The translations under genes were made by a program, and so were the position numbers. From contig JBOEGF010000006.1 of assembly GCA_050633305.1 (NCBI GenBank), forward strand, positions 106,480-170,479: a stretch of 64,000 bases of DNA, in the 5' to 3' direction. The stretch is from Nannocystales bacterium. Lineage in GTDB: Bacteria; Myxococcota_A; Polyangia; Nannocystales; Nannocystaceae. Of the stretch, positions 1 to 64,000 are shown in pieces; position 1 is the stretch's first letter, and the number at the start of each line of letters is the position of its first letter. A model generated the notes under the pieces. It was not told the origin of the DNA, searched no databases, and saw only the letters and a list, made by a program, of their open reading frames with translations.

Positions 1-914
1 AGCACATCGATATCGTCCGGGGAACCGACCCCACGGACGCTCACGCTGCGATCGATGCGACGCACCAACCCGGCAAGCACCTTCCCATGCCCCACCTCGA
101 GCGCCGCGTCGATGCCCAGGTGCGCAGCCTTCTGCACGGACGCTTCCCACTTCACCCGGTGCGTGACCTGACGAACGAGAAGCTCGGCAACGCGCGAGGG
201 ATCTTCGTTGGGCTCGGCTTCCACGTTCGTGATCACCGGTGCCTCGAAAGCGCTCATCTGCACATCTGCGAGTGCGTCCTGCAGCCGATCGGCTGCCGGC
301 TGCATCAGCGCGCAATGGAATGGTGCGGACACCTTCAGCGGGATGGCGCGGGCCTTTTTTTCCTTGGCCAACCCCACGAGTCGCCCGACCGCCTCGGCGT
401 GTCCAGCCACAACGATCTGTCCCCCGCCGTTCTCATTCGCGGGGCTGAGGACCTGATCTTGTGCGGCCTCCAGACACAGGGCTTCGAGCGCCTCGCCGTC
501 CATCCCGATCACAGCCGCCATCGCGCCGACCCCGGCGGGCACCGCTTCCTGCATCGCCTGCCCGCGAAGCCGAACGAGTTTGACGGCGTCCGCGAACTTC
601 AACGCGCCCGCCCCGACGAGCGCCGAGAATTCACCGAGCGAGTGCCCCATGAAGAATGCCGGCTTCAGCTCGGTGCGCTCGCGAACCGCCGCGAGCGCAG
701 CCACCGACGTCGTCAGGATCGCCGGCTGGGTGTTCGCGGTGAGCGTGAGGTCTTCGGCCGGGCCCTCGAAACACATCTTCGAGATCGACAAGCCCAGGGC
801 GTCGTCGGCCTCGTCGAAGATCGCTTTGGCGGCGGGGCTTTGCTCGTAGAGCGCCTTGCCCATGCCGACCTGTTGAGAACCCTGCCCAGGAAACAAGAAT
901 GCGAGATTGGTCAT
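1..914 (-). CDS. fabD: Malonyl-CoA:ACP transacylase (3' end runs off the window)
   Basis: Absent from the ORF track because it crosses the edge. Manual translation from ATG 914 gives MTNLAFLFPGQGSQQVGMGKALYE, with catalytic GHSLGE near 625-650. ATGA overlap with the plsX stop. Confidence 0.95.
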   Translation of the reverse strand, partial: MTNLAFLFPGQGSQQVGMGKALYEQSPAAKAIFDEADDALGLSISKMCFEGPAEDLTLTANTQPAILTTSVAALAAVRERTELKPAFFMGHSLGEFSALVGAGALKFADAVKLVRLRGQAMQEAVPAGVGAMAAVIGMDGEALEALCLEAAQDQVLSPANENGGGQIVVAGHAEAVGRLVGLAKEKKARAIPLKVSAPFHCALMQPAADRLQDALADVQMSAFEAPVITNVEAEPNEDPSRVAELLVRQVTHRVKWEASVQKAAHLGIDAALEVGHGKVLAGLVRRIDRSVSVRGVGSPDDIDV

Positions 915-1969
915 GACGCGCTTTCGGCCGCCTTCGCGGCATCGAAGAGGGGTTTGTGCTCCGCGACCGCGGCCTCGAGCTGCGGTGCGAGTTTCTCGGA
1001 CACGGAACGTGCGGCGAACTCGAGACTGTGCGCGATGGCATTCGCGCTGGCGGACCCGTGACAGATGAACGCCAAGCCTCGAACACCCAGCAATGGCGCG
1101 GCCCCGTAGACGTCGGGGTCCAGCGCGGAGCGAAGCTCCATCAGGGCGGGCTTCATCAGCAACGCACCCATCTTGGAGCGACCGCTTCCGCCGATCGCAT
1201 CCTTGAGCCACCCGCCGATCGCCCGCCCGGTCGCCTCCATGACTTTCAGCGCAATGTTGCCGGTGAAGCCATCGGTGACCATCACATCCACCGCGCCCGC
1301 CATCAGGTCGGATCCCTCGGCGTAGCCGGCGTACTCGAATGCCTCGCTGGGGTGCTCCCGCAACAACTGATGCGCGACGCGAGTCAGCTCGGTGCCCTTG
1401 CCATCTTCCGATCCATTGGAGAGCAAGCCGACGTTGGGCCGCGTTCGCCCGTGCTTGAAGCCGGCATAGACCGCGCCGAGCACCGCGAACTGCACGAGGT
1501 TGACCGGCTTGCAGTCGACGTTGGCGCCAACGTCGAGGAAGGCGGTGAGCTTGCCGTTGCGGGTCGGCGTCGACGTGACCAACGCCGGTCGGTCAACGCC
1601 CTTGATGCGGCGGTACTTGAACAGTCCACACGCCAACATCGCGCCAGAGTTGCCCGCGGAGACCACCGCATCGGCCTCTCCGTTCTTGACCAACTCGAAA
1701 CACTGCGGCATCGAAGCCGCTGGCTTCCCGCGGACAGCCTTGCTGGGGCTGTCCTGCATCGTAATGACGTCGGGCGCGTGATGGACCCGAATCGGCAGCG
1801 AGGCCCAATCACGAGCCTGCGCGTCCAGGGCAGTCTTTAGTTTTTTTTCGTCGCCAACGAGGACGACATCAACCCCGCCGGTTCGTACGGCCTGCAGGGC
1901 CCCTTCGATCTCAGGGCCGGGGCAAGCGTCTCCACCGAAAGCATCCAGGGCGATCCTAGCGTTTGCCAT
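911..1969 (-). CDS. plsX: Phosphate acyltransferase PlsX
   Basis: RIALDAFGGD, VSAGNSGA, GVDRPAL, DVGANVD, VTDGFTGN motifs; rpmF-plsX-fabD synteny. Confidence 0.96.
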   Translation of the reverse strand: MANARIALDAFGGDACPGPEIEGALQAVRTGGVDVVLVGDEKKLKTALDAQARDWASLPIRVHHAPDVITMQDSPSKAVRGKPAASMPQCFELVKNGEADAVVSAGNSGAMLACGLFKYRRIKGVDRPALVTSTPTRNGKLTAFLDVGANVDCKPVNLVQFAVLGAVYAGFKHGRTRPNVGLLSNGSEDGKGTELTRVAHQLLREHPSEAFEYAGYAEGSDLMAGAVDVMVTDGFTGNIALKVMEATGRAIGGWLKDAIGGSGRSKMGALLMKPALMELRSALDPDVYGAAPLLGVRGLAFICHGSASANAIAHSLEFAARSVSEKLAPQLEAAVAEHKPLFDAAKAAESAS

Positions 1970-2104
1970 GGAAAAGCCTTGAAGCTCATCAACGCAGACG
2001 GGGCAGACGGGTTCGAGGAGCAGACTGCAAAGAAGTAGAGGAGTCGGTCTCGGTTCGGGAACAGGGAGGACACCCGGTCCTCCCTGTTGACCACGAACGA
2101 GAAC

Positions 2105-2290
2105 CTAGTCTTGGGCGACCGCAACCACCTCGCGTCCGCGGTACTGACCGCAGGCCGGGCACACGCGGTGGCTGATCATCAGCTCTCCGCAGTTGGGGCA
2201 CGGTCCGAGGTTCGGCGCGGTGATCTTGTCGTGGTTGGCACGACGCATGTTGCGGCGCGAGGAAGACGTTCGTTTCTTAGGTACAGCCAT
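2105..2290 (-). CDS. rpmF: 50S ribosomal protein L32 (Zn-ribbon type)
   Basis: [17 protein letters not shown]...CPNCG...[12 protein letters not shown]. Confidence 0.97.
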
Positions 2291-2357
2291 CGGGCCCTCG
2301 AAGAGGCGGGAGTGTAGTGGTGGCCCGCACCCGGCGGCAAGGGCCTAAGTCGGGTTT

Positions 2358-3050
2358 TCAGTCGGGCAATTGGAGCTTTCTCAAGGCGTCCGCCAGGGCG
2401 GTCGACTTGGGCGGTTCTTCCGCGTCGCTGTCCGATTCCGCCTCCGTGGGCGGGTCGCCGACGGCGCCGAGGAATTCCTGGCCGCACTTCACGCAGAACG
2501 CGCGGTTGCCAGCGATCCGCGGGGGGACCTCGTTGAAGTTGTTCCCACAGCCCGAGCACAGGCCTTCACAGGCCTCGCCCTTCTCGCACAGGGCGCGCAT
2601 GGGGTACGCCACCTTCACGTACTCGGTCACGACCCGGGCGAGGTCGATCGTCCGTCCATCATATGGCCAGCTGTCGAGCGCTTCGTCGTCGAGCGCCAAT
2701 CCGTCCTCATCTTCCTCCTGGCGGGCCACAGGGGTGCCGGAGAGCACGAACATCGCGTCGATCCGGCTGTTGCCGTCGACCACCGCATCCTCAAGACAGC
2801 GTCCACAAGGAACGATGAACGTCACTGCGAGCTGACCGGAGACGATCACAGGCCCGTCGCCGGGCAGGTTGAGGTCAAATGCGACCCTGCCCGCCTCGCG
2901 AACCTCGGCGTCAGTATCGGACAGCGCGTGCGCGAGCCACTCGGAGGAGAGATCCGCCTCCACGCGGCCGTGGGTTTCGCCGCGCCGCCGCATCGCGGAC
3001 ACGTCGACGCTCAACGACTCGGGCGGCGGTGGAGCAGCGGCTTCGGACAT
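2358..3050 (-). CDS. yceD: YceD/DUF177 family protein
   Basis: PCGRCLE, IDLARVV...YPMRALC...CEGLCSGCG motifs; directly upstream of rpmF. Start re-picked at ATG 3050 (MSEAAAP). Confidence 0.88.
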   Translation of the reverse strand: MSEAAAPPPPESLSVDVSAMRRRGETHGRVEADLSSEWLAHALSDTDAEVREAGRVAFDLNLPGDGPVIVSGQLAVTFIVPCGRCLEDAVVDGNSRIDAMFVLSGTPVARQEEDEDGLALDDEALDSWPYDGRTIDLARVVTEYVKVAYPMRALCEKGEACEGLCSGCGNNFNEVPPRIAGNRAFCVKCGQEFLGAVGDPPTEAESDSDAEEPPKSTALADALRKLQLPD

Positions 3051-3186
3051 GCGCGGCGGTGTAGTGCGTCCGCCGCCCGCTGTCAAAACGTCCGTGCAGG
3101 CGTGAGCCGGGCCGTGATCCCGATCGTAGGGTCGAACCCCGCGCCATTGACCGCAAACCGCACAGTGTCGTAGACCGTCGCGACCC

Positions 3187-6100
3187 GTGCCGGCAGCGCA
3201 CAACCAACCACCTCGTCGGGCCTCGCGCCTGGCATGGCTGCTCCCGCTGGCCGCCCTGTTCGTGCTGACGCCGAGCCTCGCGCGCGCTGGTTCGATCGCG
3301 CACATGCCCGTGCGCTCACCGGCCGCCCTGATTCCACCGCAGGCTCCGGGAGTCTCGCTCGGTTCCGCAACAGCGTTCGCGCCCGCGCCCGAGTCTCCGC
3401 CCCCCGGAACCCCGAGCCCAGATGCGAAGCCGGATCCAGATGCGAAGCCGGATCCAGATGCGAAGCCGGATCCAGATGCGTCGGACGACGAAGCGTCGAC
3501 GCTGATCCGTCAGCGCAACATCCCGCCGCTGTGGTTCAACCGCGAGTTCGACACGCACCAAACCAAGGCGGTCCCGCCGTTCTTCATCCACCGGACGCCC
3601 AAGGCTGGGCACCCCGAGAAGCTCCTTCATGCCGACCTGTCGTTGACCTTCGCTTGGTACGACAAACGGATGGAGCGTCGGCGGTGGATGAACCCCGCGG
3701 TCCTGTTCTTCGGAAGCTACTCCAAGCGCAAGACCGTCTGGGGCGCTGCGCCTCTGTTGATGGGCTACCGACGCGTCGGCGAGCAGTTCAACTTCGGCCA
3801 GTTCCCGCTGGTGTGGTGGTGGGGCACGAAGTTCGTGAAGAACTTCCTTGTCGTCCCCTTCCACTACCAACAGAAGACGCCCGACAGCTTCCGGGGTGTG
3901 TCCGCGTTGTTCTTCTGGTATGGGCGCAAGGACACCGAAGACGCCGATCTGCAAAACGATCGGAAGCACTTCGTCGCGGCCCCCTTCTTTTTCCGGTTCC
4001 AACGCGGACTCAAGCGTTTCGACTACTCGCTGGTCTACTTCGGCGGCCACAACAAGCTCAAGGGCCGCAAGTTCTCCGCATTCGCCCCCTTCGTGCTCCT
4101 GCAGCAGAGTGAGTTCGGCAACCGCAAAGAAGTGTGGTCGCTCCCTTGGATTCGACGGACGGACACGGCACGCCGCAAATCGGCGTGGTCGGTTCCGGTC
4201 GCCTTGACCTTCGGCACCAAGAACCCCGACGGCAGTCTGCTGTCCGTCACGCCGCTGGTCTGGCACGCCCGCAACAACCTCAAGGGCAGCAAGCTGACCA
4301 TCGCTGGGCCGCTCGGCTGGTACGACGATCCCAACCAGCGCAACATCGTCGGCGCTCCCCTCTTCTACCGGTTCCACGACAAGACCTACGGACGCACGAC
4401 CAACGTGTTCGCACCGCTGGTCTTGACCCGGAGCACGCCCAAGAGCACCGCCGTGTGGACGCCGATCGGTGGCGGACGTCGGGGTCAAAACGGCTGGGGC
4501 TTCGGCATCGTCCCAGCCCTGACCGGCTTCGCCCAAGGTCCCGACGGCCGTCGTTTCGGCACCGTCGGTGGACTCGTGTGGCACGCCAAGCGCCCCGCGA
4601 GCGAGAGCAAGCCCGCCCGCAGCCTCTGGGTCGCCGGCCCGCTCGGCTACGGAGACCGCCGCGGCAGTCGCATGCACTTGGGCCTCGTCCCGGCCATGAC
4701 CTTCGTGGGCTGGGGAGAAGGCAAGAACTACCAAGTCGTCACGCCGCTGCTGTGGCACGTGCGCGACGCGGCAGCCGATCGACGCACCGTCGTCGCCGGG
4801 CCGGTCTACCACCACCACGACAAGGCCGGCAGCGCGGGCGGGATCGCTCCGCTCGCGTTCTGGGGCAACAGCCCGCAGCACCGCTACGGGATCCTTCCGT
4901 GGCTCCTCATCGGTGACGTCACCTTCAAGGACACCCAAGAGCGGCTGACCGTCTCGCCCGTGTTCGTCCGCTCCAAGAGCCCGACCGCCCGCACCCTCGG
5001 CGTGGCCGGGATCGCGTGGGATGTGCAACGAGGCAACGGGGCCGAGCGACACAGCGTGCTCTTCCCGCTGTACTACCGTCGCCAGCTCCCCGGACGCACC
5101 ACGGTCGTGACGCCGATCGGTGGCATGTACGCGAGGGGCGCGGATCGAACCTCGGTCTACGGCCTGTACTACCGCCGCAAGACCGCGGACCGGAACGGCT
5201 GGGGCGTACTGCCCTTGGTCTTCCACGACGCGCACCCGGTCGAAGGCGGCCGGTCCTCGCACACGGTGGCAGCGCCTCTGTATCTCCGGCGCCGCACCCC
5301 GACCGACGACCTGGACGTGTTCACCCCCCTGGTGTGGCGCAGCAACGTTCGCGGCGACAAGCCCCGCAAAGGCCTGGCCGTCGCCCCCTTCTACTTCCGA
5401 CAGCGCCAACCTGGCGGCGTGGATGTGGATGCGGGTCTGCCGTTCTTCTTCTCCCGCGATCGGGTGCGGCACACGCACACGTACATCGTCGCGACAGGGT
5501 TCCACCGGCTCAGCCGCAAAGGGCTCAACTCCGGCGTGGCACCGCTGTGGTGGTGGGCCGACTCCGAGGAAAAGCGTCGCCTCGTCGCACTCCCCGCAAT
5601 CTTCCACTTCGAAGACAAGACCAAGAACGAGCACACCACCATCGCGGTGCCGTTGTGGTTCGACCGCCAGCGCGCCGATGGGCGCCGACGGTGGGCCGCG
5701 TTCCCGTTCGTCTTCGGTGGCCGCAAAGGCTACGACCACAGCCGCTTCTCGCTGGCACCGATCGGATACTTCGACCTGTTCCGCCTGCAACGGAACACCC
5801 GGTTCACGGGCTACGTGCCGCTGCTGTTCCGCTTCCAAAAAGGCGGATTCCAGGCCGGGGACGACCCCAAGAGCCGCTACACCCTGTGGGGAAGCGCTCC
5901 ACTGTTCCTGTACGGCAAGGACGGCAACGGCCGCCGTACCCACGGCGCGTTGGTCTACTACTACGACCGCAAGCCCGGCAGCGTGAAGCTGTACACCCCC
6001 GTCTTCGGGGTCACGAACGAACCCGGCAAGACACTAGGCTGGTACGCGGGCAACTTTGGCCTGCGGACCACCAACACCCACAAGCGCTCGTTCTTCTTCC

Positions 6101-6900
6101 CCCTTTGGTACCGCAAGGCGCACCGGCTCGAGGATCGCAGCCTGACCCTGGCCGCGCCGCCCGTGTTCATCTCGCAGCGCCGCGAGGACCGTCGCTTCTT
6201 CGAAGCCGGGCTCGTCGTGTGGCAGTGGAGGCAGCAGCACAAGGTGTCGACCGCCGTCGCACCTCCGGTGTTCTACTTCTCCGAGGCCTACGCGCAGCGT
6301 CGTCTGTACTGGCTGATGCCGCTGTTCATTCGCGACAACAACTTCGCGAAGGACACCGCCGCGTTCGCCATCCCCGGCGTGTACACGCAGGTTCGCAAGG
6401 GTGAGAACCTGGACTTCGTGCAGTTCCCGCTCGTGTGGCACATCGAGCGCGGCCAGAACCAAGGCACGTTCGGCGCGTTTGCGTGGTGGGATATCCGAGT
6501 CAAGGGCAAGACCCTCCAGATGGTCCCTGCCCTGTTCACCCGCTGGAAGACCCCCGAGCGAGACACCAAAGTCATCGGTCCAGGCTTGGGCTGGTGGAGC
6601 CGCGGAAGCGTAGAGGACCCCAAGGCCAAGGGGTGGCGCGTGTTGTTCGGAGCCTTCGGCGCGGGGACACAGAACGGTCGCAAGTACATGAGCATCTTCG
6701 GTGCTCGCATCGACCGAGGTCCTGCGCCCGCAGAGCCGACCAAGGCCGAAGCTCGCCGAGCGGCTCGCCGTGACCGTCGACAAGCCAAGAAGACCGCGCG
6801 CGCGACCGCACAGTCCGACCGTCGGTTGAAGCGCCAGGCAGCGTCCGCAGCCCGGATGCGCAAACCGACCGCTTCGGCCGCCCCCACCCCGGCGCCATAG
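3187..6900 (+). CDS. Large exported protein with aromatic 'P-L/F-x-W/Y/F' beta-repeats, function unknown
   Basis: 1237-aa ORF with genome-typical codon usage, signal peptide (...LTPSLARA), Pro-rich linker, dozens of quasi-periodic repeats and a basic C-terminal tail. Confidence 0.85.
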   Translation: MPAAHNQPPRRASRLAWLLPLAALFVLTPSLARAGSIAHMPVRSPAALIPPQAPGVSLGSATAFAPAPESPPPGTPSPDAKPDPDAKPDPDAKPDPDASDDEASTLIRQRNIPPLWFNREFDTHQTKAVPPFFIHRTPKAGHPEKLLHADLSLTFAWYDKRMERRRWMNPAVLFFGSYSKRKTVWGAAPLLMGYRRVGEQFNFGQFPLVWWWGTKFVKNFLVVPFHYQQKTPDSFRGVSALFFWYGRKDTEDADLQNDRKHFVAAPFFFRFQRGLKRFDYSLVYFGGHNKLKGRKFSAFAPFVLLQQSEFGNRKEVWSLPWIRRTDTARRKSAWSVPVALTFGTKNPDGSLLSVTPLVWHARNNLKGSKLTIAGPLGWYDDPNQRNIVGAPLFYRFHDKTYGRTTNVFAPLVLTRSTPKSTAVWTPIGGGRRGQNGWGFGIVPALTGFAQGPDGRRFGTVGGLVWHAKRPASESKPARSLWVAGPLGYGDRRGSRMHLGLVPAMTFVGWGEGKNYQVVTPLLWHVRDAAADRRTVVAGPVYHHHDKAGSAGGIAPLAFWGNSPQHRYGILPWLLIGDVTFKDTQERLTVSPVFVRSKSPTARTLGVAGIAWDVQRGNGAERHSVLFPLYYRRQLPGRTTVVTPIGGMYARGADRTSVYGLYYRRKTADRNGWGVLPLVFHDAHPVEGGRSSHTVAAPLYLRRRTPTDDLDVFTPLVWRSNVRGDKPRKGLAVAPFYFRQRQPGGVDVDAGLPFFFSRDRVRHTHTYIVATGFHRLSRKGLNSGVAPLWWWADSEEKRRLVALPAIFHFEDKTKNEHTTIAVPLWFDRQRADGRRRWAAFPFVFGGRKGYDHSRFSLAPIGYFDLFRLQRNTRFTGYVPLLFRFQKGGFQAGDDPKSRYTLWGSAPLFLYGKDGNGRRTHGALVYYYDRKPGSVKLYTPVFGVTNEPGKTLGWYAGNFGLRTTNTHKRSFFFPLWYRKAHRLEDRSLTLAAPPVFISQRREDRRFFEAGLVVWQWRQQHKVSTAVAPPVFYFSEAYAQRRLYWLMPLFIRDNNFAKDTAAFAIPGVYTQVRKGENLDFVQFPLVWHIERGQNQGTFGAFAWWDIRVKGKTLQMVPALFTRWKTPERDTKVIGPGLGWWSRGSVEDPKAKGWRVLFGAFGAGTQNGRKYMSIFGARIDRGPAPAEPTKAEARRAARRDRRQAKKTARATAQSDRRLKRQAASAARMRKPTASAAPTPAP
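3418..3480 (+). repeat. 18-bp tandem repeat (ccagatgcgaagccggat) x~3.5 encoding (PDAKPD)n
   Basis: Exact copies visible in the sequence, in frame within the linker. Confidence 0.95.
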
Positions 6901-7232
6901 CGGCCGCACACGGAAGCCTGCCAGCCTGTTCCAGGGTGTCTGTCCTGGGCCTTGAGTTCAGGACAGTCCGGGGGGCAGGGTGGCGCCGCTGCGGGACCCT
7001 GCGCGCCCCAGCTCAGGTCATCCACCGCTCGAAGGCACACGGACCTCCAGACGGCGGAGGCACGCACCAGCATCGCCTAGTCGGGCACGGGCGAACGCGA
7101 AGCGCCGACGAGGGTGACAGATCGGGAAGCCGGGGCCTGCGGTGCGGGTGCCGATTCGTGCAACGGCACCCCCCCCTCCCCCCGAAGCGCCGCGAAAACG
7201 TGCTTGGCATGGTTCTTCCAAAGCCTCCCCGC

Positions 7233-8663
7233 ATGACCACTCTGCGCTCTCCCGCACTCCTCCTGCTGCTTTGCTCGGCGTGCTCGCTGTTCGGGGCGTC
7301 CAGCGACACCGCGCAGCCGGAGCCCGGCCCCGTCATCGGGCAGGACTCGAAGGACACGGTCAGAGCGGGAGAGGCCGCGATGATGGCCAACATCGCCCAG
7401 ATGGACGAGGAGATCGACAAGAACGAGGCGAAGCTCCGCACAGCGCTTGAAGCCGCGCTCGGCAAGGCCTCCCCGGTCCCCGGTGGAGCCGTTCCCGCGT
7501 CCGCCTCGCAAACCGTCACAGCGTTGAAGAAGTCGAAGGTCGAGCTGCGCATCGAGCCCGTCCTCGATGCGCAGGGCAAGCCCCTGGGCAGCGGGCTGGT
7601 CCAGCTTACGGACTCCAACACCGTCAAGATGGTCGAGATCTCGCGGAAGATGGGCTCTGGCGGGAAGGTCTCGAAGAAAGAGCAGAAGTTCATGCAGGAC
7701 GCGGCAAAACAGATGACGCCGCTCAACGATCTGAAGGCGCAGGTCCGCGCCGCGGTCGACCCCGCGATGAACTCGGGCTGGATGATCACGACCGGATCGC
7801 TCACGACAATGCAGGTCGCCGCCAACATGGTCCGGACTCGACGACAGATGGAGATGGAGTGGCAGGACGAGGACTACGCGATCGTGCAGCAGCTCCTCGC
7901 CAGCCAGCGACGCCGCGAGTCGATCGGCGCGGTCTCGATCGGATTGATGGCCTCGTACCAACTCGCTTTCGCCGAAGGAGGAGACCCGTCGGTGGTGGAG
8001 ACCGTGTCCCAAGCCAGCCTCGATGCGCTGCCGATGAAGGGCGAGGCGTCCCTCGACGAAGCCAAGGCGTACATCGAGAACTTCGATGCCAACGTCGAGT
8101 CTTCCCGCGTGCAGTACGAGACGCAGATGCGGAAGTCCTTCGGCGATGAGGTCTACGAGACGAAGTACAAGGCAGGCATCGACACGATGTTCACCCAAAT
8201 CGCGGGCGCGTCCTCGGCCCAGAGTGCGACCGAGATGATGGCGGAGAACAACGCCACGTACGAAGAACACCTCAAGATGTGCGCACGCGGAGAGACCCCT
8301 CCCCCGGGCACCATGGTCGGCCCGGGCAAGTGCAAGGAAGCGAAGGCCGCCGCGGGCAGCGGGGGGGAGCTCAGCGCGGATGTCCTCGCGGGACTGCTCG
8401 GCGGACCCGGCGCGGTCGACGGCAAGGCCATCGCCAAGAAAGGAATCCTGCTCGCTTTGGAGAAGATTCCAGGCGGAAACCAGGTCAAGCGTGCGCTCGA
8501 AGGGGTGAAGGCGCTTCGTGATGGAGACCCGTCGGTCGCGCTGCGGCTTGCCGCAGACCTCGTGCCCCTGCCCGGTCCCGCCAAGATGGCGCTCAGCGGC
8601 GCCGCCACCATCGCCGAGGCCCTCCCCAAGGCCAAGCGCAACGCCCGGCGCATGCGCGGCTAG
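7233..8663 (+). CDS. Hypothetical helical lipoprotein
   Basis: Start re-picked at ATG 7233 (MTTLRSPALLLLLCSAC, lipobox-like); Met/Ala/Lys-rich, probably helical body. Confidence 0.75.
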   Translation: MTTLRSPALLLLLCSACSLFGASSDTAQPEPGPVIGQDSKDTVRAGEAAMMANIAQMDEEIDKNEAKLRTALEAALGKASPVPGGAVPASASQTVTALKKSKVELRIEPVLDAQGKPLGSGLVQLTDSNTVKMVEISRKMGSGGKVSKKEQKFMQDAAKQMTPLNDLKAQVRAAVDPAMNSGWMITTGSLTTMQVAANMVRTRRQMEMEWQDEDYAIVQQLLASQRRRESIGAVSIGLMASYQLAFAEGGDPSVVETVSQASLDALPMKGEASLDEAKAYIENFDANVESSRVQYETQMRKSFGDEVYETKYKAGIDTMFTQIAGASSAQSATEMMAENNATYEEHLKMCARGETPPPGTMVGPGKCKEAKAAAGSGGELSADVLAGLLGGPGAVDGKAIAKKGILLALEKIPGGNQVKRALEGVKALRDGDPSVALRLAADLVPLPGPAKMALSGAATIAEALPKAKRNARRMRG

Positions 8664-8831
8664 AACAGCAGAGGCGTGCGTTGCAGGCCGAATCCAAACC
8701 GGTCGGCGCTCTAGAGCACGACTGGGCCCGCCCCTCGGGCGCCCGAACGCTCGGGGCCGCGGGGAGCAGCACCGCCGCGGCCGTACGGGAGCTGGCAGTG
8801 AGGGAGGCCTCCCGCTGCGAGCGAGGCCTGT

Positions 8832-9671
8832 CTACCGTCGTTCGACGTAGACGCGGGTCATCACCGCCCGGTCTTCTGGCACCGGGCGGTCATTGGGTCC
8901 CGCCGAAGCCGCGAGCACCTCGCCGACGGAGATCGACCCCTCGGTGCACTGTCCGAAGATCGTGTGCACACCGTCGAGGTACAGCGCAGGCCCCAGCGTC
9001 AGGAAGAACTGGCTGCCTCCAGTGCCCGCGCCTCGGTTCGCCATGCTGAGCCGACCTGCGCGGTCGTGGCTGACCCCAGGGGCGAGCTCGTCCGGGATGA
9101 CGTAGCCCGGGCCACCCTGCCCGGTCCCCTGAGGATCGCCGCCCTGCACCATGAACCCGGGGATCGCGCGGTGGAACAGGGTCCCGTCGTAGTACGGCCG
9201 GGTGATCCAGGCATCGTGTTCGGCGTCCTTGAACGGTCGCTTGCCCCGAGCCAAGCCGACGAAGTTGGCGACGGTCTTGGGGGTCTGGTTCTCGAACAGC
9301 TCGCACTCGAGTTTGCCGGCGGGCATCTCGATGACCACCCACAGCGGACCTTCGCCTTCCACCCCGTCGAGCGCCTCGTCGAGCGTGAACACCCCCCCTT
9401 TGGGGTCGCCCTGGGCGGTGGCGTAGGCCTGCATCTCCGCGTCCGTCATTCCGATTGCGGGAGGATCGCCCTCGGCAAATACGGTCTCCAGGCCCTTCGC
9501 GCCGGGGTCCTGAGCGTTCGCGTCCGGCGCGGATCCGCCACCCCCAGCCGGATCCCCGTCCTTTGCCAGCTCCTCGGGCAGCGGCGGAGGCGGTGTGAAC
9601 ACACACGACATGGCTCCGGTCGTCCCCAGGAGGGCCAAGGTTGCGACAAAGCGGGAGCTTCGGGCGAACAC
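8832..9671 (-). CDS. Cyclophilin-type peptidyl-prolyl isomerase, probably lipid-anchored
   Basis: TPKTVANFVGLA, YDGTLFHRAIPGFMVQGGDP, LSMANRG, GSQFF, HTIFGQ; hydrophobic N-terminus followed by Cys. Start (GTG 9671) uncertain. Confidence 0.92.
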   Translation of the reverse strand: MFARSSRFVATLALLGTTGAMSCVFTPPPPLPEELAKDGDPAGGGGSAPDANAQDPGAKGLETVFAEGDPPAIGMTDAEMQAYATAQGDPKGGVFTLDEALDGVEGEGPLWVVIEMPAGKLECELFENQTPKTVANFVGLARGKRPFKDAEHDAWITRPYYDGTLFHRAIPGFMVQGGDPQGTGQGGPGYVIPDELAPGVSHDRAGRLSMANRGAGTGGSQFFLTLGPALYLDGVHTIFGQCTEGSISVGEVLAASAGPNDRPVPEDRAVMTRVYVERR

Positions 9672-9784
9672 GAGCCTGATGAATGGCACTGGTCCTAGCG
9701 CTTGACAAGCCCGAAGCCGTGGGCCAAAACCGCCGTCCGTTCGAGACTCCGCCGGGCAGCGCCCGCAATTCGAGAGAAGACACC

Positions 9785-10057
9785 GTGGCAAACCACAAGT
9801 CCGCAGAAAAACGTAACCGCCAGCGCCCCAAGCGTCGCGCTCGCAACCTCCTTCACCTCAGCACGATGCGCACGTTCATGAAGCGTCTTCGCACCGCTCT
9901 GGGCAAAGGCGACGTCGAGACCGCCAAGGAGACGCTCCCCAAAGCTATCCACGCCGTGGCCAAGGCCGCCAGCAAAGGCGTCATCCATCGCAACACCGCC
10001 GCACGTTACTTCTCGCGCATGACCGTCGCGGTCGCAAAAGCCGAGAAGGCTGCCTGA
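9785..10057 (+). CDS. rpsT: 30S ribosomal protein S20
   Basis: GTG start; (M)ANHKSAEKRNRQ...KAASKGVIHRNTAAR. Confidence 0.96.
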   Translation: MANHKSAEKRNRQRPKRRARNLLHLSTMRTFMKRLRTALGKGDVETAKETLPKAIHAVAKAASKGVIHRNTAARYFSRMTVAVAKAEKAA

Positions 10058-10093
10058 TCCGACTGGGCTCGCCGCCTGGCGTTCTTGAACGGA

Positions 10094-10128
10094 GAAACCC
10101 CGCCCAGCTCAGCTGGTGCGGGGTTTTC
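10094..10128 (+). terminator. Intrinsic terminator after rpsT (possibly bidirectional)
   Basis: gaaaccccgc-ccagc-tca-gctgg-t-gcgggg-tttt hairpin between convergent genes. Confidence 0.75.
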
Positions 10129-10190
10129 TGATTCCAGTGTTCTGATCCCAGTGCGGGCGGCACCGCGGGCGAGTGGGCCCACCGCGCTCG

Positions 10191-11255
10191 TCAAGTCCGC
10201 GGCGCCACGCGGGGAAGCGTGTCGCAGACGTCGAGGATCCAGCGCTGCAGGGCGAGGTACGGGCTCTTGGTCACCGAGAACGACCCGCCCTTGAGGTCCT
10301 TGTCGAGCCGAGCCAGGCCCGCGTACGCGCGACGTAGCCGGCCCTCATCGAAGCCCCGGGCTTGCGCGGCAAGCTTCTTGGCCACGAAAGGCGGAACCCC
10401 TGCGACCTGGCCGATGCGGGCGGGGTTCGCCCCTGCAGCTTTGGCCGTGAACACGAGGCGCAGCTGACGGATCAGCATCGAGAGCGCCTGGTTTGCCTGG
10501 CCGATCTCCCCGGCGGTGGACTCGGTGAACAGATGGGCGAGGACAGCGAGTGCCTTGTCGCACTGGCCGAGGCCCACGGCGTCGGTGAGATCGAAGATGA
10601 CCGCGTCCCGGGTATGGCCGCAGGTCGCCCGCACGTCCACCACCGAGACCGAGGCCCCTTCTCCAGCGTGCAAGCTGGCGCGCTCCAGGGCGGCGAGGAG
10701 CGCGGACTGGCCGGTCCCCACACGAAGCACGAGCTGCTCGATCGCGCCACGGTCGATCGGGACCCCGCGATCCAGCGCCATCGCGGCGACAAAGTCGACC
10801 GCATCTCGATCCCGCTTGATCGCCTCGAACTTGGCGACGAACCCGACCTTTTTCGTCGCCGAGACGAGCTTGGACCGTCCGTCGATACCCGCACTGACGA
10901 GGACGAGCACGGTCGTCGGGCTGGGGTCCTTCAGGTACTTCACCAGCGCGTCGAGGCTGGCCTTGGCGGCGTCCCCCTTCTTGCCGACCATCTCGGGGTC
11001 GTGCAGCTCCACCAGGCGGCGTGAGGTCATGAAGGGCAGCTGTGCACACGCACCCAACACCGGACCGATGCCCTCGAGTTCACGACCCGCGAACCGCTCG
11101 TGGTTGAAGGATTCCATGCCCGGCTCGAGCACTTTGGTGCGCAGCTCCGCGAGGCACGCCTTCACAGGCCCGGGCTCGTTGCCGTACAGGAGGTAGACCG
11201 GCTCGAACGTCTCCGCCGCCAGCGCGCACTTGAGCGACTTGAGCGGGTCCGTCAT
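10191..11255 (-). CDS. holA: DNA polymerase III delta subunit
   Basis: PVYLLYGNE, QLPFMTSRRLV, IFDLTDAV, DKDLKGG; adjacent to rpsT. Confidence 0.92.
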   Translation of the reverse strand: MTDPLKSLKCALAAETFEPVYLLYGNEPGPVKACLAELRTKVLEPGMESFNHERFAGRELEGIGPVLGACAQLPFMTSRRLVELHDPEMVGKKGDAAKASLDALVKYLKDPSPTTVLVLVSAGIDGRSKLVSATKKVGFVAKFEAIKRDRDAVDFVAAMALDRGVPIDRGAIEQLVLRVGTGQSALLAALERASLHAGEGASVSVVDVRATCGHTRDAVIFDLTDAVGLGQCDKALAVLAHLFTESTAGEIGQANQALSMLIRQLRLVFTAKAAGANPARIGQVAGVPPFVAKKLAAQARGFDEGRLRRAYAGLARLDKDLKGGSFSVTKSPYLALQRWILDVCDTLPRVAPRT

Positions 11256-12520
11256 TCAGCGCTCCGGGCCCGCAGCGTCGCCACAACCTCGACATGACTG
11301 GTCATCGGCATCAAGTCGAACACCGTCAGGTCCACCACGTCAAAGCCCCTGCTGGTCGCCACGGCGAGGTCGCGCGCCAAGGTGGCGGGGTCGCAGCTGA
11401 CGTATACGATGCGCTGCGTCGCGACGCGGCAGGCCGACGCCATGCCCTCCTTGCCCAGCCCGGTCCGCGGCGGATCGAGCACGATGACATCGTAGGTGCT
11501 TCGACTCTCGGCCAGCTTCGGCAGCAAGTTGGTCGCGCTTTGACGCTTGGCGTTGATCGGCAACTCGTGGGCTTTGGCGAGGCCCTGCAGCTTCCGGATC
11601 GCATCGTGGTCGGTGTCGCTTGCCCACACCCGCTGCGCGTCTCGAGCCAGCGCTCGGGAGAAGTTGCCCGATCCCGCGTACAGCTCGAGGACCCTCAGCC
11701 CGCTGGCGTCGGCTTGCTTGACGACGTGGTCGACCAGCGACTTGTTGCCGGCCGCGTTGGCCTGGCCAAAGGAGAACGACCCCAGCCGCACAGCGGGCCA
11801 CAGCACCGTACCGTCGACGTCGAGCACCCGTTTGCCGACATGGCCTTGTGCCCGACCGCCACGCACCTCGATGCCGACGAGCGTGTCGTCCAAGACGGCG
11901 CGCAGGGCTTCGAGGACCTCCGGATCGGGTTTCACTTTGGGGAGGCCGAGCACGGCTTGCTTGCCGTCGGAGAGGCCGAGGATCTCTCCCGAAGCCGGGA
12001 GAAGCCCAGCCACCGCGCGCAACCGTTGGGCCGCGGCATCGAGAGCAGGGTCCAAGACGAGGCACTTCGAGACATCGACGACCTCTCGCGAGCGCGCCGC
12101 GTGGAAGCCGAGGGAGAAGCCAGACTCCGAGCGCCGATAGTGGAACCGTGCACGTCGCCGATAGCCCTCGGCGGGACCCGCAAAGCCGACGCGCACGCCC
12201 GTAAACACGCTGCGGAGCTGATCCGCTGCGATGCGTGCCTTGAACTCCGGCTGTTTGATCGGATCCACGTGTTGCCACTGGCAACCGCCGCACGTCATCG
12301 CGTACGGGCATGGCGGTTCGACCCGGTGCGGAGATGGCTCGACGATCTCGACCAGGCGGCCGTGCACAAATCGTTTGGCGGCTCGAACCTCTTGAGCGTC
12401 CACGACCTCGTCGGGCAGTGCGCCAGGCACAAACCAGGTCGGGCCCTCGCCCTCGACCAAGTTGCCAACGCCGTCTCCACCATGGGCCAGCGCGCGAATT
12501 CGAATCCTGGAGTCGCTCAT
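11252..12520 (-). CDS. TRAM-domain RNA (uracil-5)-methyltransferase, RlmD/TrmA family
   Basis: ALAHGGDGVG TRAM start, CPYAMTCGGCQWQH Fe-S motif, ELYAGSGNF, LDPPRTG, YVSCDPATLARD, MPMTSHVE. Confidence 0.93.
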   Translation of the reverse strand: MSDSRIRIRALAHGGDGVGNLVEGEGPTWFVPGALPDEVVDAQEVRAAKRFVHGRLVEIVEPSPHRVEPPCPYAMTCGGCQWQHVDPIKQPEFKARIAADQLRSVFTGVRVGFAGPAEGYRRRARFHYRRSESGFSLGFHAARSREVVDVSKCLVLDPALDAAAQRLRAVAGLLPASGEILGLSDGKQAVLGLPKVKPDPEVLEALRAVLDDTLVGIEVRGGRAQGHVGKRVLDVDGTVLWPAVRLGSFSFGQANAAGNKSLVDHVVKQADASGLRVLELYAGSGNFSRALARDAQRVWASDTDHDAIRKLQGLAKAHELPINAKRQSATNLLPKLAESRSTYDVIVLDPPRTGLGKEGMASACRVATQRIVYVSCDPATLARDLAVATSRGFDVVDLTVFDLMPMTSHVEVVATLRARSAE

Positions 12521-12730
12521 CGAGCCCCCACCCTTGCCGTAGTGGGCCACCGGGGTCAACCGACAGTGGGCCGGATGCAGGACACGCGCGGGTTCGCTGG
12601 AAGCGACGTGAAATCACACCGTCAAGATGGCAACGGTCGGCGCCAGTCTCACGACGACAGTGGCCGGTCTAGGGCCACATCGCCGTGTCTCCGCTCGTGT
12701 ATTTCCGGTGAGTTGGAACAACACTGGATC

Positions 12731-12746
12731 CGGCACGTGGTTTGCT
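12731..12746 (+). promoter_or_regulatory. Putative sigma-54 promoter
   Basis: CGGCAC-GTGGT-TTGCT has exact -24/-12 spacing just upstream of the lipoprotein gene at 12760. Confidence 0.5.
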
Positions 12747-12759
12747 TCGTATGGTCAAC

Positions 12760-13221
12760 ATGGCCGCCGCCGCTTCGCGACTCCTCGCCCTCGTCCTCTC
12801 CGCCACCACCTTGGCGGCGTGCGACCAGGCGCAGGGCACGGAGGTCGGGCCGCGTGGGGGCGTGGTCGTGAGCGAAGATGGGCGCCTCAGCGTCGAGATC
12901 CCCGCAGGTGCGCTCGACAAGACCGTCGACATCTCCATTCACGTGGTCGAGGACGGCCCCGAAGGCGATGAGACCGCGATCCGCGCGTACGCAATCGAGC
13001 CGCTCGGAACCGCGCTCGTCCTTCCCGCCCACGTCGAGTACGACTGGACCGTCGAGGCCGCGGCCGATGCACTCACCCGGGACGGCGAGGTGGTCGACCC
13101 CGCGCTGGTCATCGAGCGCGGCCCGCAGTGGCGCGCCCTCGCCGACCGAACCGTTGACCACGACGCCGGCTACGTATCGGGCACCGTCAACTACCTCGGC
13201 GTCGTCGCAGTCATCGACTAG
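12760..13221 (+). CDS. Small lipoprotein with ZU5-like beta domain
   Basis: Lipobox LAAC; VGPRGGVV...VEIPAGAL...IEPLG pattern resembles ZU5. Confidence 0.7.
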   Translation: MAAAASRLLALVLSATTLAACDQAQGTEVGPRGGVVVSEDGRLSVEIPAGALDKTVDISIHVVEDGPEGDETAIRAYAIEPLGTALVLPAHVEYDWTVEAAADALTRDGEVVDPALVIERGPQWRALADRTVDHDAGYVSGTVNYLGVVAVID

Positions 13222-13429
13222 TCGTTCATGCCCGAAGTCCGTGCGGGGTTTCTGCGGCCCCCCTTCGAGCGTCGGGTAGAGAGAATCGCGATTCGCGGAA
13301 CCCGGAGTCATTCGCGAATCGAAGGGCCGAGGGGCCCTCCGAACCCCTCGGTTGGCCAGGCCTGCGTTCGGTCCTTTTCCGCTCCGCATCCCTCGGGCAC
13401 GCTTCGCTCTGTTGCTCCGAACTCCCCGG

Positions 13430-13938
13430 CGCCTCCCGCTGGAGCCCCCGCCACGGTCAACGCGCGGGAGACCATTCGCCTCGAGACCAGCCTGCCGTTC
13501 GCGGTCACCTCGAACGACCCCGAGCGGTCCTCTCCCATCACGGAGTTCCTGCTCAGCTCCCAAGCGCTCGACGGGTTGAGCAGCCAAGGCGACCCCGCGA
13601 TGCTCTCTCTCCCCGCATCGGCCCAGCACCAGGAAGACGATGTGTTCTTGGTGCCTGACGGCGACGCAAGCAACGACGTGACAGTGATTCACCAACAAGG
13701 CGGCGCGGAGCGGGATGGGGTCTTGGTCGATGCCGCCAGGTGGCCACCGTTGGGTGTGCTCGATGGTGTGGGCTACGAGTCCGTGCACCTGGGTGTCGAG
13801 ACCGGCTCGCACAGCATCAGCTCGGACCAGCCATGCGGCATCGTCTCGGTCGGCTACGACCAGGATGTCAGCTACGCCAATCCCGGCCGGAGCGGGCTCG
13901 AAGTCACCTCCGAGCCGCCGCCGCCTCCGGTGGGATGA
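13430..13938 (+). pseudogene. 5'-truncated relic of an IgGFc-binding-protein N-terminal-like domain
   Basis: GDPAMLSLP..Q..D.VFLVP, G.HSISSDQP.GIV.VGYD..VSYA.PG resemble the C-terminal half of that domain. No signal peptide or N-terminal half, and several consensus Tyr positions appear substituted. Confidence 0.55.
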
Positions 13939-14036
13939 ACCCACGGGCCGCCGCGACACCCGCGTCATGCGTCTGCGCGTCGCGGCCCCGAATCGGCGCG
14001 CTGCATCCGGGCAGAGTGCGGCTATTGTGACAGTCT

Positions 14037-15539
14037 ATGTGTCTTAGGTTGAAACGATGGATTGTGATGTTGAGTTGTGGTGTTGGCGTTGCCGGATGCG
14101 ACGGAGAAGCGGTCGATGCGTCGGGAAGCGACATCGCCACGTCGGGATTCGGCGAGTCCTCGGGCGCCAACGAGGGACCGGCCGACAGCGTCGGCGACGA
14201 TGACGTCGACCCCGCACCGCCCCTGCCCGATGCGGGGAGCGAACCGTGGTGCGGAGACGGGGTCCTCGATGACGGCGAAGCTTGTGACGGTGAAGACTTC
14301 GGAGGATGGACCTGCGCAGACGAAGGTGCGGACGGAGGCCAGCTGCGGTGTACCGACGACTGTCAGATCGACAGCTGTGACTGCACATGGGAGGACGGTG
14401 GCGGTGACTGCACCCCAGACACCCCGCCCGTCTGTGGCAACGACATCCAAGAATCCGGCGAAGCGTGTGACGGGAGTGACATCCCGAGCTGGGACTTCGA
14501 CCCCTGCGAAGCCGCCCTCGGCAGCGGCCACTACGGCAGCGTCTCGTGCAACTCCGACTGCACCCTCGACACCACCAGCTGTGGCTCGTGCGGGGACGGA
14601 CTGTGGCAAGAATGGGAGGAGGAATGCGACGGTGACGCACTTGGAGAGGTCACCTGTGAGGACGCAATCCACGTCCCGGCCTCCGGCTCGCCGACATGCA
14701 ACGAGTGGTGCGAGCTGAGCTTCGAGAGCTGTCAGCCGCTGTGCGGCAATGGTGTCCTCGACCCCGGCGAGGCCTGTGATGGCGATGCCGCCGGAGCGCA
14801 GACCTGCACCGACGTCGGCGGAGTCGGTGGTACGCCGACGTGCACGTCCCATTGCACGCTCGACACGTCGCCGTGCGAGTTCTGCGGTAACGGGGTCCTC
14901 GACCTCGGAGAGGTTTGCGACACCGATGTGTTCATCGAAGCCCAGTGCTCCGAGATCAGTGCGTTCGCGACCGGAGAGCTGAGTTGCTCGGACAGCTGCA
15001 CCTACGACCTGTCGAGCTGCGACATTCCGCTTGGAACCGTCGTGATCTCGGAGGTCATGCCCATCGCTGTCCCCGACCCGCTCTTTCCCCAAGGAGAGTG
15101 GCTCGAGCTTCACAACCCAGGAGCGGACGTCGTCCTCTTGGACGGCTGCACGCTATCGGGGGTCGTTCCCTTCGAGACCGAGCCCTTTGAAGCGGGCGCG
15201 GTGATCGAGGCCGGTGGATATGCGACGTTCGGACACGGAACGGCCGAGCACCTCGGTTTCACGCCCGACTACAGCCTCGACGAAGCTTCGTCATTTCTCA
15301 ACGTCGGCGACCTGATCCGGGTCGAATGTGCGGGGGTCCTGGTGGACGAGGTGGAGTACGACGACGCAAAGCCGTGGCCGCCTCTGGATCCCGGTCGTTC
15401 CATCGAGGTGTCGACCGCCGCTCTCAACGTCGTCAACAACGACGCGGGCACGTCGTGGTGCGCCGCCACCACACAGTACGCGCCGGGATACTCGGGAACC
15501 CCGGGCGAGCCGAACGACTGCCCACTGGAGGACAACTAG
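14037..15539 (+). CDS. Cys-rich repeat lipoprotein with C-terminal lamin-tail domain
   Basis: Lipobox VAGC; five CG(N/D)-x-E-x-CD repeats; VVISEVMP...GEWLELHN...GTPGEPN LTD signature. Confidence 0.85.
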   Translation: MCLRLKRWIVMLSCGVGVAGCDGEAVDASGSDIATSGFGESSGANEGPADSVGDDDVDPAPPLPDAGSEPWCGDGVLDDGEACDGEDFGGWTCADEGADGGQLRCTDDCQIDSCDCTWEDGGGDCTPDTPPVCGNDIQESGEACDGSDIPSWDFDPCEAALGSGHYGSVSCNSDCTLDTTSCGSCGDGLWQEWEEECDGDALGEVTCEDAIHVPASGSPTCNEWCELSFESCQPLCGNGVLDPGEACDGDAAGAQTCTDVGGVGGTPTCTSHCTLDTSPCEFCGNGVLDLGEVCDTDVFIEAQCSEISAFATGELSCSDSCTYDLSSCDIPLGTVVISEVMPIAVPDPLFPQGEWLELHNPGADVVLLDGCTLSGVVPFETEPFEAGAVIEAGGYATFGHGTAEHLGFTPDYSLDEASSFLNVGDLIRVECAGVLVDEVEYDDAKPWPPLDPGRSIEVSTAALNVVNNDAGTSWCAATTQYAPGYSGTPGEPNDCPLEDN

Positions 15540-15606
15540 GGGGCGTCCCAGGGATGGTGGGGCCGGAATCCGTCGGGGCGGTGGTCGCCTCGCACGGGTT
15601 CCGCTT

Positions 15607-16401
15607 TCACTGCCCGCGTAGCGTGTCACCCACGCGCAGCATGCCGGGCTCGCGGACCACCACGTTGCGCCCGAAGATCACCTTGCCGCTCGCGTCGCGG
15701 CGAAAGGTGGCCAGAGTCCGAAGCGGCTCACCGTCAGCCCGCGGGCGGTCGGGCCTTTCTGGGTCCAGCAGTGTCATCGAACAACGCTCGCAGCCGGTCG
15801 TGCACTCGAGAACGGTCTCCCCGCTGCGCAGCAGGGCCCACTCGTCTTCCGCCCAGGCCTGTTCAGCCTCGACCACGACGTTCGGCCGAAACGCGAGCAT
15901 GGGGATCGGGCTGCCCTCGATGCGCTCCTGCAAGTCGAGCAGCGACGCGGTATTGGCGACCAAGATCGGGTAACCGTCGGCGAAGCTGACCGCGAGTCCC
16001 TCGACCCCCCCGACGGGGCGCCGAGTCTGCTCGGGCATGTAGACGAGCTGGGCTGGCTCTCCGACAAGCGCGGTGAAGAACGCATCGAGTTGCTCACAGA
16101 CGCGTAGCGCGGTCATCGTGTCGCTCCAGACCGACACCTCCACCTGTGATCCCTGCGTCGGCGCGAGTGGAACGGAACACGATCCAACACCTTCTGCTTC
16201 GAGCCGCAGTTGGTCTCCGTCAATCCGAACCGCGCATCGTCCCAACGCGGGATGGCTGCGCTGCGAGAGGAACTTGCCGCTCGCCGAGGTGACCATGAAC
16301 CTGCGGTCGTTCGCGAGGCCCCGCTCCTGCGCCACGGCGACCTCGACCGGGATGCCCGGTCCGCTCTTGATCGGGTAGATGAAGAGACGCGAGATACGCA
16401 T
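15607..16401 (-). CDS. MOSC domain protein (YcbX/mARC-like)
   Basis: LFIYPIKS, DRRFM, FADGYPIL, FRPNVVV, CERC, FGRN. Confidence 0.93.
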   Translation of the reverse strand: MRISRLFIYPIKSGPGIPVEVAVAQERGLANDRRFMVTSASGKFLSQRSHPALGRCAVRIDGDQLRLEAEGVGSCSVPLAPTQGSQVEVSVWSDTMTALRVCEQLDAFFTALVGEPAQLVYMPEQTRRPVGGVEGLAVSFADGYPILVANTASLLDLQERIEGSPIPMLAFRPNVVVEAEQAWAEDEWALLRSGETVLECTTGCERCSMTLLDPERPDRPRADGEPLRTLATFRRDASGKVIFGRNVVVREPGMLRVGDTLRGQ

Positions 16402-16443
16402 GCCGGAGGCTACCGTACTGCCCTGCGCAACGCCGGGCCCACG

Positions 16444-17472
16444 TCAGCCCGCAGCGAATCGGGCGAGGATCCCGTCCGCGACCGCAGTTCGAGCCTCGGA
16501 CCGCACCCCCGCATACAACGCAACCGCTTTGGCGTCCCGATACAGCCGCTCGACGGCGTACTCCTCGGTGTACCCGTAGCCACCGTGGATCTGCAGCATC
16601 TCCGAGCAACCGACCGTGACCGCTTGCACGGCAGCAAGCGTCGCGCGTGCGGCCGCTGCAGGGCGGCCCGGCTCCGTGCTCGCAGCGGCCAACCCGAGCA
16701 TGAGTTCGGCAGCATCGAGACCCGTCGCGAGATCGGCGAGCTTCCACTGAATCGCCTGGAACTTGGCGATCGGCTTCCCGAACTGCTGTCGCTCCATGGC
16801 GTAGCTGGTGCCCTCGGCAAGCGCAGCACGCCCGATGCCCGCAGCAATGAAGCCCAGCGCGAGCCGCAGGTCGGTCTGGACGGTTTGTAGGTCCCCGGGG
16901 AGCGCCCTCGCACCGGATCCCTCGAACGAGACGCTGCCGATGTCGGCAGCACGCAAACCCAACGTACGGCTCCGTGCGCCCTCCAGGGCTTCGGTCCGCG
17001 GGACCAGCATCGGGGTGTCGACGCCCTGAACCGTCGCCACCACCGCGAGGCGGGGCGCACCCGTGGCACCGATGGCGACACGGTCGGTGCCGCGCAGCGT
17101 AAACCCGTCGGAAGACGGCGTGGCTTCGAGGCCCCGCGCCATCCCGATCAGGCCGCTCGACCCCTCCCCCGCCGGACCCAGTCCCAGCCCCAGCCCCACC
17201 ATGTTGTGGACCGCCACGCTCAGCGCCGTCGAGGCACAGAACGCCCCGAGTTCCTGCAGGACCGCGAGCGCCGCGAGGGTGGAGAGACCGGCCCCGCCAT
17301 CGTCCTCGGGCACCCGCATGGCGAGCAGACCCATCTCCTCGAGTTCGGTGATCCAATCTCCAGGAAGGGTGCGAGCGGACTCCCATTCGCGGACCGTCTC
17401 GGCCTTTTGCTTGCCGAGTTCGCGAACGCTGTCGCGCAGGAGGAGGGTGTCTTCGTCGAGTTCAAAATTCAT
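16444..17472 (-). CDS. Acyl-CoA dehydrogenase family protein, short and lacking the usual catalytic Glu (putative beta subunit)
   Basis: Start re-picked at ATG 17472 (MNFELDED). Keeps RQQFGKPIAKFQAIQ and QIHGGYGY; has ALYAG in place of IYEG. Confidence 0.85.
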   Translation of the reverse strand: MNFELDEDTLLLRDSVRELGKQKAETVREWESARTLPGDWITELEEMGLLAMRVPEDDGGAGLSTLAALAVLQELGAFCASTALSVAVHNMVGLGLGLGPAGEGSSGLIGMARGLEATPSSDGFTLRGTDRVAIGATGAPRLAVVATVQGVDTPMLVPRTEALEGARSRTLGLRAADIGSVSFEGSGARALPGDLQTVQTDLRLALGFIAAGIGRAALAEGTSYAMERQQFGKPIAKFQAIQWKLADLATGLDAAELMLGLAAASTEPGRPAAAARATLAAVQAVTVGCSEMLQIHGGYGYTEEYAVERLYRDAKAVALYAGVRSEARTAVADGILARFAAG

Positions 17473-17498
17473 GGGCCGGCCTGTGGTGGGAGACGGGT

Positions 17499-18647
17499 TC
17501 AGGCTTGGTCGGAAAAGCGCCGGGCGATGCCGCGGCTGACCACAATGCGCTGCACCTCGGAGGTGCCCTCGTAGATCATCGTGACTCTCACGTCGCGGGC
17601 CAGCTGCTCGACCTTGGCGGCAGCGTTGTTGCCCAGCTCGCCCAAGACCTCCAGCGCTCGGTTGCACGCGAGCACAGCTTTCTCGGAGCAGAACATCTTG
17701 GCCATCGAGGCCTCGCGCGAGAAGTCCATCTTGTTCTCCTTGCGCCACGCGGCCTGCAACGCGAGCAAGCGCCCTGCCTCCAGATCGGTGCCGATGTCCG
17801 CCAAGCGGAACATGACGGCCTGGGACCGACCGAGTTCGCGGTCCTCCCGGACGTGCGCGACGGCGAGATCGAGCGCAGCCAACCCGACGCCCAACGCCTG
17901 AGAGGCGATACCCACACGCCCCCCATCGAGGGCCATCATCGCGGCCCGAAAACCGCGGTCGGTCTCGCCGAGCAGCGCCTCGTCCCCGACCTCCACGTCC
18001 GTGAAGTCGAGCGCCGTGGTTGTGCTGCCGTGCAGCCCCATCTTGTGCTCGGGCTTCCCGGGTTGGACACCGGGAGCATCGCCCGGCACGAGGAACGTGG
18101 AGATGCCTCGTGCGCCGGGAGCATCGGAGGTTTTCGCCCAGACGATGAACAGACCAGCGTCGGTCCCCGAGGTGATCCACAGCTTCGAGCCGTTGATGAT
18201 CCAACCCTTGTCGGTCTTGACCGCCTTGGTCCGCATCCCGCCCGGATCCGAGCCAGCACCCGCTTCACTCAGGGCGAAGGCCCCGACGACGTGTTCGAAG
18301 TTGCAGAGCTTGGGCACATGCAGCGCCCGCTGCTCAGGCGTGCCGAACGCCTCGACAACCTCGGCCACCATGTTGTTCACGCACAGCGCGACCGTCGTCG
18401 ACGCGCAGGCCTTGGCCATCTCGGTCACCGCGAGGCTGTACGCGACCGTTCCCGCGCCGAGCCCCCCCAGGTCCTTGCCGACGCCGATCCCGGTCAGTCC
18501 GCGCTTCGCCGCCTCGGCGAGGTTCTCCCGAGGAAAGCCCCCCTGAAGATCCCATCCTTGCGCTGCCGGAGCCAGCACCGATTCCGCGAACTCCCGCGCA
18601 ATCCCCTGAACTTCGAGCTGCCGCTCACTCAACGTCACGTCCATCAT
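17499..18647 (-). CDS. Acyl-CoA dehydrogenase (putative catalytic alpha subunit)
   Basis: FALSEAGAGSD, GSKLWITSG, IYEGTSEVQR. Confidence 0.93.
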   Translation of the reverse strand: MMDVTLSERQLEVQGIAREFAESVLAPAAQGWDLQGGFPRENLAEAAKRGLTGIGVGKDLGGLGAGTVAYSLAVTEMAKACASTTVALCVNNMVAEVVEAFGTPEQRALHVPKLCNFEHVVGAFALSEAGAGSDPGGMRTKAVKTDKGWIINGSKLWITSGTDAGLFIVWAKTSDAPGARGISTFLVPGDAPGVQPGKPEHKMGLHGSTTTALDFTDVEVGDEALLGETDRGFRAAMMALDGGRVGIASQALGVGLAALDLAVAHVREDRELGRSQAVMFRLADIGTDLEAGRLLALQAAWRKENKMDFSREASMAKMFCSEKAVLACNRALEVLGELGNNAAAKVEQLARDVRVTMIYEGTSEVQRIVVSRGIARRFSDQA

Positions 18648-18666
18648 TCACTCTCCAACCCGCCGA

Positions 18667-18700
18667 CCATCCGGCCATTCGGCCATTCGGCCATTCGGCC
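18667..18700. repeat. 8-bp tandem repeat (ccattcgg) x4
   Basis: ccatccgg-ccattcgg-ccattcgg-ccattcgg-cc about 20 bp upstream of the ACAD start. Confidence 0.9.
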
Positions 18701-18725
18701 TCAACCATGCACCACTGCCGCTTCT

Positions 18726-18955
18726 CGGCCGCCGAAGGCGGCACGGCCCGCACCGCGGGCCTCGTTTGGGGTGAAGCGGAGGCGGCTTCGCCGCCGCAGC
18801 GAGGGGCCTTTCCGAAAGGCCCCTCCGAGATTAGCCCAGAACGCCTCGCCTTCGCGGCCGCCGAAGGCGGCACGGCCCGCACCGCGGGCCTCGTTTGGGG
18901 TGAAGCGGAGGCGGCTTCGCCGCCGCAGCGAGGGGCCTTTCCGAAAGGCCCCTCC
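18726..18955. repeat. Two identical 101-bp direct repeats (18726-18826, 18855-18955), each with four hairpins; REP/BIME-like
   Basis: Exact copies with 129-bp period. Inverted repeats gccgcc-gaa-ggcggc, ggcccgc-acc-gcgggcc, ggcggc-ttc-gccgcc and gaggggcctttc-c-gaaaggcccctc. Confidence 0.92.
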
Positions 18956-18959
18956 AAAA

Positions 18960-19502
18960 CTAAAACGCTTCGCCGACGGTGCCACGGTACGTGTGCACGA
19001 AGTCGATCTCGGGCGGAGGATCGAACTCCCACTCGGTGACCGACGTCTCGATGCAGGACTTCATCGAAGCGCTGTCGAGTTCGCCCGCGTCGGCGCCCTT
19101 TGCGGTCTGCTTGCGCGTCTCGATCTGAAGCACCTTGCCCTGAGAGGTTTGCCCGGCGGTGTTGATCGTGAACTCCACCAAGAAGGCGGAGCGCACGAAA
19201 CGACTCTCAGCGGAACTCATCTCATCCTCGAGGCACCGCTCGATGTCGGTGAGGTACACGGTGAGAATCGTGTCGTCGATGTTCTGGAGCACCTCGGGGC
19301 TGATGCCCTTGCCCTGGTCGTCGTAGTCCTTGCTGCGATCGGCCGTGACGATGTCCCCCTCGTAGTCGTTGTTGCCCGCGCCGCGATAGCCGGCTGCAAC
19401 GTCGGGGTTGTCGCTGTCCTGTTGTTTCTTGCAGCCCGAGAGCCCGAGCCCAAGGCCCAGGACGAGAAGCGCTGCGACCTTGCTTGTGTTGCCGTGTTTC
19501 AT
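18960..19502 (-). CDS. Lipoprotein with TonB-C-like (AgmX/PglI C-terminal-like) domain
   Basis: Lipobox LSGC; IERC...VEFTINTAG...SCIETSVTEWEFDPP pattern. Confidence 0.65.
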   Translation of the reverse strand: MKHGNTSKVAALLVLGLGLGLSGCKKQQDSDNPDVAAGYRGAGNNDYEGDIVTADRSKDYDDQGKGISPEVLQNIDDTILTVYLTDIERCLEDEMSSAESRFVRSAFLVEFTINTAGQTSQGKVLQIETRKQTAKGADAGELDSASMKSCIETSVTEWEFDPPPEIDFVHTYRGTVGEAF

Positions 19503-19566
19503 GCTGCGGTCTCCTGTGCAGAGTGTACCGGGCGAACGGGTCTGGGCTCAGCCAACTCGGCCTCCC

Positions 19567-20709
19567 CTAGCCTTTCATCAGGCTGGCCGCGATGACCAGA
19601 CGCTGAATCTCGCTCGTTCCCTCGTAGATCTCGGTGATCTTTGCGTCACGGAAGGCACGTTCGACGGGGTACTCGGTGACGTACCCGTTGCCGCCGTGAA
19701 CCTGAATCGCGTCCTTGGCGACCTTGTTTGCCGTCTCGGACGCGTGGAGCTTGGCCATGGCCGACTCCTTGCTGTGGCGACGCCCCTGCATCTTGGCCAT
19801 CGCGGCGCGCAACGTCAGCAGACGCGAGGCCTCGATCTGCGTCTCCATGTCGGCCAGCATGAAGGCGACTGCCTGGTGTTCGATGATGCGTTTGCCGAAG
19901 GTCCGACGGTCGCAGGCGTAGGACGCCGCCGCTTCGAAGGCACCTTGCGCGATGCCCAGCGCCTGAGCAGCGATGCCGATCCGGCCGGCGTCGAGTGTTC
20001 CCATGGCGACCTTGAAGCCGTCGCCTTCCTTGCCCAACCGCTGGTTCTCGTGGACGCGGTGGCCCTCGAAAAAGATCTGGCAGGAGTGACTGCCCCGAAT
20101 CCCCAGCTTGTCGTCCTTGGGGCCGCGGGTGATGCCCTCGGCGTTCATGTCGATGACGAACGCTGAGATGCCGCGGTGCCCCAACGACTTGTCGTGCATG
20201 CAGATCAGGATCCCGGTATCGGCCTGCGGCCCGTTGGTGATCCAGTTCTTCACGCCCTCGATGACGTAGTGGTCCCCATCGCGAACGGCCACGGTCTGCT
20301 GCGCCGCGGCGTCGGAGCCCGCCTCGGGCTCGCTGAGCATGAAACACCCGAGCTTCTCGCCCGAGGCCAGCGGCGTGAGCCACTGGGTTTTCTGCTCCTC
20401 GTTGGCCCACTTCATCAGCGGCTCGCACACCAGCGAGTTGTTCACGGACATGATGACGCCCGTCGAAGCGCACGCAGCCGAGATGGTCTCCATCGCCAGC
20501 ACGTACGAGATGGTGTCGAGCTCGCTGCCGCCATAGTCGACGGGGACCTCGATCCCCATCAGCCCAAGCTCGCCCATCTGCGCGACGAGTTCCTTGGGGA
20601 ACCGGGCGTTCTTGTCGAGTTCGTGCGCGACCGGCTTGATCTCGCGCTCGGCAAACTCGCGACACGTCGTCACGAGCGCTTCTTGTTCTTCGGTCAGGGA
20701 AAGATCCAT
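19567..20709 (-). CDS. Acyl-CoA (butyryl-CoA-like) dehydrogenase
   Basis: Start ATG 20709 (MDLSLTEEQ). All canonical motifs present: FMLSEPEAGSD, GVKNWITNG, RRTFGKRI, QVHGGNGY, IYEGTSEIQR. Confidence 0.94.
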   Translation of the reverse strand: MDLSLTEEQEALVTTCREFAEREIKPVAHELDKNARFPKELVAQMGELGLMGIEVPVDYGGSELDTISYVLAMETISAACASTGVIMSVNNSLVCEPLMKWANEEQKTQWLTPLASGEKLGCFMLSEPEAGSDAAAQQTVAVRDGDHYVIEGVKNWITNGPQADTGILICMHDKSLGHRGISAFVIDMNAEGITRGPKDDKLGIRGSHSCQIFFEGHRVHENQRLGKEGDGFKVAMGTLDAGRIGIAAQALGIAQGAFEAAASYACDRRTFGKRIIEHQAVAFMLADMETQIEASRLLTLRAAMAKMQGRRHSKESAMAKLHASETANKVAKDAIQVHGGNGYVTEYPVERAFRDAKITEIYEGTSEIQRLVIAASLMKG

Positions 20710-20729
20710 CAGAGGTTCGTTTCGTCCGT

Positions 20730-21515
20730 TTACTCGCCCTTGAAGTCGGCCGCCCGCTTCGCCATGAACGCGGCCATGCCCTCTTTTTGGTCGGCGCTCG
20801 CGAACAGGCTCGCGAATGCGGTCTGCTCTTGGAGGTTCGCGTCGTCGAGCGACTTGTTGGCGCCCTCGTGAATCACTTCCTTCACCTTCGCGATGGCCAG
20901 CGGACCCATGCTCGCGATGGTCGTCGCCGTCTTGACCGCCGTGTCGAGTAGCTGCTCGTTTTCGACGACCTTGTTGACCAACCCGATGCGCAGGGCCTCC
21001 GCCGCGTCGATCATCTCGCCGGTCATGCACAGCTCGAGCGCACGGGCGATGCCCACCCGGCGAAGCATTCGCTGGGTTCCGCCGAAGCCAGGAATGACGC
21101 CCAGCTTGACCTCCGGCTGACCGAAGCGAGCCGTGGTCGAGGCGTAGATGAAGTCGCAGGCCAGCGCCAGCTCGCAACCACCACCGAGCGCAAAGCCGTT
21201 GACGGCCGCGATGACCGGAATCCCGATCGCGTTGAGTTCTTCGCCCAGCGCATGTCCTTGTCCCGCAAACGCGAGCGCCTCGCCGGGGTTCATGTCGGAC
21301 ATCGACTTGATGTCCGCGCCCGCGACAAAGGCTTTCTCACCGCCGCCGGTGAGCACCAGCGCGCGCACGGAGTCGGAGATGGCGGTCTCTTCGACCACCT
21401 CGGTGAGTTCGGCGACGACCTGCGCGTTGAGGGCGTTGAGGGCCTTGGGACGATTGATCGTGATGACCCGGACGGGCCCGCGATCCTCGACGAGAAGGGT
21501 TTCGTAGGTGCTCAT
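20730..21515 (-). CDS. crt: Enoyl-CoA hydratase (crotonase)
   Basis: INRPKALNAL, AFVAGADI, GFALGGGCELALACD, QPEVKLG..PGFGGTQR. Confidence 0.93.
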   Translation of the reverse strand: MSTYETLLVEDRGPVRVITINRPKALNALNAQVVAELTEVVEETAISDSVRALVLTGGGEKAFVAGADIKSMSDMNPGEALAFAGQGHALGEELNAIGIPVIAAVNGFALGGGCELALACDFIYASTTARFGQPEVKLGVIPGFGGTQRMLRRVGIARALELCMTGEMIDAAEALRIGLVNKVVENEQLLDTAVKTATTIASMGPLAIAKVKEVIHEGANKSLDDANLQEQTAFASLFASADQKEGMAAFMAKRAADFKGE

Positions 21516-21522
21516 CGTGGGC

Positions 21523-22389
21523 TTACTTCTTGCTGTAATCGTAGAAGCCGCGGCCGGTCTTGCGGCCATGCCATCCGGCAGCGACGTGCATGCGAAGCAC
21601 GTTGGCGGCCCGGTACTTGTCGTCACCGAGTTCTTTGTGCAGCACGTCGGCGATCGCGAGGCACGTATCGAGGCCGATGAGATCGGCCAGCGCGAGCGGG
21701 CCCATCGGGTGGTTGAGTCCCAGCTTGATGCCCGTGTCGATGTCCTCGGCCGTGCCCAGGTTCTCTTGGAGCGCGAAACAAGCCTCGTTGATCAACGGGA
21801 TGAGGATTCGGTTGACGATGAACCCTGGGCTGTCGAGCGAGGTGACGACCGTCTTCCCTAGCGCTTCGGCCAAGTCCTTGGTTGCCTCGTAGGTCGCGTC
21901 CGAGGTCGGCAGACCGCGAATCAGCTCCACGAGCTTCATGACCGGCACGGGGTTCATGAAGTGCATGCCCACGACCTTCTCAGGGCGAGACGTCTCGGCG
22001 CCGAGCAACGTGATGCTGATCGAGCTGGTGTTCGAGGCGATGATCGCCTCGGGTCCGCAGGCCTCATCGAGACCCCTCATCAGCTTCTTCTTCAGCTCGA
22101 TGTTCTCGGTGGCCGCTTCGATTGCGATCTCCACCTCGCCAAAATCCGCGACGGAGTCCACGGGCTCGATCCGGTCCAGGACCGCATCTCGCTCTTCGGC
22201 AGTCATCCGCCCCTTCTCGACCGAACGACCCAGGACCTTGGCGATCTTCGCCTTGCCGGCTTCGGCATGGGCCTTGTCCATGTCGGCGAGCAGAACCTTG
22301 CGTCCGCTCTGGGCGACGACTTGGGCGATGCCACCGCCCATCTGGCCGGACCCGAGCACGCCTACGAGTTTGATCTTGCGCTCGGCCAT
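21523..22389 (-). CDS. hbd: 3-hydroxybutyryl-CoA dehydrogenase
   Basis: [32 protein letters not shown]. Confidence 0.94.
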
Positions 22390-23570
22390 CAGAGCATCTC
22401 CACCATCATCGCGAGGCCTTCACCGCCGCCGAGGCAGATCGCAGCCATGCCGCGTTTCTTGCCGGTGCCCTGAAGGGCGTACAGCAGGGTGGTGAGAATG
22501 CGAGCACCCGAGCAACCGATCGGGTGACCGAGCGCCACCGCGCCACCGCGGACGTTGATGCGGTCGTCGGCGATGCCGATCTCATCCTGGTTGGCCAGCG
22601 AGACCACGGCAAAGGCTTCGTTGATCTCCCAGAGGTCGACGTCGTCCGCCTTCAGCCCGGTCTTGTCGAGGACCTTGGCGACGGCCTTGGCCGGCGCGGT
22701 CGTGAACCACTCGGGTGCCTGGGCAGCGTTGTCGTAGGCGACGATCTTGGCCAGCGGCTTGAGTCCGCGCTTGTCGGCCTCGTCCTTGCTCATCACCACG
22801 AGCGCGGCACCGCCGTCGTTGACGGCCGGAGCGTTGGCGGCGGTGATCGTGCCGTCCTTCTTGAACGCGGAGCGCAGCTTGGGGATCTTGTCGAGCTTGG
22901 CGCGGCCCGGCTCTTCGTCCGTGTCGACCACGACCGGATCACCTTTGCGCTGCGGGACTTCAACCGAGACGATCTCCCCCTTGAAGTGGCCCTCGTCGAT
23001 CGATTGCTGCGCACGCTTGTAGCTGGTGATCGCCCACGCGTCTTGACGCTCTCGGTCGATCTTCCGCTCCGTCGCGCAGAGCTCGCCCGAGATCCCCATG
23101 TGGTGGTCGCCGTAGGGGTCCCACAGGCCGTCGTGGATCATCCCATCGACGACCTCGCCGTTGCCCATCCGGTATCCGGTCCGGGCCTTGGGCAGGTAGT
23201 ACGGCGCGTTGGACATCGACTCCATCCCACCGGCCACGGCAACCTCAGCGTCGCCAGCCTTGATGGATTGTGCCGCCTGAATCACCGCCATCAGTCCACT
23301 GCCGCAGACCTTGTTGAGCGTGACGCAGCCGACGGAGTCGGGCACGCCGGCACCCAGCGAAGCCTGACGTGCGGGCGCTTGGCCGACACCCGCGGGCAAG
23401 ACGCACCCCATGTACACCTGGTCGACATCGGCCCCTTCGACCGACGCCCGGGACAGGGCCTCCTTGATGGCGGTGGCACCGAGCTTGGGTGCGGGAACAG
23501 AGGCGAACACTCCACCGAAGCTCCCAATGGGGGTTCGGGCGGCGCTGACGATCACGACTTCACGAGACAT
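22389..23570 (-). CDS. Acetyl-CoA C-acetyltransferase (thiolase)
   Basis: [32 protein letters not shown]; start ATG 23570. Confidence 0.95.
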
Positions 23571-24185
23571 CGAAACAGACCTTGTTTGAGAGGCCACGGG
23601 CACCGTCGTGGTGCCTCGCAGCGGGGACGTTCAAAAGCGGCAGAGCGCGCCGCGAGAGGGCGGCGCAGGGGTCTCCGACACCAGGTGACGCCCTAACATG
23701 GCGCCCCGTCCGGCTCCAGGAGTTGTCGCACTTCGAGCGCTCAGAAGCGACCAGAGACCGCCAGACCGACCTGCGAAGCCGCCGTGGTCGGCGCAACCGA
23801 CCACCGACGAGCCCCTCGACGGTACCCGATGGCGAACGTCGCAGGTTGAGGCCTGCCCCTGCCACCACGAAGCCAACCGTGTGGGCAGCGAACGACGTCG
23901 CGACGGCACACCCAGTCGAGAAACAGGCCCGTGGCACGAACTCGGCCGCCACCATCACCGCCGCGCCCACCCCGAAGAGGTCCACCCCAGCGCCGGCCTC
24001 AACCGGACGCGGCGCGCCTGCCAGCCCCACAGCTGACCGAGCTGCTCACTGCCGTGTCCCACCACCGCGATCCCGGCGATCTCGAATGCCCCACCGAGCG
24101 CGAGCAATCCCCGCCCGTCCAATTCCTGACTTGACGAGCCGGCCGGGGAATCGCATAACTCGCGTCCGCAATCGCGGTACCCAAC

Positions 24186-24259
<74 letters not shown>

Positions 24260-24261
24260 CC

Positions 24262-24292
24262 GAAAGAGCGCATTTCCTAGTGCGCTCTTTTT
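24262..24292 (+). terminator. Intrinsic terminator after the tRNA
   Basis: aaagagcgca-tttcctag-tgcgctcttt followed by a T tract. Confidence 0.85.
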
Positions 24293-24445
24293 CTTTGGTT
24301 CGCCCCACACGTTCGCGCCGACCGCGGACCGGTCGAGACGCGCACCGCAGCAGTGGCGCCCGCCCCCTGTCCTCATCAAGGCGCGCGGCCCCGCAGCCTA
24401 CGGCCCGCCGCCGTGGCTCCGGAAGGCACTCGGGGCAGGGGCCGG

Positions 24446-24868
24446 TCAGGTGGGCGCCGAGAGGCACTCGGGGCAGGTGCCGCGCAGCTGCAGTGTCGCG
24501 CCGCGAACGGAACTCGACCACGGTCCATCGATCTGGATGGACGTGGTGAGCTCGCGCGGCAGGCAGGCGAGCCGGCCGCAGTCTTCGCAGACGAAGTGCG
24601 CGTGCGCGTGCGCTTCTTCGGACGCCAGAGCATAGCAATCCGTGCCCTCGACCCGACTGACGATCCGCGCGAGCCCCGACTCCCGCAGCTTGACGAGGTT
24701 GCGATAGACGGTCGTGCGTTCCCAATCCGTCTCGCCGAGGCGCTCGAAGACCTGACGACAGGACAGCGGGTCCTCTGCGCCGGACAGAATGCGCATCACG
24801 GCGAGGCGGGGCCCGGTCGCCCGGAGTCCGCGCGTTCGCAGGCGCTCGCGCGCTTCGCCTCGTGTCAT
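24446..24868 (-). CDS. Fur-family (Zur-like) transcriptional regulator
   Basis: GLRATGPRLAV, TTVYRNL, HAHAHFVCEDCG, CPEC; start re-picked at ATG 24868. Confidence 0.92.
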   Translation of the reverse strand: MTRGEARERLRTRGLRATGPRLAVMRILSGAEDPLSCRQVFERLGETDWERTTVYRNLVKLRESGLARIVSRVEGTDCYALASEEAHAHAHFVCEDCGRLACLPRELTTSIQIDGPWSSSVRGATLQLRGTCPECLSAPT

Positions 24869-24929
24869 TTCTTGGGGCACGACAGCACCCTCGGACTGCG
24901 GTCGCGTGGCGTGGGTTCTTCGCATCCTG

Positions 24930-25631
24930 TCATCCTGCGCACGGGCACGCCGCGCACTCGCGAACACTCGAGACACCGCAGTGTTCCTGCAAACGCGTCG
25001 CGAGCACCCGCCGAGCGCGGTGAAGCCGAACGGTGGCGTTGTTGGTCGAGATGCCGAGCGCTTTCGCGGCTTCGGCCACGGAAGCGTCGCCGAGGTCGAC
25101 GAGTTGGAGAATCGAGGCGTAGCTGTCCTTGATGCCCTCGGCGAGCACCAAGCTACAGCCGCAGCCCGGATCGTCAGCGAGGGGCTGCTCCTCGACTCGT
25201 TGAAGGTGTGAAGCGACCTTCAGCGCCCGACGCTCGCTCCCCTGCCTGCGGATGGCATCGGCGATCGCGTTTCGGTGAACACGGAACAACCACGCATCCA
25301 AGCGACCCGGGTCGCGTAGGGTCTCGGCGCGCTCGAGCGCACGAACGGCTGCGGTCTGGAGGACGTCGTCAACCAGACTGCCATCAACCCTGCGAGCGAC
25401 AAACGCCGCAAGGCTTCTGTGCAGCCGCCGCAGGCCGCTGGAGACGAGTTCAACGCTCGCCCGAGCTGTCGAGTCCGCTCTCAAGGGGTCAGCGTTGCTT
25501 GGGTGGACAGCCGCAGGTTGGACCACATTCGCACGACCCGGCGCAGGTGCAGCGCGGCCCGCAACAGCAGTTGGGCTGCTCGGGTTCTCGACGCTCGCAG
25601 GAGCAACGGTTGGTACAGCGGTCACAAGCAC
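24930..25631 (-). CDS. ECF sigma factor with CxC linker and Cys-rich C-terminus (CorE-like)
   Basis: sigma2 (DDVLQ...AWLFRVHRNAIAD), CGC linker, sigma4 (GISTNNATVRLHRAR), tail HCGVSSVRECAACPC. True start is probably downstream of 25631. Confidence 0.85.
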   Translation of the reverse strand: MLVTAVPTVAPASVENPSSPTAVAGRAAPAPGRANVVQPAAVHPSNADPLRADSTARASVELVSSGLRRLHRSLAAFVARRVDGSLVDDVLQTAAVRALERAETLRDPGRLDAWLFRVHRNAIADAIRRQGSERRALKVASHLQRVEEQPLADDPGCGCSLVLAEGIKDSYASILQLVDLGDASVAEAAKALGISTNNATVRLHRARRVLATRLQEHCGVSSVRECAACPCAG

Positions 25632-25792
25632 AGATTTGGTTCGGTTTCATGGGGCTCCTGGCGGTGGCGAACTTGGGTTCTCAGCTCGCTCGTTCAGGCT
25701 GACGCTCGACCCGTCGCGATTCTTACAGTTCGGGTTCCCTGCCGGCGCCCCGGTGTTGCAAAACGTCGGCATATGACTATAACTTGCAGCAC

Positions 25793-26233
25793 GTGACCGC
25801 GCCATCGGCCCCTCGGGTCCCCCCCCAGCTCGACCGCCTCGGGCTTGTGGCGAGCACCGCATGTGCGCTCCATTGCGCGGCGACAGCTCTGGTCCCGACC
25901 GTCCTTGCCCTGCTCGGCGCCTCCGCCCTGCTCGACCATGAAGCGGAGTGGGTCTTCACGGTCCTGGCGGTCGGTGTCGCCAGCCTTGCGCTCGCCCTCG
26001 GGTGGCGCAGGCATGGCGCCAGCATGGCGACACTGGCACTGAGCCTGGGCATTGTCGGGCTGCTGTGCGCACGGGTGCTCGAGGAGGGTGGGCACGGGCA
26101 TGGCCTTGGGCTCGCCGTCAGCCTCTTGTCGGGCGGTGCACTCGTCACGGGGCACATCCTCAACCTCCGGCGAACCCCCGCGGCGGCGCCCGAACCCGAG
26201 TCGGCACCTGAGCCGTGCTGCGTGCCCGAGTGA
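25793..26233 (+). CDS. MerC-domain membrane protein
   Basis: LDRLGLVASTACALHC, GWRRH, GHILN; four TM segments; HGHG loop and C-terminal CC. Confidence 0.85.
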   Translation: MTAPSAPRVPPQLDRLGLVASTACALHCAATALVPTVLALLGASALLDHEAEWVFTVLAVGVASLALALGWRRHGASMATLALSLGIVGLLCARVLEEGGHGHGLGLAVSLLSGGALVTGHILNLRRTPAAAPEPESAPEPCCVPE

Positions 26234-26361
26234 AAGCTCCGTCGGGTACGTGAGACGCCCGACGCGCGCTCGGTGGTCGCCCTAGGCAGGCCGCCGTCGA
26301 CCTCCGCACGAGACGCGCGTCTGCCGCCTAGGGCAGGCCGGTGCGCGTCGATACGCAGATG

Positions 26362-26403
26362 ATATGCAACACAAATCGAGTTGCATATGCCACCTGCTTG
26401 CAT
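26362..26403. promoter_or_regulatory. Putative Zur/Fur-family operator
   Basis: Perfect inverted repeat ATATGCAAC-N9-GTTGCATAT (26362-26388) overlapping ATGCCAC-N3-CTTGCAT (26387-26403), in an AT-rich patch just before the His-rich lipoprotein. Confidence 0.6.
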
Positions 26404-26417
26404 TAGAGACGTCGATC

Positions 26418-27125
26418 ATGAACTGGAAAACGCTTCTGGCCACTTGCCTGATCGCTACGCTCCCGCTCGGCTGTGACTCGGATGGCGACGACGACCACGA
26501 CGCAGACACGGAGCACCACCACGACACCGAGGGTGACAGTGACGAAAGCGAAGGCCACGACACCGAGCACGATCACGGTGAGACGGAGCTGATCACCACG
26601 GTCACGCTCACCTTCACGTCGGACACCGCAGACACGGTCACCGCAGCCTTCAGCGATCCCGACGGCGACGGCGGGATGTCTGGCTCGTCCGACCCCGTTG
26701 TGCTCGCCCCGGACACGACCTACGCCCTGTCGGTCGAGTTCACGAACGAGCTCGAGCAACCCGCCGAGGACATCACCGAAGAGGTCCGGGAGGAGGCCGA
26801 GGAGCACCAGGTCTTCATCTACGGCAGCTCGGTCACCGGACCCGCGTCGATGGGAGACGGCCTCCTGACGCATGCCTACACGGACTTGGAGTCCGACTAC
26901 ACCGAGAACACGGTCGGCGACGACCTTCCGGTTGGACTGGTCAGCTCGATCACGACCGGCGCCGCCAGCACAGAGACCGGTGAACTCGAGGTCATGCTCC
27001 GACACCTTCCCGACGTCAACGGAAACCCGGTCAAGACCAGTGACCTCAGTGCAGTCCTCGCGGCTGGCGACGCTCTTCCCGGCGATGTCGACGCGAATGT
27101 GCACTTCGACGTCACTGTGCAATGA
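26418..27125 (+). CDS. His/Asp-rich putative metal-binding lipoprotein
   Basis: Lipobox PLGC; DHDADTEHHHD...HDTEHDHG tract; ELITTVTLTF, DPDGDGG, EEHQVF and LRH motifs. Confidence 0.8.
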   Translation: MNWKTLLATCLIATLPLGCDSDGDDDHDADTEHHHDTEGDSDESEGHDTEHDHGETELITTVTLTFTSDTADTVTAAFSDPDGDGGMSGSSDPVVLAPDTTYALSVEFTNELEQPAEDITEEVREEAEEHQVFIYGSSVTGPASMGDGLLTHAYTDLESDYTENTVGDDLPVGLVSSITTGAASTETGELEVMLRHLPDVNGNPVKTSDLSAVLAAGDALPGDVDANVHFDVTVQ

Positions 27126-27207
27126 TCCATCACGGCCGCTGCGCCGTAGAAACGGCGCGTTGACCGGCGAGGTAGACCGACCCCGAACTGAACCCACCGA
27201 GGCCTAC

Positions 27208-28803
27208 GTGCCGCAGGTGGGTTCGTCCGTGGTTGCGCCGACGCAGGTTTTCCAAGCGACGAGTTCCCCCTCCGGGGCTCCGCCGGCCCTTCCCTCCACA
27301 CCGCACACGCAGGTCGGGGGGCCCCAAGCGGCGGCCCTCGTCCCGGATTCGGCCCCGCTTCTCGACGACCGCGAGCACTACCTCGCCCGTGTCGATCACC
27401 GAGCGACGGTCGGGCGTATGCGAACGCTGGTCCCCGCCGCGGCGCTGGGATGGATCGCGTTCTTCTCGCTCGACCTCGTGGTCGCGCTGTGGGTCTTCCC
27501 CACGGACATCCTGCCGTTCGTCCTTCTTCGACTGGCAGGACTCGTCGTCCTGTTGCTCGCGGGCTTCATCCTCCGGCGAACCGCGGCGCCCTCCGGGGCG
27601 CTGGTGACCGCGCTGGACACGTCGATGATGGTGGCGACCGCGGGGTGCTTGAGTCTGATGGGGCTGTTCGCCGGCGGTGTCGCCAGCCCCTACCACGCGT
27701 TCGTGGTGTTGGTGTTGCTCGGTCGCGCGGCCGTGCTCCCGCATCGATGGCAGGAGGGGATGTGGCGACTCGCAATTCCAGCGCTCGTCGACCCCGTGGT
27801 TCTGGGCATTGCGAGTCTCGCGGTGCCTTCGATCGGGGCGCAATGGCTCGACCCCGCCGCCCGCGGGACCTACGTCTTCTACGCGGCGCTCCTCGTCGGC
27901 GCGTGGACGCTGGTCGTCGTCGGAAGTCACCACGCGTGGGCGTTGCGTCGCCAGGTGTTTGCGTCGCGAAACCTCGGACGGTTCAAACTTCGCCACCGCA
28001 TTGGCCAAGGCGGGATGGGCGAGGTTTGGGTGGCACGAGACGAGCAACTGCGGCGAGACGTTGCGCTCAAGGTGCTCCGGCCGAGCGAACACGAAGATGA
28101 AGAGGCGGTGGCCCGCTTCGAGCGCGAGATTCGAGCCACCGCGGCATTGCGTCATCCCAACACGATCCGGATCTTCAGCCACGGCGTGAGTGAAGACGGG
28201 CTCCGGTACTACGCGATGGAGCTGCTGGAGGGCGAGACGCTCCAAGGCCTTGTGCAGCGTGTCGGGCCGCTTCCCCCCGAGCGAGCCGTCTTCTTGCTTC
28301 ACCAGGCGTCGCGCGCTCTGTCCGAGGCGCACGCCCGCGGCATCGTCCACCGAGACGTCAAGCCCGAGAACCTTTTCGTCACCGCATTGGGTGGCGAACC
28401 CGATGTCGTCAAGGTTCTCGACTTCGGCATCGTGCGGATGTCCGAAGACGACGTCGGCCTGACCTCGACCGGCTTCGTCGCGGGCACGCCCGCGTACATG
28501 GCCCCCGAGGTCGCGACCGGCGAGCCCGCAACCCCGGCCGCCGACGTCTACGCGCTGGGTGCGACGCTGTACTTCGCGCTGACCGGTGGCCCCCCGTTCG
28601 ATGGCGCCGACGCGGCCAGTGTGCTGCACCAACACGTGAACACGCCGACCCCGCGCTTGGCGTCACGCATGCACACCCCGATCGCCCCGGCCCTCGAGCG
28701 GGTGTGCATGTGCGCGCTCACCAAAGACCCGCAGAAGCGGTTCGAGGGGGCGGCAGACTTTGCCGCGGCGCTCGAACGAGCCGTCCGCCCAGGGCCCGCG
28801 TGA
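27208..28803 (+). CDS. Membrane-bound Ser/Thr protein kinase
   Basis: About five TM helices followed by [30 protein letters not shown]; start uncertain. Confidence 0.93.
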
Positions 28804-28848
28804 GCCCGCGTCGTGGCTGGCGCAGGATGAGGGTGTAGTCTCCGCGGC

Positions 28849-29961
28849 GTGAGAGCCTCCCTCGCGCTCCTGCTGCCCTGCGTCCTCTTGTTGCCTGGTT
28901 GTAGCGACAGCCGGCGAAACGTGAAGCGGGCGCCCGGACATCCAGACGTGTTCGCCACGAAGTTGTTCGAGGAAACCCAGATGCTCGCCGCCGAGCAGCT
29001 CGACCCCGCCTCGGCGTGCGAGCGCTGGCAAGGCGCCGCGTGGTGCCAGGCCCTCATCAGCGGCTGGAGCTTCGTCCCCGAGACGCTGGAGGTCTGCGGC
29101 GCGGAGGCAGACGAAGCGGCGGTGACCGATTGCCTCTCCCGCACCGCGAACCGCGAGTTCTCCCCACTGGGGCTGGAAACCTGCGCGGGCCTGCAGACGC
29201 CCAAGCACCGCTACACCTGCCTCAACGCGGTCGCGGATCGCCACTTGGAGACACCGCAGTACCTGTACTGCGCACAAAAGCCATCGAAGAAGGTGGCGGG
29301 CTGTCTCGCCGACGCTCACGAATACAAATTCCACCCCGACGAACTCCAGCGCATCGTCCAGCGCACGACCGAGGACACGCCAACAACCGACCCTCGCACG
29401 CTCATCGGCAACCTCGAGAACAACGTGGCCGACGCCTACGCGCTCGACCGGAGCGAGTGGCCCGAGCATTACATCTTCAACTTCGCTGGCGGAGCCACCA
29501 CCCACATCCGGGCGATGTACTGCGCGCTGGATGAGTATCTGCTGATCGTCGGCGCGCCGATCAACGTCAATGGGTACTCCGGCCGCTATCCCGCCGAAGT
29601 CCACGATTTCGTGTTCACCGGCCTCATGCATGACTTCGAAGAACACGACTTCGAACAACACGACTTCACCGCCGGTGCGTGGGCCTATCTCCCCCACGGC
29701 GGACACCGGGTCTACGCCACAGAAACCCCGACCTACATGCTGGAGTACGCGCGCGGCTCGGTCCCCGGCATGCTCAACTTCGGGATCCGGCATCCGCGCT
29801 ACTCGATCACCCGCGACCGCAAGAACATGAAGCAGCAGGTCCGGATGTGCGCAAGCCGTGCCTTGGCTGCGAACAGGGCCAACCGGAAGCAACGCCGCTC
29901 GCTGCGACAAACGAAGCGGAAGACGATCCGAGAGATCCGCCGGGCCCTTCGCGGTCTGTAG
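28849..29961 (+). CDS. Lipoprotein: Cys-rich N-domain plus ERG2/sigma-1 receptor-like domain
   Basis: Lipobox LPGC; YKFHPDEL, IFNFAGG, DEYLLIVG, GYSGRYPAEVHD and YMLEYARGSVP match ERG2/sigma-1 motifs in order. Confidence 0.8.
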   Translation: MRASLALLLPCVLLLPGCSDSRRNVKRAPGHPDVFATKLFEETQMLAAEQLDPASACERWQGAAWCQALISGWSFVPETLEVCGAEADEAAVTDCLSRTANREFSPLGLETCAGLQTPKHRYTCLNAVADRHLETPQYLYCAQKPSKKVAGCLADAHEYKFHPDELQRIVQRTTEDTPTTDPRTLIGNLENNVADAYALDRSEWPEHYIFNFAGGATTHIRAMYCALDEYLLIVGAPINVNGYSGRYPAEVHDFVFTGLMHDFEEHDFEQHDFTAGAWAYLPHGGHRVYATETPTYMLEYARGSVPGMLNFGIRHPRYSITRDRKNMKQQVRMCASRALAANRANRKQRRSLRQTKRKTIREIRRALRGL

Positions 29962-30106
29962 TGTCGCGGTCGTCTCGACTCAGAAGATCCCCTGAGGGAA
30001 CCGGACCCCCCCACAGGCTCTGACCCCGGCTGAGCGGTCTCCCGGCGGGGGGAGAGCGGCGCCCCTCGCGAACGGGCGGCCCTGCGGGCATAGTGGAGCC
30101 CGTCCC

Positions 30107-30916
30107 ATGGATCTGCTGTCCGTCGAGAACTTCGCCAACCTGGGCGTGCTGCTGTTTCTGCAAGCCGTACTCGGGTTCGACAACCTCCTGTACATCGCGA
30201 TCGAGTCTAAACGAGCTCCTGAGGAACATCAGCAGGCCGTCCGACGCAACGCGATCCTGATCGCGATCGCCCTGCGGGTCGTGCTGCTGTTCGTGATGGT
30301 GAGCCTCATCGACCGCTTCGAAGAGCCGTTCTTCGTCGTGGACAGCGGGCCCATCCATGGGGAATTCAACTTCCTGGTCATCGTGTTCCTGCTTGGCGGG
30401 GGATTCCTGATGTACACAGCCGTCAAGGAGATCGGGCACATGATGTCCATTGAGGACATCAGCGCAGATGTCACCGACGACGGCAAGAAGAAGACGGTGG
30501 GTCAGGTCATCTCGATGATCGTCTTGATGAACCTCATCTTCTCGTTCGATTCGATTCTCTCGGCTCTGGCCATCACCGATGTGTTCCCGGTGCTCGCGTT
30601 GGCGATTGTGGGCTCTGGACTGGCCATGCTGTTCCTCGCAGACCACGTCTCGGAGTTCCTGCGGAAGAACCGCAAGTACGAGGTCCTCGGGTTGTTCATC
30701 CTGCTGATCGTCGCCATCGTGCTTCTCGGCGAAGGAGGCCACACCGCCACGCTGACGCTGTGGGGGCACCACGTCGAGCCGCTCGCCAAGAGTACGTTCT
30801 ACTTCTCGATCGTCGTCTTGGTGGTCGTCGACATCATTCAGGGCCGATACCAGAAGAAACTCGCCGCCGAGCGTGCGCAGCAATCCGGGGCCGACAACAC
30901 AAGCCCCGCGGCATGA
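30107..30916 (+). CDS. TerC family membrane protein
   Basis: LQAVLGFDNL, MNLIFSFDSILSA. Confidence 0.92.
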   Translation: MDLLSVENFANLGVLLFLQAVLGFDNLLYIAIESKRAPEEHQQAVRRNAILIAIALRVVLLFVMVSLIDRFEEPFFVVDSGPIHGEFNFLVIVFLLGGGFLMYTAVKEIGHMMSIEDISADVTDDGKKKTVGQVISMIVLMNLIFSFDSILSALAITDVFPVLALAIVGSGLAMLFLADHVSEFLRKNRKYEVLGLFILLIVAIVLLGEGGHTATLTLWGHHVEPLAKSTFYFSIVVLVVVDIIQGRYQKKLAAERAQQSGADNTSPAA

Positions 30917-31842
30917 CCCCCCTTCCCCGCCGCGCGCTCCTGGCCGGTGCGGCGTCGAGTCTGCTCGCGTCCGGGGCGCGGGCAAACGCGCCACAAGCCG
31001 AGGAGCAGATCCTCGAACGGGCGACGTCCGACTCCAACGAGATCGTCGTCACCCAGGCCGGGTCCGTCCGCACGATGTACTTCGTGCAGGGCGAGCGGTG
31101 GCTGATCGAATCCCGGCTCGACCTGCGCGACCCCGACGCGTTGAGTCTCAGCGTCTTCCGCTCGATGCGAGCCGCGTTGCTGTTGCAGCCGATGCCCAAG
31201 CGCGTGTTGATGGTGGGCGTGGGCGGTGGACAGCTGAGCAACTTCTTGTTTTCGCGGCTGCCCGGGGTCGAAATCGACGCTGTCGACATCGACCCCGAGG
31301 TTGTTCGCCTCGCTCGGGCGCATTTCCAGATCCCAGAGGACCCCAGGTACCGCACCCACGTGGGTGACGGGCGGCTGTTCGTCGAGCAACACGCGGAGCG
31401 CGACACCGACTTGCTGATCCTCGACGCCTTTCGAGGCACCTCCGTGCCGTACCACCTGCGGACCCGTCAGTTCTACGCGGCGTGCCGGACTCGTCTTCGG
31501 CCCGGCGGCGCGGTGGTGGCCAACCTGCATACCCACGCATCCCGCTACCTCGACGACCGAGCCACCTTCGGCGCGGTCTTCGAGCACGAGTACGGCTTCA
31601 TCGATGAACGAGAGGCCGAGACGACCCTGGTGTGTACCCGGGAGCCCGTAGGGATGTACCAACTCCGCAAGAACGCAGTCGCCGCAGACCAGACCTTTGG
31701 GCCGGGCATGCAGCGACTGGGCTCACATCTCCAGATGCACACCGTCCGCGGAGGACAGGTCTTGCAGGATGACTTCGGGGACTCGGCCACAGGGGCGAAG
31801 CGACACAACGAGAGTTGTCGCCCCCGCTGTAAGGGGGACTGA
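30913..31842 (+). CDS. Spermidine-synthase-like SAM-fold protein with putative Tat signal
   Basis: PRRALL twin-arginine motif and ARA cleavage site; VLMVGVGGG, VDIDPEV, GDGR, LILDAF. ATGA overlap with terC. Confidence 0.82.
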   Translation: MTPLPRRALLAGAASSLLASGARANAPQAEEQILERATSDSNEIVVTQAGSVRTMYFVQGERWLIESRLDLRDPDALSLSVFRSMRAALLLQPMPKRVLMVGVGGGQLSNFLFSRLPGVEIDAVDIDPEVVRLARAHFQIPEDPRYRTHVGDGRLFVEQHAERDTDLLILDAFRGTSVPYHLRTRQFYAACRTRLRPGGAVVANLHTHASRYLDDRATFGAVFEHEYGFIDEREAETTLVCTREPVGMYQLRKNAVAADQTFGPGMQRLGSHLQMHTVRGGQVLQDDFGDSATGAKRHNESCRPRCKGD

Positions 31843-31888
31843 CCGATGAGAATCCCTCTCGCCGGTCCGTCCCCCCGCGCGAGTCAGA

Positions 31889-32605
31889 CTACAAGCAGCA
31901 GACCCCGCCGTTCTTCGGGAACGGCATGCCGGGCTCGAAGTCGAGAATCCCCAGCGGTGACTCGCCGCTCTCGCAAACGTAGTCGGGGTCGAACACCGAG
32001 CCGTCGCCGGGATCCCCGACGACCTCACCACCAGCATCGAGGCAGTCTCCCACGGTGAGCGGTGCGGCCCCTCCGCTGCTTTCGCCTGCGGAGGCAGACT
32101 CGGGCCAGCTGTCCGTGGTTGACGCCCCGCCGTCCGTGTCGGGCCAGTCGCCGGTTGTGGCTTCAGGACCGCCGCCGACGCCCCCTTCTCCTTCGACAAA
32201 GCCACAGCCCGCTTCGGCGCACAGACAGTCACACATCCCGCCCGTGTCGAACAGCTCCACGGTCTCGAGGGGAATGTCCGGGTAGGACAGCTCGCAGGTC
32301 TGGCAGAGGCACTCCCACGAGTAGCTGAAGTCAGGGTCCCCGACCGGACCGGCGTCGAACTCCTCGCACGCTTGCACACCCGTGCTCTGCGAGGCGGTCG
32401 TCACGGTGCCGCCGGGCGAGGTCGGGTCACCGCCGCTTGTCGTGGAATCGGAGACCGCGCCCGTCGAAGAAGACCCCTGAGTGCCCGGCGAGGACGAGTT
32501 GGAGTCCTCTCCACTCGTGGTCGAGCTCTCGTCGCCGACGGATTTGGGAACGTCACACGCCGCGAGGGAGGCACAAACAAAGAGGATGCTCAGCGTAGTT
32601 CGCAT
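31889..32605 (-). CDS. Ser/Thr-rich, Cys-rich lipoprotein
   Basis: Start ATG 32605; lipobox LAAC; low-complexity linkers and two small Cys clusters. Confidence 0.75.
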   Translation of the reverse strand: MRTTLSILFVCASLAACDVPKSVGDESSTTSGEDSNSSSPGTQGSSSTGAVSDSTTSGGDPTSPGGTVTTASQSTGVQACEEFDAGPVGDPDFSYSWECLCQTCELSYPDIPLETVELFDTGGMCDCLCAEAGCGFVEGEGGVGGGPEATTGDWPDTDGGASTTDSWPESASAGESSGGAAPLTVGDCLDAGGEVVGDPGDGSVFDPDYVCESGESPLGILDFEPGMPFPKNGGVCCL

Positions 32606-32615
32606 AGTGTTCACG

Positions 32616-33860
32616 TCATCTCCGTCGTGGTGTTGATCCGTCACCCGCTTGCGCACAAACATCTGCGACCGCCGTCGCGACCGCGGATCCAGGCCGCTGG
32701 TTCGAAAGCCGCCGACGCACCCGCGCCGCCTCGTCGGTGCGGCCCAGAGCACACAGTGCCCGAACGAGTGCTCCTTCTCGGACGTCGACGAGCCGCCCGT
32801 CCGCGAACTGAAGTTCGTGCTGTCGAAGCAGACGCACCGCCTGCTGCGGCTCGTCGCTCCGTAGGGCTCGCTGCGCGCGCGCGAGCAGCCGGGACTCGTC
32901 ATCGAGGACGGGGCCGGGCTCAGACTCGGACCCCTCCAGGGGTTCGGGCTCGGGGGCGTCGGCAACGGGAGGCTCGGCAACGGGAGGCTCAGCAACGGGC
33001 CCGACCGAGCGCGCCGGCTTGCGATGCGGCGACTCTGGGAGCGCCGCGACCGGATCGGCAGCGGCGGTCTCCACATGGACCCGGCTGGGGACGGAAGAGA
33101 CAGCCTCCTGCGGTTCACTCGAGACGAGGAGCGCAGCCCGTGCCGGGGTTGCCGGGGGTGCAAGCGCCGACCCCCCCGCGGTCGCGAGCACACCGCCAAG
33201 CGCACCGCCCAACGCGAACGCTTTAATCGTGGACACCGCAACCCACGGAGCCTGCGTCCATGGGAGCACCGCTCGAAGGACGCGTTGGCGAACCTCGGCG
33301 GACGGAGACTCTCGGGGCTCGAGCGCATCCTCGAGCTCCCGACGCTTCACGTCGAACGCCGCGATGCGCTGGCGGGCAAGCCTCAGCCGCGAGTAGACGG
33401 TGTTGAGCGGCACGCCGAGCGCGGCGGAAACCTCCGGCGCCGTGAAACCGTGCACGAGCGTGAGCACCAGGACACGGCGCTGCGCATCGGTCAGACTGCG
33501 GAGCGCCTCGGCGGCGGTGGTGACCGCCTCGTAGCGCGTGGAGGCGTCCGCAGGGGCGAGCCGCGGAGCCTCGGCGAAAGCCGCAACGCGCGCGTCGAAG
33601 CGCCGCGTGTTTCGACGGAGACGCCAGACGACTTTCTTCGCGATCGCGCACAGCCACGCCCGCTCGGATGCGTCGGGGTCCAGGGTGTGCAAACGCCGAA
33701 CCACGACGATCCAGATCTCCTGGGCGGCATCTTCCCGAGCAGCGCCATACAGTCCCAGCTGCCCGATAACGGACCATACAAGCCGGAAATGGCTCGAGTA
33801 CAAGCGGCGGAACTGGGCGGATTGGACGCGGGACAACGGAGTCTCCCCTCGGTCAATCAC
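32616..33860 (-). CDS. ECF sigma factor fused to TM, Pro-rich linker and TPR-like domain
   Basis: EDAAQE, AWLCAIA, GVPLNTVYSRLRLAR; then a hydrophobic segment, PVAEP repeats and ESRLLARAQRAL...ALCALGR. Confidence 0.85.
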   Translation of the reverse strand: MIDRGETPLSRVQSAQFRRLYSSHFRLVWSVIGQLGLYGAAREDAAQEIWIVVVRRLHTLDPDASERAWLCAIAKKVVWRLRRNTRRFDARVAAFAEAPRLAPADASTRYEAVTTAAEALRSLTDAQRRVLVLTLVHGFTAPEVSAALGVPLNTVYSRLRLARQRIAAFDVKRRELEDALEPRESPSAEVRQRVLRAVLPWTQAPWVAVSTIKAFALGGALGGVLATAGGSALAPPATPARAALLVSSEPQEAVSSVPSRVHVETAAADPVAALPESPHRKPARSVGPVAEPPVAEPPVADAPEPEPLEGSESEPGPVLDDESRLLARAQRALRSDEPQQAVRLLRQHELQFADGRLVDVREGALVRALCALGRTDEAARVRRRLSNQRPGSAVATAVADVCAQAGDGSTPRRR

Positions 33861-33878
33861 CTCGCCCGGCGCAATCCG

Positions 33879-34886
33879 TCAACTTCGGGGGCGAAAAATC
33901 GAGAACTCGACGCCCAGCACCCCCCGAGCGCCGATTCGAGGCGTTTCGAACAGCATCGCGTCGGGATCGTCGGGGCGCCCCGTCACCACCTGGGCATCGA
34001 CGAAAGACACGCTGCCCTCAACATCCGCCGCCAAGGCCCATCGGGGCGCGAACCGCCATCGAACCCCGCCACGAACCAGTCCCGCGGACCATGGGAAGTG
34101 CTGCGTCCGGGCGTTGGACACGCGATCTCCCGAGGCCCGAAGCGCGCCGACCTCCACGCCCGAGCACAGCAGTCCTCGGACCACTCCGGGCCGAGACGTC
34201 AGGCACGCCCGCGCTGCGACCACGCCGGCCTGGGCGACCGCCGCAGCCCCGTCTCCCCGCGAGCTCGACTGGGGGAGCACGTACCGGCCCGTGATCTCAA
34301 ACCGGCTGTGGTCCAGCGACAGCCCCACCGCCAACGTAGGACCGGAGGAGACGGTCGGGGTCATCCCGGTGACCACCCCCCATCCCGCGCCCACGAACGG
34401 GACGAAGCGGGGCTCAGCGGGCGCTGCCCCGACCTCGGTCTCGGCGGCGGTGGCCCCGGGGTCACGATCCGGCTCGGCGGCTTCAGCCGAAGCAGGCTTG
34501 ATGGCCTCGTCCGCGAGCGGGACTCGCGCGACACTCGCACTCGAGACGGGATCGATGCTGACGGCGACGATCAACGCCGCCGCGCGAGCGAGCGCGGCGC
34601 AGGACTCCGCTTCCATCTCCTGGCGGTGAACCTTGTCGCCCAGCACCATGGTGAGCGACAGCCCCCACCGTGCCTCGCGGGGCTGCAGGAAGGCCTCCAC
34701 CTGCAGCTCATCCCGGTCAGGCCACCGGCCGGCGAGTTCGACCACGGCCTCCCGAACCTCGGCTGCGGCTGGGCAACTGGGGTCGTCAGCAACCCAACGG
34801 AGCGGCGCCTCCTCGACCTCGACCTCGACCTCTGCCGGGTGGCCGGGCGCGAGCAAGCGCGCGAGCAGGACGATGCTCGGCGTCAC
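33879..34886 (-). CDS. Hypothetical protein, probable C-terminal outer-membrane beta-barrel
   Basis: N-domain W.ADDPSCP...SCAALARAAALIVAV, then alternating amphipathic strands ending LGVEFSIF; GTG start uncertain. Confidence 0.6.
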   Translation of the reverse strand: MTPSIVLLARLLAPGHPAEVEVEVEEAPLRWVADDPSCPAAAEVREAVVELAGRWPDRDELQVEAFLQPREARWGLSLTMVLGDKVHRQEMEAESCAALARAAALIVAVSIDPVSSASVARVPLADEAIKPASAEAAEPDRDPGATAAETEVGAAPAEPRFVPFVGAGWGVVTGMTPTVSSGPTLAVGLSLDHSRFEITGRYVLPQSSSRGDGAAAVAQAGVVAARACLTSRPGVVRGLLCSGVEVGALRASGDRVSNARTQHFPWSAGLVRGGVRWRFAPRWALAADVEGSVSFVDAQVVTGRPDDPDAMLFETPRIGARGVLGVEFSIFRPRS

Positions 34887-34941
34887 CTCGTGGTGATGAC
34901 ACGGCGAACACGGCCGGTCCAGGACGGAGGGAGAAATGCGT

Positions 34942-35499
34942 TTAGAGCCAGCGGAGCAAACCGTAGGCGAACAGCACCGGAACCTCGCGCAACGCCCCCT
35001 TGAGACGGAGCCGCAGCAGCGGATGCACCGAACCGGCAGTGGCGACCCGTTCGAAATAGCGGGCAAAGACCCGGCGCGCGCGGGCGCAGTGGTAGGCGTC
35101 GGTCACCAGCAAGACACGACGGGCCGGGACCTGCATCGCGCAGTAGCGGGCGTTCTCCTGGGTGCTCGTCGAGCGCGACTCCATATGGATCGCGTTGCGG
35201 GGAACGCCCAGCTCCAGCGCGAGCCGGGCCGCGACCTCAGCCTCCGCAAACCCCGAGTCCCCGGTACCGCCGGTCGTGATCAGCAACGGGGCCCGTCGAC
35301 TCTCGAACAACGACACGGCGAGCTTGACCCGCTCGCGCAGCGCCGTGCTCGGCGCACCGCTGGGGAACACACGGCACCCCAAGACGACGATCGCTTCAAA
35401 CGCATCCTCGGCGGGTGGGGTCCGGCGGCCGAACACGTCGAGTCCGACGGCCAGCGCCAGCCACCCTCCCAAGAGACCCAGAATCCAAACCATGCTCAT
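34942..35499 (-). CDS. YdcF/DUF218 family protein
   Basis: AIVVLG, TGG, ESRSTSTQENA, VTDAYHCARA. Confidence 0.9.
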   Translation of the reverse strand: MSMVWILGLLGGWLALAVGLDVFGRRTPPAEDAFEAIVVLGCRVFPSGAPSTALRERVKLAVSLFESRRAPLLITTGGTGDSGFAEAEVAARLALELGVPRNAIHMESRSTSTQENARYCAMQVPARRVLLVTDAYHCARARRVFARYFERVATAGSVHPLLRLRLKGALREVPVLFAYGLLRWL

Positions 35500-36131
35500 G
35501 TGCTCTCTTCGTTTTCTTGCAGGAACGCAGCGGCCCGATCGAGGATCGACGGCGTCCACTGGAGCGCCCCGTGGACCCCCCCCACGAACTCGAGTGGGAT
35601 GCCCGGGAGCGACATCTCTTCGACCGCGACAACCCCATCGTCGTCCCCGTCGAGGACCGGATTGTACCCGCGGGGTTCCCCTCGCCCACCGGCGAGCACC
35701 AACACCTGGGCGTTGTCGGGCGCGGGTGGCAAGCCGGGAACCCCGGGCTCGCGGAGCACCTTGGCCGCGTCCCCATACAACAAGTGAAACAACGGGTTGC
35801 GGTCATTGGCACGCGCCAGCGCCGATCCCTGGTTGGGTGGAGACAGCATCGCGACCCGCACCTGGGCCGCGGGTGCGCAGTGCGCAAGCCAGGCTCGGAC
35901 GACCAGCCCCCCCATCGAGTGCGTGACGAACCCCAGGCGCGACGGCGGGTCACGGAGCCAGTCACGCAAGAATCCATCGAGCGCCCGGGCGTGGTCTTCA
36001 AGACCTCCACTGCGGGTCGCGTAGCCGAACGTTCGCGCATCGAGGCCTCGACGCCGCAGGTACACCGCGGTGGGCCACATCCCCGCCCGAGACCGCAGCG
36101 CGCCATGAATGCAGACGACAGGGAACGTCAT
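35496..36131 (-). CDS. Small alpha/beta hydrolase (lipase/esterase-like)
   Basis: CIHG, THSMGG nucleophile elbow, SPPNQGS, DGVV. Confidence 0.88.
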   Translation of the reverse strand: MTFPVVCIHGALRSRAGMWPTAVYLRRRGLDARTFGYATRSGGLEDHARALDGFLRDWLRDPPSRLGFVTHSMGGLVVRAWLAHCAPAAQVRVAMLSPPNQGSALARANDRNPLFHLLYGDAAKVLREPGVPGLPPAPDNAQVLVLAGGRGEPRGYNPVLDGDDDGVVAVEEMSLPGIPLEFVGGVHGALQWTPSILDRAAAFLQENEEST

Positions 36132-36997
36132 CGCTTGCGCTTCTTCTTCCGGGACGAACCAGGCTTGGGTTTCCGCGAAGGCGCTTGGGTCCCGCGGCGT
36201 TGCAGGACCGCGTACACGACCCCAAGCACGACCAGCATCGCCGCTGCACCGACTTGCCCGGTGTTGAGCGGTCCCAGCACCCCCGCAGGCGCGTCCGCCC
36301 GCATCGGCTCTTCGACGAATGCCCGGACGACCAGATAGAACATGCCGAAGCTCAAGAAGACTTGCCCCTCGAACCGGCGACGGGTGCGAACCCAGACGCA
36401 CAGGGCAAGCCCCAGAAGACCCAGGGCCGCCGCGTAGAGCTGAACGGGATGAACCGGAAGCGACTCGAGTGCCCCGGAGCGCATCAGGTTGGCCAGCGTG
36501 CGCTTGTGCTCCACGAACGCGGGCGACCCCACGGGGAACTGCACCGACAACGACGCATCGGCGGCGTATCGACCGAACGCAGTGCCCGCGAAGAATGCCC
36601 CGAGGCGCTCGAAGACCAGACCTAAGGCGAGGGCCGGCGCGAGCACGTCGTACCAGGCCCATGGCCGAACCTTGAGCCGGCTCGCCCAGGCACCACCCAC
36701 GATCAGCGCGACGGCGACCCCTGCAAAGGGAGCCATCGTCCCGGCCCGCAGCGCGACGAGCGAGGCCACGCCCTCGTAGGCCTGTGGATGCTGAACGACC
36801 CACGCCGCCCGAGCACCGACCAGACCAGCCGCGGCAGACGCAACGAACACAGGCCCCATCGCCTTCGGGTCGAAGCCCTCGGTCCGGGACAGACGCAACG
36901 TCTGGGCCCAGGCGACCACGAGGGCAAGCGCCACGAAGAACCCGTAGGCCTGAATCTCCCACCCAAGACCTGGCAGGGTGAACAGCACCGGCTTCAT
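36128..36997 (-). CDS. Prolipoprotein diacylglyceryl transferase family protein (divergent)
   Basis: MKPVLF, AYG, VGAR, DVLAP, ERLG, HPVQLY, RAFVE. Confidence 0.85.
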   Translation of the reverse strand: MKPVLFTLPGLGWEIQAYGFFVALALVVAWAQTLRLSRTEGFDPKAMGPVFVASAAAGLVGARAAWVVQHPQAYEGVASLVALRAGTMAPFAGVAVALIVGGAWASRLKVRPWAWYDVLAPALALGLVFERLGAFFAGTAFGRYAADASLSVQFPVGSPAFVEHKRTLANLMRSGALESLPVHPVQLYAAALGLLGLALCVWVRTRRRFEGQVFLSFGMFYLVVRAFVEEPMRADAPAGVLGPLNTGQVGAAAMLVVLGVVYAVLQRRGTQAPSRKPKPGSSRKKKRKR

Positions 36998-37074
36998 CGG
37001 CCCCGGACGGTAGCACGTTGCCGCGCCCAATCCTGCGCCGCGTCGAGGTCGGCGTGGCATGATGGAGGTCGGTT

Positions 37075-38139
37075 ATGGACGCGTCCACGCAGAACGACCC
37101 CGTACGCAGCTACGAGGCCGCCCGCAGGCGTCTTTTCTTCGCCTTGGCACTGCTCACGACCGTCACCGCGGTCGGTGCAGGCGGATACTGGTACCTCGGC
37201 CAAACCGTCGGCGAGGGGATGTGGTCGCTTGCGGATTGCATCTACATGACCGCGATCACCATCACCACGGTGGGGTACGGCGAGGTCATCGACCTGGAGA
37301 AGGTCCAGTTCGCCAGGGAATGGACCCTCCTGCTGCTCACGTTCGGGATCTCGGCCAACCTGTACGTGGTCTCGGCGATCACCAGTTTCTTCGTCGAGAG
37401 CGACTTCAACAATGTGCGCCGCTTCAAGCGGGATCGAAAGCGGATGAAGGAGATCAGCAATCACTACATCGTCTGTGGCGTGGGCCGGACCGGCCTCAAC
37501 GTGATCGAGGAGCTCCTCGCGGTTGGGGAATCGGTCCTGGCCATCGACGAACGCGCAGACCACCTGGAGCAGCTCCGAGACCGCGGTGTCTTGATGCTGC
37601 ATGGGGATGCCACCGACGACGAGATTCTCATCAAGGCCGGCATTCATCGCGCCAAAGGCATCGTGTCCGCCCTCGACGACGACAAGACGAACCTATTCGT
37701 CGTCGTCTCCTCCCGCCAAACCAACCCGAAGCTTCGGATCGTCACCAAGGCCGTGGGGACCTCGACCGCCGCGAAGCTCCGCCGGGCCGGGGCCGATGCG
37801 GTCGTCACCCCGGCCAAGATCGGCGGGATGCGACTCGCATCCGAGCTCCTACGGCCCCACGTTGTCCGTTTCCTCGACGAGATGCTTCGAGACAAGGAAG
37901 CGCGGCTGCGCATCGAGGAAGCCACGGTCGGGCCCAGCGGCGACGTCGTGGGCATGGCCCTGGGCAAGGCCGACCTGCAGCACCGCGCAGGCGTCCTGGT
38001 CATGGCGGTCCGTCAGCCCGACGGGGACGTGGTGCACGTGCCGCCCGCCGAGCTTGTCATCGAACCCGGCCAGACCCTCATCGCGATCGGAACGCCGGAA
38101 AACATCGACGAGCTCCGGGCAACGGTCGGACACCGCTGA
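37075..38139 (+). CDS. Potassium channel with RCK (TrkA-N/C) domains
   Basis: TITTVGYGE selectivity filter, CGVGRTG, GDATD. Confidence 0.93.
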   Translation: MDASTQNDPVRSYEAARRRLFFALALLTTVTAVGAGGYWYLGQTVGEGMWSLADCIYMTAITITTVGYGEVIDLEKVQFAREWTLLLLTFGISANLYVVSAITSFFVESDFNNVRRFKRDRKRMKEISNHYIVCGVGRTGLNVIEELLAVGESVLAIDERADHLEQLRDRGVLMLHGDATDDEILIKAGIHRAKGIVSALDDDKTNLFVVVSSRQTNPKLRIVTKAVGTSTAAKLRRAGADAVVTPAKIGGMRLASELLRPHVVRFLDEMLRDKEARLRIEEATVGPSGDVVGMALGKADLQHRAGVLVMAVRQPDGDVVHVPPAELVIEPGQTLIAIGTPENIDELRATVGHR

Positions 38140-38169
38140 GGGCCAGCAGCGTCGGCCTCGGTTGGCGGA

Positions 38170-39660
38170 TCAGAACTCGATGACCATCCGTCCGACAACG
38201 GCGGGGTCTCGGTAGCGGCCAAAGTACACGACTGTGCTCGCCTCGTCCGGGTCGATGCCGAATCGCCCGGTTGACAGCCCCTGGCGGCTCTCGAGCTCCG
38301 ACAGGTCGTCTCCGTCGTACACCGCGAATCGGCCGTTGCTGCCCACGTAGACCCGGCCGAATCCGTCGACCTCGACGTCGGCGTTATAGCCCTGCTCGAC
38401 CTCGACATCCGCCACGACCGTCGCGTCGGAGACCCGGAACTTGTACAGGTGCTCGCCGGTGTGCGCGAACATGTAGTCCGTGCCTCCAACGGAGCCTGTC
38501 GCGATGCTGACTTCGCCGTCCTGCGGCCAAAGGTTCTGCCCGGACTGGGAGACCGACCACCCTCCACCGGAAAACTCCAACACCGCGTAGGGCTGCGGTC
38601 CGCCAAAGAAACTCGCAAACGAGAAGAATCGGCGCGAGCCGACCTGGGCGGTTGCGACGACCTGGGCGAGCGAGTTGTGGGGTGTCGGAAGCGTAGGATC
38701 GGCGATGACGGTCTCGAACGGGTTGAGGTCGTCGGCCCCGATGTTCGTGTACGCCCGGACATCGCCCGAGTAGGACATGTCGACGAACAACGTGCCGTCG
38801 TACTGCTGCATTCCGTAGCAGTACGGACCGCCACCTTGCGGGACGGGTGTTGCGACCGTGACGCCTGGCGACGCGGCGCCCTCGGAGATGTCGATCCGCC
38901 GAACGATGCAGTCGCCTCCGCCAGCGGTCGTCCCGGCCAGGAACAGCGCATCTTGTTGCGGGTCATAGACCATCCCGCCCAGCTCTCCGGACAGCGCAGC
39001 CGAGTCGTCGTGGAAGTTCGCCGTGAACTCGAAGGTGCGGAAGGCGACGACCTGGTCGAGGGTGTTGGTGTTGCCGTCGAGGTCGGGCAGCCCGGCACCG
39101 ACGATGATGCTGTGCTCGGTCGAGCCTGGCAGGTCGCCCTGGTCGGGATCGACGAACTCGGTCGGGAACAGACCGGCGACACACTGAGGGTCGGCGTCGC
39201 GCGGACACGGCTGGGGCGCCACCAAAACGGGTTCGCCGTCGCCCTGCGTCACGAAGATGTGGCCGAGCGCGTCGTTCTGCGAGATCGGACGGTCGAAGTG
39301 CAGGAGGAAGTATCCGTCTAGCGCGGCGTCGAGGTCACCGTCCTCGGGCGTGCTCATCTCCAACCGCGGGCCAAGTTGCGGCTCCCCGGTGGTGTCGTCC
39401 GCATCGGTGTCCGTCGCGCTCGGTTCTCCCGTGGACGCTGACGGGTCCTCCGTATCGGTCGCAGTCGTCGGCGTCGCCCCCGTCGTGCCCGAACTCGATC
39501 CGGTGCCGGGTGTCGTCGCGGTGTCCGACTCGCTCGCACCGGTTCCGGTCGAACTCTCGCCTTCGGTTTCGGCGGAGACCCCAGGCGGCGTCTCCTCCGG
39601 GTCGAAACACCCGGATCCGGTCAACGTGATCAGAGAAAAGAGCGCAATCGTTCGTTTCAT
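38170..39660 (-). CDS. Lipoprotein with Ig-like (Big_5-like) domain and probable beta-propeller
   Basis: Start ATG 39660; lipobox GSGC; S/T linker; STPEDG...LHFDRPI...LPDLDGN...FRT. Confidence 0.72.
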   Translation of the reverse strand: MKRTIALFSLITLTGSGCFDPEETPPGVSAETEGESSTGTGASESDTATTPGTGSSSGTTGATPTTATDTEDPSASTGEPSATDTDADDTTGEPQLGPRLEMSTPEDGDLDAALDGYFLLHFDRPISQNDALGHIFVTQGDGEPVLVAPQPCPRDADPQCVAGLFPTEFVDPDQGDLPGSTEHSIIVGAGLPDLDGNTNTLDQVVAFRTFEFTANFHDDSAALSGELGGMVYDPQQDALFLAGTTAGGGDCIVRRIDISEGAASPGVTVATPVPQGGGPYCYGMQQYDGTLFVDMSYSGDVRAYTNIGADDLNPFETVIADPTLPTPHNSLAQVVATAQVGSRRFFSFASFFGGPQPYAVLEFSGGGWSVSQSGQNLWPQDGEVSIATGSVGGTDYMFAHTGEHLYKFRVSDATVVADVEVEQGYNADVEVDGFGRVYVGSNGRFAVYDGDDLSELESRQGLSTGRFGIDPDEASTVVYFGRYRDPAVVGRMVIEF

Positions 39661-39793
39661 GATGGGCACCGGGCGATCGACACGGCCATACCCTATGAGT
39701 GCCGAAACCCGCGGAACGATCACGAGACGGGTGCAGTTTTCCGAAACGCTCGGAGCCCCGCCGCCCGGAAGAGCCCCGTGCGCCACGCTGCGG

Positions 39794-40171
39794 TCAGTCG
39801 TCCGCGTAGACGGCTTCTTCTTTTTCCTGGGCCTCTTTGCACTGAATGCAGAGCTGGGCCTCAGGGCGGGCTTGCAACCGTTTGAGCGAGATGGGCTCGT
39901 CGCACTCTTCGCAGAGCCCGTACTCGCCGTCGTCGATCTTGCGGAGGGCCTTGTCGATCTTGCCCATCAAGAAGCGTTCCCGGCCGCGAAGGCGGAAGGA
40001 GAACGCCTGCATGTACTCGCTCGACGCTTGGTCGACCTCGTCCATCCGTTCCTCGGACGGGACGACCATGTCGTTATCGAGCGTCCGCTTCGCCTCCTCG
40101 ATGAGGTGATCCCGCTTCTCTTTAAGCAGTTTGGCGAAGGCTTCGAGTTGTGGCTTCGTCAGTTCGGTCAT
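39794..40171 (-). CDS. dksA: DksA/TraR C4 zinc-finger protein
   Basis: DEVDQAS acidic tip, YGLCEECDEPI..RL.ARP.A.LCIQCKE. Confidence 0.9.
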   Translation of the reverse strand: MTELTKPQLEAFAKLLKEKRDHLIEEAKRTLDNDMVVPSEERMDEVDQASSEYMQAFSFRLRGRERFLMGKIDKALRKIDDGEYGLCEECDEPISLKRLQARPEAQLCIQCKEAQEKEEAVYADD

Positions 40172-40415
40172 GGCAGCGCGCAACCTGATGAACCCGGAGG
40201 TTCGAGGACGCAGGACAATAGGGGCTTTGAGGTCGCCAAACAACGGCAAAAGCGACCAGGTTGCGATCGACTGATCAGGCCGGCCACCCGGCTGGTCATT
40301 GCCCATTCGGAGGGTTTTGCACCTGGAGAGATCGCGTCTAGGGGCCTGTACTCGAAAAACCGACGCCTCGGTCCCAGATCGGCGCCGAATTCGTCAAAAT
40401 GCACGGGTTCAGCCG

Positions 40416-40445
40416 TTGACAACGTGTCCCGCCGAGGCCTACCTT
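40416..40445 (+). promoter_or_regulatory. Putative sigma-70 promoter
   Basis: TTGACA-N18-TACCTT about 40 bp upstream of ATG 40486. Confidence 0.55.
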
Positions 40446-40485
40446 TGTGCGACTTTGCCGCATTTTGGCGGAAAGAGTGCGCAAC

Positions 40486-40695
40486 ATGGCCAGCTCTGAC
40501 AAGCGTAAGCAAAGCCTCTATTTCCCTGAGCAGATGTTGAAGGAGATCCAAGAGGAGGCCGCGCGGCAAGACCGCTCGCTCTCCTGGATCGTCCAGAAAG
40601 CGTGGAAGATCGCGCGGAAAGACATCATGAAATACCCGAGCGTCAATGAAGTGCCCGACGACGCTCCAGATGACGAGCGCGGCAAGAACGAGTAA
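40486..40695 (+). CDS. Myxobacterial small ribbon-helix-helix-like protein (TIGR04563-like)
   Basis: DKRKQSLYFPEQMLKEIQEEAARQDRSLSWIVQKAWKIAR. Confidence 0.88.
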   Translation: MASSDKRKQSLYFPEQMLKEIQEEAARQDRSLSWIVQKAWKIARKDIMKYPSVNEVPDDAPDDERGKNE

Positions 40696-40921
40696 CCGCG
40701 TCAACCGACCGCCGGGCAGACCCCACCGAGAGTTCATCGCCGGGGTCGCCCTCAATCACATGTGGATCACATGTGGGTCACAGCACTGTGTTTGCTCGAA
40801 GCGGGCATGCTCTGCATGCCATCCGGAGCCGAGGGTCGGTAATTGTGCGTAGCGCCCAGGCTGCTGGCGTGCTGCGTGGTCGACGCCGTCACAACGCGAC
40901 GGGTCCAGGTCGGGTCCAGGG

Positions 40922-41854
40922 TTGATGTCGCCCCCGCATTCCGAAGCTGACTCGGCACCGCCGAGTGCTGGAGTACGCGCCGAATCTGAGCGGTTTCTCG
41001 ACCGTCCGGACGGCGCGTCCGTATGCATTCAGGCCTGGGGCGAGCGCGGCTCTCCAACGATCCTCATCCTCGACGGCATCGGCTGCGCGGGTTGGGCGTT
41101 CCGAAAGATCCTCCCGGTCCTGCGTGACGACTTCCGCATCCTTCTGATGCACTACCGCGGGCACGGGCGTTCACCGAACCCGCCGCGTCCTTGGCATCTG
41201 GGCCTGGACGTTTTCGCGGACGACGCGGAGGCGACGTTGCGCAGCGAGGGCGCCGAACAAGCGGTCCTGCTCGGGTTTTCGATGGGCTTTCAGGTCGCGC
41301 TGGAGGTCTACAAGCGGCACAGGACCCGCGTTGCCGGGATGATCTCGATCGCAGGTCCATCGGGGCGCGCACTGGCCCAGTTCCAGGGCACCGACGTCAT
41401 CGCCCACGCCCTGCCCTTTTTGCGTGCGGCGACACGCCATGCATCCGACCTCACCGTCCGAGTGTGGAAAGCACTGGTCCCCAACCCGACGCTGCGGCGA
41501 CTCGGGATGGGAAGCCAACTCAACCTCGACCGGATCGACGTCGAGGACATCGACTTCTACCTGTCGCAGATCTCGAAGATGAGCCCAGAGCTGTTTCTCG
41601 AGGTCCTTCAGCAAGCCGCCCGTCACAGCACCGAAGACGTCATGCCGCGCGTGCGGGTCCCCTCTCTTGTCATGGCCGGCGGAAAAGACACCTTTGTTCC
41701 GCTGTCGACCATGCGAGACGTCGCGTTCGCGATTCCCGGCGCACAGTGGGTGGTGCTGCCCGAGGCTTCGCACGCTCTCCCAGCCGAGTACCCCGAAGAC
41801 GTCGCCGAGCACATCCGCCGGTTTTCGGCAGCGACGCTGTGCCCGCCCGCGTAG
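40922..41854 (+). CDS. Alpha/beta hydrolase
   Basis: YRGHGRS, GFSMG, GGKD, ASH. Confidence 0.9.
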   Translation: MMSPPHSEADSAPPSAGVRAESERFLDRPDGASVCIQAWGERGSPTILILDGIGCAGWAFRKILPVLRDDFRILLMHYRGHGRSPNPPRPWHLGLDVFADDAEATLRSEGAEQAVLLGFSMGFQVALEVYKRHRTRVAGMISIAGPSGRALAQFQGTDVIAHALPFLRAATRHASDLTVRVWKALVPNPTLRRLGMGSQLNLDRIDVEDIDFYLSQISKMSPELFLEVLQQAARHSTEDVMPRVRVPSLVMAGGKDTFVPLSTMRDVAFAIPGAQWVVLPEASHALPAEYPEDVAEHIRRFSAATLCPPA

Positions 41855-41858
41855 CGCT

Positions 41859-43265
41859 CTACTCGCCCGACTTCCGCCGCTTGCCGCCCTGACCGTCGTC
41901 GTCCTTCTCGATGGCGTAGCGCGTGAGCCGTTTGAAGGTCTCGTTGCGCTCGAGGTCGCTGAGGATCTTGACCAGGTCGTCGTGGGGCTTGGAGTCGTTG
42001 ACCAGCTTGCCGATCGTCCCCTCCCCCTTCTCGATACGCGCGGTGATCCGCGAAGCCGAAGCGGTCGTTTTCTCCACGTCTGCGAGGATCTTCTCGAGGT
42101 CGCTGGTGAGCTCCCCCTTCTCGTCGTAGAGCAGCTTGGAAGCCAACGACTTGTTGGTGGGGTCCTTGAGGTCGTCGAGCAGCTTCCGCAAGCTGGCCAT
42201 CGTCTCGCGCGCGTCGTCGACGGTGGGCTGAAGGTTCTTGTCGATCTTCGACAGCGAGTTGTTCGCCTTGCCGACGAATCGGTCCACCCCCTGCGCGGTG
42301 TTGCGAACGCCTCGAAGGGTCTGGCCGAAGTCAGCCTTGTACTCCTCGCTGGACAGCAGGGCGCCGACCAGGCCCTCCCCCTCGGCGATCTGCCGCGTGA
42401 TTTCTTCGGTGTGCTGGATGATGTTCTTGACGTTGTCGAGCGTCCGCTCGTCGTTGAGCTCGGAGAACAGGCTGGAGATGCCACCAAGGGCCGTGTCGAC
42501 CTTGTCGGTCAGGCCATCGATGCGTTCGCGAAACAGCTCGATGTCCTCGTACAGCGACGGGGAACTCTGGATGATGAGGACATCCGCGTCGTCGTGGCTG
42601 TTGAGGGCTTGTGGGGTGAGCTGGGCTCGCGCGCCGGGCGTGATGGCGACGAGCTGGTCACCGAGCACGCCGTTTTGGGCGATGGTCGCTCGGGAGTCCT
42701 CTCGGATCAGCGGAAGCTTGTCGGCGAAGATCGCCATGCGGACCTCGACCCGGCGGTGTTCCTTGTCGAAGCGCGCACAAACCCCCTCGGGCCCCGTCCA
42801 GAACACCCTGCGATACCGATTGCGGAACTCCTTGGTCACGCAAATCTCTTCGACCATGCAGTCCTGGGTGGTCATGCATGGCGCGTGCAGGCCCTTGGCG
42901 GCATAGGGTTCGAGCTCGGCGCAGACGCGGTCTGGACTGCAGAAGAGGAAGGAACTGCAATCGTCGGAACGGTCGCCGTCGAAGCGACCGATGTCCTCGG
43001 TCAGCGGGTCACAGACCAGGTCGTCGCCCGAACGCTGGACGAAGTTGATCGCGTCGACGGTGCCAATCTCGACCCCCGCCAGCTGCACTGGCGACCCTCG
43101 CCGGAGCCCGGAGATGGTGCGGAAGTCCGTATAGACGGGGACCTTGTCGGCCCATGTGCCCTCGGCCTGGCCGATGAGGAACAGCGACACGAAGCCCAGT
43201 GCCGCGAGGATGGTGACGAACAGCCCGACGATCAGCCGGGTCCGGGTTTCGCGTTCACGGGCCAT
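41859..43265 (-). CDS. mlaD: MlaD/MCE family protein with Cys-rich insertion and helical tail
   Basis: N-terminal TM, GLRRGSPVQLAGVEIGTV, GVLGDQLVAITPG, GEGTIGKLV. Confidence 0.88.
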   Translation of the reverse strand: MARERETRTRLIVGLFVTILAALGFVSLFLIGQAEGTWADKVPVYTDFRTISGLRRGSPVQLAGVEIGTVDAINFVQRSGDDLVCDPLTEDIGRFDGDRSDDCSSFLFCSPDRVCAELEPYAAKGLHAPCMTTQDCMVEEICVTKEFRNRYRRVFWTGPEGVCARFDKEHRRVEVRMAIFADKLPLIREDSRATIAQNGVLGDQLVAITPGARAQLTPQALNSHDDADVLIIQSSPSLYEDIELFRERIDGLTDKVDTALGGISSLFSELNDERTLDNVKNIIQHTEEITRQIAEGEGLVGALLSSEEYKADFGQTLRGVRNTAQGVDRFVGKANNSLSKIDKNLQPTVDDARETMASLRKLLDDLKDPTNKSLASKLLYDEKGELTSDLEKILADVEKTTASASRITARIEKGEGTIGKLVNDSKPHDDLVKILSDLERNETFKRLTRYAIEKDDDGQGGKRRKSGE

Positions 43266-44046
43266 GGTGTCGGGCCTCCGCTTCTCTGAGGGTGCCGTGG
43301 ATGAAGTCCCGAACCTCGCCCTGAGGCGAGTGCCACATTTCTTCGGCCGTCCCCACAAACGGGAATCGTTTTTCGTAGAGCATGGCGATGCGGTCCGACA
43401 CCTTGCGCGCCGTGGGCATGTCATGGGTGACCACGACGGAGGTCACCTTGAGTTCCCGCTGGAGCTTCATGATCATGGCGCTGATTCGGTTGATGTTCTT
43501 GGGATCGAGTCCGGTGGTGGGCTCGTCGTACAGGATAACTTCGGGCTCGATCGCAATCGAGCGTGCCAGCGCGACCCTCTTTCGCATCCCACCGGAGAGC
43601 GACGAGGGCATCGACTGCAGCACCCGCTCCTGCAGGCCGACCATGTCCACGCAGGACCGGGCCTTGTCCAGGATGCCAGCATCATCGAGTTCGGTGTGCT
43701 CGCGGAGTGCGTAGCCGATGTTCTCGAGGACGGTCATCGAGTCGAACAGCGCCCCGCCTTGAAAGACATACGCAACCCGCTGACGAATGGCGCGCAGTCC
43801 CTCCGCGTTCTGCTCCCCGACCGTTTTCCCCTCGACCTTCACCACCCCGGCATCCGCCTGGAGCAAACCGATCATCATCTTGAGGCAGACGCTCTTCCCC
43901 TGGCCGGAGCCTCCGATGATCGTCAGCGTCTCCCCGCGCTTCACGCTCAGATCCATGTCGGCGTAGACCGTGTTGTCGCCGAAGGACTTTTCGACCCCGA
44001 TGAACTCGATGACGGGGGCCGTCGCTGAGGGCTGGGTCTGCGTCAC
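43255..44046 (-). CDS. mlaF: MlaF-type ABC ATPase
   Basis: GGSGQGKS, FQGGALFDS, LSGGMRKR, LYDEPTTGLDP, VTHD. Confidence 0.92.
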   Translation of the reverse strand: MTQTQPSATAPVIEFIGVEKSFGDNTVYADMDLSVKRGETLTIIGGSGQGKSVCLKMMIGLLQADAGVVKVEGKTVGEQNAEGLRAIRQRVAYVFQGGALFDSMTVLENIGYALREHTELDDAGILDKARSCVDMVGLQERVLQSMPSSLSGGMRKRVALARSIAIEPEVILYDEPTTGLDPKNINRISAMIMKLQRELKVTSVVVTHDMPTARKVSDRIAMLYEKRFPFVGTAEEMWHSPQGEVRDFIHGTLREAEARHHGP

Positions 44047-44813
44047 AGGAACAGGATCGTGATGTAGAAGTCTGCGAGAATCACGCAGATCGACGTGGCG
44101 ACGACCGTCTCCATCGTCGACTTGCCGACCGCCTCGGTCCCGAACTTGGTCGAGAAGCCCTGGTAACAACCGATCAGCCCGACCAAGTAGCCGAAGGTGC
44201 CGCCCTTGACGATGCTCTGGAGGTAGTCGACCGGGGCGAGCTCGTCGACGTAGGTCTCGTAGAAGTAGCCGGCCGGAACACCGTAGACCCACTCGCCGAT
44301 CAGCATCCCGCCGACGAGGGCGATGATGTTGCCCCAGGCGACCAACAGCGGCACGGCCATGGTCCCGGCGACGAGCCGCGGCCAGACCAGTTTTTTGATC
44401 GGGTCGGCACCCAACGCGGCGACAGCGTCGATCTGCTCGGTCACCTTCATGGACCCGAGCTCCGCGGCCATGCCCGCCGCCATCTTGGCGCCCACGGTCA
44501 ACGCGATCAGCGTTGGAAGCAGTTCTCGCACCAAGGCCAACGAGCTGGCGTCGCCGAGCTTCATCGTCGCGCCGAAGTCCGCCAACGCCGCACCGAACTG
44601 CACCGCGAGGATCATCCCGATGAACAGCGACATGAAGGAGGCGATCGGGAGTGACCGGATCCCTTGTTCGACGAGCTGGGCCGCGATGTCGTCGATGCCC
44701 CACGGCCGCCGGGGTCCCGCCGCCGCAGAGCGCAGCGCGAGCGAAGTCAGACCTCCGACCCAGTCCAAGCCGGACAGGACCATCGCGCCGAACCGTTCGA
44801 TGAGCCGTCGCAT
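44043..44813 (-). CDS. mlaE: MlaE-type ABC permease
   Basis: VRELLP, AELGSMKVTEQIDA, GTEAVGKST. Confidence 0.93.
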   Translation of the reverse strand: MRRLIERFGAMVLSGLDWVGGLTSLALRSAAAGPRRPWGIDDIAAQLVEQGIRSLPIASFMSLFIGMILAVQFGAALADFGATMKLGDASSLALVRELLPTLIALTVGAKMAAGMAAELGSMKVTEQIDAVAALGADPIKKLVWPRLVAGTMAVPLLVAWGNIIALVGGMLIGEWVYGVPAGYFYETYVDELAPVDYLQSIVKGGTFGYLVGLIGCYQGFSTKFGTEAVGKSTMETVVATSICVILADFYITILFL

Positions 44814-44827
44814 ACGGAGGACTCAGC

Positions 44828-45385
44828 CTACAGCGGGAAGCGCAGCCCCTTCACCACGCGCGAAAAGGCGGCTTGGCCGGATGCGAAGTTCTCGGCGCCA
44901 GCCGAGTAGCGCAGGTCGAACAGGCAACCGTCCTTCTTCACAACCCACAGCTCGTTGCGGCGGGGGATGCCGTCGAGCGACGCGTCGACCACGGTACGCA
45001 TCGCGGCCCGCCCGATGAGCTCGGTCTCGGACTGCTCGAGGACGGTCCACCCGTCCCAGTCGATGCGGAGGTGGTCGGTGTATTGCTGCAGCGAGCTGTC
45101 GCCCTGGTCATCGCACTGCGCGTAGACCTCGATGATGCCGACGCCCTCGAGGGCGGTGTTCACCCAGGCGACCTGGATGTCGTCGACATCGCGCACCGGA
45201 CGCCACTCGCCTCCGGGGACGCCGAACGAGAACGTCGTCTCGGCGGGTCCACGATGACCGTAGTAGGTGTCCCCGTGGTCACGCCAACCGGCGCAGCCGA
45301 TGAGGAGGATGGACGCCGCCCATCCGACCGTCCGTCCAAGAAGTGCAACGCCCAACCGGGCGCTCGAGGCGCGAAAACGAGACAC
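44828..45385 (-). CDS. Hypothetical lipoprotein (possibly PsbP/DcrB-like fold)
   Basis: Lipobox LIGC; ends 14 bp before the mlaE start. Fold call is a guess and the start is uncertain. Confidence 0.6.
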   Translation of the reverse strand: MSRFRASSARLGVALLGRTVGWAASILLIGCAGWRDHGDTYYGHRGPAETTFSFGVPGGEWRPVRDVDDIQVAWVNTALEGVGIIEVYAQCDDQGDSSLQQYTDHLRIDWDGWTVLEQSETELIGRAAMRTVVDASLDGIPRRNELWVVKKDGCLFDLRYSAGAENFASGQAAFSRVVKGLRFPL

Positions 45386-45569
45386 GAGCGGCCGCGAGCA
45401 TAGCAGCCCTGGGCGCTCCGCAGCGAGGGATCAACGAGGCGGGCTGACGATCCGTGACGTGGGCTGTGCTCCGACTTGCACAGCCATGACCCAACTTGGC
45501 GCAAAGACATGCGCAGTTGTCCGCGCATGGACCTGCGCACCGCGAGCAGCGCGCACTTTCAAGGTTTAC

Positions 45570-45643
45570 AGTCAACGAGTTGGAAACGCAGGTAGTTTTC
45601 AAAACCGGTGCGCAGTCCGCTCCACTTCGGCACTCGCGTTGCA
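45570..45643 (+). promoter_or_regulatory. Putative sigma-54 promoter with upstream IHF-like site
   Basis: CGGCAC-TCGCG-TTGCA (45628-45643); AGTCAA-CGAG-TTG (45570-45582) is one mismatch from WATCAANNNNTTR. Confidence 0.55.
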
Positions 45644-45687
45644 GAGTTCTGCGACGTGCCGCCTTCGTTTGGTGGCGCGGAGATCCC

Positions 45688-45873
45688 ATGCAGCTCTCGA
45701 ACGAAACCTCTCGCAGCACCCTGACGGACGAACGAGGAGTGAGCATCCTCGCCCGCTCGCTGTTCAAGGAGATGCGAACGCAAGGCTACTCCCCGGATCA
45801 GATCGTCGGCCTCTCCTCGGAGCTGATCGAGCTGGTCCGCGACGACCTTCGGTCCGGCCTCGCCGCTGAGTAG
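45688..45873 (+). CDS. Small hypothetical protein (61 aa)
   Basis: GGAGA RBS; helical ILARSLFKEMRTQGYSPDQIVGLSSELIELV; high GC3. Confidence 0.75.
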   Translation: MQLSNETSRSTLTDERGVSILARSLFKEMRTQGYSPDQIVGLSSELIELVRDDLRSGLAAE

Positions 45874-46007
45874 CGCGACGCCTCCCTTCACAGCTGGCCC
45901 CGCGTCTGCCCCCACTGGGCAGGTCGGGGCTTTTGCTTTGGTTCCCGCCTGATTCGTGTGAGATGGAGTCTAGACGGCAGCGTCGGGCCCGGTTATGTCT
46001 CCGACCC

Positions 46008-47261
46008 ATGCTCTCGCTGTCGGATCTGGACGTCGACAATCGCCGTGTACTCGTGCGCGTGGACTTCAACGTCCCGCTCGACGCGGACGGAACGGTCCGC
46101 GACGACACTCGGATCCGTGCTGCCCTCCCCACCCTCCGGGCGCTCCGTGAGCGCAGCGCGCGTTTGATCATCGCCTCCCACCTTGGACGCCCGAAAGGCG
46201 CGTTCAAGCCGGAGTTGTCGATGGAGCCCGTCGGCGCGCGCCTGGCGGAATTGCTGGAGTGCGAGGTCCGCGTGCCCGATGAGGTCATCGGGGATGGTGT
46301 CACCAAGCTCGTCAACGACACGACCAACAAGCAGGTCGTCCTCCTCCAGAACCTGCGCTTTCATCCCGGAGAGACGAAGAACGATCCCGACCTGGCCGCG
46401 GGGCTCGCCTCCCTCGCCGACGCGTACGTCAACGACGCGTTCGGCGCATGCCACCGGAGCCACGCCTCGGTGGTTGGCGTCCCAGCCAAGGTCTCAGCGC
46501 GGGCCCCCGGACTCCTGTTGGAACGGGAGCTCACGGCCCTGCACCGGCTCACCCACGATCCCGCCCGACCTTTGGTCGCGATCGTCGGTGGTGCGAAGGT
46601 CTCGGACAAGCTCAGCGTGCTGGTGGCCCTGGTCGAGCAATTCAACGCGGGGGATGCGCTCCTCATCGGCGGCGCGATGGCCAACACGTTCCTTGCGGCC
46701 GCAGGCGGCGAGATGGGCGCCTCCCTGCATGAGCCCGACCGGTTCCGCGACTGCAAGACCGTCCTCGAGAAAGCGGCCGCACGAGACATCCGCGTGGTGC
46801 TTCCGACCGACGTCATGGTCGGGCACGGCCTGGACACGACCGAGGCCACGCCACTGCGCCTGGGAGCGCGGGACGTCGGCGATGAAGAGATGGCGCTCGA
46901 TATCGGGCCCGACTCGGTGGAGCAGTTCGCGCAGATCCTCAGCCGTGCGAAGACCATCTTCTGGAACGGCCCGATGGGCCTGTTCGAAAACCCAGCGTTT
47001 GCCCAGGGCACGCTTGGCGTCGCCAAGGCGGTCGCCGAGAGCGACGCGTTCTCCGTCGTGGGCGGTGGGGATTCGGTCGCCGCGTTGCACGAAAGCGGCC
47101 TGGCAGACCAGATCAGCCACGTCAGTACCGGAGGCGGCGCGTCTCTCGAGCTGATCGAGGGGAAGGTCCTCCCCGGCGTCGCGGCCCTGGTCCCAGACCC
47201 CGTACCCTTCGACTCCGTCCCCGACGCGCAGTCCGGCATCTACGAAGAGGACAGCGAATGA
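46008..47261 (+). CDS. pgk: Phosphoglycerate kinase
   Basis: RVDFNVP, SHLGRP, NDAFG, GGAKVSDK, WNGPMG, STGGGASL. Confidence 0.97.
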   Translation: MLSLSDLDVDNRRVLVRVDFNVPLDADGTVRDDTRIRAALPTLRALRERSARLIIASHLGRPKGAFKPELSMEPVGARLAELLECEVRVPDEVIGDGVTKLVNDTTNKQVVLLQNLRFHPGETKNDPDLAAGLASLADAYVNDAFGACHRSHASVVGVPAKVSARAPGLLLERELTALHRLTHDPARPLVAIVGGAKVSDKLSVLVALVEQFNAGDALLIGGAMANTFLAAAGGEMGASLHEPDRFRDCKTVLEKAAARDIRVVLPTDVMVGHGLDTTEATPLRLGARDVGDEEMALDIGPDSVEQFAQILSRAKTIFWNGPMGLFENPAFAQGTLGVAKAVAESDAFSVVGGGDSVAALHESGLADQISHVSTGGGASLELIEGKVLPGVAALVPDPVPFDSVPDAQSGIYEEDSE

Positions 47262-48067
47262 CCAACCGCATCACCTGGATCCTCGGAAACTGGAAACAGA
47301 ACCACCTCTGCGCCGCCGCTGTCGAATGCGCGGAAGGGGTGGCGACCGGGCTGGAGGCGGCTCTGGCCGACCCCGTCGCGGGCTGCCCGGAGGTCCGCGT
47401 GGGCTTTGCGCCGACGTACCTCGCGCTCTCGGCCGCGGCACCATTCACGCGACCGGCCGGAGGCGCTTGGCTGCTTGCCCAGGACGTCGGGGCACAAGAG
47501 TCCGGTGCGTTCACGGGAGAGATCGGCGTCGCGATGCTCAAAGAAGCTGGCGTTGATGCCGCCATCATCGGGCACTCGGAGCGCCGCGCCCTGTTTGGCG
47601 ACACCAACGCTCTGGTCGCGGCGAAGGTCGCCAACGCCCTCTCCCACGATCTCACCGTCGTGCTCTGCGTGGGCGAGTCACTCGACGCCCGCGACAAAGG
47701 AGAACATGAAACGACCGTCATTACGCAGCTTTCGGAGTCACTTGCTCAAGTGGGTTCCAGCGAAATGGATGCTAGGGTCGTCATCGCCTACGAACCTGTG
47801 TGGGCCATCGGCACCGGCCGCACCGCGTCTCCGGAGCAAGCTCGCGACATGCATCGCGCGATTCGCACGTATCTTCGCGAGACCTACGGAGATGCCGGCC
47901 GCGACAGATCCATCCTCTACGGTGGTAGCGTGAAGCCCGGGAACGCAGCCGAACTCCTCTCCGCCGGAGACATCGATGGTTTCCTCATCGGTGGCGCATC
48001 CCTCAAAGCTGATTCCTTTCTGGCCATTGCGGCCGCCGCCGCGCAAACTGCTCGGCCCACCGCCTGA
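47258..48067 (+). CDS. tpiA: Triosephosphate isomerase
   Basis: GNWK, GHSERR, AYEPVWAIGTG, YGGSV, GGASL. Confidence 0.97.
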   Translation: MTNRITWILGNWKQNHLCAAAVECAEGVATGLEAALADPVAGCPEVRVGFAPTYLALSAAAPFTRPAGGAWLLAQDVGAQESGAFTGEIGVAMLKEAGVDAAIIGHSERRALFGDTNALVAAKVANALSHDLTVVLCVGESLDARDKGEHETTVITQLSESLAQVGSSEMDARVVIAYEPVWAIGTGRTASPEQARDMHRAIRTYLRETYGDAGRDRSILYGGSVKPGNAAELLSAGDIDGFLIGGASLKADSFLAIAAAAAQTARPTA

Positions 48068-48123
48068 GTCCTTCGACTCCAACGGAAACTCTTCGTTTCG
48101 CTCCCCGCCCTGGTTGTCCTGTC

Positions 48124-48681
48124 ATGGATCTGTTCGTCGAGATCGTCTACGTCCTCATCACCATCGTTCTGGTGCTCGTTGTCCTGCTGCAAGCTGGCAA
48201 GGGCGGCGGCATGGGGAGCGCACTTGGCGGCGGCGCCAGCCAGAGCGTCTTCGGAGGCGGTGGTGGCGCCGACTTCCTTGCGAAACTGACCCAGGGCCTC
48301 GCAATCGGCTTCATGGTCTGTGCCGTCTACCTCGCCTACGCGAGCACCCACGCCGGGTCGGACCGGCTGCAGGACATGTCCGAGGAGCTCGAGTCCGAGA
48401 AGAACCTCGCGGGTGAGGACGACGAGGTCAACTACGAGCGTGTGGGGCCCAGCCCCTTGAAGCTCCCGGCAGCCGGCTCCGCGCCAGCCGACAGCGCGAC
48501 CCCCGCTGCCGCGGCTCCGACGCCCGCTGCCGAGGAGCCTTCGGCTGAAGAGCCTGCCGTGGTCGAAGCTCCCGCGGACGAGAAACCCGCGGTCGAAAAA
48601 CCGGTCGAGAAACCTGCCGCCGAGGCACCCAAAGCGGCTCCAGAGCCCACCCCGGCCGACGGCACTGCGGTCACCGGCTGA
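48124..48681 (+). CDS. secG: Preprotein translocase SecG with long acidic/Pro tail
   Basis: VLLQAGKGGGMGSALGGG...FG...FLAKLT; follows tpiA. Confidence 0.92.
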   Translation: MDLFVEIVYVLITIVLVLVVLLQAGKGGGMGSALGGGASQSVFGGGGGADFLAKLTQGLAIGFMVCAVYLAYASTHAGSDRLQDMSEELESEKNLAGEDDEVNYERVGPSPLKLPAAGSAPADSATPAAAAPTPAAEEPSAEEPAVVEAPADEKPAVEKPVEKPAAEAPKAAPEPTPADGTAVTG

Positions 48682-48762
48682 TCCGCTCTGCGCTCGAATC
48701 GAGCGCGCGCCGCCCGCGGATGTTGCCGCGCACTATGCGACTCCCCATAGAGGTCGAGTCGC

Positions 48763-49689
48763 ATGGAAGAGCGTCCCGTCATTGCCCTATCTTCGCTGGA
48801 ATTCGGTTCCAGCCCTGTTGTCGACGACGCGTGGTTGCACGGCTCGAGCGAATGCTTGACCCGCCTCCGCCGCCGCGCTGCCGCGACTGCGGACGCGGGC
48901 TCCCGGGTGGTGGTGATCACCGGTCCGGTCGGTATCGGCAAACGCAGGCTCGCGAGATGGATGCAACATCGCAGCGCCGGGCCCCTGACCCCGCTGCTGG
49001 AGCTTCACGGAAAAGCGCTGCCCTCAGACCTCGCGAACGCTCAGGGTCCGATCCTGATCCACGGCGCTGAGACGATCGACAGCCGCGCTGCACAGCTGAT
49101 CAAGGAGCGGATCACGGCCAACCCCGACGCGACGCTGTTCCTCACCAGCCGACTTCCCCTGGCCACCCTGCGAGAGCGGTCGCTGGAGCACGAGCAGCTC
49201 TTCGGTCGAATGACCGAGGCGGTGCTCGACATCCCCTCCCTCGCCGACCGCACCGAAGACATCGCGGGTATCGCACGTGCCGCACTCGATGATGCGTGCG
49301 GCCGCTACGGGCTCGCGACTCGCGCGCTGTCCCCAGGCGCACTCGCGGAGCTGGAGCGGCAGCCCTGGCCGGGCAGCGCGCGTCAGCTGCGAGCCCTGCT
49401 GGACCAGTCGGCGCTTCGGGCCAAGGGACGCTGGGTTGGACCTGCGGACTTGGGCCTTGCCACGTCCACCCCCCAAACCAGCGGGGTCCTTCATGTCCGG
49501 CTGCCCGGAGCATCCCTCCGGGAGATCGAGGTCAAGGCGATCACGCTCGCGCTCGAGCTCGCCGACGGCCGGATCGTTCGAGCCGCTGAGCTGCTCGGCA
49601 TCACCCGCCACGCGCTCCGGCGCAAGATCGACAAGTTCGGCGTCTCGGCGCGTCCCGCACTCGCCCAAGACCCCGACGCCAGCATCTGA
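48763..49689 (+). CDS. Degenerate sigma-54-activator-like AAA+ protein with Fis-type HTH
   Basis: GPVGIGK, IPSLADRTEDI, WPGSARQL, AAELLGITRHALRRK; no GAFTGA and no canonical Walker B. Confidence 0.78.
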   Translation: MEERPVIALSSLEFGSSPVVDDAWLHGSSECLTRLRRRAAATADAGSRVVVITGPVGIGKRRLARWMQHRSAGPLTPLLELHGKALPSDLANAQGPILIHGAETIDSRAAQLIKERITANPDATLFLTSRLPLATLRERSLEHEQLFGRMTEAVLDIPSLADRTEDIAGIARAALDDACGRYGLATRALSPGALAELERQPWPGSARQLRALLDQSALRAKGRWVGPADLGLATSTPQTSGVLHVRLPGASLREIEVKAITLALELADGRIVRAAELLGITRHALRRKIDKFGVSARPALAQDPDASI

Positions 49690-49785
49690 GCTGCGGATCG
49701 CGACCGCCCCACGGCGGGGCGCTCCCCTCCCCCGCCGCGAACGGGTGCGCTTGACCCCGCTCGCCGCGGCCTCCACCCTCGCTGC

Positions 49786-50604
49786 GTGTCGCTGACGTTT
49801 CGCAAAGTGGAGGGCCTCGGCAACGACTTCCTGCTGATCGACCGCACGGCGCTCCCCTGGGACGCCATCGAGGCCGAAGTCGCCGCGCTCCAACCCTTCG
49901 CTCCCGCGCTGTGCAATCGGCGGACCGGGGTTGGTGGCGACGGACTGCTGATCGTGGGCTCCGGGCCCGAGGGCACCGACGGCGCCATGCTGGTGATCAA
50001 CCACGACGGCTCGCGCCCGGAGATGTGCGGGAATGGGCTTCGATGTGTCGCCCAATCCCTGGCCGACCTTCGCGGACGCCACACGCTCGTCGTGCAGACC
50101 GACGCCGGCCCCAAGACCTGCGAGGTCACAGGCAGCGGTCGTCAGGTCGAGGTCGGTGTGAACATGGGACCGGGCCAGGACCTGGGCAGCCGGACCGTCG
50201 CGAGCGGCCGAACCTACCAAGCGGTGTCGATGGGCAACCCCCACGCGATCGCGTTCGTGGACGAAGACCCGCAGACGGTATGCCGCGCCGAAGGTCCCGC
50301 CGCCGAAATGGACGTCGTGTTCCCGGACCGAACCAACGTCGAGTTCGCACGCATGGCGGACGGCGGCATGACGCTGTGGGTTTGGGAGCGTGGGTGCGGG
50401 ATCACCCAGGCCTGCGGCACCGGTGCATGCGCGGCAGCATGCGCGGCGGTCTGGAGCGAGCGCCATGCGCCAGGAACTCCGCTGACCGTCGACCTCCCGG
50501 GCGGACGCCTGTGGATCACGGTCCCCGAGGACCGCAGCGCAGGTGTGCACATGCGGGGGCCCGCCCGCGTCGCCTTCGACGGCTCGATCGAGCTTCCGGA
50601 CTGA
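49786..50604 (+). CDS. dapF: Diaminopimelate epimerase
   Basis: GLGNDF, EMCGNG, SMGNPH, NVEF, ERGCGITQACGTG. Confidence 0.95.
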   Translation: MSLTFRKVEGLGNDFLLIDRTALPWDAIEAEVAALQPFAPALCNRRTGVGGDGLLIVGSGPEGTDGAMLVINHDGSRPEMCGNGLRCVAQSLADLRGRHTLVVQTDAGPKTCEVTGSGRQVEVGVNMGPGQDLGSRTVASGRTYQAVSMGNPHAIAFVDEDPQTVCRAEGPAAEMDVVFPDRTNVEFARMADGGMTLWVWERGCGITQACGTGACAAACAAVWSERHAPGTPLTVDLPGGRLWITVPEDRSAGVHMRGPARVAFDGSIELPD

Positions 50605-50625
50605 GCACCACGCAGGCACCACGCA

Positions 50626-50661
50626 AAAACGCCGCCGAGGGGAAACCCAAGGCGGCGTTCT
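50626..50661. terminator. Hairpin between convergent genes (probable terminator)
   Basis: aaaacgccgcc-gaggggaaacccaa-ggcggcgtt. Confidence 0.65.
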
Positions 50662-50676
50662 TGCGAGGCGCGGATG

Positions 50677-52320
50677 TCAGCAGCTGCAGGAGCCCTGAAC
50701 TTCGGCCTCTTCGACACAGAGGTCGTCCCACTCGGTCTCGCAGCAGAACGGGTCGGCCTCGCAGACGTCCGTGGCACATTCGCCGCAGCTGTCGTTGAGC
50801 GCCTCGCCGACGACACACTCGTCGTGGCATTCGACGCAGTACAGGTCGACTTCGTTGACGCAGGTCTCGTCCCACTCGGTCTCGCAGCAGTAGCTGTCGA
50901 CCGCACAGACCGCCTCAGCACAAGCTCCGCACATCGAGTCGAGCGGCGTACCGACCTCGTCGACCTCGTGCTCGCACATGCCACTGCCGCCGCCGCCGCC
51001 CAAGGAGCAGTCGCTCAACAGGTTCGGGCAAGGCACGCAGGCGCCATATCCGGCCGCGACCGGCTGGCAGAACATGTGAATCACGTGCTCACTGGGACCG
51101 AAGAGTTGATCGAGCAGCAGCGCGGTTGCGACGGCTCCCAAGGGGCCGAACGCATCGCCGGCCACGTCGTCGATGTCGAGGTCTTGGCAGTCGTTGTCCT
51201 CTTCACACGGGACACAGATGCCGCAGCTGATCGAGACGTCGTCGGTTCCCACCGTGAGCTCGGCGCAGCGAGCCATCGGGTACTCGACGATGGCGTCGTC
51301 GATCTCGTTGAAGCCGGTGAGGTCGCGAAGCAGCTCGCCGACGTTGTACTGGATGCCGATGCCGTCGCAGTCGCCGTCGTTCGAGCAGGCGTTCGTCACC
51401 TGGGAGAACGGCTCGGGCAGCACGACCACGCCGTCCCCGAGATCGGAGCAGCCCGACGCGGTCGGTCCACACTCTCCGCGGTCGTCGTTGATCGGCACGA
51501 TGCAGGTGGTGTTGTCGCCCTCGCACCCGGCACAGTCGTCGTCGACCTCGCAGCTACCCGGGCTCTGTCCAGGGATGCCGCACTGGGGAACGCAGACGCC
51601 TTGGTCGGTGCACAACAGGCCGTCGGGGCACGCGATGGGCACCGAACTGGTGTTGGAGCACTCGGCACACTGGTGGTTGTGGCACGCGTTTAGCGGCGTC
51701 GCGTCTTCGGCCGTCGTCGTGCACTCGCCACACTCGTCGTTGCTGCTGCACTCGTCGGGACACTTGGCGACACACTCGTTGCCGATGCAGATCTCCGTCG
51801 ACTGACAGGCATCCATCGCATCGCCGCGACACTGGACGCAGCTTCCTGCGGAGCAGATCTGATGGTCGGGATCGCAAGCGGCACAATCGGGGTCGTCGTT
51901 GCAGGTGATCGTCGGCTCGCCGTCCCCGTCGACGTCGCAGGTCAGCCCCTCGGGCACGCAGTCGCCAAACGCGGTGCACGACTCGCCAGCCTCGCAGCCG
52001 GAGCCCGTGTCGGGGTTGCAGGCCACGCAGCGCCGGTCTGGCACGTAACACGTGGTCTTTCCATCCGAACAGCCACCACACTCGAGGTCGGTCTCGCAGT
52101 TTTGCGCAAGGCAGATGTCGGAGGCGGTGTCGCCTTCGCTCTCGCTCTCGCTCTCGCCCTCGGTGTCGAAGGTGTCCCCATCGGACATGCTCGCAGCACT
52201 GTCCGTCGCGCCGAGCGTGTTCCCTCCCGGGCGGGCGCCATCGTCATCCGGACACCCGGTGAGGCCAAGGAGGAGAGCTACCCACGGTAGCGCGCGAACG
52301 TTCAAGGGTCCCATCGTCAT
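50677..52320 (-). CDS. Very Cys-rich acidic lipoprotein
   Basis: Lipobox LTGC; CxxDxxC repeats; two terminal C..VC..D.(Y/F)CCETEWD..CV repeats. Confidence 0.82.
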   Translation of the reverse strand: MTMGPLNVRALPWVALLLGLTGCPDDDGARPGGNTLGATDSAASMSDGDTFDTEGESESESEGDTASDICLAQNCETDLECGGCSDGKTTCYVPDRRCVACNPDTGSGCEAGESCTAFGDCVPEGLTCDVDGDGEPTITCNDDPDCAACDPDHQICSAGSCVQCRGDAMDACQSTEICIGNECVAKCPDECSSNDECGECTTTAEDATPLNACHNHQCAECSNTSSVPIACPDGLLCTDQGVCVPQCGIPGQSPGSCEVDDDCAGCEGDNTTCIVPINDDRGECGPTASGCSDLGDGVVVLPEPFSQVTNACSNDGDCDGIGIQYNVGELLRDLTGFNEIDDAIVEYPMARCAELTVGTDDVSISCGICVPCEEDNDCQDLDIDDVAGDAFGPLGAVATALLLDQLFGPSEHVIHMFCQPVAAGYGACVPCPNLLSDCSLGGGGGSGMCEHEVDEVGTPLDSMCGACAEAVCAVDSYCCETEWDETCVNEVDLYCVECHDECVVGEALNDSCGECATDVCEADPFCCETEWDDLCVEEAEVQGSCSC

Positions 52321-52461
52321 CACGTAATCCCGCGGAGTGCTCCGCGACGGCCCAGTGTACCTGGGAGCCGGAAACGAACAAAGGGAGCACCGACCGCAGT
52401 CGATACTCCCCAAGTTGAATGCCAGGGGACCCCTGAAGGTCTCCGCGGCGGCAGCGCGAGC

Positions 52462-53658
52462 CTAGCCCTGGCAGCCTTCGATTTCGCCGTCATCTCCACC
52501 GCGTGCGAGGCACGCTGCTGCCGCACGCTCGACGATGTCGAGGGTCGGGAGGTGGCAGGTTCCGTCCTGGTCGGTCTGGCTGATCCACTTGATGAGACCG
52601 GTCCGCCATGCCCAGAGCACCGCACCGCGAGCGCTGCTGCTGCTCTCGGAGAAGTCGTCGTTCCAGTTGAAGAAGCGTCCGCTCCAGTTGGTCTCGTCGC
52701 GAAGCGTGACCATCGACTCCGGAGGATCGGCCATGATGGCTTCGAAGCGAATGGCGCTTGCGCGCATGCACTTACGGCCGGCCTCGGTGCCCTCGCCGTA
52801 GCTGTAGGTGGGGTTGTGACCGCCCGCCCACTTCTGCCAGAACTCGGTCCCGCCCAAGCCGAAGCCGCTGTCGACGCTGGGGTAGCTGTACTCGATCGCG
52901 GGCCCACCGATGGTGACCGACTCGCGGTTCACATCGCGAGCCTGCGCGTAGTCGTCGACAGGCTCGTCGGGCTCGACGGGAGCTTCTTGGCCGCACTCGT
53001 AGCCGTCACACTGTGCGTCGAACTTGTAGCCGAAGTCGCCGACGAGGGAGTTGCCCACGCCCGAGTTGATGACGAATCCAAGGACGAGGAAGTTCGCTTG
53101 CGAAGCGTCGAAGCCGAGAACCGAAGTGGTCGAGCCGCCGGAGGAGTCCGAGCCGATCGTGATGGTGTTCTCCTCGACGTTGATGCTGGCCGTCTGGAAG
53201 TAGGTCGCGAGAACGCCTGCGGACTGCGCTTCGCCACCCTCGGGCTCATCGCCGTCCTCGAAGGTGCCTTCGCCCTCAACGGTGATGATCTCGTAGTAGT
53301 CGCCTGCGTCGCGCACGAGGAAGAACCGCATGTCGGTGCCTTCGTCGCCGCTGATGGTGACCTGCAGGCTGTCCTCGAACGCGGGGAGTTCGATGAGCGG
53401 AGCCTGAACCGACATGCGCTCGTCGGTGATGTCCGTGACGGTGGACTTGCCCTCTTGCGTTTCGGGGCCGTAGGCGACGATCTCGGTGGCCTGCGGTCCG
53501 ACCTGCCGGCCGGCGAGCGCATCGGCCTTGCCCGAGGCGTCGGTGCTGTCATTGAGAGCGACTGAACCGAGTTCACCGTCAGCGTTGGCTTCGGAGGAGT
53601 CGGAGTCACAAGCGAGAACGCTCAAGCTGAGGGCGACGAGGAGTGCGGTGTTCTTCAT
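52462..53658 (-). CDS. Hypothetical lipoprotein with GKAD motif and Trp-rich C-terminal domain
   Basis: Lipobox VLAC; DASGKAD; EFWQKW, FFNWND, LWAWRTGLIKWISQ. Confidence 0.8.
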   Translation of the reverse strand: MKNTALLVALSLSVLACDSDSSEANADGELGSVALNDSTDASGKADALAGRQVGPQATEIVAYGPETQEGKSTVTDITDERMSVQAPLIELPAFEDSLQVTISGDEGTDMRFFLVRDAGDYYEIITVEGEGTFEDGDEPEGGEAQSAGVLATYFQTASINVEENTITIGSDSSGGSTTSVLGFDASQANFLVLGFVINSGVGNSLVGDFGYKFDAQCDGYECGQEAPVEPDEPVDDYAQARDVNRESVTIGGPAIEYSYPSVDSGFGLGGTEFWQKWAGGHNPTYSYGEGTEAGRKCMRASAIRFEAIMADPPESMVTLRDETNWSGRFFNWNDDFSESSSSARGAVLWAWRTGLIKWISQTDQDGTCHLPTLDIVERAAAACLARGGDDGEIEGCQG

Positions 53659-53849
53659 GACAGTCTCGATTCTCGTAGGTTCGTGTAGGACGTGTGGGTA
53701 TTTGTACGGGCGTCGTTCCCGCGCGTCAACCGGAGTTCGACGTGAAAGTCAAAAAATCTACAGGTGCGACTTCGCGCGAACGGCCCTTGATGGGGTCGTA
53801 GCAGGGCGGAATGCGCGAATTGTGGTCTCAGCGGCCGGGGATCCGCCGG

Positions 53850-56312
53850 TTACTCGATCTCAGGGTCGGCGAACGTCGCGGACAGGTACGCCATGAGATC
53901 CGTCAACTGCTGGTCCTCGAGGTCGGTCCATGCCGGCATGCCGCCGCGGCCTTCGACGATCGTGTAGAGCAGCTCCCACTGGGTCTTCGCCGCGAACCGG
54001 GACTCGAGGTTGGGACCAAAGCCGCCCTCCCCCTGGTCGCCGTGACAGTCGGTGCAGGTCTGGGACTCTGTGGCGGCCCGGAACACCGCCTCGCCAGCCG
54101 CAACATCGCCGTCGCCTTTGAGGATGCCCTCGAGGCGGTCCCAGCGGCCGTCGGTCACGTTCTCGAACTCGACCTCTTTGCGCATGAGCTCGGTGAGGTC
54201 ATCCATGCGGCTGAACGCCCACGAGTAGTCGGTCGCAAACGTGTCGCGTCGGCGGATCCGACCGTTGGCCGGGAAGCGGTTGGTCTCGGTGATCGAAGAG
54301 TCTTCGGTCGCGATGACCGACTCGAGGACGAAGTCGGAACCGTCGGGGTACTCGCGGGTCCCCGCGTGCTGGTGACAGCCGATGCAGTTCGTCCGCGCGT
54401 TGCCTGCCCCGTGCTCGATGTACGGGTTGCTGCACCACGTCGGTGCCCCTTCCCCGTCTGCCGAGGCAGCGAGCGCGGCGGCCAAGCTCGGGTGGTCGCC
54501 ATAGCGACCGGCGGGGTCGGCATCCCCCTCGATGTAGTCGACCGCGACACACATCTTGTAGTTCGACCAGGCCGAGTCGAGGGATGAGAACGCCTCGGGA
54601 CGGTCGGCACCGAAGTCATCGTTGGGCGTGTCGCTCCACCACAGCGTGACCCAGACCCAGTGCCGGGCCTCCTTGGTCATCACGTGCATGCCGGTGAGGC
54701 GATACATCGAGCCGCCCCGGGTTTGAATCGTGTAGATGTCGTCGGGCGTCGGGAACGGGATGTCCGCGATCGTCTGAGGCACCTCGGGAGGCGAGAGGTA
54801 CTTGTTGTCGCCCTCGGGGCTCCACAGCGCGTTGGCCCCCTCCCCGATGCGACGCTCGAGCGCCTCGGCGCTGGTGTCGTACGCGGGCAATGCAAAGTCG
54901 AACCCGACGCGGCTCCACGTCAGCTTGACGACCGCGGTCCCGCCCAGCGCAGGCAAGCCCATCGCCTCGAACGGATGGCCGCCGTCGGCGGGGAACTCGG
55001 ATGCGAAGCAGGTCGAGAAGTTCTCCGGGTCCTCGCCGGAGTCGCACTCTTCCCCCGGCGCGCACCAAGTGCCGGAGAGGCCGTCGTCGGCGCAGTCGAG
55101 CACTTGCGCGTAGTTCTCCACCATATGGTGGGTCATCGCCGGGGTGTACATGATGCGCGCGATGCCGCCGCCCGCCGCTCCGGCGCCCGAGAACTGACTC
55201 TGGCGTTGCAGGGCGCAACGGTCTTCGTAGGCCTCGTCCGCCTCGTCGACCATCTGCTCAAGCTCACAGCCGAACAGCTGGTCCACCGCCTTTGTGTAGC
55301 GCCGCAGCGGCCAGCTGCTGAGGCGGTCCTTCTTGGTGTTGTTGTCGAAGAAGGCATTCGCGATCAGTTGCTCGCTCAGGGGCGCGCGGACGAATTTCTC
55401 TTCGTCGGACAGCTGGTCGTACGCCTTCTTGAAGATGTGGGTGATGTCCTCGATGCCGTACCAAGTCTGGAACCGCGGGACTGTGGGGATCTCGGAGCCG
55501 TCGTCGAGCGAGAGGTTGTCGCAGACCGGAGCGCACACCGCCTCAGCGCTGCTCTGTCCATCGCCCGAGCCCTCAACGAGCTCGGCGTACCCTTGGGCGA
55601 GCGCGTACTCGGCGAGTCGCACGAGCGCGGTTTGGCCCACGTAGCCAATGTCGTCGAGCTCGGAGATCGAGTCGATGCTGTCGTCGTCGGCCGTCCCCGC
55701 GATGCCGTCCACACCGTCGCGATGCGCAATGATGTTGGTGGCGGCGCGCACGTCCAGGCGGGCGTCGAGGTCGAGCTCGTCCAGGTCCACCGCTGCGTCG
55801 TTGACCAGCAGGAGGATCGCCTTGTCTTCGTCCGACTCCGCATCGACGGCAGCGTTGGGGTCGCCCCAGCTACACACGTTGTGTCCGCCCGACTGCACGC
55901 CTCCGCACTCCGAGGCGGTCGTCTTCCGACTACAAGAGTCCAGGTCGCGGTCGATGACTCCGTCGGGACAGTCTGGAAGCGCCGCAAGTTGGTCGGCGAG
56001 TCCGAGCAGAGGCACCGGCTCCATCGCCTTGAGTGCGACCTGCCAGCCGAAGTCTCGGCGCGCACGCATGTTGGTTTCGAGTTCGTTCTCGAAGTCCGCT
56101 TGCAGCGCGCGTGGGTCGGTCGGGTACCCGTTGGGTGGTCCGACCAGGGAGCGACCAAACGCGTCTTCCTTGCCCGACGCGGCGTCGTCCACTGGAAAGC
56201 CCAATCCCCCCGCCTCTGCGTCTTGTTCCGACGTGGTGCAGGCCCCGACCGTCAGGGCAAGTCCGACGAGAAAGGTGAACGTGAGCGGGCGAGTCAACGC
56301 AGTGTGAGTCAT
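53850..56312 (-). CDS. Diheme c-type cytochrome lipoprotein
   Basis: Start ATG 56312; lipobox VGAC; CIGCH; C-terminal class I cytochrome c domain (GEAVF...CTDCH...GPNL...GMPAW). Confidence 0.85.
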   Translation of the reverse strand: MTHTALTRPLTFTFLVGLALTVGACTTSEQDAEAGGLGFPVDDAASGKEDAFGRSLVGPPNGYPTDPRALQADFENELETNMRARRDFGWQVALKAMEPVPLLGLADQLAALPDCPDGVIDRDLDSCSRKTTASECGGVQSGGHNVCSWGDPNAAVDAESDEDKAILLLVNDAAVDLDELDLDARLDVRAATNIIAHRDGVDGIAGTADDDSIDSISELDDIGYVGQTALVRLAEYALAQGYAELVEGSGDGQSSAEAVCAPVCDNLSLDDGSEIPTVPRFQTWYGIEDITHIFKKAYDQLSDEEKFVRAPLSEQLIANAFFDNNTKKDRLSSWPLRRYTKAVDQLFGCELEQMVDEADEAYEDRCALQRQSQFSGAGAAGGGIARIMYTPAMTHHMVENYAQVLDCADDGLSGTWCAPGEECDSGEDPENFSTCFASEFPADGGHPFEAMGLPALGGTAVVKLTWSRVGFDFALPAYDTSAEALERRIGEGANALWSPEGDNKYLSPPEVPQTIADIPFPTPDDIYTIQTRGGSMYRLTGMHVMTKEARHWVWVTLWWSDTPNDDFGADRPEAFSSLDSAWSNYKMCVAVDYIEGDADPAGRYGDHPSLAAALAASADGEGAPTWCSNPYIEHGAGNARTNCIGCHQHAGTREYPDGSDFVLESVIATEDSSITETNRFPANGRIRRRDTFATDYSWAFSRMDDLTELMRKEVEFENVTDGRWDRLEGILKGDGDVAAGEAVFRAATESQTCTDCHGDQGEGGFGPNLESRFAAKTQWELLYTIVEGRGGMPAWTDLEDQQLTDLMAYLSATFADPEIE

Positions 56313-56336
56313 GAGATTAGGCCTGGGGGTCGAAGA

Positions 56337-56361
56337 AGCCCCGGCACGACGGCCGGGGCTC
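56337..56361 (-). terminator. Intergenic hairpin (terminator or processing site)
   Basis: agccccggc-acgacg-gccggggct followed by TCTT on the minus strand. Confidence 0.5.
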
Positions 56362-56407
56362 GTAAGCATCATTGCAGCGCGTCTGCGCGTTGCCGAACGC
56401 GCGTCTG

Positions 56408-59400
56408 CTAGTTGCAGGTCGCGTTGTTGCTCGAGTTGATCTCTTCGCAGCTCTCTTCCGCACAGTATCCAGAACCGGTGCAGTACTCGCAGACGTCGGA
56501 GCCCGATCCGCTGCAGTCGGGGTCAGCCACGCCACAGCCGCAGTCGCAGCCGTCGTTTGAGCCGAAGTACCCCGCGGGGCAGTTCCAGCCATCCGGGACG
56601 CTGTCCTCGCCGGATCCACCGCCACTGGCACCGCCATCACCCTCGACACAGGTGGTGTTGTCGGTCGGGTTGATCTGTTCGCAACCGTTGACCGCGCAGC
56701 TTCCCGTGTCGGTGCAGTATTGGCAGACGCTGGCCTCCGATCCATCGCAGTCGGGGTCGGCCACAGCGCAACCGCAGTCGCAGCCATCCGCGGAGCCGTA
56801 GTACTCCGCGGGACAGGTCCACTGCTCGGGCACGCCTCCGTCGCCACTGCCGGGGTCACCGCCGCCACCGCCGGGGTCACCGCCGCCGCCGCCGGGGTCA
56901 CCGCCGCCGCCGCCGGGGTCGCTCTGGCCGTCCCAGGGCGTTGCCGTGCCTTCGCAGGTCCCCTCGTCGAGGCAGTCGAGGAACAGCGCCGAGTTGATCG
57001 CCATCGCAGCGTCGCCACCCGCACCGGTGGTGAGGAAGTAGATCCAGCCGTCGCTACGGAAGTGCGGGAACAGGGCCTTGGTGTCGGCCGGCATGTCCGT
57101 GACGCGGTAGACGTTGTTCGTCACCAAGTCGGTGAGGAATAGGTTCGCCGTGCCCCCCTCGTAGTGGTGCGTGATCGCGTAGCGCTCGTCGAAGCTGATG
57201 TTCGACTTGGCTCCCGGCGAGCAGATGAAGCGCACCGGCTCGTTGATGCGGATGTCGTAGCTTCCGCCCGAGGGGTTGGCGACGACGCGGCGCACCATGT
57301 GACCGAGTGCGGAGCCGTCGGGGCCCGCGAACCGGCTGACCACCAAGCGGCCCGACGGCGAGAGGACCGAGTCCCCTTCGTACGGCGACGCCACGTCGAC
57401 CGAGTCTTTCTGATCCCAGTCCTGGCCGTCGAAGACCAGCGGGCTGAACTTCATCGCCGAGCCCTCCCCGAAGCCTGCGGTCGGGTCGGCGTTGCCCGAA
57501 CCGGAGTCCGAGGTGAACTGCGAGTTGATGATGAAGTAGTCGCCCCGCAGGTCGACCGCGACATGCTGGTACAGGTTGATGCCACTGGCTTCGGTGCAAC
57601 CGGGCTCCGTGAAGTCGATCCCGTCCTCGTAGAGCGCTGGGTTGGTGAGCACCGACTGGCTGCACAGGCCTGCGCCGCCTTGCATGATGAAGCCGTCGTT
57701 GTTCGGGAAGAAGCCCGGGTCGTACGATCCGCGCACACCAATGTTGCGGTCCGCGACGAGGTCCGTGATGGTCGAGCCGTAGCCCGACACCGAGCCTCCG
57801 CCGTTGCCGACGAAACGACCGTCAGCGCTGGAGCGCATCCAGAAGCTGGTGCTGAACTCGAAGTCCCGCAGCCGGACGACCTTGGTGCCGGACACCGAGT
57901 TGTCGGCGATTTCGACCTCTTCGAAGCCGCCAAAGCAGTCGATGCCCTCGCCGTTGTCGCAACCGTACATGTTGATGCCGGCCTCGACGTTGTTGGCGTG
58001 CCACCCCTCGAACTCCATGTCCTCGAGGTGCGTCTGGAACCAGTTGTCGTTGGCTGGGATTCCGTTGTTGCCCAGCCCCGCGAACGCAGCGACATCGGCA
58101 CACGTCTCTGGACGCGGTGCCTCGGGCATGACCGCCGTGAGGTGGTTGAGGTCTTCGTCGACGAACCACTTGACGACCGTGGCGAACTCTTCCGCGGTGA
58201 ACGGAGGGTGGCTGCCCTTGGGCATGCTGACCCGAGCGACGAAGCCCGCGTACTGAACCGCGCCTTGGCCGTCGAAGGCCTTGTCGAACAGCTTGCGGAA
58301 GTACGGGAACTGAACGCCCGCGGTGAAGACACCGAGGTTGGCCGCTGCGAACACCGAGTCCGGGTTCTCCGGAACCTTGCGCATGAAGTTGACGATGTCC
58401 ATCGCCTGCTCCTGGGTGTACTCGTCCGGGTCCTCGTCGAGGTTGATACCCGCGGAGCGTGCGGAGAGTGTGCGCTCCTGCCACTCCGTCATCCCAAACC
58501 GGGAGATCGGGTGGCACTCGGCGCAGCGCTTGGTCTGCTCGACCTCGTTGTTGTTCTCGTCGAGGTACCGAGCACCGATGGCCGCGAGCGCAGCACGTGC
58601 GAGCGGCTCGCCGGTGGTGTCGATGGTGGGCAGCTCGGTCGGATCGCCCGGCTCGGTCGGGGCGTCTTCCCAGATGCAGGCCGCATTCTCGGGGTTGCTT
58701 GCGCACTCAAGGATGAACTCAAGCGCCGCGGCGTACTCCGAGTTCTCCCAGTCGTCCTCGTTGAGGACTTCGCCCGCATTCGGGGGCATCCAGAACACGT
58801 CGTCAAAGCCCTGGTGGGAGTCGGTCACTTTCTGCGCCCAGTTTGCGTCCTCGCCGACCAAGCGGTTGGCCCAAGGAGCATTCCCGCACGCGAACCCGAC
58901 GCAGCCCTCGCCGTTGTCGCCGCTGACGGTCCCGTTGTACCAAGTGCTGTTGGTGGCGGCATGGCACTTGGTGCATGCAGAAGCCTCCTCGGACACGAGG
59001 CGGCGGGGAGCGTTCCACCCCTGGTCGTCTTGGTCGAGGAGCGAGTACGGGCGGTTGTAGCCCTCGACGTAATCCGGGTGCTCTCCGATCTTCGGCACCA
59101 CGCTCGTGCCGTCCGGGTTCTTCGCCGTGAGTATCCAAGGCGTATTGACATACGCGTCTGCGGCGTGACAGCCCCGGCACTTGATGCCGCTGTTCGCACC
59201 GCCCTGCGGAGCAGGCATCCACACGCTGTCGCCGACCCCGGAGATCTCCGAGTCGACAGTGTCACCTGGCCAGACGACCTGCGTGCCGTCTGAGGACCGG
59301 GTGAGGTTGCTGTTGCTACCGTCGAGGTGGTTCTGGAAGAAGCAGGTCTTCCCGGTGAACGGGTTGTTCCCGATCATCGCGATGTCGTTGTAGCGCCCCT

Positions 59401-60214
59401 CGTCGTTGAGTGACTTGCGGCAAAGAAGGACCCAAGTGCTGCCTTGGTCGTTCTGAGCGCTCTGTACGCGGGGTCCGTTGGCTCCCGTGCGGGCGTCGGG
59501 CTCGCAGTGGCTGTAGATGTACTGCGGCTCATCGCATTTATCGACGTAGCTGTCGGCTGGCTCTCCGTCGACGTTCGTCTGGATAGGCACGCCGTTGAGG
59601 CAGCTGGCCATCTCGTAGTCGCCGGGGCTCCCTTCCACCGCCTTGAACAGCGGGTTGGGGCCGAGTTCCTCCTCGCAAGCCTGGGCGTAGGCGGAGTTGG
59701 ACACGATGCGAACGCCGTCGTCGTCGGCGTCGAACTTGCCGTCCGCCCCGACACGGTCGAGGGCTTGCTGAAGGCTGTACCGAGCTTGATGCAGAACCTC
59801 GCCGCTCTTCTCGATGCACACGTCCACGAAGAACGTGTTCGACAGACGCAGCTGAAGTTCTTCATCGGTCTCGCCGGAGAGTGCAGCAGGCGTGCTCGGG
59901 TCTTCGAACATCTGCTCCGTGACCGCTTCGCCCCCGTAGACCAGGTCGCCGCGTCCGTCAAAAGCCGGAATGTCTGCAACCATCGCTCCGCAATCGAGGG
60001 TCGCCCCATCGGCCAGCGACCGGACCCGGGCATGGACCGTCTCACCGCCGCCAAGCTCCCGGTTGAGCACCACAACCACCTCCGAGCGCGCCTCGTCGAA
60101 GCCCAGCTGGCTCTCGAGCGGACCGCCGCCCCCGCTATCGTTTCCGCATGCAGCGGCCGTCGACAAGAGGCCAAGGCCAGCGATCACTTTGATGGACGTG
60201 TGGAGCGTGGACAT
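56408..60214 (-). CDS. Large triheme c-type cytochrome lipoprotein with TolB-like beta-propeller and Cys-rich tail
   Basis: Lipobox AAAC; CRGCH, CTKCH, CAECH; SADGRF, SPSGRL, SFDERY and RSDGW blade motifs; two CDCGC.VADPDC repeats. Confidence 0.85.
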   Translation of the reverse strand: MSTLHTSIKVIAGLGLLSTAAACGNDSGGGGPLESQLGFDEARSEVVVVLNRELGGGETVHARVRSLADGATLDCGAMVADIPAFDGRGDLVYGGEAVTEQMFEDPSTPAALSGETDEELQLRLSNTFFVDVCIEKSGEVLHQARYSLQQALDRVGADGKFDADDDGVRIVSNSAYAQACEEELGPNPLFKAVEGSPGDYEMASCLNGVPIQTNVDGEPADSYVDKCDEPQYIYSHCEPDARTGANGPRVQSAQNDQGSTWVLLCRKSLNDEGRYNDIAMIGNNPFTGKTCFFQNHLDGSNSNLTRSSDGTQVVWPGDTVDSEISGVGDSVWMPAPQGGANSGIKCRGCHAADAYVNTPWILTAKNPDGTSVVPKIGEHPDYVEGYNRPYSLLDQDDQGWNAPRRLVSEEASACTKCHAATNSTWYNGTVSGDNGEGCVGFACGNAPWANRLVGEDANWAQKVTDSHQGFDDVFWMPPNAGEVLNEDDWENSEYAAALEFILECASNPENAACIWEDAPTEPGDPTELPTIDTTGEPLARAALAAIGARYLDENNNEVEQTKRCAECHPISRFGMTEWQERTLSARSAGINLDEDPDEYTQEQAMDIVNFMRKVPENPDSVFAAANLGVFTAGVQFPYFRKLFDKAFDGQGAVQYAGFVARVSMPKGSHPPFTAEEFATVVKWFVDEDLNHLTAVMPEAPRPETCADVAAFAGLGNNGIPANDNWFQTHLEDMEFEGWHANNVEAGINMYGCDNGEGIDCFGGFEEVEIADNSVSGTKVVRLRDFEFSTSFWMRSSADGRFVGNGGGSVSGYGSTITDLVADRNIGVRGSYDPGFFPNNDGFIMQGGAGLCSQSVLTNPALYEDGIDFTEPGCTEASGINLYQHVAVDLRGDYFIINSQFTSDSGSGNADPTAGFGEGSAMKFSPLVFDGQDWDQKDSVDVASPYEGDSVLSPSGRLVVSRFAGPDGSALGHMVRRVVANPSGGSYDIRINEPVRFICSPGAKSNISFDERYAITHHYEGGTANLFLTDLVTNNVYRVTDMPADTKALFPHFRSDGWIYFLTTGAGGDAAMAINSALFLDCLDEGTCEGTATPWDGQSDPGGGGGDPGGGGGDPGGGGGDPGSGDGGVPEQWTCPAEYYGSADGCDCGCAVADPDCDGSEASVCQYCTDTGSCAVNGCEQINPTDNTTCVEGDGGASGGGSGEDSVPDGWNCPAGYFGSNDGCDCGCGVADPDCSGSGSDVCEYCTGSGYCAEESCEEINSSNNATCN
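56849..56920 (-). repeat. 21-bp tandem repeat encoding (DPGGGGG)x3
   Basis: gccggggtcaccgccgcc(a/g)cc x3.4. Confidence 0.92.
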
Positions 60215-60707
60215 GAAATTTCTTCTATTCGCAGGAGCGGGTAACAGAGGTGCGTAGAAACTCGACCAACCGTGCGGAGATACCGCCAGGCGCAGGTAGG
60301 ATACGGCCGTACAGCGGCGACCGTCAACCTACGTCGTCACCCTCAAAAGCGGAGGGATACGCGCCGACCTTCGCATGAGCGGAGACAGGCGTCAATCCGG
60401 CTCAATTTCCAACACTTACGCCTAGTGCATGTCGGAGAGAAGGAGACCTCAGCCGGCGGACGGGGTCGGCTCAAGATGCAACTTTTACGCAGCCAGCCGG
60501 CCCGCAGAGCATGCGCCCCCCCCGCATCGCGGAGGAGCCGCCGGCCGAGGCCAAGGCGTTTCCTGACAGTGGCGCTTTCGCGCCTTCCGTAAGCTCAGGG
60601 CAATGCCTACCTACGGAGCCACAACGGAGAGGCTGATTCACGAGGAGACAGAGAGACGGTGGCACAACTACTCAACGGCCGCGAAAACCTGACCTCGTCC
60701 AACCACG

Positions 60708-60741
60708 AAAAAGGGGGCCGCGCAAAGCGCCGGCCCCCTTC
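60708..60741 (-). terminator. Intrinsic terminator after the upstream paralog
   Basis: aaaaagggggccg-cgcaaagcgc-cggcccccttc; T tract on the minus strand. Confidence 0.8.
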
Positions 60742-60758
60742 TGGGTTTGCGGGAAGCC

Positions 60759-63700
60759 CTACTCCTGGTTCGCCAGAACGATAGCCGAGTCGATGCCGAC
60801 GGCGCGGTCCGGACCGTTGCCCTGGACCAGGAACATGATCCAGCCGTCGGAGCGGAAGTGCGGGAACAGAGCCCGAGTGCCCTCGGGCATGTCGGTGATC
60901 TGATGGGTCTCCATCGTGACCAGGTCGGTCAGGTAGAGGTTCGCGGTCCCGTTCTCGTAGGTGTGGGTGACCGAGAAGCGCTCATCGAAGCTGATGTTCG
61001 CCTTGGCTCCCGGAGCACACACGAAGCGCACGGGCTGGCTGATGCTGATGTCGTAGGACCCGCCGGAGGGCGAGGCCTGCACACGACGGTACATGTAGCC
61101 GAGCGCGGTGCCGTTGGGTCCGGCGAACCGGCTGACGACCATGCGACCGGACGGCGAAAGCACGGAGTCGCCCTCGTAGGGTGACGCCACGTCGATGGCT
61201 TCCTTCTGGTCCCAACCGCTTCCGTCGAACACGAGCGGGCTGAACTTCATCTCCGAGCCTTCATCGAACCCGGCATTGGGATCGCTGTCGCCCGAACCGG
61301 GGTCCGAGGTGAACTGCGAGTTGATGATGAAGTAGTCGCCGCCGTCGAGGTCCACCGCGACGTGCTGGTACAGGTTGATGCCCTCGGCATTGCTGCAACC
61401 GGGCTCGGTGAAGTCGATGCCGCCTTCGATGGCATCGGCGTCGGTCAGCACCGACTGCCCGCAGAGCCCCGCGCCGGAGCCCTGCATGATGAAGCCCTTG
61501 TTGTTCGAGAAGAACCCAGGGTCGTACGAGCCGCGCACACCGATGTCGCGTCCTGCGATGAGGTCGGTCACCGTTGCGCTGAAGTTGGTGTCGCCTCCGC
61601 CGCCACCGTTTCCGATGAAACGGCCATCTGCGCTGGTACGCATCCAGTAGCTGGTGTCGAAGTCAAACTCCGCGACGACGACATCGGTGTCGGCGGCTCG
61701 GACCGAGAAGCCAGCGCGGTCAAAGCCGTCGAAGCAACCGGTGCCGTCCGTGCCGTCGCAGCCGTACATGTTGATGCCGTCCTCGACGTTGCGGGCGTGC
61801 CAGCCCTCGAACTCCATGTCCTCGAGGTGCGTCTGGAACCAGGAGTCGTTCGCCGGGACGCCGTTGTTGCCCAGACCCGCGAACGCGTTGACGTCGGCAC
61901 AGGTCTCGGGGCGAGGCGCCTCGGGCATGACAGCTTCGAGGTTGGCGACGTCCTCGTCGACGAACCATTTGATGACCGTCGCGAACTCTTCTGCGGAGAA
62001 CGGAGGGTGGCTTCCCTTGGGCATGCTGACCCGAGCGAGGAACCCAGCGTATGCAATCGCCCCCTCTGCTCCGAAGGCCTTGTCGAACAGCTTCCGGAAG
62101 TAGGGGAACTGTGCGCCGGCCGAGAACACGCCGATCTTGAACGGAGCGAACACCGAGTTGGGGTTGCTCGAGTCCTTGCGCATGTAGTTGACGAGGTCCA
62201 TCGCCTGCTGTTGCGAGTACTCGTCGGGGTCTTCGGTCAGGTTGATACCGGCGGAAATCGCAGCGTTCGTGCGCTCCAGCCATTCACCGCCAACGTTGTA
62301 GCGGGACATCGCGTGGCACTCGGAGCAACGCCGGTTCTGGTCGACCTCGTTGTTGGACTCGTCGAGGTACCGGGCGCCGATTGCTGCCAGCGCTGCGCGA
62401 GCAAGCTCGGGACCGGTGGTCTCGATAGTGGGCAGCTCCGTCGGGTCGCCGGGCTCGGTGGGCGCGTCTTCCCAAATGCAGGCAGGGTCGTCCTCGTTGG
62501 CGGCGCACTCCATCATGAATGCGACTGCGCTGGCGTACTCAGAACCGGCCCACTCATCCTCGTTGAGGACTTCTCCGGCATTCGGAGGCATCCAGAACAC
62601 ATCCTCGAAGCCCTGGTGAGACTCCGTGACCTTCGCTGCCCAACCCGCGTCTCCGCCGACCATCCGATCCAGCCATGGGCCGGTTGCGAAGTTGGCTCCG
62701 TTGCCCTCCGGGTGGCTGTCGCCGCGAATCTCCGAGGGGCTAATCCACTGCCCGAAGTTCATCGCGTGGCAGGACGTGCACGCGCCAGCCTCTTCCGAGA
62801 CGAGACGCTTCGGAATCGTCCATCCTTGGTCGTTCTGATCGACCAGCGAGTAGGGCTGGTTGTAGCCCTCGACATAGTCCGGGTGTTCGCCCAACGCGGG
62901 GACAACGGGGGTACCGTCCGGACGCTTTGCCGTGTGAATCCAGGGCGTCCCGATGAACGCGCTGCTGTCGTGGCAGCCCGCGCAAGCGATTCCGGTGTTC
63001 GATCCACCCTCCGGTTTCGCGCCCCAAAGCACGTTGCCCTGCGGTGAGACGTCGGACTCGACCGTGTCGCCGGGCCAAGGGACTTCGGTTCCCTTGGAGT
63101 CACGCGTAAGGTTGGCGTTCGATCCGCGGAGCTGGTTCTGGAAGAAACACGTTTTTCCCGTGAACGGGTTGTGCCCGATCATCGCGATGTCGTTGTAGCG
63201 GCCCTCTTCCTCCAACGACTTGCGGCAAAGCAGGACCCATGAGGTTCCCTCGTCGTTGCGCGCGCTCTGAACACGTGGACCGTTCGCACCGGTCCGGGCG
63301 TCGGGCTCGCAATGGCTATAGATGTACTGCGGCTCGTCGCACTGGTCGACGTAGCTGTCGGACGGCTCACCGTCGACGTTCGTCTGAATCGGCGTGCCGT
63401 TGAGACAGCTTGCCATCTCGTAGTCCCCAGGACTGCCTTCGACCGCCGGGAACAGCGGGTTGGGGCCGAGTTCCTCTTCGCACGCCTGGGCATACGCGCT
63501 GTTCGACTCGATGCGGACACCATCGTCATCCGCGTCGAACTTGCCATTCTCCCCGATCAGGTCGAGCGCCTGGTTGAGGGAATACCGAGCCTGGTGCAGA
63601 AGCTCGCCGCCGTTGGAGATGCACACCTCGGCGTAGAAGGTCGCCTCGAGCCGCGACTGCAGCTCCTCGGGAGTCTCGCCGCGCAACGCGGCCGGGGAGC

Positions 63701-64000
63701 TGGGGACCTCGAACATGTCCTCCGTGATGCTCTGCCCGCCGTAGATCAAGCTGCCGCGGGACCCGTAGGTCGGGATCCCGGACATCTCGCTGGCACAATC
63801 CAGGGCGTCTCCTTCAGCCAGGCTGCGAATCCGGACGTGCAGCTTCTCGCCGCCGCCGAGCTCGCGGTTGAGCTGAACGACCAGCTCGCTGCGCGCTTCG
63901 TCGAAGCCGAGCTGGCTTTCGAGCGGGCCGCCGCCTCCGCCGTTGTCGTTTCCGCAGGCAGCCGCGGTGCTCAGCAGGCTGAGGCCTGCGATCACCTTCA
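60759..64000 (-). CDS. Paralogous triheme cytochrome/beta-propeller lipoprotein (start just outside the window)
   Basis: Collinear with 56408-60214 (e.g. EPQYIYSHCEPDARTGANGPRVQSA identical); CAGCH, CTSCH, CSECH; lacks the Cys-rich tail. Confidence 0.87.
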   Translation of the reverse strand, partial: KVIAGLSLLSTAAACGNDNGGGGGPLESQLGFDEARSELVVQLNRELGGGEKLHVRIRSLAEGDALDCASEMSGIPTYGSRGSLIYGGQSITEDMFEVPSSPAALRGETPEELQSRLEATFYAEVCISNGGELLHQARYSLNQALDLIGENGKFDADDDGVRIESNSAYAQACEEELGPNPLFPAVEGSPGDYEMASCLNGTPIQTNVDGEPSDSYVDQCDEPQYIYSHCEPDARTGANGPRVQSARNDEGTSWVLLCRKSLEEEGRYNDIAMIGHNPFTGKTCFFQNQLRGSNANLTRDSKGTEVPWPGDTVESDVSPQGNVLWGAKPEGGSNTGIACAGCHDSSAFIGTPWIHTAKRPDGTPVVPALGEHPDYVEGYNQPYSLVDQNDQGWTIPKRLVSEEAGACTSCHAMNFGQWISPSEIRGDSHPEGNGANFATGPWLDRMVGGDAGWAAKVTESHQGFEDVFWMPPNAGEVLNEDEWAGSEYASAVAFMMECAANEDDPACIWEDAPTEPGDPTELPTIETTGPELARAALAAIGARYLDESNNEVDQNRRCSECHAMSRYNVGGEWLERTNAAISAGINLTEDPDEYSQQQAMDLVNYMRKDSSNPNSVFAPFKIGVFSAGAQFPYFRKLFDKAFGAEGAIAYAGFLARVSMPKGSHPPFSAEEFATVIKWFVDEDVANLEAVMPEAPRPETCADVNAFAGLGNNGVPANDSWFQTHLEDMEFEGWHARNVEDGINMYGCDGTDGTGCFDGFDRAGFSVRAADTDVVVAEFDFDTSYWMRTSADGRFIGNGGGGGDTNFSATVTDLIAGRDIGVRGSYDPGFFSNNKGFIMQGSGAGLCGQSVLTDADAIEGGIDFTEPGCSNAEGINLYQHVAVDLDGGDYFIINSQFTSDPGSGDSDPNAGFDEGSEMKFSPLVFDGSGWDQKEAIDVASPYEGDSVLSPSGRMVVSRFAGPNGTALGYMYRRVQASPSGGSYDISISQPVRFVCAPGAKANISFDERFSVTHTYENGTANLYLTDLVTMETHQITDMPEGTRALFPHFRSDGWIMFLVQGNGPDRAVGIDSAIVLANQE

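Follow-up and report, generated by a model that had tools for sequence, protein, structure and literature searches.

The sigma-1 receptor and the fungal sterol C8-C7 isomerase ERG2 belong to one protein family, in which Glu174 of yeast ERG2 corresponds to Glu172 of sigma-1 (PMC8230181; for this and all other cited sources, our statements refer to the part of the text that was available). Sigma-1 keeps Glu172 and Asp126 and yet has no detectable isomerase activity (10.1101/333765). Eight residues line the entrance of its pocket, and a gate role has been described for Tyr206 of the human and Tyr203 of the Xenopus receptor, the gate residue of the latter having been engineered to cysteine to test the entry route (PMC8913746). 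Progesterone is contacted by 11 residues of Xenopus sigma-1 (PMC11224282). Bacterial ERG2 homologues have been published as putative C-8 isomerases (PMC10202945; PMC7306690), with short homologues in Enhygromyxa salina and Calothrix; the E. salina gene was assigned by BLAST similarity, not by assay (PMC10202945). Binders of sterols in the bacterial envelope, one of them associated with the outer membrane, are known from Methylococcus (PMC10942540). Within the literature covered, which did not extend to subscription journals, we found no paper on an exported form of ERG2.

We analyzed a stretch of 64,000 nucleotides from a Nannocystales bacterium (the window; positions given alone refer to it) that encodes a probably exported member of this family. 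We refer to proteins that combine a signal, cysteine repeats, and the barrel as the long form, and to the bacterial homologues consisting of about 185 amino acids as the short form. The gene and its parts are as follows.

28849-29961, + strand: sigma-1/ERG2-family gene, open frame with GTG start, 370 amino acids
28836..28841, + strand: −10-like hexamer, 7 nt before the GTG, with no Shine-Dalgarno-like run in between
28849..28902, + strand: signal peptide of lipoprotein type (residues 1-17), then the lipobox Cys18; Cys column filled in 17/19 rows
28903..29013, + strand: linker, residues 19-55; low model confidence at 16-24, variable among distant relatives
29014..29322, + strand: 29-residue helical repeat with two Cys, present four times (Cys 57/66, 83/95, 112/124, and 141/152)
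29317..29856, + strand: ERG2/sigma-1 cupin domain, residues 157-336, Pfam ERG2_Sigma1R (PF04622)
29521..29523, + strand: Cys225, at the position of sigma-1 Ala98; likely disulfide partner of Cys334
29536-29538, + strand: Y230, aligned with human sigma-1 Tyr103
29605-29607, + strand: D253, aligned with human sigma-1 Asp126
29743-29745, + strand: E299, aligned with human sigma-1 Glu172
29848..29850, + strand: Cys334 in helix alpha5, occupying the gate-tyrosine position of sigma-1 (human Tyr206, Xenopus Tyr203)
29857..29961, + strand: basic extension of helix alpha5 (residues 337-370) plus stop codon, ending in an amphipathic turn

The barrel is of the sigma-1/ERG2 family

A word-based search yielded 19 relatives of 301 to 416 amino acids with 32 to 88% identity to the query protein. 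Our 19-row alignment consists of the query and 18 of these relatives, with P0005, a later-start record, left out. The original prediction of a bacterial protein with an ERG2/sigma-1 domain was borne out by sequence and by fold. The Pfam model ERG2_Sigma1R matched with 111.6 bits (E 4.3e-32, cut-off 21) over profile positions 20 to 200 of 210, and the only PDB sequences matching below an E value of 0.2 were human and Xenopus sigma-1 chains (7e-12 to 4e-11). When an AlphaFold model made from the 19-row alignment (mean pLDDT 79.7; low at residues 16-24, 213-215, and 313-320) was searched with Foldseek, sigma-1 came first (E 1.6e-12, TM score 0.75 by target, 22% identity), and all listed ranks up to 28 were sigma-1 chains (E 1.6e-12 to 2.5e-11). 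A merely generic cupin was considered and rejected, the best other cupin appearing far below sigma-1 at 4.4e-6.

The acidic residues that had been matched to Asp126 and Glu172 of sigma-1 do align with them, as D253 and E299, and Tyr103 is also kept, as Y230 (human sigma-1 residue numbers are the PDB chain numbers less 4). All three are invariant in 19/19 rows, and E299 also in all 22 repeat-bearing proteins. At the progesterone-contact positions, four residues are identical in the query (Xenopus Tyr100, Leu102, Tyr117, and Phe181) and the other seven are non-polar (Ala, Ile, Ala, Val, Val, Gly, and Cys), as are all eight entrance-lining positions. Side chains are smaller at the steroid-contact positions A222, V234, and C334, and H219 and R221 are new invariant polar residues near the pocket. 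The comparison of long with short barrels covered 9 rows of the former and 36 of the latter; the pattern missed L022 and L015. The Asp126 spacing of sigma-1 is found in the query and in 38 of 101 short forms taken from the best 120 of 728 matches, and the Asp lies two residues earlier in the fungal protein P0021 and in 63 of the 101. Because 38 short forms share it, this spacing does not diagnose loss of catalysis.

Like sigma-1 (human PDB entries 5HK1, 6DJZ, and 6DK0; Xenopus 7W2B, 8W4B, and 8WUE), the protein combines a cupin barrel with an alpha4/alpha5 lid, has Tyr103, Asp126, and Glu172 with their spacing, and is non-polar at the entrance and steroid-contact positions. Unlike sigma-1, it has no transmembrane (TM) helix and begins with an 18-residue lipoprotein-type signal followed by four Cys repeats; the outer face of its alpha4/alpha5 helices is polar and basic (hydropathy −0.52), a Cys stands at the gate position Tyr206 and is matched by a second new Cys, and the C-terminal helix is long and basic. 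It also has Ala for Trp89 and Asn for Val84, as do the short bacterial forms. With fungal ERG2, it shares the Pfam family and the catalytic-position Glu. It differs from the sole fungal representative, the unnamed Cunninghamella protein P0021, in an Asp two residues later, in its separate clade on the barrel core, and in having no membrane anchor helix. P0021 itself contains a tandem pair of ERG2 domains and may be an annotation artifact that fuses two genes. With the short bacterial forms (P0079, P0103), the query shares Asn84, Ala89, Gly185, and a C-terminal Leu-Arg-Gly end, and both come from the same bacterial family; in the short forms, in contrast, alpha4/alpha5 is still hydrophobic and the gate residue still Tyr (98/101), and their match to sigma-1 is much stronger (E 1.5e-37). 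The protein is a member of PF04622 that lacks two defining features of sigma-1, the TM helix and the hydrophobic lid face.

Start site, signal peptide, and lipobox

The upstream Ser/Thr kinase gene stops 45 bp before the GTG, and the sigma-1/ERG2-family gene likely has its own leaderless promoter at the −10-like hexamer. The identical hexamer and spacing recur at 6/6 genus loci whose 5′ end is present, among them L059, which lacks the kinase beside the gene; a hexamer with such spacing was not seen in the three distant loci. A sigma-70 scan, which requires a −35 box, found no promoter before the gene. Across the host genome (G000), start codons are enriched 6 to 7 nt after −10-like hexamers: for 872 hexamer-class sites, ATG or GTG stood 6 and 7 nt downstream in 8.1% and 4.0% of cases, against 2 to 3.5% at most other distances and 5.6% at 12 nt. 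This enrichment points to frequent leaderless genes in the genome.

The signal has a basic n-region (Arg2), an h-region at residues 5 to 16, and Cys18. The lipobox, judged by eye and by pattern, reads L-P-G-C in the query and LAGC, LTGC, LSGC, or VAGC in its relatives; we take the Pro at −2 of the query to be atypical of the lipobox consensus. In agreement with the lipobox reported earlier, 17 of 19 aligned rows have a Cys in the column of Cys18, and the other two rows begin downstream of it. The relative in G011 and four of seven proteins of a sister branch (see below) have a hydrophobic signal without a lipobox. The protein is probably exported and lipidated at Cys18: beyond the lipobox Cys in these 17 rows, export is indicated by a signal that is kept though its type varies, by the occurrence of the repeat mostly in signal-bearing proteins, and by the confinement of a Cys pair to signal-bearing branches. 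Under the usual sorting rule, which may not hold in this group, the Ser at +2 would presumably place it in the outer membrane.

The original prediction also held that a lipobox and an eight-Cys domain had replaced the N-terminal TM helix. Both elements are there, but the replacement did not stand, since bacterial relatives have no such helix. None of the 101 short bacterial forms (from the best 120 of 728 matches) has an N-terminal hydrophobic window; among long records, 10 of 20 have one, and the other ten are later-start records or lie below the threshold. The signal and repeats were therefore added to an anchor-less bacterial protein, not swapped in.

Counted against three relatives, synonymous/non-synonymous codon changes were 62/13, 47/26, and 56/31 in the barrel, 26/29, 19/42, and 20/44 in the repeats, and 6/1 (versus L055), 4/7, and 3/11 in the signal. 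The barrel domain is under strong purifying selection. We give next to no credence to the idea that the N-terminal part is untranslated or that this is a decaying gene copy, which would make it an ordinary cytoplasmic ERG2. The GTG without a Shine-Dalgarno-like run, the presumably atypical Pro of the query lipobox, and the later starts annotated for 7 of 19 database relatives speak for it, but the gene is a single open frame with eight invariant Cys in 9/9 loci, the barrel domain starts without a Met, the barrel is under purifying selection and the signal conserved, the start context is conserved in 6/6 genus loci, and later-start records reach the full signal where genomic frames were read. 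The lipobox Cys column, the invariant repeat Cys, and the conserved start context place the lipobox region within the protein.

A cysteine repeat found in secreted proteins

The domain described earlier by its eight cysteines does hold eight, within residues 57 to 152, and could be resolved as four copies of the 29-residue repeat. These Cys are invariant in nine of nine genomic frames, as is the between-repeat spacing of 17 (9/9 loci), and they are likely disulfide-bonded. The model of the repeat domain is all-helical (pLDDT 93) and has no Foldseek match at E≤0.001 among solved structures; no Pfam family exists for it, and the repeat occurs once in the host genome. A search with a repeat profile yielded 404 proteins at E≤0.001 (median of 54 bits, versus a maximum of 23.7 for the reversed-sequence null), in which Cys spacings of 12 and 17 predominate. 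Among the 148 new repeat proteins listed (P0123-P0270), 128 have a signal-like N terminus by a crude hydropathy rule, two have an ERG2 domain, and most have no Pfam match. Some of these proteins are made up largely of the repeat. The query is a member of this unnamed, widespread family of secreted proteins, and its four repeats might form a rigid spacer or a docking arm.

A cysteine pair at the gate, an altered lid, and a basic tail

Cys334 aligns with residue 203 of the Xenopus sigma-1 chain, the gate position, which 98 of the 101 short forms fill with Tyr (short forms drawn from the best 120 of 728 matches). Two positions separate Cys225 from a lining residue of the entrance at the gate, the loop leucine. 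Both Cys are present in 22/22 repeat-bearing and 7/7 sister exported proteins; the pair occurs in none of the 101 short forms, again from the best 120 of 728 matches, of which 20 have the first Cys alone. Co-conservation of this kind makes a Cys225-Cys334 disulfide likely, and since these sequences are related and not independent, the count of 29/29 may reflect only one or two origins.

Over the 36 residues that follow the catalytic strand, the mean hydropathy of the long form is −0.52 (range −0.79 to −0.03, n = 20) versus +0.49 in the short forms (−0.10 to 0.99, n = 101; best 120 of 728 matches), with ranges that overlap only at their extremes, and the long-form alpha4/alpha5 carries about eight K/R in these 36 residues. 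On these figures, the outer, membrane-facing side of alpha4/alpha5 has turned polar and basic, with its hydrophobic face lost. The very basic tail that had been remarked on is confirmed by 14 K/R versus one D/E in residues 337 to 370, and 12 to 17 K/R follow the last Cys in 22/22 repeat-bearing proteins. The AlphaFold model has a single helix over residues 322 to 367, and the hydrophobic moment is 0.95 at residues 359 to 369. What is new in this branch is the Cys pair, confined to signal-bearing branches, together with the polar and basic membrane-facing helices.

Distribution and phylogeny

When all matches were read, the ERG2/sigma-1 domain was found in 43 of 72 family genomes, 10 of which have the long form (7/7 of the genus, one cut by a contig end, and G011, G020, and G076) and 33 the short form. 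The two forms occur together in 0/72 genomes against a naive expectation of 4.6, but the long form is confined to three genera; within genus g15, two genomes have the short form, two the long form, and two neither. A sample of 400 phylum genomes contained no full-length match and barrel-only matches in 32. The 22 repeat-bearing proteins found make a small family, whose carriers appear to be metagenome assemblies; all carriers with a genome lie in the sterol-producing family (10/72). At two loci, L085:2253-4256 (− strand; G063 C1) and L087 (G062 C1380), both from relatives, a second divergent short ERG2 adjoins an ERG4/ERG24 gene of high score.

The long form makes up one side of a branch in three trees (support 100/100, 85, and, on the barrel core alone, 97/91) and is separate there from the fungal-type clade; in the barrel-core tree it falls outside the clade holding the fungal P0021 (100/100; one fungal sequence). 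Its exact place is unsure owing to long branches, and the short, anchor-less form is likely ancestral. A sister branch of seven proteins (P0274-P0280) of about 230 amino acids, three with a lipobox and four with a plain signal, resembles the query in its signal, barrel, Cys pair, polar lid, and basic tail; it has no Cys repeats, and Glu172 is replaced by Asp in 7/7. One of its genes was located as follows.

L127:1480-2184, − strand: sister exported ERG2-like lipoprotein, genome G369

No cyclase or CYP51 match was found in G369, which is 96% complete, so the exported type appears not to be tied to sterol synthesis. The sister and repeat-bearing branches join at a weak 76/86, and their join may be a long-branch effect.

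Sterol genes of the host

The host genome (11.0 Mb, 92% complete) has a single ERG2-family match, which is the gene described here, and no canonical short ERG2 was found in it. The oxidosqualene cyclase that was to be looked for is present, as is CYP51. The cyclase has lanosterol synthase as its best PDB match (7.7e-111; hopene cyclase 2.7e-47) and scores 690 bits with TIGR03463, below the cut-off of 851. CYP51 matches at 2.5e-126, an SdmA-like Rieske protein scores 343 bits, under the cut-off of 600, and the one ERG4/ERG24 gene is ERG24-like (383 bits). All four lie on contigs other than this one. A fatty-acid-hydroxylase-family gene, likewise on another contig, we take to be C-5-desaturase-like from a motif. 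Our Pfam scan of the neighborhood covered eight ORFs around the gene, and the absence of sterol genes nearby says little, because sterol genes are dispersed in E. salina as well (PMC10202945).

The host also encodes a 161-amino-acid EXPERA protein (L026:1372-1857, + strand; G000 C16) that is equally weakly like sigma-2/TMEM97 and EBP; through its resemblance to sigma-2/TMEM97, both families of sigma receptors have relatives in G000. EXPERA matches were found in 22/60 relatives, and at L052 of one relative (G019 C82, about 79963-81894) an EXPERA gene adjoins a C-5-desaturase-like gene, a pairing that may hint at a function of bacterial EXPERA proteins in sterol metabolism. At L093/L003:310-2370 (+ strand; G000 C27) lies a degenerate squalene-cyclase-like gene that lacks the catalytic motif, and there are weak second cyclase-like matches of this type throughout the family. 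The supplement of PMC10202945 lists an "SHC-like cyclase" next to squalene monooxygenase.

These genes bear on the possibility that the protein is an extracytoplasmic sterol C8-C7 isomerase, which displaced the short cytoplasmic ERG2 and remodels sterols of the periplasm or outer membrane. Sterol C8-C7 isomerisation needs no cofactor, and such a location is thus not prohibitive. The gene is the sole one of its family in a genome with a cyclase, CYP51, and an ERG24-like reductase; the long and short forms exclude each other (0/72 versus 4.6 expected); Glu, Asp, and Tyr are invariant; and a cyclase-like gene (689 to 781 bits) and CYP51 were each found in 4/4 other carriers tested. We nevertheless consider this reading unlikely. 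Only about three independent lineages carry the long form, and a cyclase-family match is the family background (32/35). The barrel core is cut off from the clade holding the fungal P0021 (100/100), and the protein is of the sigma-1-like Asp126 type, unlike P0021. A strict search found a close C-5-desaturase-like match in 0/6 other genus genomes, and a re-test gave only paralogues of 25 to 30% in four genomes and none in G011, which leaves such a gene in 3/10 carriers (G000, G020, and G076), the putative label resting on the motif. Genus g17, with a C-5-desaturase-like gene in 11/11 genomes and no ERG2-family match, makes co-occurrence a weak test. ERG4/ERG24 is single in 9/10 carriers and missing in one, so that most have no evident step requiring a delta-7 sterol. 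The membrane-embedded face is lost, and the sister branch occurs in G369, a genome without sterol genes found.

Gene neighborhood

The two genes flanking the sigma-1/ERG2-family gene are as follows.

27130..28803, + strand: Hanks-type Ser/Thr kinase (Pkinase 148 bits), start uncertain
30107..30916, + strand: TerC-family membrane protein (Pfam TerC 116 bits), a variable neighbor

The kinase has about five hydrophobic segments with short loops between them. The possible link to this membrane kinase that was raised at first found little support, and we consider it highly improbable that the sigma-1/ERG2 protein is the ligand-sensing subunit of the kinase 45 bp upstream. The two genes adjoin on the same strand here and in 4/5 genus relatives with upstream DNA, and a kinase with only short loops could need a separate sensor. 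However, the kinase is missing beside the gene in one of these five relatives (L059) and in 3/3 distant carriers (G011, G020, and G076), other neighbors are equally syntenic within the genus, and the genome holds 88 kinase-motif frames. The promoter-like hexamer directly before the start codon is conserved and persists where the kinase is gone, which argues for separate transcription. The kinase is thus unlikely to form a functional pair with the gene.

The TerC gene is partial, displaced, or missing in L055, L057, L058, and L059. Further upstream (24446-27125) lie a Fur-like regulator, an ECF sigma factor, a 149-amino-acid membrane protein, and a His/Asp-rich lipoprotein without a Pfam match; as a group they resemble genes for metal uptake or sensing. 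The His/Asp-rich lipoprotein is upstream in 5/5 genus relatives with upstream DNA.

Proposed function

The original prediction had offered an extracytoplasmic sterol isomerase or a sterol/amine-binding receptor. Its binding branch fits best, and the isomerase branch is less likely. Our tentative explanation, which we hold to be plausible though short of probable, is that the protein binds or carries sterol-like ligands in the envelope rather than working within the cytoplasmic sterol pathway. With the hydrophobic face lost, attachment to the membrane would fall to the lipid anchor and the basic helix, and the Cys225-Cys334 bond would staple alpha5 to the barrel at the position of the sigma-1 gate tyrosine. 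The ligand, a sterol or steroid that the cell makes itself or obtains from prey, could enter between alpha4 and alpha5 and be held by the hydrophobic lining together with Y230, D253, and E299. A binder without catalysis has a precedent in sigma-1, since this receptor keeps the acidic residues, has no detectable isomerase activity, and shares its Asp126 spacing with our protein. The role and place proposed here are also those of BstB and BstC of Methylococcus capsulatus, which bind sterols in the periplasm and at the outer membrane; these belong to unrelated families (PhnD-like and TPAT T-component), are encoded with sterol genes, and have had their binding measured (PMC10942540). Against a binder stands the mutual exclusion of the two forms in the 72 genomes searched (no short ERG2 in the 10 long-form genomes, no long form in the 33 short-form ones), as expected for replacement; the invariant E299 and purifying selection, too, fit an enzyme equally well.

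The ligand may also be something other than a sterol, as H219, R221, and the smaller A222, V234, and C334 may indicate. Beyond the cytoplasm, the protein might then bind or rearrange a hydrophobic or cationic compound that is no sterol, such as an amine-bearing metabolite of prey or competitors, and would use its acidic pocket as sigma-1 does for amine drugs. Sigma-1 binds amines through Glu172 (10.1101/333765), the long form stands on a long branch from all short forms, its pocket has altered positions and new invariant His and Arg residues, and the sister branch has changed Glu to Asp in 7/7, in a genome without sterol genes found. Against this, all repeat-bearing carriers with a genome lie in the sterol-producing family (10/72), the 400 sampled phylum genomes gave no further full-length match, the steroid-contact positions are still non-polar, and no conserved partner gene points to another substrate; we therefore find a non-sterol ligand quite unlikely and keep the envelope binder of sterol-like molecules as our preferred reading.

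Significance

Two questions attach to this family: how an ERG2-type isomerase became the non-catalytic sigma-1, and how ligands enter a closed pocket. The exported branch is a natural experiment on both, having kept the pocket, dropped the membrane-embedded surface, and placed a conserved Cys at the gate residue. If the protein folds without detergent, it would be an easy model for binding and entry assays. The repeat fused to it is a widespread secreted module with neither a Pfam family nor a Foldseek match among solved structures. The protein is, moreover, a candidate for myxobacterial sterol handling outside the cytoplasm, which was named as unresolved in the available text of PMC12004948. 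In a bolder version, which we judge somewhat unlikely, the ERG2/sigma-1 fold has been turned into a detergent-free, disulfide-stapled envelope protein that, in sterol-making Nannocystaceae, displaced the cytoplasmic ERG2 and isomerizes or senses sterols of the periplasm or outer membrane. If true, bacteria would modify or sense sterols beyond their cytoplasm, and the transition from isomerase to receptor that gave rise to sigma-1 would have happened a second time, independently.
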